Position numbers and translations under genes: made by a program. DNA of 64,000 nucleotides from Heptranchias perlo (Eukaryota), in NCBI RefSeq assembly GCF_035084215.1, contig NC_090337.1, forward strand, positions 36,642,001 through 36,706,000, written 5' to 3'. The notes beneath the pieces are model-generated. The model did no database searches. It was not told where the DNA came from and worked only from the letters and a program-made list of their open reading frames with translations. This document shows positions 1-64,000 of the stretch, in pieces; the stretch's first letter is position 1, and every line of letters starts with the position of its first letter.

Positions 1-102
1 TCAAAATATTTTTATTAATTCCATATTTTACCTTTCTCTTCAAAATATCCTCAATGGGCACTTTAAAATGCAAAAACTATCCATGTGCCACAATCTTCTA
101 AT

Positions 103-893
103 GGCCTGGATTTTGCGCTGAAAATAACGGTAAGCCTAATAGCGGTCACCGTTATTTTAGTGCAAATGGTAGAGCAACTCCCAGCAAGTGCACATACGCA
201 GTTAAACGTGGAAATCTGGAAGTTGCTCTACCAGATACCCCGCTCCTCCGTAAGCTTTGCGGGAAGGACATCTCACTGGCTGACTCACCGTTCAGATGAA
301 TGGAACGGCGTGAAGGTCCTGCACTGACCTGATGGATACGACATAATCTCGCCAAAAAACGGTACATCAAGCCATTTAAGTCTCAGCACACTGAATGGTG
401 CTGTGGTACCATTCAGTGTGCTGAGACTTAAATGAGGTAAGTCTTAAGTGTGGTAAGTCTCAATGACTGCCAGTCAACTTCTCTGGCACTGAAAATTAAC
501 TTTTACAAGTGTGGAGTCTCATTCCTTCAGATTTTAATTGTTGTTGGACATTTAAAAACAATATTTTTAAAACTTCTTCTTTATCCCTTTTATCTGTCCC
601 TTAATTCAATATTTCTTACCCTCTCTTTATTTTGCTTTCTGGACCTGATCTGACATTGAATTTACTATTCTAACTTACTCTGACTCTGCGTGGCTTGTTT
701 CAATCTGATTGGTTAAGGGGATACACAGTTGCTTTTCCCATTCACACGGGTCCCAGATACCTGGGGAGAGGGCACCGCGCTGGACCATGAGAGGAACTTG
801 CTGTGAAAAAAAATCAAGAAAAGTCTATAGGCAAGTGCAAGTCTAACAAACGGCAGGCACCGTTTGTTCACCATTCAGAGCAAAATCCAGCCC
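103..893. mobile_element. MITE (Harbinger-type non-autonomous DNA transposon)
   Basis: Terminal inverted repeats GGCCTGGATTTTGCGC ... GAGCAAAATCCAGCCC. The interior resembles 35901-36656 in reverse orientation (shared 'gtggagtctcatt' and 'aatgactgc' blocks). Confidence 0.75.
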
Positions 894-1624
894 ATCGTCT
901 TTTAATTTCATGAGAAATTAGTTGTGATAATATTTAAAGTTACTATAAACATTAGGTACCTGATTTGTTTTCAAAAGTCATATGACATTTATAATTGACA
1001 TACTTTCCCTTTGCCATAACACACCTGAAATCTTGTTTTTGTTTCTTGTTACTTTTTAAATTTGTAAATTTTCCCCCCCTCTAACCACTGAACTCAGAAT
1101 TGCTGAAGAAGGTCAACAAAATGAAGCAGGCAAGTGGCTGATAAATAGTCCTAAGATTCAAGATCATTTGCATTCTGCTGGAAGTCCAAGATTCAACCTC
1201 TTGAGCATCCAGTCTGCCTTTTGTGCTATATCCTTTCATCTTTTTAGTTGATTTATCATGTCATGGTAATCATAACTGAGAAGTAGTTCAATATTTCTAA
1301 AGTAATATGGGAATTCATCTCAGTGCTGAATACAGTTATATTAATAGGAGTAATTCTTTACATCCACAGTGCTGATTTTATAAATGCACATTCCTGGTAG
1401 ACAGCTTTGCCCACTGGGCATGTAAATCAGGAAACTGCTTCCCACATGTTTCTACCCATTGTCGATGGAAAATTATAGAGAGCACGCCCACAATTTCACA
1501 ATATACACCCCTGGTGGATGACGCTCAATGTTGGAAGTGCACATTTGTAAAGCTAGTCCAATTGGGCTTTGAACCCAACACCAAAAAATGGCTTTTTTGT
1601 TCATTTGCCAACTGAAAGGATGAA

Positions 1625-1875
1625 TCTTACACAGCAGGAAGCTCTTAGGTTCAATCAATTAGTTTGGACTGGGTCAGCTGAGCTCAGCTGAGATGGTGGT
1701 AGGGGTCTTGCATATGGGTTAGAGAGCAGAAAATCGACCAGTTTTCCAGCTCCTGATTATTATCCAGCAACCCCTCCCGGAAATACCTGTGTGTAGATGT
1801 CGAGTGAAGTTAGGATTGGGCTTGGCAAAGCACTGAGAAGGAGAAAGGACAGAGAAAATTGGCAAGAAAAAAACT
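1625..1875 (+). mobile_element. Decayed SINE-like relic (same family as 12915-13270)
   Basis: Shares blocks with 12915-13270 (caggaag..ggttcaatc, tatccag, aggattgggct, gagaaaattgg plus A-tail). Boundaries approximate. Confidence 0.5.
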
Positions 1876-2294
1876 AAGGACTTTTGTACACAATTCTAAA
1901 ATACAGAGGCGATAAATACTGGCTCAATGAAAAATATATTCATCTGATTTGGATTGTATATCCTTTAAGTTTAGCAAGCAACTCGACTAAATACATTGAA
2001 TATCATGGGGCAGTTTATTTTTAGGTGAATTGTCATTCTCAAGTCAGATCATATTTGTATCATACATTGTTACTTTTGGTAAATTTAACCACAGTTCAAA
2101 TTTTATGTCAACTTTCAAAATGCCAATAATGTAATCAGAAAACATATCAAGCATCAGTTTAATATGCAACTTATCCAATTGTCCAATCCAACTTCATAAT
2201 ACACAATCAATGCTTGAAGTCAGGTTAGCATATTGGATAATAATTGTAGTCGGCCTCACATCTGCCACATAGCTTCCTTTTCCTTACCACCTGT

Positions 2295-2377
2295 AGGAAT
2301 GGCTCATGTGGAGCATAAATGCCGGCATTGACTCGTTGAGCCGAATGGCCTGATTCTGTGCTGTAGACTCTATGTAA
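2295..2377 (+). mobile_element. CR1-type 3' tail fragment (LINE end or SINE tail)
   Basis: 'gagccgaatggcctgattctgtgctgtagactctatg' matches the 3' end of the CR1 at 41705-41754. Confidence 0.6.
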
Positions 2378-2961
2378 ATAGATGGGAGAGTAAAGGATCA
2401 TCATAGGCCCTGTAGGCCAAATCCTGAGGGAATTTAAATCAATTGTGATAGTGGCAAAATTGGGAGATTGGTAACTCATGCACTTTTTCCTCACAACTAA
2501 TGCAAGTGATTATTGTAAGTAGTCTTTCAACATACCAATAATTTTTTTTTAAAAATAACAATTTCAAGCTGCTGTGTTAGTATTTGTTTCACAGAATTCA
2601 TTGTAAAATGATTTTTTTTTAAAAAAGAGGCAAGGTCTTGGTATAACAAACATTTAATCACTTACAATGCTGAGTTTCCAGCATCAACGGAGGAGACAGA
2701 GTCACAGAACGTACTTCTATCAAAAATTGTTAATGTACGCTCACTAATCAATGCAATGAAGTGTATTGAAGACACCATTGTGTCATTAAGTTGGGTTAAA
2801 GAAGTCTCTTGAAGACCTGGAATTCTGAAAATAGCAATCAAGTTATAAGCCTGTGACTTGATTTGAACAAGATGCTGGGGCATTGGAAGTGGAGTTCTTA
2901 TTATGCTTAGACCAATTATATGATAAAACAAAATTCAAATTACTACAGATACTAGAAATTG

Positions 2962-3125
2962 GAAACAAAAAAAGTGCTGGAAACACTCAGAAGGTCAGAC
3001 AGCAGCTGTAAAGAAAGGAAAAAACGTTCCGAAAGAGGGCTATACCCGAAATGGTGACTTTTTTTTCCTTTTCTTTACAAATGCTGCCTGACTTGTTGAA
3101 TGTTTCCAGCATTTTTGGTTTTTGT
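2962..3125. repeat. Short palindromic interspersed repeat (Penelope-like terminal relic)
   Basis: Arms 'aaaaagtgctggaaacactcagaaggtcagacagca' and 'tgctgcctgacttgttgaatgtttccagcattttt'. Related copies lie at about 19917-20005, 34770-34895 and 56020-56070. Confidence 0.6.
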
Positions 3126-4938
3126 ACCTGTTGTATGGTGTTTTCTTTAAAAAAAATTTGGTGAGCACAACCGTCAATCACCATTAAATTCTTATTGTTT
3201 GGGTGTGTCTACCTGCTTGCCATCTAGGCAGTGAATTTGTAACACCAGAAATAGCTTTCACAGTGCTCATAACAACTTTAAATAGTCATAAAACTCCACC
3301 ATGATGGTTGTAGTAGTTGTTCTTTGGTTCCAAGCACCTGTGTAGCATTATACAGTAGTAGGCCCAACCAATATTTTCATAGAACTTTTAACTTTCCTTT
3401 GTCACCCCAAAGGTCACAGCAGTAACATTTTCAAATGTTTTGCATTCACAATACTTTTAGTTAAGAATATGCACAAGGACGGTGAAGCAGGAGCTGAGCA
3501 ATCTTTCAGCAAGAGCTATTTGTCTGCAGTTCATGTATAGGGTTATCCCCTACTTTCTCCTACAAAACAATCTTATTATTCCAGTAATCATTTATGCAAG
3601 TCAAAGCACAACAATAAAATGCATTTTTATAGCATCTTCATGTGGACAAACGTCTGAGTATTTTACAAGAGGGATGTGGGAAATCAAAAGCATAGATATT
3701 AAAGTGCACAAACATTTTAAAATTCATCAGATTAAACAACACAAGATATTCCAAAGAACTTAATTAAAGGAGTATTCAAAGATAGTAAATGTTGATAAAC
3801 TTGACTCACAGATATCATCCTCTACCAGGTGTGCTGACCCATGTGGTGCTTTGGTTAAGAAATCTAACTTGTAATATTGCATTCTGGGTAATTGTCCAGT
3901 GAGGTCATTACTCTGTGCAGTTTGCAGTTTGATTGGGATTTTTGCACATAATGTTGGCTCAAAAAAGATTTCATTAAAAACTTATCAGATAAAGTGATTA
4001 AAACTATATATTTTTACAAAAATTCCAAATACATACTTTTTAATTGAAACACAACCTTATATTTTCCCTTCTGGTAATTTTAATCGCCCCATTCTGTTTA
4101 TGTCTTTTTCCCAGAACTTATGCTACTTTTCTGCAATTTTAAATACTGCCTGATTTGATTGCCTTTTTCTGGAAGCTTTTAGTTCTTGATTGTTTCTTTT
4201 GTATCAATGCAAAGGTTTTAGGTGGATGATGTTAATAGGCTTGATTACAATGCTCAAAAAAATACAGTATTCTGATCGGCTGAATGCTGTTCTTTCAAAC
4301 TTAGTAGATGTTGGTTCTAAACCAGTTGCCTTCTGCAGTATTCTCCAGCCAGCAATGCAGTGTTATTCCAGCTGCAAACCCTTGGAGCTGGGAAAGTAAT
4401 GGAAGGCAGCTGTATACATCAGCAGAATGTTTGAATGAGAAAAAACATTTAATTTGGTTTATTATTCAGATCCCGGTTTAGAACCTCGATCGCACAGTTT
4501 ATCATGTTTTGTCGACCCTGTAACCATATCCCAAAATCTGTTATTGCAAGAGGGAGTTCCCTTTTGAATGTTTCAATCTAGCCAGTATTGACTGCAGTCA
4601 GTAGCACTCTATTTCATAAGTTGATGATTGTAATGCCTTTGATAGATTTATGGATGTTGATTTTATTGTGTGAGCTTTAAAGTGGTAGGAGGAGAGTGTG
4701 GTAGGATTCACACCCGTCCAAGACAACATGCACTCAGCTTGGCTGATTTTCTGTATTCAGCATCATTTACATAATGCAAGCAAGCTGCAGGTCTGAGTAA
4801 CACTTGGGATGGGCAGCTTGCTTATTTGTGGGCAGGCAATCATATGCTGCTGCAGATCTTAAAGGCCAGCAGCAGCTTAAAGGGATAGTCTACTTTTTAA
4901 AGCCAAGGAGGAGAAGAATTTGCTGGAGCTAACCTAAC

Positions 4939-5186
4939 ATGTCCACCAGCAGTCAAGGGAGCGGGAAGGTACTTGGTTTGCTGATGGAGCAGTCTAAGTC
5001 CTTCTTGAGAAAGTTTGGCTGAAGAGGGATATTCTGTCCTCTGGGATGGGGAGGGGGTGTGTCCCATAACGAGTTAGGAAAGAGGCCTGGTAGGAGGTTA
5101 CCACCCATGCCAATGCCTGCAATATTTATTCAAGGACCTGGCTGCAGTGGTGCAAGAAATTCAATGATCATGTCAGATGTACAAAG
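4939..5186 (+). pseudogene. Harbinger Myb/SANT-like DNA-binding gene, exon 1 remnant
   Basis: Disrupted frame reading ...AW*EVTTHANACNIYSRTWLQWCKKFNDHVRCTK followed by a GTAGG donor. Downstream remnants at about 5490-5840 (LKELPRSF, MDKGFSQI) match 59728-60475 (GLPKSF, IDRGFERV). Confidence 0.7.
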
Positions 5187-6579
5187 GTAGGAAAGCCTAT
5201 TCAGATCTCTCGTTGTTTCAACTGCTTTTCCCTACACCCAATCTGTCAGTTCTTTGGAAGATTCCCACGATTGAGTAGGGAAGACTTCCTTGCATATTCC
5301 TTGTGCTTTTCCTCACCAGCTCATCAATATTCACCCTGTGGGATTTAGATAGTAAAGACTGAGCAGAGTGCACTGGGTGATATGTGAAACAAAAGTGACC
5401 AGGACCATCTGGAAATACCAGCTGGCTGCAAAGACAACTCACATCCATTCTCTGCTGAACAGGGCACATATGCAGACCTCGGGGGCCCAGCTTTAAGGAA
5501 ACAAATGGTTTATGAGCATGATAGATTGCTGGATGCATTAAAAGAGTTGCCTAGGAGCTTTCAGCACATGATAGCATGTGGTGGATTCCACAAGAGTGGA
5601 GTAGAGGTCAATCCCTGACTCAGTCAGCAGAGCCCTCCATGACAAAGCCTGTAAACCCAGTAATAGCATCCCTCAGAAATGGTCTTACTGTTGCCAAGCA
5701 AGCACTGGATTCTGCTACCTCCTTCTCCTTGGGCAGGCTTGGAGTTCACATGGATAAGGGCTTCAGTCAGATAAATGCTCTCTTTCAGTCTGCTGTCTTA
5801 AAAATCAGTGGACATGTTGAGACAGCCCAGTTGCAGGGCTAGGTGTGCAGTGGACTCTGCAATGCCAACTCTGTGGATGACAACACCTCTGTTTCCTTGC
5901 ATTCCCCTCAACCAATGCCTGCACAGGTGCCAGAAAACATGCAGGCCTACGTTGGCACTGCAGACACCAAAGTAGTGCAGCCTGCAGCTGGGCGGAACTG
6001 GCTTGTGCTCACAGAGGTTGACAATCACCATCATTGACAGAGACATAGCAGTAAGGCACCTCCCATACTCCAATCATTGGGAGAGCACATTGAAGAAGCA
6101 GTCCACCAAGGAGTGTGTGGTGACTCATAGGTCATCTGCAGCAGTGCCCACCTTTGACAAAGAATGGAGATTAAAGCACTGCAGTCAGGCGCCAAGGGAA
6201 AATATCAGAGTGGCAAACTGAACAGCAGAACAGGTAGGGCAATAAAATGTGGTGGCACTTCTTTTGCATTGTGTCCTGTAATGGCATTGGAGATTGTAAC
6301 CTGTTATGAGATGAATGGTCTGTTGGCAGCTGTGGAGCAGTTGTTAATTATTGTGCCGAGAAGGCATACTTCCAGAAAATGGTGAAGAAGTTTCGGCTAA
6401 GGCGTTATTATGTCAAAGACTCCTAAATCAAATTTTAACAAAGAATCTGATTCCTGGCAACTGTTGTTCACTGGGGTATTCTCAAAATCCTCAATATCGT
6501 GTGTGCCTTCACCTCCGAAGGGTTAGGGTTCTCCTCAGGCCTGTATTGGAGGAAGCCCTCAGATCTGTAATAGAAAAAA

Positions 6580-6876
6580 AGACACAAAGAACTTATATTT
6601 ATATAGCACCTTTCACAACCTCAGGATGTCCCAAAATACTTCATAGCCAATGAAGTACTTTTACATTGTAGTCACTGTTGTAATCTATGAAACCCAGCAG
6701 CCAATTTATGCACAGCAAGGTCCCACTAACAGTAATAAGATAAATGACCAAATGATTTGTTTTAGTGGTGTTGGTTAAGGGATAAATGTTGGCCAGGACA
6801 CTGGGGGAACTTCCCTGTCACAGGATGTTTTATGTTCACCTGAGAGGGCAGATTTAACTTCTCATCTAAAAGATGG
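6580..6876 (-). mobile_element. Deu-domain SINE (SacSINE1/AmnSINE-like)
   Basis: The minus strand carries Deu core blocks (CTCTCAGGTG, GTCCTGGCCAAC, GGGACCTTGCTGTGC, AAATTGGCTGC, AGTACTTCATTGGCT) and the tail GGTGCTATATAAAT. It is inserted in the Harbinger element. Confidence 0.75.
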
Positions 6877-7080
6877 TTAAAGCTCTGAAATTGTTGCTTC
6901 AACATTCTATTGGTGTGCTTGATGACTGCTCTTATAAACATTAAATTTGTGTTCAGCAGGTGTATGTGAATTGTGCACAGGTGTCATAAAGCAGGCAGTG
7001 GATAGCCTTGGTTTTCAACCTTGCATTTATTATCTAGGATCAAACAATGGAAGAATGGAGAACTGGCATAGGATAAAGGC

Positions 7081-7530
7081 TTAATAACAACTGTTGAGAA
7101 TACAAGCATTGACCTGCATGATCGTGTGTAGATGGTCACAGACTACCTTCACATTGATGGAGTGAAAGCCCTTGTGATTCATGTAAGCTGCACTATTGTG
7201 GCCCGGAGCATTCAAAGGGAACATGCATGCAGTCAATGATACCCTGGACTTTGGGAAATCCTGCAATCTAAGTAAAACACAGGGCACACCCCTGCTGTTT
7301 CTAGCTGTCCACTGAGAAAGCGATATGGGAGTGTGCTCTGGTGAACGTCCTGTTAATCACCTATTTGATACTTGTACAGGCTGCAGATTAGCTGATGTTA
7401 CTCATGTCCTTTGTGGCAACCCGGAAAGAGCAGGACACCAAAAAAGTTGAGGAATGCAGCGACATTTACTGCAACAGGCAGTGCTGTGCTTGCCTTGGTG
7501 GTTCGCTGTAAGTTATTACGCAGTCTGTAT
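7081..7530 (-). pseudogene. HARBI1-like Harbinger DDE transposase remnant
   Basis: Motifs STALPVAVNVAAFLNFF and YMNHKGFHSINVKVVCDH..IMQVNA (NRKGxHSINVQxVCD consensus); frameshifted. Confidence 0.8.
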
Positions 7531-7813
7531 CTGCCTTCCTGGTGAATTGTAGCCTCCATGTTGCTCTTATGTTTCATGCAGGAATGTTTACCTTGGTCTG
7601 TACACTCAACTTGGAGGGTAAAGATAGGAACGAGCACTCCTTCTCTGCCACCCTGGATCTTTTCAACAGTATTCTTGATTCTTTTTCTTTCTCCTCCTCC
7701 TAAAACTATGCCAAGTAAAATGGAATTTCCAGAGCGGTCCCATAGCGCAAAGGCTATGGGACCGCAAAATGGTTGCACCAAAATCCCTCTTAAAAACCGC
7801 TTTCAGACACAGA

Positions 7814-7950
7814 GGGGGTGAACTTCCACAAAGGTTCTCTCAATCATCTGCCATATCTTTGGTGGAAGAGCCGTGGAAACCCTGGAAAATTGGAAACCCT
7901 GCCGAAGGTACTGCAGAGGAGTGGGAGAACCCCCATGGAAATTCACTCCC
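7814..7950. mobile_element. 137-bp palindromic MITE with 3-bp TSD
   Basis: TIRs GGGGGTGAACTTCCA...TGGAAATTCACTCCC, flanked on both sides by AGA. Confidence 0.75.
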
Positions 7951-8489
7951 AGAGTGCCTGAAGATATCTATAAGTCACCTTCAGTGTGTAAAAAAAGAGT
8001 TGTACAAATACTTGATATCAGCTGCATTATATTACTTTTTAATAGTTCCCAGTTGAAAAGGCTGCTTGATTTCTCACGATGCTCCATGTTTGTGGGCATT
8101 AACAGGAACTGGTGTAATGGTGGACATTATGTGTAATCAAATATCGAAATGATGTTATTTTCCACTCATTATTGTACTTTATTGAAGCTCCTATCTGATT
8201 TGGGTGGGAGCTTCATCTGCCCACCTAAGAAGCCATCAGAAATTAGAATGGGATGCAGAGCGGCCAAATATCAGGCAGAACTGTTTGCTGCCCAATTTAC
8301 TGCTCAGTTACTTCCCGTCTGAGCCTGTTGGGAAGTATAATGGAGACTAATCCGTCCATGCACTTCAGATGATGTTGTTTAATGCGTCTCACTTGCACTG
8401 ACCGCAGTTGCATTCTAGTTCCCTGTAAAACTCAGAATACCAGTGTGCACGTATCAACATCTATATATTGTGTCTTATATAAGTACATG

Positions 8490-9068
8490 TGGAGTTGCAA
8501 ACCGAGCCTGATTTTCATCTGATCCAGCAGGCAGGAATGGGATGGTAACATGATTAAAGTAGCAGCGTAGCACTTGATACCCCTAACATTGGCTCTCTGC
8601 CATTTTGATGGGGGCCTTAAAAATGGGCGGCCCAGGTGCACCCCATAAATGGGCAGGAGCCTCATTAGCCAACTCAAATCAGAGTCTCGTAATGTCAATA
8701 GGATCCTGAAGGAATTTTGAGGTACCTTCAGGGCAGAGTCTGCATATGCTCTGTGCTTTGGTACTTGTAGTTGAGTGGCCTAATCAGTGGTCCTTAATGG
8801 GACCAGTGCACTCAGGAAAAGTTTCAAAAAAGGTTTGTAAATGATTTTTGTTCTCCACCTGGCCCCACAAAAGCTGACCCCACTGATGCCCAACCCTCAA
8901 TGGCCCTTCGCCAGGATCACCTCCCCCCCTTAACTTGCCGAGACAGGCTGGGGTCTGCAGTGGAGCCACTGGATTTTTGGCCCACTCCGATCAACGAGGT
9001 GCTCCAAAAGCGCAAGCATCCTGCCGATGAAATGGCAATGAAGTCTGGTCACACAAAAATCTACCCTC
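8490..9068. mobile_element. Decayed MITE
   Basis: GC-rich island ending in TIR-like AAAAATCTACCC; architecture resembles 44980-45641 and 57347-57815. Left end uncertain. Confidence 0.45.
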
Positions 9069-9679
9069 TTGTTTTGGAGGAAACTGAAGTTTATCTAGTT
9101 TCACAAATGTTGAACTTGCTTACTGGCATGAATCCATTCGCATGAGGAAGGGGGAGGTCCAGACTTACTTTTCCAAACAGATTGGGTGATTTCAACGCAT
9201 GTCAAAATTTCAAGAGCTATATTTAGTTTCAGGCATAGTATTGGCTCCTGCTCTTATATTGGAACTGGCACAGTGCTTCTCCAAGTTATGTGTTTGGGTG
9301 ATGGGTCTTAGGGAAGCAGAAGCATTGAATCAGTGCAATTCAGAAATTCAGATACTCTATATTATGATTTCTGCAACAAATCTACAGCACTATAGGCAGA
9401 AATTCAGTGCAAATTCCCTGGGATAACACAAGCAGAAGTGTAAAGTAGTAGTAGATCTTCCATTTCAATCAGGTTGTGGCTTTATTGGCTTATATTTGTC
9501 TCCGCCAATGCTCATTTCCTGGTCTTGCACAAAATATTCCCTAACCCTACTTTAAACATTCCTTTTACTGTTTTAAAAACTTAAATCGTTCCCCTCTCCC
9601 ACATGAAAGCTGTTTCCCAATTGGAAACAATTGGATAAAACAATCAAGTGGCTGAAATTGTGTTTATGCCATTCTCCGC

Positions 9680-11893
9680 CATCTATCTTGACCCCTCAAC
9701 TGCTTTTGTGCTTTCAGACTCTTGTCTGACATCCAGTCTTACATAAGCTGTAATTTCTTCCAGTTAAACAATGGGCAGACCAAAACCAATGTCTTTTCCC
9801 CCAGCACTAACTTCATCCGCCTCCCTGGCCACTGTCTCAGGCAGAACCAGAATGTTTATAATGTCCTGTTCAACCCCAAACTGATTTCCCAAACCCATTT
9901 CCCCTCCATCATAAAGGCCATGTATTTTCACCTCTGTATCATCATCTGCCTTTTCCGCCAACCTCAGCCCATCTACCACTGAATCCTTCATCCATACCGT
10001 TGTCACCTCCAGACTCGATTACTGCAATGTTCTCCTGGCTGGCCTTCCATCCTTCAATGTCTGCAAACTTCAGCTCATCCTGTCCAGATCATCCTGTTAT
10101 TATCCGATCCCATACCAAGTCCCAATCTTCCAACATCCCTGCCCTTACTGACTTGCATGGCTCCTGGTCTCAACATTCTTATCTTACGTTTAAATCCCTC
10201 CATGTCCTCACACTTCCCTATCTCTGTAATCTGCTCCACCTCTGAACTCTCCATTGTTCTGACTCCAGCTTCCTGTGCATCCCCCCACTCCTTCTCTCTG
10301 CCTCACCACTGGCAGCTACACTTTCAGCTGTCCAAACTCCATGTTCTAGAATTGCATCCCATACCTCTCTGGAGGTTAAATTGGATAACCCCTGAAAATG
10401 GGCACGGGGATCATGTTACATTCATGCTGCCTGCTGTTTTAAATAATTGCTGCATGCAGCCAGCTATCTGCGCTGTTGATTGGCTTCATGCATCAGCAGG
10501 GGGCCCCGATATTGCGAGTGGCTCGTGTTTCTTAAAGGCAACCTGCACCTCTTAAAGGGGAGGTGCATTGTGGCTGTAAGAAGTGGTGGGAGTCGTTCCA
10601 AAACTGAATCTGTGCTGTGATACTTTGAAGAATGGCTGCACCTGGGAGAGAGTGTACACCAAGGTTCTCTGATGATGCACTGGAGGCCTTGGTGCAAGAG
10701 TGGAGAGAAGGAAGGGAGCAGGAGGCCCTCCAGACAAATGCTGAAGAGGCAGTGGGAGGAAGTAGGGGAGGAGGTAAATGCCAGGGGCACAGTTCCAAGA
10801 ACACGAATGCAGTGCAGGAAAAAAATTCAATGATTTAAAACAAGTTATCAAGGTGAGTGAGTTCAAGCTTCAAGTGGCATATTGTACCGACTGCACAACT
10901 AGCCTCATCCACTGACCAATTCACTACACCCCCATCACCCACCTACCAACAATCTCTTTCAGTCAGTACGCAACCATTCAAATCATACGCTTTATCTCAC
11001 CCTCGCACACTTAGCACTGTTGCAAGCCTCACACCCACAACTCACAGTTCAAACACATTGGTAACTATTCAACATGACAGTCACATCACCCAACCATCTT
11101 GCAGGACATTCACTGACACACTTCCCTCTTTCTTGCAGGTGAAGGTGGTGCATAACAGGTGGCAGCAATTGGCAGTGGCTCCATGAAACATGTACCTGCT
11201 GTCCTCTCTAAGAATGACAGCATTCCTTCTCCCACCCCTGCCCTTACTGTTGCCTGTCAAGCCAGCCAGCCCACTCTCTGTAGAGTATTGAAACTTTAAC
11301 CATGTGTAGGAAACCTCCAAAAACACATACAAAAGCACCAGCAGCCAGAAGAAATAATCCAGCAATTAACCTGTAACTCCTTCACGATCCCATTAAATAG
11401 CGCTGGTGGGGAGTCCTTCATGCCCTTTAAGTCATGTTCAACTATGTGAGGTTGGATGGAGTGTGGCATTCCAAAATAGCAACGGTCCCTTTAAATCAAC
11501 TTTGCACACTGATTCGTGTCATAATCTCCCTACTCTGCATGCTGCTGGCGGTCGTTAGGTGTGCGCAAGCAAGCCCCTTTACCAAGATGGTGTCCTGCAT
11601 ACTTCCCGTCGGAAGTCTGTGTACGCATCTCGGACCCCATTTTTGAGGCTAAGTTGGCTGCATAGTGCCTAAAAAATGGGCACTAAATGCCCCAATTTCA
11701 CCCCCATTGTCTTTCTACCTCTCTCTCCTCCTTTATGACCCTCCTTAAAACCCACCTTTTTGATCAGCTTCTGGTCACCTTTCCTAATCGTTTCTCCTTT
11801 GGCTCAACATCGTTGTTTTCTTTACGCCTCTGTGAAGCATCTTGGGACTTTTTTAATATATTAAACATGCTATAAATAAATGGCTGTTGTTGA
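9680..11893 (+). mobile_element. L2 LINE 3' fragment, split by the insertion at 10371-11705
   Basis: 9680-10370 and 11706-11893 align consecutively with L2 copy 26273-27394 (LSDIQ..FFQLN; TLLKTHLFDQ; tail gctataaat..gttgttg). Confidence 0.75.
10371..11705 (+). mobile_element. Non-autonomous Harbinger derivative carrying a Myb/SANT remnant
   Basis: TIRs GGAGGTTAAATTGG / CCAATTTCACCCCC. Reads MAAPGRECTPRFSDDALEALVQE... with a GTGAGT donor (about 10852) and TTGCAG acceptor (about 11138). Homologous to 50369-55073. Confidence 0.75.
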
Positions 11894-12140
11894 ATAGCAA
11901 GAACAGAACTCACCTCCACTGTACTGGGGAATTGAGGCCAAATGAAAACTCAGTCTGACGTCATGTCCTTTTTTCATTATGTCCCTAGTGTAATACAAGT
12001 AGAAATCCAGTTTTAATAAAGTAACCAATAGTGTAAAAGTTTGCCATGAAGGACTATGGTTAACATCTAACAAGAATCTATATCAGGAGCATAACTGTAT
12101 CAATCAAAGAGAGAAGCTTTAAATTATTGTTTTTACAAAT

Positions 12141-12146
12141 TTTATT
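12141..12146 (-). terminator. NLGN1: Candidate distal polyadenylation signal AATAAA
   Basis: Transcript context CTGTATATAGTTTTATTATTGTACA-AATAAA, with two upstream UGUA motifs and a pyrimidine/U-rich tract downstream. Confidence 0.5.
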
Positions 12147-12427
12147 TGTACAATAATAAAACTATATACAGATATAAACACTGTAAACTGACAGTATAAT
12201 ACGGCACAGAGTTTAAACTGCACTGATCATCAGGCTCGGCAGCATCAGCAAAGACATCAACATGTCGAACCACTGGCTACACAATAACATTTGTTTCTGT
12301 AAAAGATTTTTAGGTTAATAATGTGCTCTTAAAGGTGAGAGATGTTGATTCTGGGATTGGGTAGTTTTGCATTTTTATCCACTTTTTGGACCCAGTGTCA
12401 GTATACACTCCAGGTCAGAGATACAAT

Positions 12428-12540
12428 GGGTGGAACTCCCAACCTCCATTGACTTCAATGGAAAGGAAAATCAGGCTGATGTAGAGCAGGCAGACGATCT
12501 GATACTGCCTGCTTTATGCCCCGGCCAAAGTTGGAAGTTA
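12428..12540. mobile_element. Short MITE relic (CATTGACTTCAATG-centred family)
   Basis: Palindromic core CCATTGACTTCAATGG next to GAAAATCAGGC; related to 23231-23415 and about 49190-49290. Confidence 0.5.
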
Positions 12541-12659
12541 GATATTGAATAGAATTTCTGCTACATTGTTCCAACAATGCATTTTAATCTCATTCAGAAG
12601 ACCATTCCCCTACTATACCTGTGTCATTTTTTCATTTCTCCCAACAGCTATCCTCAACG

Positions 12660-12850
12660 GACTCTCTGAATAACACTGTCAGTCATTTCTGTAGGCCAGT
12701 GCCCAAAAGCCAATAAATTGACACTGCCCAAACTAATTTCACTTTAACAAGCAGGAGAGAGACTTTGATCGTGCCAGTCCAGGAAGGATTTAAATCCAGG
12801 TTATGGAGGTAAGCGAGCAGGGTTCTAACTGCCCACACTATACAGTTCCT
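12660..12850 (-). mobile_element. tRNA-headed SINE relic, LF-SINE-like
   Basis: Minus strand GGAACTG..., B-box-like GGATTTAAATCC, then AAAGTC and GTGAAATTAGTTTGG; same family as 48451-48700. Confidence 0.45.
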
Positions 12851-12914
12851 GTAAAATAACAACTCTAAAGTAACATCCATCTGTTATATCTGAGGCTCCT
12901 ATAATGGATCAGGG

Positions 12915-13270
12915 GTACATTGCATGGTAGTGAACCATACAGACCAGGAAGAGTGCAGGCTTGATCCTTGGTCTATACTGGGCTGGCAGTGGGAGTGCTG
13001 CAAAATTAACCAAGGTTCCTGTTCTGGATAGCTATCCAGTGACTGCTGCTGGCAAATATATGTGTCCGTGTGGTGTGTGTGTACATGGGATGAGAACAGG
13101 ATTAGGCTCAGGTGTGATGCATTCCATAGTCAAATAGCCTGCAGATACTTGCTGTCTGGACTCACACATGAAAAACTGCCACTTGGGCAAAATATCAGAA
13201 GGCTGTGGGCATCTGTTGAACAACAGTCCAGCATAAGTCACCAGCTTTGAGAGAGGCAGGGAGAATATTG
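12915..13270 (+). mobile_element. Decayed SINE-like relic
   Basis: Homologous to 1625-1875; B-box-like GGCTTGATCC; ends gagaatattgaaaaaa. Confidence 0.5.
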
Positions 13271-16200
13271 AAAAAATATATTACATCTCAAATAGAAAAT
13301 AAAGACATTTTAACATCAAAACATTCCTTCTTTAAACTTCTGGAAAAGATTTTAGCCTACGTTAAGTGCACATGGTAAAACAGGTGCTCTAGTCACAAAG
13401 TAGCAAGTGACTAATGAACAATGAGGAACAGCCTGGACAAGTTAAAAAATATGATAATATTTATTAATGATATTAAAAAATTCTCAAAAGACATGGATGT
13501 TCAAACACAAATTGTAGTCACTTGAGGCTATCAAGCCTTTACAAATAAAATGAAATGACTGTATCTGCTCGTGCCAAATGGCAGGGAACTGTTTGATAAA
13601 TACAAATGACAAAATCATTGGATGTATATGCCAAAAACTTACAAACACATACAGGCTGTGCATTATACTGTGAACTCTGGCTGTGAAAAGATCCTTAGCA
13701 AATGATTTTTGTGCACTTTAATAATCAAATGTTTTTGGCGTATGTTCCACAAGAAGAACCATTGAGTCAAATTATCGAATGCCGCTTACATTAAGAAGCA
13801 ATATTCCAATACAATTTATCACTGGAAAATTAAAAAGGCAAATTACCTCAAACAAACAGCACAGGAGAAACAATTTACAAGCAACAAAGAAGTGTCAGGG
13901 CACTTTCGACTGCCTTCTTATTTTAATTTCCCCAGTTGTGTCACAATATTCATGTGAAATACACGCAACAAATCTCAGTGACTGTCTTCTTACAACAATT
14001 AAAGCTGCAAGATGTCATAAGTTCAGTCTGAGTTTATGATAACACTTCATAATTTTAATGTGAAAATGATGAAATCATAATATTGCATGAAAAAGTTTCA
14101 TAAGGTGTAAGTATTCGTTCAGACGCCAAACCTTCTCCAAAGAACTCTTTCAACATTGTATGATTTCATAAATAGCACATCCATACAGAATGTAACGGGA
14201 ATTTCAACTGTTGCCATTTTGCATGCCCTCAACTATGAACGTCTTTAAACCTTCTACATACATTTCACAGATAACGTCACTGATAGCTGTCAGAGCAGAG
14301 TGCTCATCTTCTAATATTTACAAAATATTTAGATTTTTCACACAGTTCTGTTAATTCTCAAGGAACCTCAGAGCAAGCTTTTTTTGTGTGAACAAAATAT
14401 AAAAAACTGTTGTTTGCTACAGGGTGATTCCAGTTTTAATGATGTCAGCTATTAAGTAGTTTTTGTATGCCATCCTTTTGAAGTTTAACACAATAAAAGC
14501 CATATGCTATAAAATTACAGCAGTTCCAAGGTAACCAATTTACAGAAAATACACCATATTTTATTATATAATATATATAATATATATTAATCAACTAAAC
14601 AATATTACAGAAGGCAGAAATTTCTGTATCCTAATTTTAAATGAATTTCAGATCACCATTGCATGTTATCAAAAGTAAACTTATGCAAAAAAATGTCCAA
14701 GGTCAACTATTTTTACAATGGACGAAACCAATTAAACAATTGCTTATCAAATCTCAACCTATTATATAAGAGTTAATTAACTGTGTTAAGAGTCCAGGGA
14801 AACCATAAAACTCAAAAACATTCTTTTATTTTTTAACAATGAATCAAGTAATTAGCGAGCGTTATCCCTTCCCTTTACAAATTGTCTCACAAATCCCAAA
14901 CCTGTTTGGTGGATTTTCTTCCACTTACTCCTATTTTCAGATTATTAATGAGAAACATTTGTCAGGAAAAACAATTCCAAATCAGTTTTGATACTTGTGG
15001 TTACAAGAAAATACTTTAAATGACAACAAATATGTATGCAGCACTAAATTATTTATTTGAATTGTTCTCTTTTAGGTTTATGTGATTTATAGTGAACCAC
15101 ATAGAATCTTTTACATACTGATTGTAAATATGGAGCAGATGTTCAGAAGAAGAATTTTAAATGACTGTAAGACAAAGATACTAGCAATTAATATTTGAAA
15201 AGGGGCAAAAGATGAATTTTACTGTAACATGCTTTCAGATAAATAAAAGTGCTTTAGGCATGCACAACAAATCAAACAAATGTAAGCCATTCATACCACA
15301 GAAAATAAAAATAATTCGGCAAAAACTTCTGGCGACATTAATATCCTCTTACTTAAAAAGTGGCAGTGGTGTTACATCCAATCAATGCTACATGGTAACA
15401 TTATATTGAGCAAATTGTAAACTTTCAATTCACATAACTAGTAGAAACAAGGATGATTAACAATAAGAATGTTCTGCCATTTTGCCATATATCATATGCC
15501 AATATTAGTACAACATGACTGACCTCACCTTCATTGTTCTGGATTATTAGGAAGCGTAATATCCTCCTCACTGCATATGCAGTCTTTTAAAATCCTATCA
15601 AATTGTCCATTAATAAAACTAATTCTGACTCGACATTTATTGGAACTTTCACTTATTTTGGCATAGGGGCTGGTTCCTCATCAGCCTCTGCACAAACTTA
15701 TAGGGCAAACATACTCCTGTCAACCACTTCAAGAATATCTATAGATAAATTACAGCAAACAAGACTTCCCTTACTGCATGGTCTGTTTGATAAATTTGCA
15801 CTAAATAATGTTAGAAAAGGGAAGGAATTTGATGAAGAGTTACAACACTGAAAACTCCCTTTTTAGAATTTATGACTGTGGGTGTTCACTTTAACAATTA
15901 TTCTAGCACACATTTATACAAAACTACTTTCTTTGATCTTTTTCATTGAAACTACTAAGAACTTATTGTATTGGATTTGCACCAAACTCTTCCTTAGTTT
16001 GTGCCATTCGATGAAGGAAGCATCTTTTTAATAAGAATTTGAATGGGGATGCAAAGTATGTTCTTATCACAGCTTATTGAGCAGCACAGTCACCAAGCAG
16101 ATAAATAATCATGCGTATCGTGCTAAAAATGTCCAGTTCCCATGTTTGCCAAAATTGTGTTGATAGCACTTTGCAAAAAGCTGTTCATGGCAGTAATTGG

Positions 16201-16740
16201 TTTATTCTTCTGTCTTACTGAAAGAGAGCAGTCATATCCTTGTGCATGAATACTCTACCCAGAACTTAATAGCATGTACTTCATGTACATTTCATATGTA
16301 AATTTGTACAATGGCATTGTTCCAAAAATAAAATAAACAGAATTTGTGTCATCCTATGAATCTGCTCCTTGTGCATTTGTGTAGTCTTCAATGTTCATTT
16401 TTTAAATCCTTCTTCATTTGTGTCACACATGCCTAATGGTACAACATTGCTTTTGGCACCAAAGCAGAACGCGTAGTTCCAAGTCTTCAGAGAAAAATAC
16501 TTTTCCATTCCCAACAGAACTGCGAAAAATTGCCATCTATGAGAATTTTTTAAATTGATCAGATGGGTCCAAATTTATTTGCCTCTCAGGAATATACCCA
16601 ACAGTATTGGATACAATTACCAACAGATTGTTTTCTCTTGATATTTAGTAATGGTCATGCACCATTAACACCAATTTAAACATGATCTTCACTAGCAATC
16701 TCACACTTTGAGCTCTTGTTTTCTTAAAATCCTTGCCTGG

Positions 16741-17566
16741 CTATACCCTGGTTGTTGAATGTGAATGGGGATGAGGATGAGGAAGGGTGTTATTTTGTCC
16801 TCCAGTAAATGTATTGAATGTGTGGAGAGGCTGCATTCCAGGTATGGTATTTGAAATCATTGTAATGGTGTTAGGGGTCATTAAAGGTATATCATCTGGA
16901 GATCGCCTCATTGCTAATGTATAATCCGGAGGACAGGCTGTCCGCAGAACAACCTCATGTGGATCGATGGAATCACATTCATGATCGAGGCCAGTGTGCT
17001 TCATCTGTAGGGACATCATTTCTTCCTCCTGTGCATGAGCTAGGTCATTGGCCGTATTACGTTGAGGGCTGCATCTTCTATGAACATCGTGCCTCCTCTT
17101 ATCCTTCTTATAATACAATGCTGCAAAGGCAAGGATGTTCAAAAACAATAAGGAGGCTCCAACAGCAATAGTAACACTTAACTCTGTTGAGTAGTCTCTT
17201 TGATCGACCAAGAAAGGACCTGCTGAATGCTTCTGGTCATCCTGCTTGACAGTAGGAAAGACTGATGTCACAGGACGTTTGGTGGTAACAGACCACTTCT
17301 TTGATGGTCTGTGTGTAATTTCAGAAGGGACTTTAGTTGTTGTAGAAGTATACTGAGAAATGTCATTCAGACTATGTAAATGAGGAACCAACTCCAACCA
17401 TAAGTTGACTTTATTAGCTCTATAATGCTCTTTAACACGTGGTTTCAGTCCAATGTGAAGATAGAGCTGATCTTTCTGAGAATACCTCGACCAGGCGACC
17501 TCCTCAAATCGGTTCGGCTTAGTGTGGATAAATTTAGTATCCTGAGGAACAGGTTGATTTGGGTCA
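16741..17566 (-). CDS. NLGN1: Neuroligin-1 last coding exon (end of esterase-like domain, stalk, TM, cytoplasmic tail)
   Basis: Acceptor CCCTGCAG|T, then [25 protein letters not shown]...; [26 protein letters not shown]; [14 protein letters not shown]; ends [16 protein letters not shown] (PDZ ligand). 826 nt, phase-compatible with the previous exon. Confidence 0.97.
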
Positions 17567-18543
17567 CTGCAGGGAATAAATTTGGATTTTATGGATCATC
17601 AAGGAATCACATAAGATGATTTAAAAAAAAATTAACGTTGATTTTTTCCTCAGACATTCCATTATATGCTTTACACATTAGTCACTTCTGTATGGACTTG
17701 CCAATAAATACTGCTGTCTATGCTTTAAAGAAATGATTGCTTAAAACATATATAGTAACGCTAATATAAATTTAACTGTGCAGTACAAACCCTCATCACC
17801 TTTATAAGGTGAATCTTAAGTATTACACAAATGTCACCTTTTTGAAAATTCTTTGGCATTCAATCCATATTTCCAAAAAGTCCTTTTCAACTTTGTTCAG
17901 TACTCAAAGCTAGAATTTCCCCATTTTTAAAAAATTTGGAATCAACTATACTCATAACAAATAATTTCTGGAAAAAAATTCCAATTCAACTTCATTCTGT
18001 TTTTGAGCCATTAAAATAGAATATTTGCTTATTTTAATTTAATTTAATTTATTTCTGTTCCACTCATACTGCAATCTGCCAATCACAATTAAAATATGCT
18101 GTACACCTCAATCAGAACTAATATTTTTAGTGTTCCCTTATAGTATAGATTTCTTCTGGAATTGCTGAGGGTGTATTCAACAGCTGTGGTGGGAATTTCA
18201 GTTTGAGAAAAAATAAACAAGGCACTGTTGAAAAGATTTTTAAATACTTTGGGAAATATTTAAGATGTACCTGTAGGGAATGCAGCTTTAACAATTTTGT
18301 TTTTACTTAATTTTATTGCAACAGGTCATTTCAGTAACAGTCAGAAATATTTAACTTAATCTGAATGAAATCAAAACATGACTGTATTGGTCTCTAGATT
18401 AAAAGCCAGATAATTAGGCAGAGAAGTTGTAAGCAGACAGCAGTCTGGATTAAAAATTCTTTTAATATAATATCAAAATTTGTGAATGAACAATCTTTTT
18501 TGTAGAATCTCAATTACCATTATAGTTCCTGCCCTTTACTTAC

Positions 18544-19333
18544 CCTGTTTTTGCAAAGTTAGTCCAGTATGTCATCACAACGGCGCTTAGCATGACATCA
18601 TTTTTGGAGAAATTACAAGGGAACAGTTCAGTAGCACCAATCATCGGGACCCCAAACACATAAGGGATTTCATCTCCATGAGAAGCATCAGCCCAAGCTG
18701 GCATCATGTCACTCTGGCAGTGATGATAAAAGGCATAGAAGAAAGTGGGTGAACCAAAGCCTGAGTGAAGGTCAGCTGTAGCTACCGCTGGTGCCACCCA
18801 CTGATGGTCAGTAAACAAAGCCAACAACGTTTTCCTCCGTGTTTCTGGATTATGTCGATCCGCCCAATCTGTGTACATGAATTTGATGGTCTCTCTTAGG
18901 ACATCCTTGCCTTCAGGATAACCATACAAGTTATCCACAAAATTAGACACAGCAAAGTCGAAATCACTGGCTGAAACTCCATCCTCATTGTCCACTATGC
19001 TTTCAACAAATTTATATCCCTCACCTTGATTCACTCCCAGCATGATGTCATAGTTAAGGAATTCACCCTGTTCCATTAGAATCTGGGGATCATCGGGTAT
19101 AACATCTCCATCAATGACAGGTCCAAAGGCAATATGGTATCTTGCAGGCTGGATATCTTGTTCAACAAGTTCCTTGTACTGTTTAGAACGTAAGCATTCT
19201 ACCAAGTCAATGGTATCTATCACGTTGCAGCCAACTTTAGTGGCCAACTGCCTTGCAAACTTTGCTGGCTGATAGCTGACTGCCCAGCTGGACAAAGCAG
19301 TACCACTTTGTGCTATTGCTCTCTGAAAAAGTC
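18544..19333 (-). CDS. NLGN1: Neuroligin-1 penultimate coding exon (790 nt)
   Basis: Acceptor CCACAG|GA, donor GG|GTAAGT. Reads (G)[10 protein letters not shown]...[11 protein letters not shown]...[32 protein letters not shown]...YWTNFAKTG. Confidence 0.97.
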
Positions 19334-19916
19334 CTGTGGACAGATATCATAAAGGGTACTAAGATAGTCATCAAGGTTTATTATAACATGTAATTGTTAG
19401 AAGTTAATGGGAACTAGTGGTGGCACTTGGTCATCAAAGTGGTTCAAAAGTATTATTTTACACAAATAATTCTCAATAAAACTCTAAAGGGGCTCAGAAT
19501 TTTATACTGTCTAAATTAACTGGACATAATCCTAGAAAATACTAAAACTCAGACCCATCAAGAAAAAAAACTTTCTGTTGATTATCTATATATTTCACAC
19601 TTCATTTCGCATCCAGTTTTTGGATTATTTGATGCATTCATTTTATATTTGATGAATACTATCAAATTTCCAACCAACATTAGAGCTGCCAAATTCACCA
19701 CAATTCCAATGGCAATGCTGCTCACTTCAAGAACTGGCCAGCAGAAACTCCTAGATTCTACACTATTTATATATATGGATTAATTCAAGTTATAAGAATA
19801 AAATTCTAACATCATTACCTTTGATTGTTTAAACATTTTTCATTACCAGAGAACACAGCTTCCAATTATAACTTATAATTTATTTAAAGATATATAATAT
19901 CTCTGTTCTAACAATT

Positions 19917-20005
19917 CTGATAAAGGGTCTGCACCCAAAACATTAACCTGTCTTTTCTCTTTACAGATGCTGATGTATTTCCAGCATTTTCTGTTTCTAT
20001 TTCAT
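19917..20005 (+). repeat. Partial copy of the palindromic Penelope-like repeat
   Basis: ctgataaagggtctgcacccaaaac...tacagatgctg..tttccagcattttctgttt, matching the right half of 2962-3125. Confidence 0.55.
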
Positions 20006-21630
20006 GCTTTATGTAGGCTTATTGTATATCAATATACTAAGTACTGGTAAAGTCTATCACTTGCTACATTAAGTATCAAGCCCATAACCTAATGTATTAT
20101 AGCAAACAAAATGTTAACAGTTTTGTTTAGTACCTGTTGTAAAGTTATGTACAAATATTATAAATTATGAACAGTAATAAAATAGGGAAAAGAGCAGGTA
20201 TGACTCAATAAACTCCTTCAATAAACAGCTTCAACAACTATGAAAGGAGCGAGAAATAAAATTGACAAGTTATATGAATAACATTGCTAGGAAAAGTCTA
20301 TAAAATATTATAATATATTAGATTTTGCTTTGGAGCAATCAATGGCAAAAAAACAGTATTTTGTGTTAGTCTGTGTATTAATAGCAGCAGCATCTTAATA
20401 AAACTCTGGGCTAAGGCATCTGATCTTAAAGTTGGTTTGCTGGTGTTTGTTCTACAAGAGAACAGCTTCACACATTCTTCTGCCTTAAAGTTTACAGTTT
20501 GGTTAAAAAAACGTCTCCATAGGAGGATAAATGGGTAACCCAAATCTACAGGGATACCAACACGTCGACTAAATGGATTTCCAAGAAACTCATTGAAATT
20601 CTATTTAACTCGAAATGTATTTCAAGTTTAAGAACATAATCCTTGTGGATTGATTTAAAAGTATCAAATATGAGGAAAACCTCTTGCACTTTAAAGGACA
20701 TTACATTGCCTTCCACAAAGGACATGTCAAAAAATACAGAAAACCAAAAGAATCATTTTGAGTCCTGAGAGCCACCACCAAGATTATATACCTGAAAGAA
20801 GACAACATTTCAGAAATTTCCTGCTTTTTTACATTTAACTTTCAATCTCAAAGTAATTTATTTACATTTGCTAGTTTAATTGCAAAATATTTTGAATTCA
20901 AGTTCAAATATAGAATATAAAAAATAGGTTCATTTCAGAAAAAATATTAAATGCTAAACTGCAACCTGCACTTTAGGAAAAAATGACAAGGCAACTACAA
21001 TTCTTTAATCAAATTATTGCACCATGTAAGGAATGGTTCTATGCATCGGCATGACATGATAATTGAAGGAAGATGAAGTATTCAAAACTTAAAGTACATA
21101 AATTGGTCAGTCTATTAATAGACTCCCTTTAAAATGCTCCAAGTTTGAGCTCAATTCATTAATAAGCTTCAAATAAATCATCAATACATAAAAATGTGAT
21201 CATGTCGAATCTTGTCATTTTTGCAGCACTTTCAGCACTTGTATAAAATGGGTAAGTGCAGGCATAAAATTTATTTAAGATCATTGAAACAGACAGCAAA
21301 GATCCTGAGACAAAAGAATCTATGCTGTTAATATTTCAAGTTTTCTCTTAAGTATGTTTAGACAAGTCACAAGTTCTTTGTAAGCCCCAGTGTAACAGGC
21401 TTACGTCTCTCCTCTTTTGAGATAGTGCCTTCCATAAATCATAAAATAGGAAGAAAATATTGGTGCAATTTTGCCAGACAATCATTTGTGAAAGGCACAA
21501 ATTTGCATTAGCAGTACTCTTTCAGGAGATGTTCTCATAATTCAGTTTGTTTTTCAAAAAAAAAATAAAGAAATCACACAACAGTAATGACAGTGGACAA
21601 ACAGAACATAACTGATAGGCAGGCAATGGT

Positions 21631-22638
<1,008 letters not shown>

Positions 22639-23230
22639 CTAAATAAACAAATATTTATCAGATATACTTTAATTGTTTGTGTCATACTAGCAATATGTTG
22701 AGATCTGTTTTCATGGTGTCAAACGAAGTTTTGGATTTTTCAAAAATTCTGAAATCAGTAAATTACAAAAAAAGTTCCATATAAAACTGTAGAGTTTTAA
22801 ACCTGAGCCACTTTAAAAATGGTTATATTTATTTGTTTTCACCCCATAGATAATCTTCCTCCCTGCAGTGAAGAACTTTGCCCTCTATTAATGACTTTTG
22901 CCCCAAGCTCCAAACAGCTCAGCTCATACCAGGATTCACCATGTTGGGAATTATGGGCGAGAACTTACAGCCAGAGGTTTGTGCTTATTTTTAATTGATA
23001 CAAATGATCATCTGGTAGTCTTCATTTCCAATTTTCCTGTTATTTCTACCAAATTATCAACTTTAGCTATATATGAAGCCCTATTGGACTACCACCTCTG
23101 CTTTCAATCAAAAACAAAATACACGTGCTTTAATTCTGATTAAATATATCAGTTTTTTGAATTTTGTATTTTGAAAGTTTGCAAAACTATTAGGTCAACA
23201 AAAACCATTCTTTTCTTGGATCAATATCTT

Positions 23231-23415
23231 GGGGTTGAAATTGGTCGACAAGAATAGCATGAAATGGGCTGATAGCAAATTGGCAGCCTGTTTTACACCA
23301 TGCCTGATTTTCTTTTCCATTAACTTCAATGCAAAACGGTGTAAGACGTGATGGAAAACAGGCTGCCATTTTGTGCAACTGGCGAGACCAGTTTCATCGT
23401 TCTACAATCTAGACC
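23231..23415. mobile_element. Palindromic MITE
   Basis: Starts GGGGTTGAAATTG; inverted arms TGGCAGCCTGTTTT / AAAACAGGCTGCCA around CATTAACTTCAATG. Confidence 0.6.
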
Positions 23416-23558
23416 TGGTATACCTCTTTCATTTATGCAAAAAATATTGGTTCTCTCAAAACACAGATATCAGGATTCCATGTACAGTACGCATTACTGT
23501 AGAGAACCTCTGGCTGTAGATTCTCACTGAAACACCACACGGCTTTTATTTTCCAATT

Positions 23559-24205
23559 GGGGGAAATTCTGGCAGAGTAGGGCCTCCATCTGCCATGAAG
23601 ATGCTGCCCCCCACCCTTGGCTGACTTTCTGCCCTCGGGGTAATTTGAATGCGAGGAGGTGGGCTCCCCAGCCTCTTCCAGTGGAGTTGTAGAAGAATGA
23701 GGTTGGAGACTTGTGGGATGCCTTGGGGTACTGCAGCGGGAGGACAAAAGCAGCCACAGAGCTGGCTGAAGAAAATATATATTTCTTTGCAAAGTTTTTG
23801 TTCCTGGTTATGGGGCCATGATCTAAGAACACTTGAACAAGCTCCTCTTTGGCTAAAACTCTGAGGCCCCTTCCACTGACCACTGAATGCTGGACGCTGG
23901 GGCCCAACTGGTGGCTCCTGTGTCTAGTGTCCAAACTGGGCAAATGGCAGCAAAGGCCTTGGGGTTCCCTCACTTTCATGTTATTTGCATGCACTTATGG
24001 GAAGGTGCATTTTGTGATACTGGAACTATACTCCAGAAAAGGAGCGGGAAAGAGGATGTTGATAAATGGAATATACAAATATATTTGATGTAATTAATTT
24101 CCAACCCTGACCGCCAGAAAAGAGGTGGATTGGGGCTGGAAAGCATAGGCCTGTGTATTTTACAATTTTTGGCAGTAAATTCATTTGGAGGGGAAACTTC
24201 CCTAT
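23559..24205. mobile_element. Heavily decayed DNA-transposon (Harbinger-like) derivative
   Basis: GC-elevated island with TIR-like ends (GGGGAAATT..., ...AAACTTCCC) and weak resemblance to the Myb-gene remnants. Confidence 0.35.
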
Positions 24206-25346
24206 CCACACCAGATTGAAAGTGTAAATTTGATATTGCCAAAAGTTACTTTTGGCTCCATATTCTCAATCCAAATTATTAAATCAAGTAAAAATATTTG
24301 AACATTTCCTCAGAACTAGCATTGCTTTTTGTCTGGTCACAATAATGTAGCCCAATATAAAACATGAAGAAAAAAGACAAAAGCAAATGTAACTGGCAAA
24401 AGCAATATCACGTTTTAAAAGAACAATATACATATTATGTAACAGCAATTTATCTACCAATGCTGAATACAATCTTATATGAAGCAGTGTCCAAGGAGAG
24501 TAATAATCTCTTCTTAAAAATATAAGGTACATACAGCAAACTATTCCCACAAATGAAATGGTTAAAAAAAGTAGTTTTGGATCCATCAAATATCTTCCAA
24601 ATGAGTAACCAGGAATATCTTGTGTAGAGAAATGATAATCCTTGAAAACTGGAGGGAAACCAACAATATTCCCTCTGTAGGAAGGAGAAACTGTTGGTGT
24701 TCTTAAAGATTTGTATAAATGAGACACATTTAGGTCAGTTCAGGATCTCAAATTGGAATCTGATGGCATTCCAAATATATAAGTATTTAAAATTAAAGTC
24801 AATACTAACAACAGTCCTGGGCCATTCTCACAGAATACTCCCATAATCTAGAATGCTGGTTTTATTTGTGAAAAAAAACTGAATTATAATACATGTAAAG
24901 GGCAAGTGCCACATTGGAACTGAACTAAAATGGAATATACAAATCTATTTGATGTAATTGATACTAGGACAGATCCAACAACTTGATAAAGGCTGTTTCA
25001 CAATAACATTTACATCAGCATCCATTTGTCTTTTCATCCTGCAGATTATTCACTACATCACTCCTTCATTCAAGCTTGTGTTTGTGCCAATAAAAGCAGC
25101 AATGGTACTCGAATACAACTTTACTCAAAATGCCTACAAATACAAGTTTGAAATAAATCACTTTAACTAGTCTAGTTCATGACACAGTCAGGGACAAAAA
25201 TGGACCATTCTGAGGAATCTACATTTCATCTAAAACTGATCGGAGCATAAAAGGCCTACAGGCATGGATATTCTGATGGTGAGACAGATAGTACTGCAGA
25301 CCTAGAAGAGTCAAGTCAGATATTCCTAGTGATAGATGTGAGACAC

Positions 25347-26272
25347 ATTTTTTAAAATCGTTCATGGGATGTAGGCGTCGCTGGCAAGGCCAGCATTTAT
25401 TGCCCATCCCTAATTGCCCTTGAGAAAGTGGTGGTGAGCCGCCTTCTTGAACCGCTGCAGTCCGTGTGGTGAAGGTTCTCCAACAGTGCTGTTAGGAAGG
25501 GAATTCTATGATTTTGACCCAGCGACGATGAAGGAACGGCGATATATTTCCAAGTTGGGATGGTGTGTGACTTGGAAGGGAATGTGCAGGTGGTGTTGTT
25601 CCCATGTGCCTGCTGCCCTTGTCCTTCTAGGTGGTAGAGGTCGCGGGTTTGGGAGGTGCTGTCGAAGAAGCCTTGGCGAGTTGCTGCAGTGAATCCTGTG
25701 GATGGTACACACTGCAGCCAAGGTGCGCCGGTGGTGAAGGGAGTGAATGTTTAGGGTGGTGAATGGGGTGCCAATCAAGCGGGCTGCTTTGTCCTGGATG
25801 TTGTCGAGCTTCTTGAGTGTGTTGGAGCTGCACTCATCCAGGCAAGTGGAGAGTATTCCATCACACTCCTGACTTGTGCCTTGTAGATGGTGGAAAGGCT
25901 TTGGAGAGTCAGGAGGTGAGACAATCGTCGCAGAATACTCAGCCTCTGACCTGCTCTTGTAGCCACAGTATTTATGTGGCTAGTCCAGTTAAGTTTCAGG
26001 TCAGTGGTGACCCCCAGGATGTTGATGGTGGGGGATTCGGTGATGGTAATGCCATTGAATGTCAAGGGGAGGTGGTTAGACTCTCTCTTGTTGGAGATGG
26101 TCATTGCCTGGCACTTGTCTGTCCCGAATGTTACTTGCCACTTATCAGCCCAAGCCTGGATGTTGTCCAGGTCTTGCTGCATATGGGCATGGACTGCTTC
26201 ATTATCTGAGGGGTTGCGAATGGAACTGAACACTGTGCCACCATCAGTGAACATCCCCATTTCTGACCTTAT
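25347..26272 (-). mobile_element. CR1-clade LINE 3' fragment (family of 51690-54692)
   Basis: Reads MFTDGGTVF...DLDNIQAWADKWQVTF...YKAQVRSVMEYSPLAW; tail GGGCAATAAATGCTGGCCTTGCCAGCGAC..CATCCCATGAACG; highly similar to 53765-54692. Confidence 0.88.
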
Positions 26273-27394
26273 AGGAGTCCTCCTCGACCTGTCTGCAACC
26301 TTTGGCATGGTTGACCGCACAATCCTTCTCCAACGCCTCTCCTCCGTCATCCAGCTGGGTGGAACTGCGCTCGCCTGGTTCCATTCTTACTTACCCAGTC
26401 GTAGCCAGAGAATCATTTGCAATGGCTTCTCTTCCTGCTCTGGCACCGTTACCTCAGGAGTCCCCCAAGATTTATCATTGGCCCCTCCCATTTCCCATCG
26501 ACATGCTGCCCCTTGGCGACATCATCCGAAAACACGTCAGGTTCCACGTGTATGCTGACGACACCCAGCTCTACCTCTGTTGACCCCTCTACTGTCTCTG
26601 ATTTGTTACATTGCTTGTCCGAAATCCAGTGCTGGATGAGCAAAAATTTCCTCGAACTAAATATTGGGAAGACCGAAGCCATTGTCTTCAGATCCTGCCA
26701 CAAACTCTGTTCCCTAGTCATTGCCTCCAGCCCGCTCCCTGGCCACTGTGTGAGGCTGAACCAGACCGTTCACAACCTTGGCGCCCTATTTGACCCTGAG
26801 TTGAGCTTCTGACCACGTATCTGCTCCATCACCAAGACCGCCTACTTCCACCTCTCTCACCTGTCTCTCCTGGCCGGCATCCCATCTTCCACCCTCCATA
26901 AACTTGAGTTCATCCAAAACTCTGCTGCCCATGTCCTAACTCGCAATGAGTCCTGTTCACCCATCATCCCTGTGCTCGCTGACCTACTTGGCTCCCGATC
27001 CGGGAACGCCTCGATTTAAAATTCTCATCTTTGTTTTCAAATCCCTCCATGGCCTCGCCCCTCCCTATTTCTGTAACCTCCTCCAGCCCTACAACCCTCC
27101 GCGATCTCTGCATTCCTCCAATTCGTGCCTCTTGCGCATTCCCGATTTTAATCACTCCGTTGTTGGTGGCCTTGCCTTCAGCTGCCTAGGCCTAAACTCT
27201 GGCATTCCCCCCCCTAAACCCCTGCGGCTCTCTACCTCTCCTTGCTCCTTTAAGACGCTCCTTAAAACCTACTCACCTGTCCTAATATTTCCTTATGTGG
27301 TTCGGTGTCAAATTTTGTTTGATAATCACTCCTGTGAAGCGTCTTGGGACATTTTACTATGTAAAAGGGCGCTATATAAATGTGAGTTGTTGTC
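26273..27394 (+). mobile_element. L2 LINE 3' fragment (RT to tail)
   Basis: [36 protein letters not shown]; tail GGCGCTATATAAATGTGAGTTGTTG; frameshifted. Confidence 0.88.
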
Positions 27395-27520
27395 ATAGAT
27401 TGATTTTCTTCAGGTTTCTGCAAACAAAGTTTGTGCGCATTCTCTTTTATAAAGAGCAGATAGTCTCAAAACTCAAAAAAAATCTCTGAAAGCACAGCTT
27501 CCTCAGTCCGTATATATTTA

Positions 27521-30505
27521 TAAGAACATAAGAATATAAGAAATAGGAGCATGAGTAGGCCATTCGATAAGATCATGGCTGAGCTTCTACCTCAATTCCA
27601 CTTTCCCACCCTATCCCCATATCCCTTGATTCCCTTATTGTCCAAATATCCATTGATCTCAGTCTTGAATATACTCAATGACTGAGCATCCACAGCCCTC
27701 TGGGGTAGAGAATTCCAAAGATTCACAAACCTCTGAGTGAAGAAATTTTTCCTCATCTCGGTCCTAAATGGCCGACCTGTTATCTTGAGACTATGACCCC
27801 TAGTTCCAGACTCACCTGCAGGGGGAAACAGCCTCTCAGCATCTACTCTGTCAAGCCCTCTAAGAATTTTATACGTTTCAATGAGATCACCTCTCATTCT
27901 TCTAAACTCCAGAGACTACAGGCCCATTCTACTCAATCTCTCCTCATAGGACAACCCAGGAATCAATCTAGTGAACCTTTGTTGCACTCCCTCTAGAGCA
28001 AGTATATCCTTCCTTGGATAAGGAGACCAAAACTGTACACAGTACTCCAGGTGTGGTCTCACCAGAGCCCTGTACAATTGCAGCAAGACCTCCTTACTCT
28101 TGTACTCCAACCTCCTTGCAATAAAGGCTAACATACCATTTGCCTTCCTAATTGCTTGCTGTACCTGCATGTTAACGGTCTGTGATTCATGTACAAGGAC
28201 AGCCAAATCCCTCTGATTACCAACATTTCTTAGTCTCTCACCTTTTAAAAAATATTCTGCTTTTCTATTCTTTCTACCAAAGTGAATAATTTCACATTTC
28301 CCCACATTACACTCCATCTGCCACCTTCTCGCCCACTCACTTAACCTGTCTATATCCCTTTGCAGTCTCTTTGCATCCTCCTCACAGCTTATTTTCCCAC
28401 CTAGCTTTGTATCGTCAGCAAACTTGGATACATTACACTCATCTAAGTCATTGATATATATTGTAAAATGCTAAGGCCCATGCACTAATCCTCGCAGCAC
28501 CCCACCAGTTACAACCTGCCAACCCAAAAATGACCCGTTTATTCCTACTCTCTGTTTTCTGTCCGTTAACCAATCCTCAATCCATGCTAATATATTACCC
28601 CCAATCCCATGAACCCTAATCTTGTGTAACAACCTCTTGTGTGGCACCTTATCGAATGCCTTTTGAAAATCCAAATATACTACATCCAGTGGTTCCCACT
28701 TATTAATCCTGCTAGTTACACCCTCAAAAAATTCTAATAGATTTGTCAAACATGATTTCCCTTTCATAAAACCGTGTTGACTCTGCCTAATCATATCATG
28801 ATTTTCTAAGTGCCCTGTTACTACGTCCTTAATAATACATTCTAGCATTTTCCCTACTACTCATGTCAGGCTTACTGGCCTTTAGTTCCCTGTTTTCTTT
28901 CTTCCTCCTTTCTTGAATAGTGGGGTTACATTTGCTGCCTTCCAATCCACGGGGACTGTTCCAGAATCTAGGGAATTCTGGAAGATCAAAACCAATGCAT
29001 CCACTATCTCTGCAGCAATCTCTTTTAGACCCCTAGGATGTAGGCTATCAGGTCCAGGGGATTTGTCGACTTTTAGTCCCATTAATTTCTCCAGTACTTT
29101 TTCTTTACTAATCTTTATTGCTTTAAGTTCCTCACTCACTCTCATTAGTGCCTTGGTTCCCCACTATTTCTGGTTTGTTTTTTGTGTCTTCTACTGTGAA
29201 GCCAGATACAAAATAATTGTTTAACCTCTCTGCCATTTCCTTATTCCCCTTTATAATTTCTCCTGTCTCTGCCTCTAAGGGACCCAAGTTTACTTTCGTT
29301 AATCTCTTCCTTTTTACATACTTATAGAAGCTCTTAAAATCTGTTTTTATATTTCTTGCTAGTTTACTCCCTATTCAATTTTCTTCCTCTTTATCAATTT
29401 CTTGGTCATCCTTTGCTGATTTCTAAAACCCTCCCAATCCTCAGGCTTACTACTCCTTCTGGCAACATTGTAAGCCTCTGCTTTTAATCTAATACTATCC
29501 TTAACTTCTCTAGTTAGCCACGGGATCATTTTTCCCATGGAGTTTTTATTCTTCAAAGGAATGTATAGTCATTGAGAATTTTGAAATATTTCTTTAAGTG
29601 TTCGCCATTGCTTATCTGCCATCATATCTTTTAATCTAATTTCCCAATCTACCATAGCCAACTCACCCCTTATACCTATATAATTTGCTTTGTTTAAATT
29701 TGAGATCCTAGTTTCGGACTTAACTACATCACTCTCAAACTCAATATGAAATTCTATCATATTATGATCACTCTTTACCAGAGGATCCTTAACTATAAGA
29801 TTACTATTTAACCCTGTGGCATTACCCAATACTAGATTTAAAATAGCCTGTTCCCTAGTTGGTTCCTCTCGACATACTGTTCTAGAAAACTGTCTCGAAT
29901 GTATTCCATGAACTCGTCCTCCAAACTACTTTTGCCAATTTGGTTTGCCTAGTCTATGTGAAGACTAAAGTCCCCCATGATTATTGCATTACCCTTGTTA
30001 CATGCTCCTCTAATTTCCTGATTTATACTCTGTCCAACACTATAACTACTGTTAGGGAGCCTATAAACTACTCCCACCAGTGTTTTCTACCTCTTATTAT
30101 TTCTTAGTTCCACCCATACTGATTCTACATCCTGTTTTTCTGAGCTAAGATCCTTTCTCACTACTGCCTTTATCTCATCCTTAATTATCAGGACTACCCC
30201 CCTCATTTTCCATTTTGCCTATCCATTCTAAAAGTCAAGTACCCTGGATATTTAGTTCCCAACTTTAGTCACCCTGCAAACACGCCTCAGTAATGGCTTC
30301 TAGATCAAACCCATTTATCTCTATCTGTGCCATTAATTCATCTATCTTGTTATGAATGCTTCATGTATTCAGATATAGTGCCTTTAATTTTAACTGTTTA
30401 CTATTTTTCCCTGATGTGACCTTAGTCAATAATGCTCTATTACCTTTGTTAAACTCTCTGTCCCTTCCTGACACATTACTAGTTTTTATCCAAATCGCTA
30501 TTCTG
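27521..30505 (-). mobile_element. CR1 LINE, nearly complete decayed ORF2
   Basis: EN and RT fragments ([72 protein letters not shown]); tail (TTCTTATG)n at 27521-27545; multiple stops. Confidence 0.92.
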
Positions 30506-31257
30506 CTCTACAGCCTTGGCTACAGGATTGCCTTTATTTACTCTAAAGTGTTTTAAATTACAATGACCCAATACAAAAATTAATACTAATAGCCACAAGT
30601 CTATTTGATTAAAATATTTTAATAATTTGTACTCATAAATGTACTGCCTGCCAACAAACTATTCTACCATATTCCAATTAAGATCAATATTGATCTCATA
30701 TAAAATGACTGCCTATACCATGAACATACGAGAAAGTTGAAAAAATGTCAGTGGAATCAATCAGTATATTTGAAACTCAATGAATTAGTCTAAATATTTG
30801 TTTCAGGCATTTGCCATCTGCCTGAAAATAAGGATCCTGATTAAAACAGGTATTCTAAAACATACCCAAAGTCACACTTATATGTACGCTACAAACATAA
30901 AAACACATATCTATTAGAAACTATATTAGAAAAATAAAATGTAAACTCCTGATATCTTAATCACTAAAGAAAGACAAGTACTATTATATATTCCTCAAAT
31001 TAACTGAGGATAGAAGTGTTCATCTACATATTCTGCAATTCCATATTGGTGTACCTCAATTAAGGAATAATTGGCCTATGAAGTAATTTATATTCATAGA
31101 TTAGATGTCAACTGTGAAAAATTACTGTTTCAATAATAGTGGGCTTCTGGAGCAAAGGCCAATTTCTTTAATGGTGGTCTCCGTTTCTTGCCTGATTTTC
31201 ACCTGCAACAAACACTGCTCAGGGATGCTAATATATAATATAGGTTGCTATGCTTTA

Positions 31258-31556
31258 AACAATAACAATGAATTTATATAGCACCTTTAACGTAGTAAAA
31301 TGTCCTAAGGCGCTTCATTGGAGCATAATTAGACAAAAAACCATCACCAAGCCAAAGAAGGACACATTAGGACAGGTGGTCACAGAGGTAGGTTTTAAGG
31401 GGGAGAGGTTTAGGGAAGGAATTCCAGACCTGAAGGCCTAAGTGGCTGAAGACACGGCCGCCAATGGTGAGGATGCACAAGAGGTTAGAGTTGGAGGAAC
31501 GCAGAGTTCTCAGAGGGTTGTAGGGCTGGAGGAGGTTACAGAGATAGGGAGGGGCA
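31258..31556 (-). mobile_element. L2 3' fragment with internal deletions
   Basis: atttatatagcacc tail and 'gggttgtagggctggaggaggttacagagataggga' shared with 34899-35409. Confidence 0.75.
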
Positions 31557-32995
31557 TGCAGAATGAGGTAGTCCTCTCAGCTGTCTTAAATTACATTTGT
31601 TTCTAAATTGTAACTTAATGGTGTTTTTGTGCTGTTTGAACAATAGTGGATTTTGTTAGTAATTTTACAGATTCAATCATCAAATACTCCCTTGACTACA
31701 AGCACAAATTTGCTTTTATATATAGAATATTGCTTTGCAACAGGGATAGTCAGCTATTTTATGTTCACTTATGTTCAGCTCTGAGGTAATCAGATGCAAG
31801 TTTTCCCATGCCATAATTAATTTGCCATAATATAAAGTAATCCTCTTAAATGCAAGTCTGGTTGTATTTTTTATTTGTCTTGCTTAAACCAATGCACATG
31901 GCAGGGCTCTACGATTGCAGTTATATCACACTAACAGTCTGAGACCTGGGAGGACAGAGAAGGAAGTACAGCCGGTGAGACCTACATTCCAGTGAAAATT
32001 GAGACTGGCTGTGAATTACACTCTTCCTGCTAGTTGATAGCTGTTTTCATCCATGCTCAGATGCCTGTGCAGAGTTCCAGTCCTATTTTTTAATCTTAGC
32101 AGAGAGTGGCTGGCATATCCACTTTCTCATGAGATTAAAAAGACTCAATACTAAGTATATGAAGTGCCCAGAGGTTTCGATGGACCTCTACACTGGAGTT
32201 ATACTCCACACAATGACAATCCTGAGTGATGTAAGTTAACCTTCAGGAGGAAATCTCACACCCTTTGGCTTTAGTGTGTTCTGGAGACAGATTATGCTTC
32301 CACCTTTGTGTTGATGTGGAATAGAAGCACAAAAGTGGCAGTATAACTGCAACTAACTATTATCATAACTATTAAGGCAACATTTGCAATTGTGGTCAGA
32401 AAATAAAAGCAGCTAAACAAATAAAACCTTCAAATGAACCTTGAGTTTTGTGATGACATCATTCAGTTAAAAATTGTGCTTCAAATAAGGTAACTCATCT
32501 AACCATATTGTCAAGTTTTTGTATGCATAGGCACATATGTGATGTGAAATGCATGTATATCAATGACTAAGTGAAGAAATAAATAGAACAGGTGGCTGCG
32601 ACAGGTTACAAGGCAACTGAGTGATTCAGAAGACAACATGAACATTAAAACTTGAGTGGTTCATTATGTCATTGGAGCCCTCTATATAATTACATTTGTT
32701 ATTTTGTATAGTATCTACAATTTAGTCTTTTTTTCAAGAATTGCTGGCCCCACAATTTTCTACCTATTGTTTGTAGGATCTCCACTGTGATTATTACATC
32801 TGGTGATATAGGCTTGTGAAGTTAACATTATTAATTAGGCAACACCATTTGCCATGAAGGAACAGTGTAACATTTTGTTTTGTGGCATATTACTAGGAAG
32901 TACACTGTGGGCAAAATGCTCTTTTTGATGGAAACACAGTTTTGTTCTCAGCTCTGGTGCGGACCACAGAATTGCCTTGTAAAATTATAAACATT

Positions 32996-33270
32996 ATGTG
33001 CGCGCGTGTGTGTGTGTGTGTGTGTGTGTGCGCGCCAAGGCAGCTGACAGCCTGTCCATTTCTTGGCTGGCTTGTCCTGTCCTCTCGCTCCCTCTGACAG
33101 ATGGTGAGCCTCTCTGTCTGCTTGGCTGGGTGGTGCATGCGCCGTGCGGTCAGCGGAGGACAGACTTCCTGCCAAATAGTGTCCATCGCAACATCCTACT
33201 CAAAGTCAAGTCATTCATTGTGTGTGTATGTGTGTGTGTGCGCGCGCATGTGTGTGTGCGTACTCGTGTA
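32996..33270. repeat. Two (TG)n/(CG)n microsatellites bracketing a GC-rich 180-bp segment
   Basis: Alternating purine-pyrimidine tracts at about 32996-33035 and 33219-33262. Confidence 0.85.
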
Positions 33271-33277
33271 GAAACTG

Positions 33278-33910
33278 AGGTGGAGAACTACGTCCTTCTC
33301 GTACCTGTTTTTTGGCCGAAGAATTAGCATTGGGGGACCGATTTCCAGTAGCAGTCTCTTGCGCCCGATCTCCCCTGGAAGTGCACGGCTGCCAAATTGG
33401 AAGCCGGCAACTTTCAAGTGTCGAGGACCTCCACCTAAAACAGGCATTTGGTGCCTTAAATATGCAAACGAGGGTCCTAATGCCTGTTTTATGACCCCGT
33501 TTGAAATTTGTCATTGACTGGGCAGAGCGTGCACCACGCATGCTCCAATCAGTTTTTCTTTTTGTTTCTATGGGGCCAGGAGGAGCAGGGGCGCTCCTAC
33601 TTGTGGCCCCATCAGGTGAGCTTCATCAGGATGCCTGATTGGTGTCTGCAGCTCGCCAATTTTATTGCAGATGAGGCCCGAAGCCCAATTTCCAGTAAGC
33701 CTCAGGCCGACATCTTCATAGGAACAGGATTAGGCCATTCAGCCCCTCGAGCCTGCTCCGTCATTCAATTAGATCATGGCTGATCTGTTTCTCAACTCCA
33801 TTTGCCTGCCTTGGTTCTGTAACCCTTAATACCCTTGCATAACAAAAATCCATCAATCCTTAGGTGTGCATTGCAGTCGCGATGCCCATTTCGCATCAAT
33901 TTCTAGCGCT
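33278..33910. mobile_element. MITE with nested CR1 3' fragment (33716-33860, minus)
   Basis: Contains the core 'gggccaggaggagcaggg..gctcc' seen in other MITEs and ends AATTTCTAGC. The inner 'ataggaacagg..taggccattcagcccctcgagcctg' is a CR1 tail. Confidence 0.6.
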
Positions 33911-34769
33911 ACACGGAATTCTCTCTCCTGACAGTCTCATTGCAAACAACAATAGAATTTGAAAATTTCACTATATCTTACAAAAAAGTGAGCTCCTGAT
34001 CTTCAGCAAAAGCAATGGGAAGATAGCCAACAAATTTCCATTCTTCAAAAATAATGTTTGAAACTGGGAACTTGGAGGATACAATCAATAAGAAAATGTT
34101 CCATATTAAATTAACACCCTAGTATTGTATAATTTCCTACTGAAAAGTGATAAAACAAATAGTAATACAGTAATACCGCTGCAAATGCTGTGTATTACAC
34201 TAAAGATGATGGTGGATAGATCAGAGTCCTTGGAATTTTACAATAACACTGACTAGAATCAGGATAATGAATCTGTTCAAAATGACATTTATTGTAAAAT
34301 TGTGGTGGACCTGATGTATTAAAATTTGTTTGTAAACAGATCTATTTTAATGCCACCAGTTTTGGAACTGCCATTCATACAGCTAATGCAGCAGCAAAAA
34401 GCTGTGACAAGCAGTGCCCACATTACTGTGGGCCCACACAGGGTTGAAACAGACTAAGCGATGCCTTTGAAATCAGGTGTGCTTGCATTTATAACAGTTG
34501 GTTCCCGTTTCCATTCAAAGTAAACTGCAGCAGCCTAACATTCCCATTATATACAACACATAACTGAGGCAGGCTTGATCACTGCCTTCCTGTTATCAGA
34601 ACTATTTTATTTCACATTAATTAGGGATATGGCTGCTGTTTCTACAGTCCTTCTTGGTGATATTTCACACCTACCAGTGAAGATAAAAGTGAAATCATGT
34701 GTGTGAAAATATAATCTATTACTTTTCTCGAACTAATTTTAAAAGGGGCGATTTAAATTTAAAGAGTAA

Positions 34770-34895
34770 AAACTGCAAATGCTGGAAACCTGAAATAAAA
34801 ACAGAAAATTCCAGGAACATACAGCAGATCTGTTAGCACCTGAATTGTTAAACCTTCCAATATGTTAATCCATCCTTTCCCTTTTCAGATGCTGT
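34770..34895. repeat. Palindromic Penelope-like repeat relic
   Basis: aaactgcaaatgctggaaacctgaaataaaaacagaaaat... and ...ttttcagatgctg; family of 2962-3125. Confidence 0.55.
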
Positions 34896-34898
34896 GAA

Positions 34899-35409
34899 TC
34901 AACAACAACAACTTGCATTTATATAGCGCCTTTTACATAGTAAAACGTCCCAAGGCGATTCACAGGAGCATTATCAGCAAAAATTTGATGCCGAGCCACA
35001 TAAAGAGATAGTAGGACAGGAGACCAAAAGCTTGGTCAAAGAAGTAGGTTTTAAGAAGCGTCTTAAAGGAGGAGAGAGAGGTAGAGAAGTGGAGAGGTTG
35101 AGGGAGGGAATTCCAGAACTTATGGCTTAGGCAGCTGAAGGCACGGCCGTCATTGGTGGGGCTAAGGAAATTGGGGATGCGCAAGAGGCCCAAATTGGAG
35201 GAGCGCAAAGATCTCGGAGGGTTGTAGGGCTGGAGGAGGTTACAGAGATAGGGAGGGGTGAGGCCATGGAGGGATTTGAACACAAAGATGAGAATTTTAA
35301 ATTCGGGGTGTTGCTGAACCGGGAGCCAGTGTAGGTCAGCAAGCACAGGGGTGATGGGTGAACGGGACTTGTTGCGAGTTAGGATACAGGTAGCAGAGTT
35401 TTGGATGAA
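34899..35409 (-). mobile_element. L2 LINE 3' fragment
   Basis: LADLHWLPV...FKILIFVFKSLHGL.PPYL...FKTLLKTYFFDQAF; tail GGCGCTATATAAATGCAAG(TTG)n. Confidence 0.88.
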
Positions 35410-35900
35410 TCTTGTTAGATGAATAAGTTTTGAGTTTTAATCTCTAGCATTATTCAATTTAAAGGGGCACTGTCTTCATTGAATGTGTTTGGAAAGGTGT
35501 TTTTTATTTGGGAAGGGAATAGAAATAGAAGAGCATTATGTTAATTTTGTCACATTAACAATGTGAACAATTGGCATGATGATGCGCTTCAAGCTGATTT
35601 ACATGGCTGTGTCATTTGTTGGCAAGCAGACCCATTTTAAGGCTAACTGGAATATCTCAGGAGGTGACATTGATTAAGTTTTCCAAATATTCGTCACTTC
35701 CAATAACTATCTGCATAACTGAGTCAGAATTATAGGATTTTTGAACTTATGAAAGAACAATAATAATGCAGCATCATCAGTGTGATATGCTAGGAACACT
35801 GGAAAGAAGGCATGCTCATATTTTTACAGGAAGATGCCTACATATTAAAAATGTTTAGACTACAAGTGTATGTGTAAACATTGGGAAGATCAAAGTCATC

Positions 35901-36656
35901 AGGATAGAAATTGCTCAGAGTGGCGAACCAACATTCCTCGCTGGTCCATAGATTTATATTAACCCACTAATTTACTGCGGTCTTTTCTTCGGCCACTTCC
36001 TTGAATAGGAAGCGGAGAAGAGCCCAGCGTCAGTGCAGGCGAAGCTAGGACCCTGGGAGAAGCGAGAGGATCGATCTCTCCCCTCGACCAATCAGATTCC
36101 AGTATTTTTGACAGCTACGTTCACTGTCTCCGCAGGCTTGGAAGGTGAAAACCAGGAAGTGAAAGGTACAACATTTTAAATCAATGTAAAAACAGTTATA
36201 GACAGCAAAAAAAGAGAGGGTAAGAAATAATCGAATTAAATAAAAGAGAGAAAACAGAAAAGTAAAAAAAATAATTAAAAAAAAATAGTTTTTGGTCATT
36301 AAAATTAATGACCAAAAACTATTAAAATAAGAAGTAATGAGACTCCACATTTCTCAAAGTTAATTTTTAGTTGTTTAGCAGTCATTAAGGCTTACTGTTA
36401 AAACTCAGTTTGCCCTAAGTGTACCTGTTTGGTGGAGTAATTAGTTACATTCCAGCTGGGCAGATAAGCAAGTTTGCACTTTTTCAATGATTTCTCTGAT
36501 TGTAGCGGCGATGTCCCTTTAATTCAAAGCTGCCATATCACGGTGAACCACTAGGAACAAGTTTTGGATTTCCACGTTTCATTGCTCCTTCAATTCACCA
36601 CTAACAACAGAGTGAACTGTTAAGATCTCCGTTATTTCGGGCGCAATTTCTGCCCC
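35901..36656. mobile_element. Harbinger-type MITE with 3-bp TSD, inserted in an L2 fragment (about 35875-36815)
   Basis: TIRs AGGATAGAAATTGCTC / GCGCAATTTCTGCCCC; ATC on both flanks; flanks rejoin as L2 'aacattgggaagatcaaagtcatc|ttcggctcc'. Homologous to 50041-50368. Confidence 0.8.
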
Positions 36657-36825
36657 ATCATCTTCGGCTCCTGGCACAAAATTGTACTCAGACCAACAAC
36701 TCCATCCCCCTTCCTGGCCACAGTCTCAGGCTAAACCAGACTGTTTGCATTTCAGTGTTCTGTTTCACTCAGAGCAGGGTTTTCTACCCCAGCACAGAGA
36801 CCGCCTACTTCTACTTATACAACTA

Positions 36826-37145
36826 TGGGCAGAGGGAGGTCATTTGGCCCATCATGTCTGTGCTAGCCCTGTATCTTCATCTGCTTCAAGTATTTAACCA
36901 GTTTTCTCTTAAAAGATGCAATGGTCTCTGCCTTAACCACTTCCTGTGGCAGAATACATTACACAGAAGGTATTTGGAGCGTGGAAAGAGATTTCTCCTA
37001 ATCTCTGTCCTTACATTTTTAGTAATAAGTTTAGATTGATGACTTCTTGTCATTGACTCTTCAACCAGAGGAAATAGTCTTTCACTATTCACTCTATTAA
37101 AACCCTTCATAATTTTAAAAGCTTCTATTAAATCTCCTTTTAGTC
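36826..37145 (-). mobile_element. CR1 3' fragment, decayed
   Basis: MKGFNRVNSERLFPLVEESMTRSH...RTEIRRNLF. Confidence 0.75.
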
Positions 37146-37175
37146 TTCTCTGTGAAATAGTCCAGCCGCTGTTTA

Positions 37176-37315
37176 ATGACTGGCAAAGTGGAGATGCTGC
37201 CGCATGTGATGGTTGTGAGGACGAATGCTCTATTTGCCACTTCAGAGTATCCTCTCCAGAGGAAAGCAGTGCAGCATGCCTGGCAGGTGGTGGCAGCCAG
37301 ACTGAACACAGTGTT
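37176..37315 (+). pseudogene. Myb/SANT remnant interrupted by CR1; resumes at about 41755-41810
   Basis: ...HAWQVVAARLNTV | CR1 | MTWEQ/CRRWHNL (frameshifted), matching the W..VA..VN...RTW.QC.K.W/F motif of the other copies. Confidence 0.6.
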
Positions 37316-37856
37316 AGCTGAGAGGAGCCGAGCCGAGCGGAGGGAGCGTCCGATAAAAGGCGGGATTTCAGAGCGCTGAGAACAGCTGAGAGGAGCCGAG
37401 CCGAGCGGAGGGAGCGTCCGATAAAAGGCGGGATTTCAGAGCGCTGAGAACAGCTGAGAGGAGCCGAGCCGAGCGGAGGGAGCGTCCGATAAAAGGCGGG
37501 ATTTCAGAGCGCTGAGAACAGCTGAGAGGAGCCGAGCCGAGCGGAGGGAGCGTCGGATAAAAGGCGGGATTTCAGAGCGCTGAGAACAGCTGAGAGGAGC
37601 CGAGCCGAGCGGAGGGAGCGTCCGATAAAAGGCGGGATTTCAGAGCGCTGAGAACAGCTGAGAGGAGCCGAGCCGAGCGGAGGGAGCGTCGGATAAAAGG
37701 CGGGATTTCAGAGCGCTGAGAACAGCTGAGAGGAGCCGAGCCGAGCGGAGGGAGCGTCGGATAAAAGGCGGGATTTCAGAGCGCTGAGAACAGCTGAGAG
37801 GAGCCGAGCCGAGCGGAGGGAGCGTCGGATAAAAGGCGGGATTTCAGAGCGCTGAG
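37316..37856 (+). repeat. Tandem array of 8 x 68-bp monomers (CR1 5'UTR)
   Basis: Unit AGCTGAGAGGAGCCGAGCCGAGCGGAGGGAGCGTC[C/G]GATAAAAGGCGGGATTTCAGAGCGCTGAGAAC starts at 37316, 37384, 37452, 37520, 37588, 37656, 37724 and 37792; the last unit is slightly truncated. Confidence 0.97.
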
Positions 37857-37867
37857 AGGAGCCGAGC

Positions 37868-38725
37868 GGGAAGTGTGTCCAGCTGCAGCTATTGTTTGAC
37901 CGCTTGACGGCTCTGGAGCTGCGGATGGACTCACTTTGGAGCATCCGCGATGCTGAGAAAGTCGTGGATAGCACGTTCAGTGAGTTGGTCACACCGCAGA
38001 TAAAAATTACTGAGGGAGATAGTGAATGGGTGACCAACCGACAGAGGAAGAGTAGGAAGGCAGTGCAGGGGTCCCCTGCGGTCATCTCCCTCCAAAACAG
38101 GTATACCGTTTTGGATACTGTTGGGGGAGATGGCTCACCAGGGGAAGGTGGCAGTGGCCAGGTTCATGGCACCGTGGCTGGCTCTGCTGCACAGGAGGGC
38201 AGGAAAAAGAGTGGCAGAGCTATAGTGATAGGGGACTCGATTGTAAGGGGAATAGACAGGCGTTTCTGCGGACGCAACCGAGACTCCAGGATGGTATGTT
38301 GCCTCCCTGGTGCAAGGGTCAAGGATGTCTCGGAGCGGCTGCAGGACATTCTGGAGGGGGAGGGTGAACAGCCAGTTGTCGTGGTGCATATAGGCACCAA
38401 TGATATAGGTAAAAAACAGGATGAGGTCCTACAAGCTGAATTTAGGGAGTTAGGAGTTAAACTAAAGAGTAGGACCTCAAAGGTAGTAATCTCAGGATTG
38501 CTACCAGTGCCACGGGTTAGTCAGAGTAGGAATGACAGGATAGCTAAGATGAATACGTGGCTTGAGAGATGGTGCAAGAGGGAGGGATTCAAATTCCTGG
38601 GCCATTGGAACCGGTTCTGGGGGAGGTGGGACCAGTACAAATTGGACGGTCTGCATCTGGGCAGGACTGGAACCAATGTCCTAGGGGGAGTGTTTGCCAG
38701 TGCTGTTGGGGAGGGTTTAAACTAA
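37868..38725 (+). CDS. CR1 ORF1p: partial zinc finger, coiled coil, SGNH/GDSL esterase
   Basis: GKCVQLQLL..LTALELRM; SGNH blocks IVIGDSI, LPGARV, HIGTNDI and DGLHL are intact. The native N-terminus appears to be missing; first ATG at 37925. Confidence 0.88.
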   Translation, partial: GKCVQLQLLFDRLTALELRMDSLWSIRDAEKVVDSTFSELVTPQIKITEGDSEWVTNRQRKSRKAVQGSPAVISLQNRYTVLDTVGGDGSPGEGGSGQVHGTVAGSAAQEGRKKSGRAIVIGDSIVRGIDRRFCGRNRDSRMVCCLPGARVKDVSERLQDILEGEGEQPVVVVHIGTNDIGKKQDEVLQAEFRELGVKLKSRTSKVVISGLLPVPRVSQSRNDRIAKMNTWLERWCKREGFKFLGHWNRFWGRWDQYKLDGLHLGRTGTNVLGGVFASAVGEGLN

Positions 38726-41674
38726 TGTGGCAGGGGGATGGGAACCGATGCAGGAAGTCAGTGGGAAATAAAGTGGTGACAGAAACAAAAGGCAGTAAGG
38801 GAGAGTGCACAGAACATGACCGGACAGATGGTCTGAGAAAGCAGGGCAAAGACCAAGGGAAGTCTAGATTAAACTGCATTTATTTCAATGCAAGAAGTCT
38901 GATGGGCAAGGCAGATGAACTCAGGGCATGGATGGGTACATGGGACTGGGATGTTATAGCTATTACTGAAACATGGATAAGGGAGGGGCAGGACTGGCAG
39001 CTCAATGTTCCAGGGTACAGATGCTATAGGAAAGATAGAGCAGGAGGTAAGAGAGGAGGGGGAGTTGCGTTCTTGATTAGGGAGAACATCACGGCAGTAG
39101 TGAGAGGGGATATATCCGAGGGTTCGCCCACTGAGTCTATATGGGTAGAACTGAAAAATAAGAAGGGAGAGATCACTTTGATCGGATTGTACTACAGACC
39201 CCCAAATAGTCAACGGGAAATTGAGGAGCAAATATGTAAGGAGATTACAGACAGCTGCAAGAAAAATAGGGTGGTAATAGTAGGGGACTTTAACTTTCCC
39301 AACATTGACTGGGACAGCCATAGCATTAGGGGCTTGGATGGAGAGAAATTTGTTGAGTGTATTCAGGAGGAATTTCTCATTCAGTATGTGGATGGCCCGA
39401 CTAGAGAGGGGGCAAAACTTGACCTCCTCTTGGGAAATAAGGAAGGGCAGGTGACAGAAGTGTTAGTGAGGGATCACTTTGGGACCAGTGATCATAATTC
39501 CATTAGTTTCAAGATAGCTATGGAGAAGGATAGGTCTGGCCCAAAAGTTAAAATTCTAAATTGGGGAAAGGCCAATTTTGATGGTATTAGACAGGAACTT
39601 TCAGAAGTTGATTGGGAGAGTCTGTTGGCAGGCAAAGGGACGTCTGGTAAGTGGGAGGCTTTCAAAAGTGTGTTAACCAGGGTTCAGGGTAAGCACATTC
39701 CTTATAAAGTGAAGGGCAAGGCTGGTAGAAGTAGGGAACCTTGGATGACTCGGGAGATTGAGGCACTAGTCAAAAAGAAGAAGGAGGCATATGACATGCA
39801 TAGGCAGCTGGGATCAAGTGGATACCTTGAAGAGTATAGAGATTGCCGGAGTAGAGTTAAGAGAGAAATCAGGAGGGCAAAAAGGGGATATGAGATTGCT
39901 TTGGCAGATCAGGCAAAGGTGAATCCAAAGAGCTTCTACAAATACATAAAGGGCAAAAGGGTAACTAGGGAGAGAGTAGGGCCTCTTAAGGATCAACAAG
40001 GTCATCTATGTGCGGAACCACAAGAGATGGGTGAGATCCTGAATGAATATTTCACATCGGTATTTACGGTTGAGAAAGGCATGGATGTTAGGGAACTTGG
40101 GGAAATAAATAGTGATGTCTTGAGGAGTGTACATATTACAGAGAGGGAGGTGCTGGAAGTCTTAACGCGCATCAAGGTAGATAAATCTCCGGGACCTGAT
40201 GAAATGTATCCCAGGACGTTATGGGAGGTTAGGGAGGAAATTGCGGGTCCCCTAGCAGAGATATTTGAATCATCCACCGCTACAGGTGAGGTGCCTGAAG
40301 ATTGGAGGGTAGCAAATGTTGTGCCTTTGTTTAAGAAGGGCGGCAGGGAAAAGCCTGGGAACTACAGACCAGTGAGCCTGACATCTGTAGTGGGTAAGTT
40401 GTTAGAGGGTATTCTGAGGGACAGGATCTACAGGCATTTGGAGAGGCAGGGACTAATTAGGAACAGTCAGCATGGTTTTGTGAGAGGAAAATCATGTCTC
40501 ACGAATTTGATTGAGTTTTTTGAAGGGGTAACCAAGAAGATAGATGAGGGCTGTGCAGTAGACGTGGTCTACATGGACTTCAGCAAAGCATTTGACAAAG
40601 TACCGCAAGGTAGGTTGTTACATAAGGTTAAATCTCATGGGATCCAAGGTGAGGTAGCCAATTGGATACAAAATTGGCTTGACGACAGAAGACAGAGGGT
40701 GGTTGTAGAGGGTTGTTTTTCAAACTGGATGCCTGTGTCCAGCGGTGTGCCTCAGGGATCGGTGCTGGGTCCGCTGTTATTTGTTATTTATATTAATGAT
40801 TTGGATGAGAATTTAGGAGGCATGGTTAGTAAGTTTGCAGATGACACCAAGATTGGTGGCATTGTGGACAGTGAAGAAGGTTATCTAGGATTGCAACGGG
40901 ATCTTGATAAATTGGGCCAGTGGGCCGATGAATGGCAGATGGAGTTTAATTTAGATAAATGTGAGGTGATGCATTTTGGTAGATCGAATCGGGCCAGGAC
41001 CTACTCCGTTAATGGTAGGGCGTTGGGGAGAGTTATAGAACAAAGAGATCTGGGAGTACAGATTCATAGCTCCTTGAAAGTGGAGTCACAGGTGGATAGG
41101 GTGGTGAAGAAGGCATTCAGCATGCTTGGTTTCATTGGTCAGAACATTGAATGCAGGAGTTGGGATGTCTTGTTGAAGTTGTACAGGGCATTGGTGAGGC
41201 CACACTTGGAGTACTGTGTACAGTTCTGGTCACCCTATTATAGAAAGGATATTATTAAACTAGAAAGAGTGCAGAAAAGATTTACGAGGATGCTACCGGG
41301 ACTTGATGGTTTGACTTACAGGGAGAGGTTGGACAGACTGGGACTTTTTTCCCTGGAGAGTAGGAGGTTAAGGGGAGATCTTATAGAAGTCTATAAAATA
41401 ATGAGGGGCATAGATAAGGTCGATAGTCAAAATCTTTTCCCAAAGGTAGGGGAGTCTATAACGAGGGGGCACAGATTTAAGGTGAGAGGGGAGAGATACA
41501 AAAGGGTCCAGAGGGGCAATTTTTTTCACTCAAAGGGTGGTGAGTGTCTGGAACGAGCTGCCAGAGGCAGTAGTAGAGGCGGGTACAATTTTGTCTTTTA
41601 AAAAGCATTTGGACAGTTACATGGGTAAGATGGGTATCGAGGGATATGGGCCAAGTGCAGGCAATTGGGACTAG
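38725..41674 (+). CDS. CR1 ORF2p: APE endonuclease plus reverse transcriptase (one +1 frameshift near 41520)
   Basis: EN motifs FNARSL, ITETW, YYRPP, GDFNFP, SDH; RT motifs [25 protein letters not shown]. Removing one T from the T7 run restores FFTQRVVSVWNELP...GNWD-TAG (41672-41674). Confidence 0.93.
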
Positions 41675-42414
41675 CTTAGTGGTATAAACTGGGCGACATG
41701 GACATGTTGGGCCGAAGGGCCTGTTTCCATGTTGTAACTTCTATGATTCTATGAAATGACTTGGGAACAGATGCAGAAGATGGCACAACTTAAGGGAACT
41801 GCCAAGATAAGACTACCCAACAGTATCATTTACAAGGTGAATGCTCCAATTATTCATACCACAAAGCGTTACCTATTACACTGTTCTACTCTAACTGCTG
41901 GTACATGCTAAGCCCCTACACAACTTTACATCTCTTTCTTTGCTTCTCATGTATACCCAAGTTCTAGCATTCAAGCTGGAACTTACAATTGACAAGCTTG
42001 CCACATGCAAAATGGTCTTTTTACATAAAATCAATCCAACAGAATTGACACGAAGGGTGTGCTTTGTGTCAGTTGTGTAGCAATCATTTTACACAAACAG
42101 TGATCAACACATAAAGTGGACTTCTGGGAAGTAAAATCCCTGGAATTATTTAAGAGATAACTAGATGCTGTGAATGAGACCTTGAGGGTTTTTCAGGAAG
42201 GATGAATTAAGCTGGGCCAAAAGGCCTTCTTCATCCATATTTATCTTGTGATATAAATGCTCTTTCAACTTGCAACATGCCAAGACTACTCCTCTAATTG
42301 TGTTACAAGATGTCACATATGATAAGGGAGCAGATCCAAACCGGAGGAGGGCTCAGAAATTAAAAGTCCTTAATTCCCCTGGAGGAGGTCACTCTGGACA
42401 TCCATTCACATAAC

Positions 42415-42930
42415 TTTTTTTTTATATTTCAAAATATACTCTATTTCATAAAATTTAAAGATACCACAACTCCAAGGCAATACAATTCAAAACAATACTA
42501 CGCGGATTGTACACAATACTATTCCAATATTACAATTTAAAACACAGTACATATCTTATAATACATGCTGTACAATACAAGGTGGGGTGGCCTTACACGG
42601 TGGCCTTTCCCCACAGAGCCTTTGCATAGGTTGCACCTTGTTTCCGTGCATCCCGCAGCACATATTCCTGGACCTTGGAGTGTGCCAGTCAGCAACACTC
42701 GGTCGTGGACAGCTCCTTCATCCAGAAGACCAACAGGTTTCGGGCGGACCAAAGGGCCTCCTTCACCGTGTTGATGGTCATCTCACAGCACTTGATATCT
42801 GTCTTGGTGTGTGTCTCGGGGAACAGTCTGTAGAGCACAGTGTCCTGTGTTACTGAATTGCTGGGATTGAATCGGGACTGATACCAACGCATCTCTCGCC
42901 ACACCTTCTGGGCGAAGGGGCAGTTACACA
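42415..42930 (-). mobile_element. Tx1/L1-clade LINE 3' fragment
   Basis: CPFAQKVW...VLY.LFP...INTVKEALWSARNLLVF, typical of the region after the CCHC knuckle; A-rich tail at about 42415-42455. Confidence 0.75.
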
Positions 42931-43067
42931 TAACAACGTAGAGAGAGTAAAGATGCAGACTTCTCCCAAGCTCTGCGCTAGTACCACCAGTTCTATGTCT
43001 GGTTCCCCTTCTCACTTATTCCTACGCAGGCATATGCAAAATCATACAAAAACACGTGCAGTTAGCG

Positions 43068-43535
43068 ATCTCGATTGTAACTCGGGGCAGGATCGGTGTG
43101 TATGGGGGGGTGGCCAGGCCAAGCGACAAACTCACATGTTGAGGCCCAGAGAGATTTTAACTCCTGGGCCTCATTTCCATATTCAGGCTCCGACAACCAC
43201 CTGATCCCAGCAGGAATCACTGCCTGGCTAGAATTCGGCCGGCAGGAAGCCGCCACCAGGGACCCCTGGGAAGAGGTCCTTGGTACCTGGAGCTTCTCTT
43301 AGGAACACATTAGATGGGTCAAAAGAGCATCCAGCATAATCCTATTCTAAGCAGATGGACTATTACCCTATGCTTATTTTAAATGCATTATATGATCTCA
43401 TAAATTTAGAGCAAGACCACTTTACGTTTGCTTAAAAAGCTGTGTGGAAGTGTGTGCTCGGTGTAAAAGTGGTGCAGATTTGGCTATATAGATTTGCACC
43501 CACTTTTTTAGCCCCTAATCGCCCATTCTAGCCCT
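43068..43535. mobile_element. Decayed MITE fragments
   Basis: 'cgattgtaactcggggcaggatc' is the inverse of the right end of 44980-45641; TIR-like 'attctagccc' at about 43525-43534. Confidence 0.5.
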
Positions 43536-44979
43536 ACATCACTAGCCATGGTATTTGGAAAATCTACTCTTCAGACTAAAATCAATTTCTTATTTTGGGT
43601 AAAACATGGGCACAGCAAGTTATGCTGTTGTTGAAGGGACAAAAATAATTACCATATGCCTTATAACTTAATAAAATAATAATTCTCCACTGCCCATGTT
43701 TCAATGAGCACTGGTAATAATACTTCCCAGTGCACCTGACATCAATGTATTTTAATAGCGTTAGTTGATGAAGCACGTTATGGGGTTCATGCAAATTTTG
43801 TGCTTCTGCTTGCTGCCCACACCAGCACCATTCCAGCAGAAAGAATGTATAAAACTGATATAACCTTGTAGAAAGGACAAGAAAGGAAAAGACAGGACAG
43901 AAAATGTAAAGCAAGTTGAGGCTTCAGAACCAAGTAAAATAAAAGGCAAAATAAAGGACAAGAGGCAATTACTCTTGCAGTGTTCCCTGGCAAGTTGCTA
44001 AGTGTTCATTCTCCATGGTAACAGATCACAACAGCTGAAACTTCATAATTGAGGTGGGCATACTCATAGCTTAAAGAATGCTTCCTTAACGGAATAAATC
44101 CCCAAACATATATTGACTGAAAAATGAAGGTGTATATTAATTTTTTTTCAAATATTGAATCAGTCATGAGGGTATATGATAGTGAGGGCTGAGTCAATTA
44201 AACAGTTGACTGATCAGGGCACGGTTCAACTATGGTAGGCTTATCAGATGGAGGAGGATCCTGCTTGCATTTTAATTCCTTTCGTTCTCACTGCACAAAA
44301 TGTTTAGCACAATTAATAACCCTTTTCTGAACTGAGGTATTGAATAAACTCATTTAATGCTAATACATCAAAAGACCTGTTTGTAATTTAAAACAACAGC
44401 CATGAATTTAAAATGACAAATATTACGAGTCACTTTTCTTTCATCTGAATACTGTTCCCCAGTGCAAATCTACTCATGAAAAATCTCTGTATTAAACTTA
44501 AACCATTCAACCAAATTAAACAAGCTTTAATAATTATTAATAAAACTCCAGAACCCGATCAGGCTCAGTCTAATCTATGAAGGCAAGGCTGTTGGGGCGT
44601 GGGTGGAGAGGGGAGAAGTTAATGATTAAAATACAAACGTAACATTCTTACTTCAATTATTACTTTTATATTGTTGGCTTTTGTCAAGCAGAAATCTACA
44701 GTTAATTACCAAGAATCAGTAGTCAGCATGATTTTTATGTCGAGGTTGCATATACACTAAAGAGATGTTGGCGGAATAGATTGCATATTTTGAACCATTA
44801 ATTGGTGCAAGCTAGAGCTAATTTGGTTCCTATCCTAAAATTAATCCAACACAGTATTTCTGCATATTGAATTCAATGAGTATTTCATGATAAATAATCC
44901 ACAAGAAGAACCAGTCGTATAAGACTGTAGTCAGCTACATGTTCAATTAATTAAAAATAAATCAAATCACTGAAATTAT

Positions 44980-45641
44980 GGGATGATTTTAACCCTACCC
45001 ACCAACGTCTCGCTCCCTTCCTGCAGCCTTCTAATTTAACCTATTCTTCTGAGCAGGCAAAAAGGATATTTGCTGGAAACTGCAGGGATCCTTCTTTAAA
45101 TATGTAGATCAGACCCCAGTGATGTCATCAGGGCCCGACTGCTATTTTAACAAATGGCTTGAGTGGGGAAGTGGTTGCGATTTTCCTGCCACATCATCCT
45201 CACAGGAAGAGCAGCCAGGGTCAGAACAGCCCAAAGTGGTAAGTATTTTTAACTTTTTCTTTTACTTTCATTGTGGAGCCAGGATGAGCAGGACATCCCT
45301 CTGGACCCCTCAAGGAAAGTTTAGGCCTCCCTTGCCCTGGTTTCCCTGCCCCTCTTCCTGATTGCAAGGCACTCCCAAAACCACCTCCTAGCGACTTACC
45401 TGAGTGCCAAGGACTGTTCCTTTGGTTGCTGTGAAGGGTGGGGGAGGGCTACTGTTGCCCAATGTTGCGCTCACGCCCGCCAGCCAGCTGCTGCTTCCTG
45501 CCAGTTTCAGATGGCCAACTAACCAGGGAGCAGGTAGATGAGTCCTGGGAGTTAAATACGCCTGGGCCTCATGCTGCCGAGGTCAGGACAGTTTGCCCCT
45601 GCCTCTTCCGCCAGATTCCTGCCCCAAGTTAAAATCGGGGC
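44980..45641. mobile_element. MITE
   Basis: TIRs GGGATGATTTTAAC / GTTAAAATCGGGGC; core 'gtggagccaggatgagcagg' and 'gacttacct' shared with 57347-57815. Confidence 0.7.
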
Positions 45642-48450
45642 TTTTAATCCAAACTCAACGTTTATGTCTTCTGGGGTTCTTTGTATTCAGCTCACACTTT
45701 GATGCACAGCACATTTTAAAACTGCTAGAAACATTCACTACAACTGATGTACCAGAATGCTGTATAACATTTACACTGACAAACATTTGACATCTGCATC
45801 TACTTTTCAATTCTTTACCTGTGAAAATTGTCACAAATAGCAATAATGAGGTGTTATTACAATAATTTTCCTATGGTTGATTTTTAGCAATTAAACATTT
45901 TTAAAAAACTTGTCTGTGGTACTGCAGTGCCGATTAAGTGATTGAACAGGCTTCCTGCTGGTTTAATTGGATTTCCCTTAGCTGTGTTTGACCCAGAGGG
46001 ATCCTTGACTGATAATTCTCGTTCCCCATACGCATTCATTCCACATGGGTGACTCTATATAACAGAATTATCTGTAAAAAAAGATCCTAATGCTTAACTG
46101 TTGTAGTGCTGCAGGAACAAGATTATACAACACTTTGGGGACCAGGGTTGCTTTTTAAACAAGTAATTAATACAGCAGAACTTATTTGTAAATACTGCCT
46201 CTAGCTATACGAATTATTCATTTCCCATAGAAAGGGTGAAAAGGAAACTTAACAGAAACAATTAGACATTTCAATATAACACAGACACTTTCTGGATCTT
46301 GGCTACCCTATCTAGCACTAATCTTGATCTATTTCTCATTCCTAGTGCAATTTCTTGTTTTTAGATTTTACGTAATGCATGGTCTTTTGAGATGATTTTT
46401 TCTAAATCTTCATGCACAACAGGATGTAGTAAATATTCAGTTTATGAATGAATGCCTACCCCTTATCAGGATATAGAATCTCTTATACAAATAGCCTGTA
46501 TTACTCAGTAGGATTTTAGAATAAACTTCATTGGATTGAGTGTAAATCCTGTCGTTTTTCCTGTCCGAGTGATCCTGTTAGATTAATCTTATTTCTAATT
46601 CTTTCTTTAGCCATATACTCATGTGCTGGTGTAGAGGTTAAATTGAGTGACTGGAGCATATTTAATTTCCATTCTGCTCTCTTGATTTATCTTGTACTTA
46701 CCAACTACAGTTAAAATGAAGTCATTGGGGCTAAAGTACATAGCAGATCAGAAATAGAACTTCCTCAAACAAAGCACTGCCCATACATTTTAATAAAATA
46801 TCAAGAGCTTCAGACATCTTTTCAAAATAAATCACAATTATTCAAAATTCATTCAGGTCAATCTCAATCATTTCATACTTGGAGCAAAACAACCTTCTCA
46901 TCAATGAGCATATTCCTCATCTGTATTAGACTGGTTCAAAATGAATTTCTTGGATTTGTACCATTTGCAAAATAGTTCAGCAGAGTTTTTTTTTCCAAAA
47001 TTAACCAAATACCACTACGAGAATATGTGTGGCTTCTTTTTTTTCCAGATTAGGAATACAGTATAAACCATATCAGGCAATGTTTGCACTCTTGCCAGCA
47101 ACATTCCAGTTCTATCATAATCAATTCTACAAGCCAGGAATTTGCTTCTTGAGAAAACTAATCCAGATGCACGAACAGGTGCCAAATTAAACAAATCTGT
47201 TTGAAGCTGAGTTGATCTGCATATTAATTTTTTAATGGTGAAAGCTGTAACAAAGGTCAAGGACAGTTTATGAGTTAAGATATAAGAGTTGTTTAATATG
47301 TTACATGTTGCACTAGATATCATAATACATTTAATCAAGGTAATGCCAACAGATATACAACAACATTTAGCAACTTCAATGCCAATAAGCAGGTTTGTGC
47401 AGAATATAAGCAAACGGTGGCAGAAATCCAACCTAATCTGTACAGAATTAGGACAGTATCATGCAGAAATGTGCAACAGCTGCATCAGACAGAATTGATT
47501 AATGTGGCGGTTCCCATTTTGTGCTCATATTAATCTAATCTGTTCAAAATCCCAGCCAAGTTCTATCACCGGCATCAAGCTCTTTGCAGCATATTAGCAA
47601 AACTATGTTCCAGTCATGGGGATGTGCTGATGTATTCTGATAAGTAACACCTGAAATACCACTTTATTTCCATTGTTGTGAAGATAGCAAATCACAACCT
47701 AGACATGTTATGGAAGGTCAAGAGAAAACAAGTTAAGCCTCAGACAAAGTCTTTCTTCTTGGACAAAGATTGTATCAATGGTACTCAATTACTAGGGATT
47801 AAGGAGTGGTCTACTGATGGTTGAAACAACCATCAGATCCCATCACTGATGTCTTCAGACAGAAAACCTGAAGATTCATCTAAGCCCCAACTAGAAGTGA
47901 AATCATGAGAAACGCCACATTTTTGCGAAGCTGCACTAATACACAGAACCTTTATGTGTGTTTTGGAGCATGAAAAAATCATACCTTGCTCAAGGTCATT
48001 GCTTTTATTGGATTGAAATCCCCACAAGTTCATTGCTGTATTTGAAAATAAACTGTTCCAGTATAGAATAATGGCGATGATGTCTTTTTTCATGTGACAT
48101 ACTCAAATGCATAAATGTCTCAGCTTTGATAACTATCCGCTGTGCGTGAAACCTGTTATTGTATAAGTCCACCTGGAAATGGCATTATTGCTTAACTCTA
48201 GTTTCAGTCTACTACAGCAAAAATTGGATAGCCCCAATTTGGGCCATTTTGGAATTCATATAGAACACTGATATCCCATTCAGGGGTAAATATAGCAGCA
48301 GCTATGGACTGAATTACAACAATCTAAGTGAAAATATACATCTTATTTTTAAAATTTATTTCTCACGAACTTTATGAATTAAAAATGCGCTATGGTTCTG
48401 TAGGTGCCCCTTAGTACTTACACAGATTCAACATCAAAATTTACACAACA

Positions 48451-48700
48451 GAGGGACTGGTTGGTAGAGTGGGTTAGCACTCTGTTCTTTGCCCTCTGGG
48501 ATCTTGGTTCAAATTCGGCCCAGGCTGATGGGATGAAAGTCTTCTCCTTCTGCTACATGAAATGAGTTTGGACAATCTTGTGAATCTACCAGGTACAGGT
48601 CCACAGCACTCTCAACTATGGTCAAGTTTTCACCGTAGCTGGGTCCCAGCATTTCTCCAACCAGTTTCAGGTGGAACTGCCAAGGGAATCTGGCGCTGTT
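48451..48700 (+). mobile_element. tRNA-headed SINE relic, LF-SINE-like
   Basis: GGGACTGGTTGGTAGAGTGG (A-box-like), GGTTCAAATTC (B-box), GCCCAGG, GAAAGT, TGAAATGAGTTTGG. Confidence 0.55.
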
Positions 48701-48824
48701 ATGCTGTTGAGTCTATGAGTTATATAAAGATGATATTACAATTACACTCCATGCTATGCTAAATATATTGTGGAAGTAATGCTAAATGTCACCATTATGT
48801 ATTGAAGAGAAAAGTCTCAGTGTA

Positions 48825-48950
48825 TTTTTAAAATTTGTTCTTGGGATGTGGACAAAGCTGGCAAGGCTGCGTTTATTGCCCAGCCCTAATTGCCCAAGAA
48901 TGTCTTTTCCTTGATATGTTGTAGTCCTTGTGGTGATGGTGCTCCCATGG
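48825..48950 (-). mobile_element. Old 3' tail fragment of the 51690-54692 LINE family
   Basis: gggatgtgg...gctggcaaggc..tttattgccca.ccctaattgccc matches 25367-25420. Confidence 0.65.
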
Positions 48951-50040
48951 AAGTTTGCTTCCACTATGTTGGAGCAAGATTTAACACAGTCCAGCAACGC
49001 AGCCTGATAGATGCCACTATGGTGACTGTTTGTGGTGACTGGGTGTGAACCTCTTTCATTGTAGCAAAACAATTAGTAATAGGCAGAACATTCAGCTTAT
49101 GGTAGTCTCAAATATATAATTTTTTAAATGGCTGGAAATACTGAATTGTGTCAACCAAAGATACAATGATATGAAACAAGTAATTAAGCCTTGATTTTAA
49201 CTTAATCCACAGGCGCAATACAGGCAGGTTCGGGTTGGCTGCCCGGTTTACACCCTGCCTGATTTTACTCTCTATATTGACTTCAGACAGATGGGTTAGG
49301 TTAAAAGGACCGCCTTAGTGTTAAGAGTTCAATCATCCATTTGTATTAAATTCTTTCCTTCAATCCCAGATTGTCAACACATAGCTAATTTGTACTTCTA
49401 AAAAGGAACAGTTCTTATAAAAGTTATGCTACCAGGGAATGCAAATTGACTTTCATGAGAACCAACATGCAAGCTGGCTTTCATTGGAACTGATACATGC
49501 TGACAAGATAGGTTTAGATGCAGAAAGCTGTTCAGCTCATTTGATCTCATCCTTCCAGAATACCGATTTACAATTATAGCATTAGCTATTTCTTCAATTA
49601 GTTTTTTTGATCTGGCCTCAATCACCCTTCGCCTTCTGTATAAAGAAATAAGTGTAATGGTGCAGAATATACCGCTAAGTTTATAAAATGATGTTAAGTA
49701 TTAGCATTCTGAATGATCAAAAAATATTATTTCCAAAAATTTGAGAGATTATATGAAAGACTAAAGCAGTGCAAGTTTTTCTCAATGCATCCCTCCTGCA
49801 GAGCATTAAAATATGGTGATCCTGGGGTGAAATAATGAAAATTGTGTTATGCTGCTTCAGAGCCTCACTGGCTTGGCATGTAAAACATCCAACACCAGCT
49901 GTACATAAAATAAAAATATGCACACTTACTGTAAAACATAATGTTTTTGCATTAATAAAGTTTTACCTAGTGCCCAAAGTCAATTGCTTGAGTAAATTGA
50001 TTTTTTACATTGTTAGCCTACCATTCAGTGCTGATACAAT

Positions 50041-50368
50041 GGCCCAGAAATTGCTCAGGGCGGTGAACCCACAGTGCTCGCCGCTCCATAGATTTATACT
50101 AACCCACTAACTTAACGCAGTCTTTACTGGGTGCAATTCCTCAAATAGGAAGTGGAGAAGAGTCCAGCGTTAGTTCGAATGAAGCTAGGACCTGTGGGAG
50201 AAGTGAGAGGCTCACTCTCTCCCCTCGACCAATCAGATTTCAGCATTTTTGACAAGCTGCAAAACTGTTTCTGCAGGCTTGGAACTTGAAATCCAAGAAG
50301 TGAAAGGTACAACATTAAAATCATTGTAAAAACAGTTATAGACAGCAAAAAAAAGAGAAGGTAAGAAC
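50041..50368. mobile_element. Left half of a MITE (family of 35901-36656)
   Basis: GGCCCAGAAATTGCTCAG...ccatagatttatactaacccactaa...cgaccaatcagatt, colinear with 35901-36225. Confidence 0.8.
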
Positions 50369-50514
50369 AGGTCTTAAACTGCATAGAAGACCCCCCCCCC
50401 CCCGCCCAATCAGCGGTATTTAAAGGCATCATGTAGGAGTTACAGGTTAGTTAGCTGGATTATTGCTTCTGGCTACTGATGCATTTGTACCTGTTTTTGG
50501 AGGTCTCCTACACT

Positions 50515-50825
50515 TGAATACGAGGACTAGGGTACATAGCCTAAAAATTAGAGCCAGGACTCGCAAGTGTGAAGTTAGGAAACGCTTCTATACGCAAAGG
50601 GTGGTAGAAGTTTGGAATGCTGTTCCGCAAACAGCAGTTGGTGTGAGCTCAATTGTTAATTTTAAATCTGAGATTGATCGATTTTTGTTAACCAAAGGTA
50701 TGAAGGGATATGGGGTAAGGCGGGGATATGGAGTTAGGTCACAGATCAACCATGATCTCATTGAATGGTGGAACAGGCTCGAGGGGCTAAATGGCCTGCT
50801 CCTATTCCTATCTTCCCATGTTCCG
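50515..50825 (+). mobile_element. CR1 3' fragment
   Basis: TRVHSLKI...RFYTQRVVEVWNAVP...FKSEIDRFL; tail ggggctaaatggcct.ctcct.ttcc. Confidence 0.85.
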
Positions 50826-51689
50826 ATAATAAAGTTTCAATACTCGACAGGGAGTGGGCTGGCTAGCTGACAGGCAACAGCAAGGGTACTGGTGGAGTGG
50901 CAGGGTTGGGACATGAATGCTGTCATCCTGAGAGAGGGCAGCAGGTTCATGTTCCATGGAGTTACTGCCACTTGCTGCCTCCTGTTATGCGCAATCTTCT
51001 CTTGCAAGAAAGCGGGACGTATGTCACTGAGTGTCCTGCAAGATGTTTGGGTGATGTGGCTGTCATGCTTGAATAGGTGCCAGTGTGTGTGACCAGTGAG
51101 TTGTGGGTGTGCGATTTGCAACAGTGGTAATGTGTTATGGTGAGAGGAAGCATCTGATTGGAAGAGTTCATTACTGATTGAAAGAGTTTGTTGGTATGTG
51201 GGTGATGGGGGGTGTAGTGCATGGAGCAGTGGATGCGACTAGTGGTGCAGTTGGTAGGAGATGCCACTTGACAGTTGACCTCACTCACCTTGACCACTTG
51301 TGTCAAAGGATTGAACTTCTTCCTGCGCTGCATCCACGTTTGTGGTGCTATGCGCCTGGCATTGACTTTGTCCCTTTCTGCCTCCCAGTGCTTCAGGAAC
51401 ATATGTCTGGAGGGCCTCTTGCCCCCGCTGCGGATATAGGATGCCCCTCCTTCTGTTCACCTCTTACACCAAGGCCTCTAGTGCATCATCAGAGAACCCT
51501 GATGCACGCTCTCTCGCAGGCCTGGTACAAACTCAGATCGGCAGATTGATGGGGTCTGGTGTGCAGATTGGAGGATGTGGGATTTAGTAGTGCGCAACCT
51601 TTATTCAATGTTTTGAAATAACTCAACAGTTTGTAAACAATGGGACGGGACCTGCATCTGTGTTTTACGTGTGCAATGCCTGATCTCCA

Positions 51690-54600
51690 TTCAGATGGCC
51701 TAGCAAGCCACTCAATTGTACAATCTCGCTAAAAAAAGTCATAATAAGAATAAAACCAGATGGACCACCCGGCATCGGACCACTAGGCACCAGACACGAC
51801 AAAGGCAAACCAAGCCCAATTGACCCTGCAAAGTCCTCCTCATTAACATCTGGGGACTTGTGCCAAAATTGGGAGAGCTGTCCCACAGACCAGTCAAGCA
51901 ACAGCTTGACATAGCCATACTTATAGAATCATACCTTTCAGCCAACGTCCCAGACTCTTCCATCACAATCCTTGGGTCTGTCCTGTCCCAATGGCAGGAG
52001 AGACCGACCAGAGGTGCCGGTACAGTGATATACAGTCTGGAGGGAGTGGCCCTGGGAGTCCTCAACATTGACTCTGGACCCCATGAAATCTCATGGCATC
52101 AGGTCAAACATGGGCAAGGAAACCTCCTGCTGATTACCACCTACCGTCCTCCCTCAGCTGATGAATCAGTCCTCCTCCATGTTGAGCACCACTTGGAGAA
52201 AGCACTGAGGGTAGCAAGGGCACAGAATGTACTCTGGGTGGGGGACTTCAATGTCCATCACCAAGAGTGGCTCGGTAGCACCACTACTGACCGAGCTGGC
52301 TGAGTCCTGAAGGACATAGCTGCCAGACTGGGCCTGTGGCAGGTGGTGAGCGAACCAACACGAGGGAAAAACCTACTTGACCTCGTCCTCACCAATCTAC
52401 CTGTCGCAGATGCATCTGTCCATGACAGTATTGGTAGGAGTGACCACCGCACAGTCCTCGTGGAGACGAAGTCTCGTCTTCGCACTGAGGACACCATCCA
52501 ACGTGTTGTGTGGCACTATCATCGTGCTAAATGGGATAGATTCAGAACAGATCTGGCAGCTCAAAACTGAACATCTATGAGCCATCAGCAGCAGCAGAAT
52601 TGTATTCCAGCACAATCTGTAACCTCATGGCCCGGCATATTCCTCACTCTACCATTACCAACAAGCCAGGGGATCAACCCTGGATCAATGAGGAGTGTAG
52701 AAGAGCATGCCAGGAGCAGCATCAGGTGCACCTAAAAATGAGGTGCCAACCAAGTGAAGCTACAACTCAGGACTACATGCATGCTAAACAGCAGAAGCAA
52801 CATGCTATAGACAGAGCTAAGCGATTCCACAACCAACGGATCAGATCAAAGTTCTGCAGTCCTGCCACATCCAGTCGTGAATGGTGGTGGACAATTAAAC
52901 AACTAACGGGAGGAGAAGGCTCTGTAAACGTCCCCATCCTCAATGATGGCGGAGTCCAGCACGTGAGTGCAAAAGACAAGGCTGAAGTGTTTGCAACCAT
53001 CTTCAGCCAGAAGTGCCGAGTGGAAGATCCATCTCGGCCCCCTCCCGATATCCCCACCATCACAGAAGCCAGTCTTCAGCCAATTTGATTCACTCCACGT
53101 GATATCAAGAAATGGTTGAGTGCACTGGATACAGCAAAAGCTATGGGCCACGACAACATCCCGGCTGTAGTGCTGAAGCCTTGTGCTCCAGAACTAGCTG
53201 CGCCTCTAGCCAAACTGTTCCAGCACAGCTACAACACTGGCATCGACCCGACAATGTGGAAAATTGCCCAGGTATGTCCTGTCCACAAAATGCAGGACAA
53301 ATCTAATTTGGCCAACTACCGCCCCATCAGTCTACTCTCAATCATCAGCAAAGTGATGGAAGGTGTTGTCGACAGTGCTATCAAGCGGCACTTACTCACC
53401 AATAACCTGCTCAACGATGCTCAGTTTGGGTTCCGCCAGGACCACTCGGCTCCAGACCTCATTACAGCCTTGGTCCAAACATGGACAAAAGAGCTGAATT
53501 CCAGAGGTGAGGTGACAGTAACTGCGCTTGACATCAAGGCAGCATTTGACTGAGTGTGGCACCAAGGAGCTCTAGTAAAATTGAAGTCAATGGGAATCAG
53601 GGGGAAAACTCTCCAGTGGCTGGAGTCATACCTAGCACAAAGGAAGATGGTAGTGGTTGTTGGAGGCCAATCATCTCAGCCCCAGGACATTGCTGCAGGC
53701 GTTCCTCAGGGCAGTGTCCTAGACCCAACCATCTTCAGCTGCTTCATCAATGACCTTCCCTCCATCATAAGGTCAGTAATGGGGATGTTCGCTGATGATT
53801 GCACAGTGTTCAGTTCCGTTCGCAACCCCTCAGATGATGAAGCAATCCGTGCCTGCATCAGCAAGACCTGGACAACACCCAGGCTTGGGCTGATAAGTGG
53901 CAAGTAACATTCGCGCCAGACAAGTGCCAGGCAATGACCATCTCCAACAAGAGAGAGTCTAACCATCTCCCCTTGACATTTAACGGCATTACCATTGCCG
54001 AATCCCCCACCATCAACATCCTGGAGGTCACCATTGACCAGAAACTTAACTGGACCAGCCGTATAAGTATTGTGGCTACCAGAGCAGGCCAGAGGCTGGG
54101 TATTCTGCGGCAAGTGACTCTCCTCCTGAATCCCCAAATTCTTTCCACCATCTACAAGGCACAAGTCAGAAGTGTGATGGAATACTCTCCACTTGCCTGG
54201 ATGAGTGCAGCTCCAACAACACTCAAGAAGCTCAACAACATCCAGGACAAAGCAGCCCGCTTGATTGGCACCCCATCCACCACCCTAAACATTCACTCCC
54301 TTCACCACCGGCGCACTGTGGCTGCAGTGTGTACCATCCACAGGATGCACTGCAGCAACTTGCCAAGGCTTCTTCGACAGCACCTCACAAACCCGTGACC
54401 TCTACCACCTAGAAGGATAAGGTCAGCAGGCACATTGGAACAACACCACCTGCACGTTCCCCTCCAAGTCATACACCATCCCAACTTGGAAATATATCGC
54501 CGTTCCTTCATCGTCGCTGGATCAAAATCCTGGAACTCCCTTCCTAACAGCACTGTGGGAGAACCTTCACCACATGGACTGCAGAGGTTCAAGAAGGAGG

Positions 54601-54692
54601 CTCACCACCACCTTCTCAAGGGCAATTAGGGATGGGCAATAAATGCTGGCCTTGCCAGCGACCCCCACATCCCATGAACGAATAAAAAAAAA
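51690..54692 (+). mobile_element. CR1-clade LINE with full-length but disrupted EN-RT ORF
   Basis: NIWGL..K, ESYL, TYRPPS, GDFNVHH, PTRG...LDL, SDH; YRPISLLS, QFGFR, ALDIKAAFD, GVPQGSVL, FADD; A-tail; at least 5 stops plus frameshifts. Confidence 0.9.
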
Positions 54693-57346
54693 TTCCATGT
54701 GGACCCGCATCTTATATTTTGCAAATATCAGAGTCCCGCAAAAATTGAGCATCGTGGTTTGTTTAAAAATTCCAGAGGTCCTTCATCACCACGCTGTACT
54801 ATATTGCAGCACAGATTCACTTCCTAATTGACTTCCACCACTTCCTGCAGCCACAATGCATCTTCTCTTTAAGAGGTGCAGGCTGCCTTTAGGTGGCGCT
54901 AGCCACAGGCGATATCTGGGCTCCCTGTTGGTCGCGCTGGCAGCATGTAGCAATCAGGTAAATCACTCGGCAGCACAAATGTTATGTGCTGCCTGCATCT
55001 CAATGACCAGCCGTGGGTTAATCGCGCACGGCAACCCCTGTGCACGGTTTCAGGGGTTATCCAATATAATCCCCAGTATGTTTAATTTTAACATTGTGCA
55101 GCACTCTGACAAAATACCAGTTAAGATTTTTGCCTCACACTGTTTAAGTTCCAAGTTCAGATCCAAGTTTGGGTGGCACTTGAACCTGGCAAATTCACTT
55201 TGTGGATTTAAATATTAATCTGTTTGTCTCAGCTCACTGAAAGTGAGACAATGTTTCAAACCACAGAATACATTGGCATTGCAGCTACTTAGCCTGTTGT
55301 TTGATCACATCACCTCAGGCAGTTGGAAAGACGTGTTGAAGAGAACAATTAGGATGGAGTTGAGGAAGTTAGTGGTGAGGGGTAGATTTTATGAATTAGC
55401 ATTCTCGGCACAGAATTTCAAACAACATGAATACATATTAGGAATTTGGGCATGGAGGTCAGCATGTTCCCTGTGATTTTCCATCCATTAATTTTAATCT
55501 TAGTAGACGGAAAATCGTGCTGGGCACACTGACCTCCATATCCAAATTCACAATATTTACTCCTGTCTCTCAAAGCTCTGAGCTAGGAGTGTGAATTCAT
55601 AAAAACTAGTGGGAACTGAAGCTACTGGGAATTAAAGCAGCTTTGGGGAAGAAAATATAAGGGACACTACTATAACTCTGGCTTGTAGTCTGGCGTTACA
55701 AGTGTGAAAATCTTTTTTTTCTACATTTCTGATCTGTTACAAAGGGAGATAATTGCTACTTTACGTAGTGATCTGACCTGGAAGTGAGAAACGGTAAAGA
55801 AATGGCCAATACCCAAGTCATTTCTTCTGTTGATTTACATTTCCTATAAATTAGACTGAAAATCCTGGAACGCATTTAACTCTTGCCCCTTTAGGGCCAT
55901 TAAATACAGCTCAGAATAGAGGCTTAGATTAACATACAATAGCATTTGCACAGCAGACCATCCAAAACTGCAAAAGAATAAAAAAAAGCGACCTCTGAAA
56001 AGAAAAAAAACTACTAAATTGAAATGAAAATAGAAAGTGCTTCAAAACCACACAGCAAAATCAGCGTCTGAAAACACAGGGTGATTCAAAAGGAAAACAC
56101 ATTCTTTTGACTCTTTTGCCTTATGATCCGTGTTGATTTGTCCTCGAAGTTCAATGATTTATCACCAAATCTCATATGTTAAGTACTGACATAATAAATA
56201 TTTTGGGTGGATCAGAGAGGATTAATATTTGGTGCTTAAGCTCTGCAAGAATTAATTTCATAATGATTACCTATTTCATTAAAAATAGAGAACGCCTGCA
56301 ACATAAGAATCTCTTTGCCTGCCATTTTATCATTGTCAAGTTGTAAGAATTGAATAATAATGAAGTTATTAGGTAATAACACTGCAAAAAAGACATTAAA
56401 AATTGAACTAACTGCAATATGGTGATCACCCAGTTCTGTCTCACATTCGATTCTTTCCTCATTTGTAAAATCCCAGTGGCGCTTAACTCACCAGTTTGCA
56501 AATTGGTCTATCCCAAAATCTAATAAACTAAGGAGTCTGGAATAGAACTACTGCTACATTAAGCATAAGAGAGCTGACCAAAATGACCCCAGAGAACAGG
56601 CCTGCAATTTCCCGAGTTATGTCTTTCTTATTCCCTCATTTGTTACGTTTTAGAACATCAATTTTTTTTTATTGTCGCCTTTTTGTTCTGTACGAATGGT
56701 CACCACATTCTAATGAATACTCCGTTTTGAGAAATGAGCTTTTTCCAATATGTTGCCTAAGGGCTGTAGAATACATTAGATATTGTGAAGTCAGAATCTG
56801 AAATTCAGGATCCATCAGGCACATCAACAACACCAGTCTGAATTCGTGCCCTATACCATACAAAACAATAACATAAAACTCTCAGATGTTTGTTTCAAAA
56901 TATGCATAAAACCAATTAAGTGGCATTTAGATTCTATCAACTACTATAAAAAGCCCAATTAAATTTGAAATCCTTTTTTCTGACACGGGTTATGCCTTTT
57001 TAAAGTAAATTATAGTAATGAGGCTGTGATCTAATTATATATTTTGCAGAAAAATGTTCTCTATTGAACAAAGAAGTCTAAAAGGCTCTGACACCATATG
57101 AGGAGGGGAAGGGGGAAGGTTTATAAACAAAATTTTCACAAATTGCTAAGTTTATTAACACTGTGGAAAATCCTACCCTGTTATAGTTGTGCCTTGATGC
57201 TTAGCAACACACTGGACATGGTAATTGGCATCATCTTTGGCTGAGCCATTCGACCAAGAACAAAGTGAATAAAATAGTCATGTTATCTGACCGAAAAGGA
57301 AAGGAGCATTATTCTTCCATTGATCCCAAAATGATGGATAGGAAAG

Positions 57347-57815
57347 GGTAGAAGTTGGACCTCAGTGGACCCATTTTATGGGTGTACAATGGGTGCAATA
57401 AGACACAATTTCTGGGACCAACATCATGCACCCCAAGGACGCCTGATAAATATCTCAAAATTGGGTTGGGCCATTTTTCAGGTGCCCCTGCCGGCCAACT
57501 AAAACAGGCATAACGTTACTCAAATATCTAAATGAAGGGCCTAACAACTGTTTCAGGTCCCCTCACAGAAAATCGATTGCAATGAACAGGGCAGGTGTCG
57601 GGTCTGCCCCACTCAAGATTCTTAAGTAGCGGTCGCCAACTAAAAATAAAGTTTTAAGATTTAAAAGAAAAATCTTCCTGTGGAGCCTGGAGGAGCAGAA
57701 GTGCTCCCCTGATTCCACAGTCTTCGCGATTGCTCTCTTCCCCCCCCTGCCACCACCCCCCAACCCCGTTGCCCGCTGCAACTCCCCGTCCTGGGACTTA
57801 CCTTCGGGCCGCTGA
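57347..57815. mobile_element. MITE (left part)
   Basis: Starts GGGTAGAAGTTGG; core 'gtggagcctggaggagcagaagtgctcc' and 'ggacttacct' as in other MITEs. Confidence 0.6.
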
Positions 57816-58923
57816 AAAACAGAATTTTTTTTTTACTTGGACCATACAGACAACCAAATTACTGCTACTGGAGAAAATTCTGCTGAAAGTTCGAAAAACC
57901 ATGCTCAAATCTTTGTGATGCTTTATTGTAAATGGCATACTGGGAAACAGCTTTCAAACAACATGGAAAGCATTGCTATTGCAACACTAATTTACCTACA
58001 GTTTACAAAATATGAAAGCACCTCAGGGACTTTGTCGATTTTGGTGTGTTTTCTGCATTTTTCCTGACACGCTCTCAAGTCACCTTGGAGAGTACTAATG
58101 GGGGATCAATGCTTCTCACAAAAGAAAAAATCTCCTGTAATAAAAAGGTTGATGCATAATTTTGCAGAGAATGAAATAGGTCTCAAGGAAGCAAGAGAAA
58201 CAAAAAAAAGATAAAAGTGAGGTAGTGACAAGTTTCAGTTTTAATCACCTTGGGCTTGACGTTTTTTTGTTTTGAAAATCGGAGAGATGCCCATTTTTCA
58301 TCCTGATTAAAAAAAACTTAATATAATCAGAGAATCGATTTAATTAGCAGGATCAAAAAACTAACAGCCAATCACAAGGCATCTGTAATAATGACTCTCT
58401 TATGCTTCTTAAGCAGCTAACAAGCCACTAAACCAATTTAAACATTCATTGATCCAGTTGTGAAATGCAAACTTTGTGCAAAATGGCTCAATGACAATTG
58501 AGAAAAGTCCAGTTTGTTGACTAGGTGGTGGATATGGTGGTGAGAAACACCAGCAGATTTTTGGTGGGGAGAATAATCCCTAAATATTGTAAGGCACTGG
58601 CATGCTGAAAGAGTCAGTGTAGTCTCAACTTCAAGGAAGACTGGGCTGGAGATCCAGAAGAAGTTGAATAACTTGAAGAAGAGCACAAAGATAAGGTAAG
58701 AATAGTGCTTTTAAGTAGCAGCACAGAACATATATGGACATGAAGGAAAGTTGCACTTATTAAAGATATTTGAGGGACGTTATGCCTGTTTTAGTTGGCC
58801 GGCAGGGGCACCTGAAAAATGGCCCGACCCAATTTTGAGATATTTATCAGGTGTCCTTGGGGTGCATGTTGTTGGTCCCAGATATTGTGTCTTATTGCAC
58901 CCATTGTACACCCATAAAATGGG
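57370..58923. repeat. 160-bp inverted repeat pair (57370-57529 / 58764-58923)
   Basis: Manual alignment gives 6 mismatches in 160 bp and no gaps; spacer about 1.23 kb. Confidence 0.92.
58483..58695 (+). pseudogene. Myb/SANT-like exon remnant of a distinct Harbinger family
   Basis: MAQ*QLRKVQF...; AERVSVVSTSRKTGLEIQKKLNNLKKSTK followed by a GTAAG donor. Confidence 0.55.
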
Positions 58924-58929
58924 GGGGGG

Positions 58930-61800
58930 GTGTGGAAAGCAACTGCTACAGAGAAATATTTGCAAGGTTCTAGCTATAATGGTTTAGAAGGGAAAACAGC
59001 AGCAACCGTGAATAGAGAAGTCTACATCTCCATTAATGTGCAGCCAGTGGCCGATCACAAGAACATAATCATACAGGTTTGTGCAAGGTACTCATGGAGC
59101 TGCAATGATGCATTTATCCTGAGACAGTCTGCCATCCCCCCCAAAACGTGTCAGGATGGCTCCTGGGGTCAAGATGAGGTTCATGACCGCTGCACAACCC
59201 CACTACACCTCAGGGACACAGATAATAATAGAGGCCACGGGGACCACCAGGATCATCACTGAACACAGCAGAGGGATGATGAAGATGTTCAAGTGTCTGG
59301 ACCAGTCAGGGGGCTCCCTACAATATGTCTCAGATAGAGTCTCCTGCACTGTTGTGGTGTGCTGCATAATCTCACGTTGAAGAGAGGCCTGCATTTGGAG
59401 GAGGCAGAGCAGCAGCAGCAGTCCTCATCGTACAAGGGAGATCGGGGAAGGAGAGTAAGCAGAGGAAGAGGGAGGGCCACCTCAATGCTTTGCAACAAGA
59501 GATGAGTTAATTGCTCAGCAATTCCACTTTCCTGCTCATTCCCCTTCCCTCAAAACTTACACAGAGTCCCTCTGCTTAACAGTCCTTGTTACATCGTTCA
59601 CCACTCCATTCATCCTGTTCTAAGGAACATTCAAACCACTCAGACAACTTCTATATTAATGACACTGTGACAATGCAGACTCATAAGCTGCCTTTTAACC
59701 ACACTGCAGACCAAAGTGCCAAAGTGATCAAAGTGGAAGACTGCTGTTCCTCATGGTGGGACCCTTGTGTTGCTCATGGCCATTGACTTCTGGGTGCTCA
59801 AGCCTGCGAAGGCCTGGCCCAGCTGACTTGCTAGCACCATGCCGGCTATTAGTTGAGGGGGTGCCGAGAGACAGATTGAGAGAGAGGCCAACACTTACTG
59901 CTGCCATCGCACCACGAGCACTTGGTTGGGTTTGGGGCTCATCACTTCCACTATTCTGCAGGAGAGCAAGCTGCAGGAGATGAGTGACTCTTTCAAAACC
60001 CCGATCAATTTGGTCCACCAATCTGTCCAAGGTTGATACCAGTCTCTCCAATGTGGACAGACAGCACAGATTTGAGTGCAGAGTGTACATAGCAGCCATT
60101 TGAGCTTCCACCAAAGCTGAAAAGCATACCAGAATGACTGCTGTTGTGAGGGCTTGGCTGCAGCGTCCCTGCGATGACCAGACTCTCCAGAGTAGACTGC
60201 AGAGTGCTGCTGCCAAGTGAGATGACGCCACAGAGGCTGGAAGTGGACTTCTCCATACTATCAGCCATAGTTCTGAAACTCTTTGGCAGGCCTTGGTATA
60301 ACTGCTTTTGTGAGGCAAGCACCTTTCTTTTCATGCCCACAAAGTCCTCATCTCTGTCCTCCTCAGCTGAGCTGGGAGAGAACCTCGCCCTTCGGTGGGT
60401 TGTCTGCTGTGCTTTCTCTGCCAGCAGTACCTGTTGCTGCTCCTCGTACTGGGGGTTCCACCACTTGCAGACCACTCTGGCTCACGATCTGTCGCACTCA
60501 GAGTGCCAATGTCCTTGTTGGTGCCTGGGAGGGATGGAACGAGTGACAATGCTTCCGCAGGAGGATTGTCCTCCTCCGAGGTGTCTTGCTGTGCAGGAGT
60601 TTCTTGCTGCTCAGAAGGACCTGGAAGAAAGAGAAAAGGGACAAGAGTTAGGATGACAGGTAGAAGCGAGACATTTGCAGGTGAAAGTCTTGAGAATAGA
60701 GCTCAAAGTTGTGAAATTTGCTGCATATTTGCTGAGGTTGATGGAGTTACAAGTAATATGCAGACACCCTGATGAGATAAGCTGCCAGCCTTGCCTTCCC
60801 TAATGCTGCTGGCTTTGCCTGGGCCACTGATCTCCAGGGCATCCTGCTCTGCTTGGATGAGTGTGATGATGTTGTCGACTCCTTCCCTCTGCTTCACGTT
60901 ACGCGCTGCCTTGTCCTGAAAGAGAGTTAGCGTGTGGCTGTTGAAAAGGTAAATGGAGATGTGTAAGGCTTGTGCATATAGTGTATGTGGTTAGAAGTGG
61001 AGAAGAAGCAAGATGGTATGAGAATGGGAAGGTGATGAATGTAAAGGGAAGTGTGTGCAATGTGAAGTGAGGAAGGATTGGTGGGAAGAGTTGGTTGTTG
61101 TGCAAATGGTAGTACATGAGTTGAGAATGTGTGTGGTGCGAAGAGGAAAGTAAGAGGTGAGTACGTTTGGAATGAAAAAGGGAGGTGCAACCTTGTGATT
61201 GTATACTGAAGGATGTGATGGAGGGAAGGAATTGTTCGGAGTTATGGGGGAAGGGTATAAAGAGTGTTGTGTGGTGTTATTGACAGAGGTAGAGAGATGA
61301 AGACCTGTACTTACCCTTGCTGCTCTTGTGCACCTCTTTCTGCATTGAATCCAGGTCCTGGGGCTGATGCTGGTGGTACTGACCCTTTCAGCCACCTCTG
61401 TCCAGATCAATTTCATTATGGCCTTGGATACGCTTTTCCGACTTCTTCTTGCCCTCACTTCCTCCACTAGGACCTCCACTGAGACATCTGAAAAGTGTGG
61501 GGCAGCCCTTTCACTCATCTATCTTGCCAAAAAGTCTTCTAGAGTTGTACAAGTAAAAATGCTTTAAGAAGTGCATCCCCACATTAAGTAGGCTTCAGGA
61601 GTTGCGCTGGAAATTGCGCATGTCATGTGGGTGGGCTGCCCAATTCGTGACACGATCGGGAAGACAGCCTGTCAATCGTATTAAAACAAGGCCTGGCCAT
61701 TAAAATGGCCTGGGCTTCATGCCAAAAACAACATATGGGCTTGCCGCCCATCCCCACACGCCACACCCCCGATTCACACGTTGAGTTTAAAATCAGAGTT
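58930..61800. mobile_element. Decayed PIF/Harbinger transposon (transposase on +, three-exon Myb/SANT gene on -)
   Basis: Transposase NREVYISINVQPVADH..II.VCARYSWSCNDAFILRQS and FKCLDQSGGSLQY. Myb exon 61518-61315 (RAAPHFSD.SVEVLVEEV...WTEVAERVS...RTWIQCRKR|GTAAGT); acceptors at 60915 and 60620. Confidence 0.82.
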
Positions 61801-62549
61801 AACATGTGCAAGTGAATGATGAGACTTTGAATTCTGATTAGCCAACAAGATAGCCAGACTCTCACATACTTGTCATATATTTACTATCTGATAAATTCAC
61901 ATCGGCTTAAATGATAAAACCCAGTTAGTATGAATGGTAGGTGGTCCTACGATCTACAGGTAAGGAGTCAGCCGTGTAAGTTTCAGTACAGAGGAATATG
62001 ATTTTTTTGGAGCACTGTTCCTGCACAGCAGCTTACTTATAGCCATGGAACTAATTACATTTTAATTTTGTGACTCCCTCTCAATTTCTCAATATTTGTA
62101 AAACATAATCAAGGCTAAGGTCCATGGAATAACAATCTTACCTGCATCACTGCTCTCACTCTAGTTGTTGCCCTGTATCTCAAGTCTTGAGTGCAGACGG
62201 TTCAGTATAATCACGTGGGAGTGGCAGCATGACACAAATGATGTTGCATGATAATGACATTTTCAAAAAATATTAACAACTAGAAATTTAAAATGATATT
62301 GGGGCTTATCAGGTTCTAATATATTTTTCCTTAACTTTCCTAAGTCGGGTTATTTTCAATAGGAGCTAATTAAATCTGGGGTTGGTTAGAGGAAGTTGGT
62401 GTAATACATCAAACTTCATAAATGTCCTCATTACAAATATTAAAAAGTAAAATAAGTTATTTAAAAAAAATAAAAGAATAGTATACCTGGAAGTTCGTAT
62501 TGGGGGACAGTTCACTGTGAACAGTCCTGTCTGACAATTTTTTTAAAAA

Positions 62550-64000
62550 TTGGATAAAGGCAATGCAGTAGATGTGGTGTATATGGGATTTCAAAAGGCT
62601 ATTTTAAATCTTGTCTTGTGTAATGAGACAGGGTTAATTAGTAATCTCATCGTATGAGATCCTCTGGGGCAGAGTAATCATAATATGATAGAATTTCACA
62701 TTGAATTCGAGAGTGATTAAGTTTGGAACTAGAGTCTTAAACTTAAACAAAGCCAATTACATAGATATGAGGGGTGAGTTGGTGAAGGTTGATTGGGAGA
62801 TTAGATTAAAAGATATGATGGTAGATAAGCATTGGTGAACATTTAAATAAATATTTCATAATTCTCAACGAATATAAATTCCATGGAGGAATAAAAACTT
62901 CACGGAAAAAGCGATCCATCCGTGGCCAACTAAAGAAGTTAAGGATAATATTAGATTTAAAAAAGAGGCTTATAATGTTGCCAAGAAGAGTAGTAAGCCT
63001 GAGAATTGGAAGGGTTTTAGAAATCAGCAAAGGATGTCCAAAAAATTGATACGAGGGAGAAAGTGGAATATGAGAATAAACAAGCAAGAAATATAAAAAC
63101 AGACTGTAAGAACTTTTACAAGAGTTTAAAAAGGAAGAGAGTAGAAGTAGAAGACAAAGCAGAAAACACAAAAAAATACCAGAAATAGTGGAGAACCAAG
63201 GGTTTAATGAGAGTGAGGAACTTAAAGTAATTAAGATTAGTAAAGAAAAAGTACTGGAGAAATTAATGGGACTAAAAGCTGACATATCCCCGAACCTGAT
63301 GGGCTACATTCTAGGGTTCTAAAAGAGGTGGCTGCAGAGATAGTGGATGCAGGATCATTGGTTGTGATCTTCCAAAATTCCCTAGATTCTAGAACTGTCC
63401 CAATGGATTGAAAGGTAGCAAAAGTAACACAGCTAGTCAAGAAAGGTGGGAGAGAGAAAACAGGGAACTACAGGCCAGTTAGCTTGACATCGGTCGTCGG
63501 GAAAATGCTGGAATCTATTATTAAGGATGTGGTAACAGAGCACTGAGAAAATCGTAATACGATTAGGCAGAGTCAACATGGTTTTACGAAAGGGAAATCA
63601 TGTTTGACAAATTTATTAGAGTATTTTGAGGATGTAACTAGTAGGGTAGATAAAGGGGAACCAGTGGATGTAGTATATTTGGATTTTCAAAAGGCATTCG
63701 ATAAGGTGCCACACGAAAGGTTGTTACACAAGATAAGGGCTCATGAGATTGGGGGTAATATATTAGTATGGATGGAGGATTGGTTAACGGACAGAAAACA
63801 GAGAGAAGGAATAAATGGGTCATTTTCAGTTTGGCAAACTGTTACTAGTGAGGTGCCACAAGGATCAGTGCTGGGGCCTCAGCTATTTACAATCTATATT
63901 AATGACTTAGATGAAGGGACCGAGTGCAATGTATCCAAGTTTGCTGACGATACAAAGCTAGGTGGGAAAGTAAGCTGTGGGGAGAACACTAAGGGCTCGA
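62550..64000 (+). mobile_element. CR1 ORF2 fragment (subfamily of 27521-30505), running off the window end
   Basis: [55 protein letters not shown]; many stops. Confidence 0.9.

What the first reader, a model, noticed from the sequence alone, without database searches (positions are those of the whole stretch)
37316..37856. CR1 with a mouse-L1-style tandem monomer 5' end
Eight 68-bp units differ at one site only (order C,C,C,G,C,G,G,G). Each has 7 undecayed CpGs, a GATAAAAGG box and GGCGGGA. Tandem monomer promoters are established for rodent L1; I do not know of this being well described for vertebrate CR1. The array also places a new CpG island and potential antisense promoter inside NLGN1.
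Basis: partly seen in the sequence, partly recalled or inferred. Interest (0 to 1): 0.7.

Follow-up and report, generated by a model that had tools for sequence, protein, structure and literature searches.

The report
CR1 retrotransposon with expendable TATA promoters

Summary
Observation confirmed: eight 68-bp units, one variable site, 7 CpG each. It is not a local expansion. The unit core occurs 7,988 times and the following 'tether' 1,178 times genome-wide; 96 sampled copies carry 1-24 units ahead of a CR1-type body (about 1% divergence; 48 of 97 with both ORFs open). Of 93 independent 5' ends, 59 lie 29-37 nt below the GATAAAAG box of a unit that is no longer there. Ends shift about 10 nt in arrays holding a unit 10 bp shorter (13/17 versus 4/19). 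A sister family with an unrelated TATAAA monomer shows the same offset (17/27). Best reading: each unit's TATA-like box starts RNA in the next unit; arrays lose units per jump and regrow. Promoter activity is inferred, not measured. Intact CpGs reflect youth; an effect on NLGN1 is unsupported. Works like mouse L1 monomers, but TATA-based and in CR1; not found in 10 paper searches. The scan noted the same layout before in at least nine genomes.

The parts
37316..37869 (+). Monomer array: seven 68-bp units, an eighth lacking 10 bp, and a 16-bp partial ninth unit
37316..37316 (+). 5' end of the element (A of the CAGCT start region), 32 nt below where the G of the preceding unit's box would lie; no target-site duplication found
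37352..37359 (+). First TATA-like box GATAAAAG (repeated every 68 bp to 37828-37835); predicted to direct starts in the next unit
   Evidence: sequence; 5'-end phasing; TATA consensus recalled
37866..37869 (+). 4-bp microhomology GCGG at a private 412-bp deletion that removed the tether, the ORF1 ATG and the first CxxC pair
   Evidence: (junction found once in the genome)
37870..38725 (+). ORF1 remnant: second CxxC half, coiled-coil-like stretch, SGNH/GDSL esterase domain; first in-frame ATG at 37925
   Evidence: PF13472 E 5.8e-13; PDB 4c1b E 1.7e-31
38725..41601 (+). ORF2: AP endonuclease plus reverse transcriptase; 958 aa against 982 in kin, frame shifted in a T-run near 41520
   Evidence: (PF03372, PF14529, PF00078)
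41738..41754 (+). 3' octamer tail (two NTTCTATG units)
16744..22600 (-). Three 3' coding exons of neuroligin-1 (about 22.4-22.6 kb, 18543-19346, 16744-17595); the element lies upstream of them on the opposite strand, inferred to be intronic
   Evidence: the upstream exons were not found in the window

Best explanation
This is a broken copy of a young CR1 LINE family whose 5' end is a row of monomers, each likely a small RNA polymerase II promoter whose TATA-like box would start RNA about 30-32 nt downstream, at the start of the next unit. Shown: family-wide arrays of 1-24 units plus tether, 5' ends phased below the box, the same phase with an unrelated monomer in a sister family, and arrays that differ between near-identical copies. 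Inferred: the firing unit lies upstream of the start and is not copied, so each daughter has at least one unit fewer; arrays regrow by slippage, unequal exchange or template jumps; new monomers replace or stack in front of old ones. This copy lost the tether and ORF1 start at a 4-bp microhomology and has an ORF2 frameshift, so it is likely not autonomous, though its array could still fire antisense to NLGN1.
For: Unit core 7,988 hits, tether 1,178, reversed controls 0. Units per copy 1-24, median 5, n=96. 59 of 93 independent 5' ends lie 29-37 nt below the G of the lost box; the best 9-nt window in 20,000 uniform simulations held 29; only 8 of 93 lie between the box and offset 28. Ends shifted about 10 nt come from arrays with a 10-bp-shorter unit: 13 of 17 against 4 of 19 for ends that could come from either unit type, Fisher p=0.001. 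Sister family B (512 tether hits): 69-bp monomer with GATATAAAC and TCAGT 31 nt below; 17 of 27 ends in the same pre-set window, p=2e-9; a 266-bp monomer stacked in front gives 13 of 37 by script and 6 more by eye. No significant similarity between the monomers (best E=1.0). Units fold no better than shuffles (z -0.36 to 0.47) and match no Rfam family at gathering score. Copies 4-8 substitutions apart in 3.9 kb have arrays that are not suffixes of one another. In mouse the same truncation-profile inference agreed with CAGE (PMC6454616, passages).
Against: No start site was observed: only contigs were available and they cannot show RNA ends. GATAAAAG departs from the TATA consensus (recalled) at its first base. 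Ends spread over about 9 nt, 34 of 93 fall outside the window, and chance matches blur junctions. The 58-bp test weakens with a wider comparison class (7/22, p=0.007; 10/26, p=0.016), the shifted class has longer arrays (9.8 against 7.1 units), periodic arrays do not always predict the shift (one search lists), and 2 ends (L093, L111) sit where a downstream-measured start would. The box of the 266-bp monomer was chosen after seeing the ends. A third sister family shows no TATA array in the 9 loci seen. All 96 family copies came from one contig.
Confidence: 0.75

Rival explanations
1. Each monomer is an internal, downstream-acting promoter as in mouse L1 or Inr-plus-downstream-element LINEs: the CAGCTG E-box or sequences below the start fix initiation, the A/T box is incidental, and a single unit can rebuild itself.
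For: The start region holds an E-box; E-boxes are reported in vertebrate CR1 5' UTRs (PMC2734521 section 8). Two ends fit a downstream-measured start. 11 of 96 copies were scored with one unit, though four of them share one flank.
Against: Ends shift when the box-to-start segment is 10 bp shorter. Monomers with different downstream sequence keep the same offset from an A/T box. The box varies among TATA-like forms: GATAAAAG, CATAAAAAG, GATATAAAC.
Confidence: 0.13
2. The array is a GC-rich minisatellite in the 5' UTR; the promoter is the tether (CRE-like and CCAAT-like motifs) or host read-through, and phased ends come from reverse-transcriptase stops, RNA cleavage or joining bias.
For: The tether carries TGACGTCA and ATTGG. 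Some family C copies carry a 20-bp GC-rich minisatellite in this position. Two copies show inverted array pieces at the junction, which points to snap-back joining near the palindrome.
Against: A tether promoter cannot make RNA holding up to 24 upstream units. There is no stable structure or ribozyme match. The sharp upstream edge at offset 29-30 recurs in unrelated sequences.
Confidence: 0.1
3. Local tandem expansion or assembly artefact at this one insertion.
For: The unit order here is unique, and a rare G variant (42 hits genome-wide) fills 4 of 8 units.
Against: The family count and arrays in other copies. The two nearest kin (0.10% and 0.13%) carry the same G variant in their tether-proximal units. 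Contigs of runs from two other organisms match the unit.
Confidence: 0.02

Closest known systems
Mouse L1Md monomer promoters (A, Gf, Tf) and rat L1 (PMC6454616 passages; PMC5381506 passages)
   Same: Tandem CpG-rich monomers at the extreme 5' end, variable number, a tether before ORF1, 5' ends phased within the monomer, replacement of monomer types, unresolved regrowth mechanism.
   Different: CR1-type not L1 element; 58-69-bp rather than about 200-bp units; ends phased about 30 nt below a TATA-like box rather than near YY1 or AP-1 sites ('TATA' occurs 0 times in PMC6454616); unrelated sequence, so likely convergent.
Chicken, turtle and pufferfish CR1-type 5' UTRs (PMC2734521 section 8; PMC4316615 passages)
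   Same: Same element type; E-boxes; subfamilies with different 5' UTRs; a 32-bp direct repeat is reported in turtle and pufferfish 5' UTRs.
   Different: No long variable arrays or TATA phasing in the passages read; exact CR1 5' ends are described as hard to determine. The primary turtle and pufferfish papers could not be read, so the precedent may be closer than seen.
Drosophila HeT-A tandem promoter and Penelope pseudo-LTR tandems (recalled, not checked here)
   Same: A repeat upstream donates the promoter for the copy behind it.
   Different: There the donor is the 3' end of a whole neighbouring element; here it is a dedicated short unit amplified at the 5' end.

Membership tests
CR1-clade LINE | ORF2 with AP endonuclease then reverse transcriptase | tested here: met
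   Pfam PF03372/PF14529 at 54-260, PF00078 at 540-774
CR1-clade LINE | ORF1 with zinc finger, coiled coil and SGNH esterase | tested here: met
   Family ORF1 of 315 aa starts with CxxC...CxxC; esterase. The window copy lacks the first CxxC. Coiled coil judged by eye.
CR1-clade LINE | 3' octamer microsatellite, no poly(A) | tested here: met
   NTTCTATG tails in the 88 of 93 copies whose 3' end was located; feature per PMC4316615
CR1-clade LINE | Short or absent target-site duplications (recalled) | tested here: met
   58 of 88 had no shared string of 4 bp or more; 29 had 4-6 bp; 1 had 11 bp in a CT repeat
CR1-clade LINE | RT phylogeny with named CR1 rather than L2 references | not tested
   No named reference sequences were fetched
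Rodent L1 monomer promoter | Tandem monomers of variable number at the extreme 5' end plus tether | tested here: met
   1-24 units, then 319 bp to the ORF1 ATG
Rodent L1 monomer promoter | 5' ends share a phase within the monomer | tested here: met
   59 of 93 in 9 of 68 phases
Rodent L1 monomer promoter | Start near a YY1 or AP-1 site, no TATA box | tested here: not met
   The unit shows no GCCATCTT motif (sequence); ends are phased below a TATA-like box
Rodent L1 monomer promoter | Belongs to an L1-clade element | tested here: not met
   Esterase ORF1 and octamer tail
Rodent L1 monomer promoter | Promoter activity that rises with monomer number | not testable with these tools
   Needs a reporter assay
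TATA/Inr core promoter | A/T box about 30 nt above the start | tested here: inconclusive
   Met for element 5' ends in families A and B; RNA starts were not observed
TATA/Inr core promoter | TBP binding and dependence on the box | not testable with these tools
   Needs binding and mutation assays
5' self-cleaving ribozyme LINE ends | Conserved ribozyme fold at the 5' end | tested here: not met
   No Rfam match above noise; folding z-scores near 0

The most novel reading that the evidence does not exclude
Cartilaginous-fish CR1 LINEs break the rule that LINE promoters are internal: they run on ordinary upstream TATA promoters kept as a consumable, self-regrowing stack, have gained such stacks repeatedly from unrelated sequence (three monomer types here, one stacked on another), and scatter more than a thousand multi-TATA CpG-rich promoters whose splice donor feeds host genes.
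Probability: 0.6. Interest if true: 0.75.

Novelty: new variant of a known kind. Interest (0 to 1): 0.62.

Why it matters
An RNA-copied element cannot copy a promoter that lies upstream of its start, which is why LINE promoters are usually internal. A TATA-based stack is a second solution, parallel to rodent L1 but in another LINE clade and vertebrate lineage. How monomer arrays regrow is still open in mouse (PMC6454616). Here about 1,200 young copies, a sharp start phase, marked unit variants and sibling pairs only 0.1% apart make loss and regrowth per jump measurable. It also gives exact CR1 5' ends, which are hard to define in amniotes. This particular copy matters little.

Tried and rejected
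DNA search of the genome with two units returned nothing because common words are skipped; patterns were used instead. The idea that the tether holds an intron spliced within the element was not supported: no spliced genomic copy and no such joint in RNA-like contigs; the depth step near the tether's end is explained by a third family that joins there (206 pattern hits, 9 of 12 loci seen). CpG decay as a methylation test was inconclusive: CpG transitions 0.5% per site in arrays against 1.1% in bodies, confounded by unit turnover. No RNA holder was listed on record; X5-X8 are guessed RNA, one sample, contigs only, so no start, strand or level. Contig depth was not used. Ribozyme or hairpin: nothing. 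ESM Atlas gave no answer. Two primary papers were not held. Ten paper searches found no description of TATA-monomer arrays in CR1; Repbase and Dfam notes and most subscription papers are outside the library, and no supplements were read. Dropped rows: 4 of 97 copies that share flanks (L072, L086, L091, L118); 4 of the 100 listed tether hits were not fetched; in family B 6 of 70 loci were not scored (2 ran off the locus, 3 ended in the linker, 1 had no unit). The organism is called shark-like from recall and earlier notes, not from a tool.

Full report
Observation. The array is as described: 37316-37857, period 68, eight copies, 99% matches, one variable site in the order C,C,C,G,C,G,G,G, seven CpG per unit. 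It heads a LINE on the + strand with an esterase ORF1 remnant, an endonuclease/reverse-transcriptase ORF2 and an octamer tail, the anatomy of a CR1-type element; clade placement by tree was not tested. Three exons on the - strand match neuroligin-1 best. The earlier exons are not in the window, so the element is inferred to be intronic and antisense.

It is a family feature. A 28-nt unit core has 7,988 exact hits in the 3.25-Gb genome and the sequence that follows the array (tether) 1,178, with 0 for reversed controls. A 3'-end pattern has 19,575 hits, so about 6% of copies reach the tether if that pattern is family-specific, which I did not test. I fetched 96 of the 100 listed tether hits, all on contig C1. 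They carry 1-24 units, median 5, mean 6.7, with spacings of 68 (411 of 556), 58 (104) and 63 bp (35). Bodies differ by about 1% (112 near-complete bodies), and 48 of 97 copies have both ORFs open. The family is young.

This copy is broken. Relatives have 319 bp of tether (CRE-like TGACGTCA, ATTGG, a splice donor), then a 315-aa ORF1 starting with a CxxC...CxxC finger. Here a partial ninth unit joins ORF1 at about codon 31 through the 4-bp microhomology GCGG, a loss of 412 bp against four relatives. The junction occurs once in the genome. ORF2 has a frameshift near 41520 (958 against 982 aa). The nearest kin, L134 and L132, are 0.10% and 0.13% away, intact, and share the rare G variant in their last units. 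So the G variant was inherited, the deletion is private, and intact CpGs need no explanation beyond youth.

Where copies begin. After dropping 4 copies with shared flanks, 59 of 93 5' ends lie 29-37 nt below the G of the GATAAAAG box of a unit that would precede the array but is absent. The window was picked after seeing the data; the best 9-nt window in 20,000 uniform simulations held 29 ends. The edge is sharp: 8 ends lie between the box and offset 28. A TATA box starts RNA about 30 nt downstream (recalled), and for full-length LINE insertions the 5' end marks the parent's start; that inference agreed with CAGE in mouse (PMC6454616, passages). A natural variant tests upstream against downstream measurement. 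The 58-bp unit lacks 10 bp between box and start, so starts should move 10 nt. Ends at that shifted position come from arrays with a short unit in 13 of 17 cases against 4 of 19 for the nearest unshifted ends that either unit could give (p=0.001); with wider classes 7 of 22 (p=0.007) and 10 of 26 (p=0.016). The shifted class also has longer arrays, and two ends fit a downstream-measured start, so this is moderate support.

Replication with other monomers. A sister family B (81-84% identical in tether and ORF1; 512 hits) has a 69-bp monomer without significant similarity to the first. It contains GATATAAAC and TCAGT 31 nt below. Of 70 loci, 27 end in this array, 17 of them in the pre-set window (p=2e-9). 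In 37 others a 266-bp monomer is stacked in front; 13 end 29-37 nt below a TAGAAATA box by script and 6 more by eye, but that box was chosen afterwards and 4 ends stay unresolved. An older variant of the first unit has CATAAAAAG. A third family shows other 5' regions without such arrays in 9 loci. Folding and Rfam give no structural or ribozyme cause for the phase.

Mechanism. Shown: arrays, tether, phasing, replacement and stacking of monomers. Inferred: the box in unit n starts RNA at unit n+1; the firing unit is not copied; daughters are shorter. Regrowth must follow, and arrays do turn over fast: pairs 4-8 substitutions apart in 3.9 kb share only 0-3 terminal units (39 non-identical pairs printed), and 12 of 44 array-private variants occur in more than one unit. 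Whether regrowth happens in DNA or during copying is not resolved; both are proposed for mouse.

Host effects. In contigs of runs guessed to be RNA (one sample), the tether's donor is joined to two distant sequences, each preceded in the genome by a canonical acceptor: the first coding exon of a CoA-transferase III gene (AMACR-like, name recalled) 38.5 kb below a family B copy, and a site 43 kb below an older family A copy. The donor is therefore used. This does not show where transcription began: a host CpG-rich region lies upstream in both cases. The window copy has lost this donor, and nothing here shows an effect on NLGN1.

Comparison and novelty. It works like rodent L1 monomer promoters (PMC5381506 and PMC6454616, passages) but is not one: CR1-type element, short units, TATA-like phasing. 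A 32-bp direct repeat and E-boxes are reported in turtle and pufferfish CR1-type 5' UTRs (PMC2734521 section 8); I could not read the primary papers. Ten searches found no description of TATA-monomer arrays in CR1 (listings seen). PMC3747384, PMC5381603 and PMC4316615 were read as passages only. The scan's own notes report the same layout in at least nine genomes and once elsewhere in this one; these are unchecked AI notes, my reading was recorded before the look-up, and they are not counted as support. Verdict: real, family-wide, a new variant of a known kind; TATA relay 0.75; interest 0.62.

Noticed in passing
L158-L227 (family B, 512 tether hits): Sister CR1 family with a 69-bp TATAAA monomer (and a 37-bp short form); over half of the sampled copies have a second, 266-bp monomer stacked in front, joined through a splice-acceptor-like linker.
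   Followed up: yes
L148:1280-1532 and L152:9242: The CR1 tether donor is spliced onto the first coding exon of a CoA-transferase III (AMACR-like) gene in three RNA-like runs; the CR1 5' UTR may serve as a host non-coding exon.
   Followed up: partly
L228:1501 and L245: Second chimeric splice from the same donor motif to an acceptor 43 kb below an older family A copy.
   Followed up: partly
L230-L234, L236-L240: Third family sharing ORF1 and the tether's end but with other 5' regions; L233 and L237 carry long 20-bp GC-rich minisatellites there.
   Followed up: partly
L229, L235, L245: Older 69-bp form of the family A unit with a CATAAAAAG box.
   Followed up: partly
L043: Chimera: family A array and tether up to the donor, joined to a family B body near the ORF2 start.
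   Followed up: no
L064, L110: Inverted pieces of the array directly upstream of the 5' end, suggesting snap-back at the CAGCTG palindrome.
   Followed up: no
L059, L072, L086, L091: Four dispersed one-unit copies share the same upstream flank, so they belong to a larger composite repeat.
   Followed up: no
window 38716-38727: ORF1 ends in TTTAAAC followed by a stop that overlaps the ORF2 ATG (TAATG): possible frameshift or stop-restart junction.
   Followed up: no
window 36886-37260 (-), 27866-28947 (-), 63406-63914 (+): Older CR1-like fragments; the element sits next to one of them.
   Followed up: no
L045:1780-1894 laid with runs X9, X10: Contigs from two other organisms match the monomer (95 nt with 2 differences; 94 nt with 8).
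   Followed up: partly
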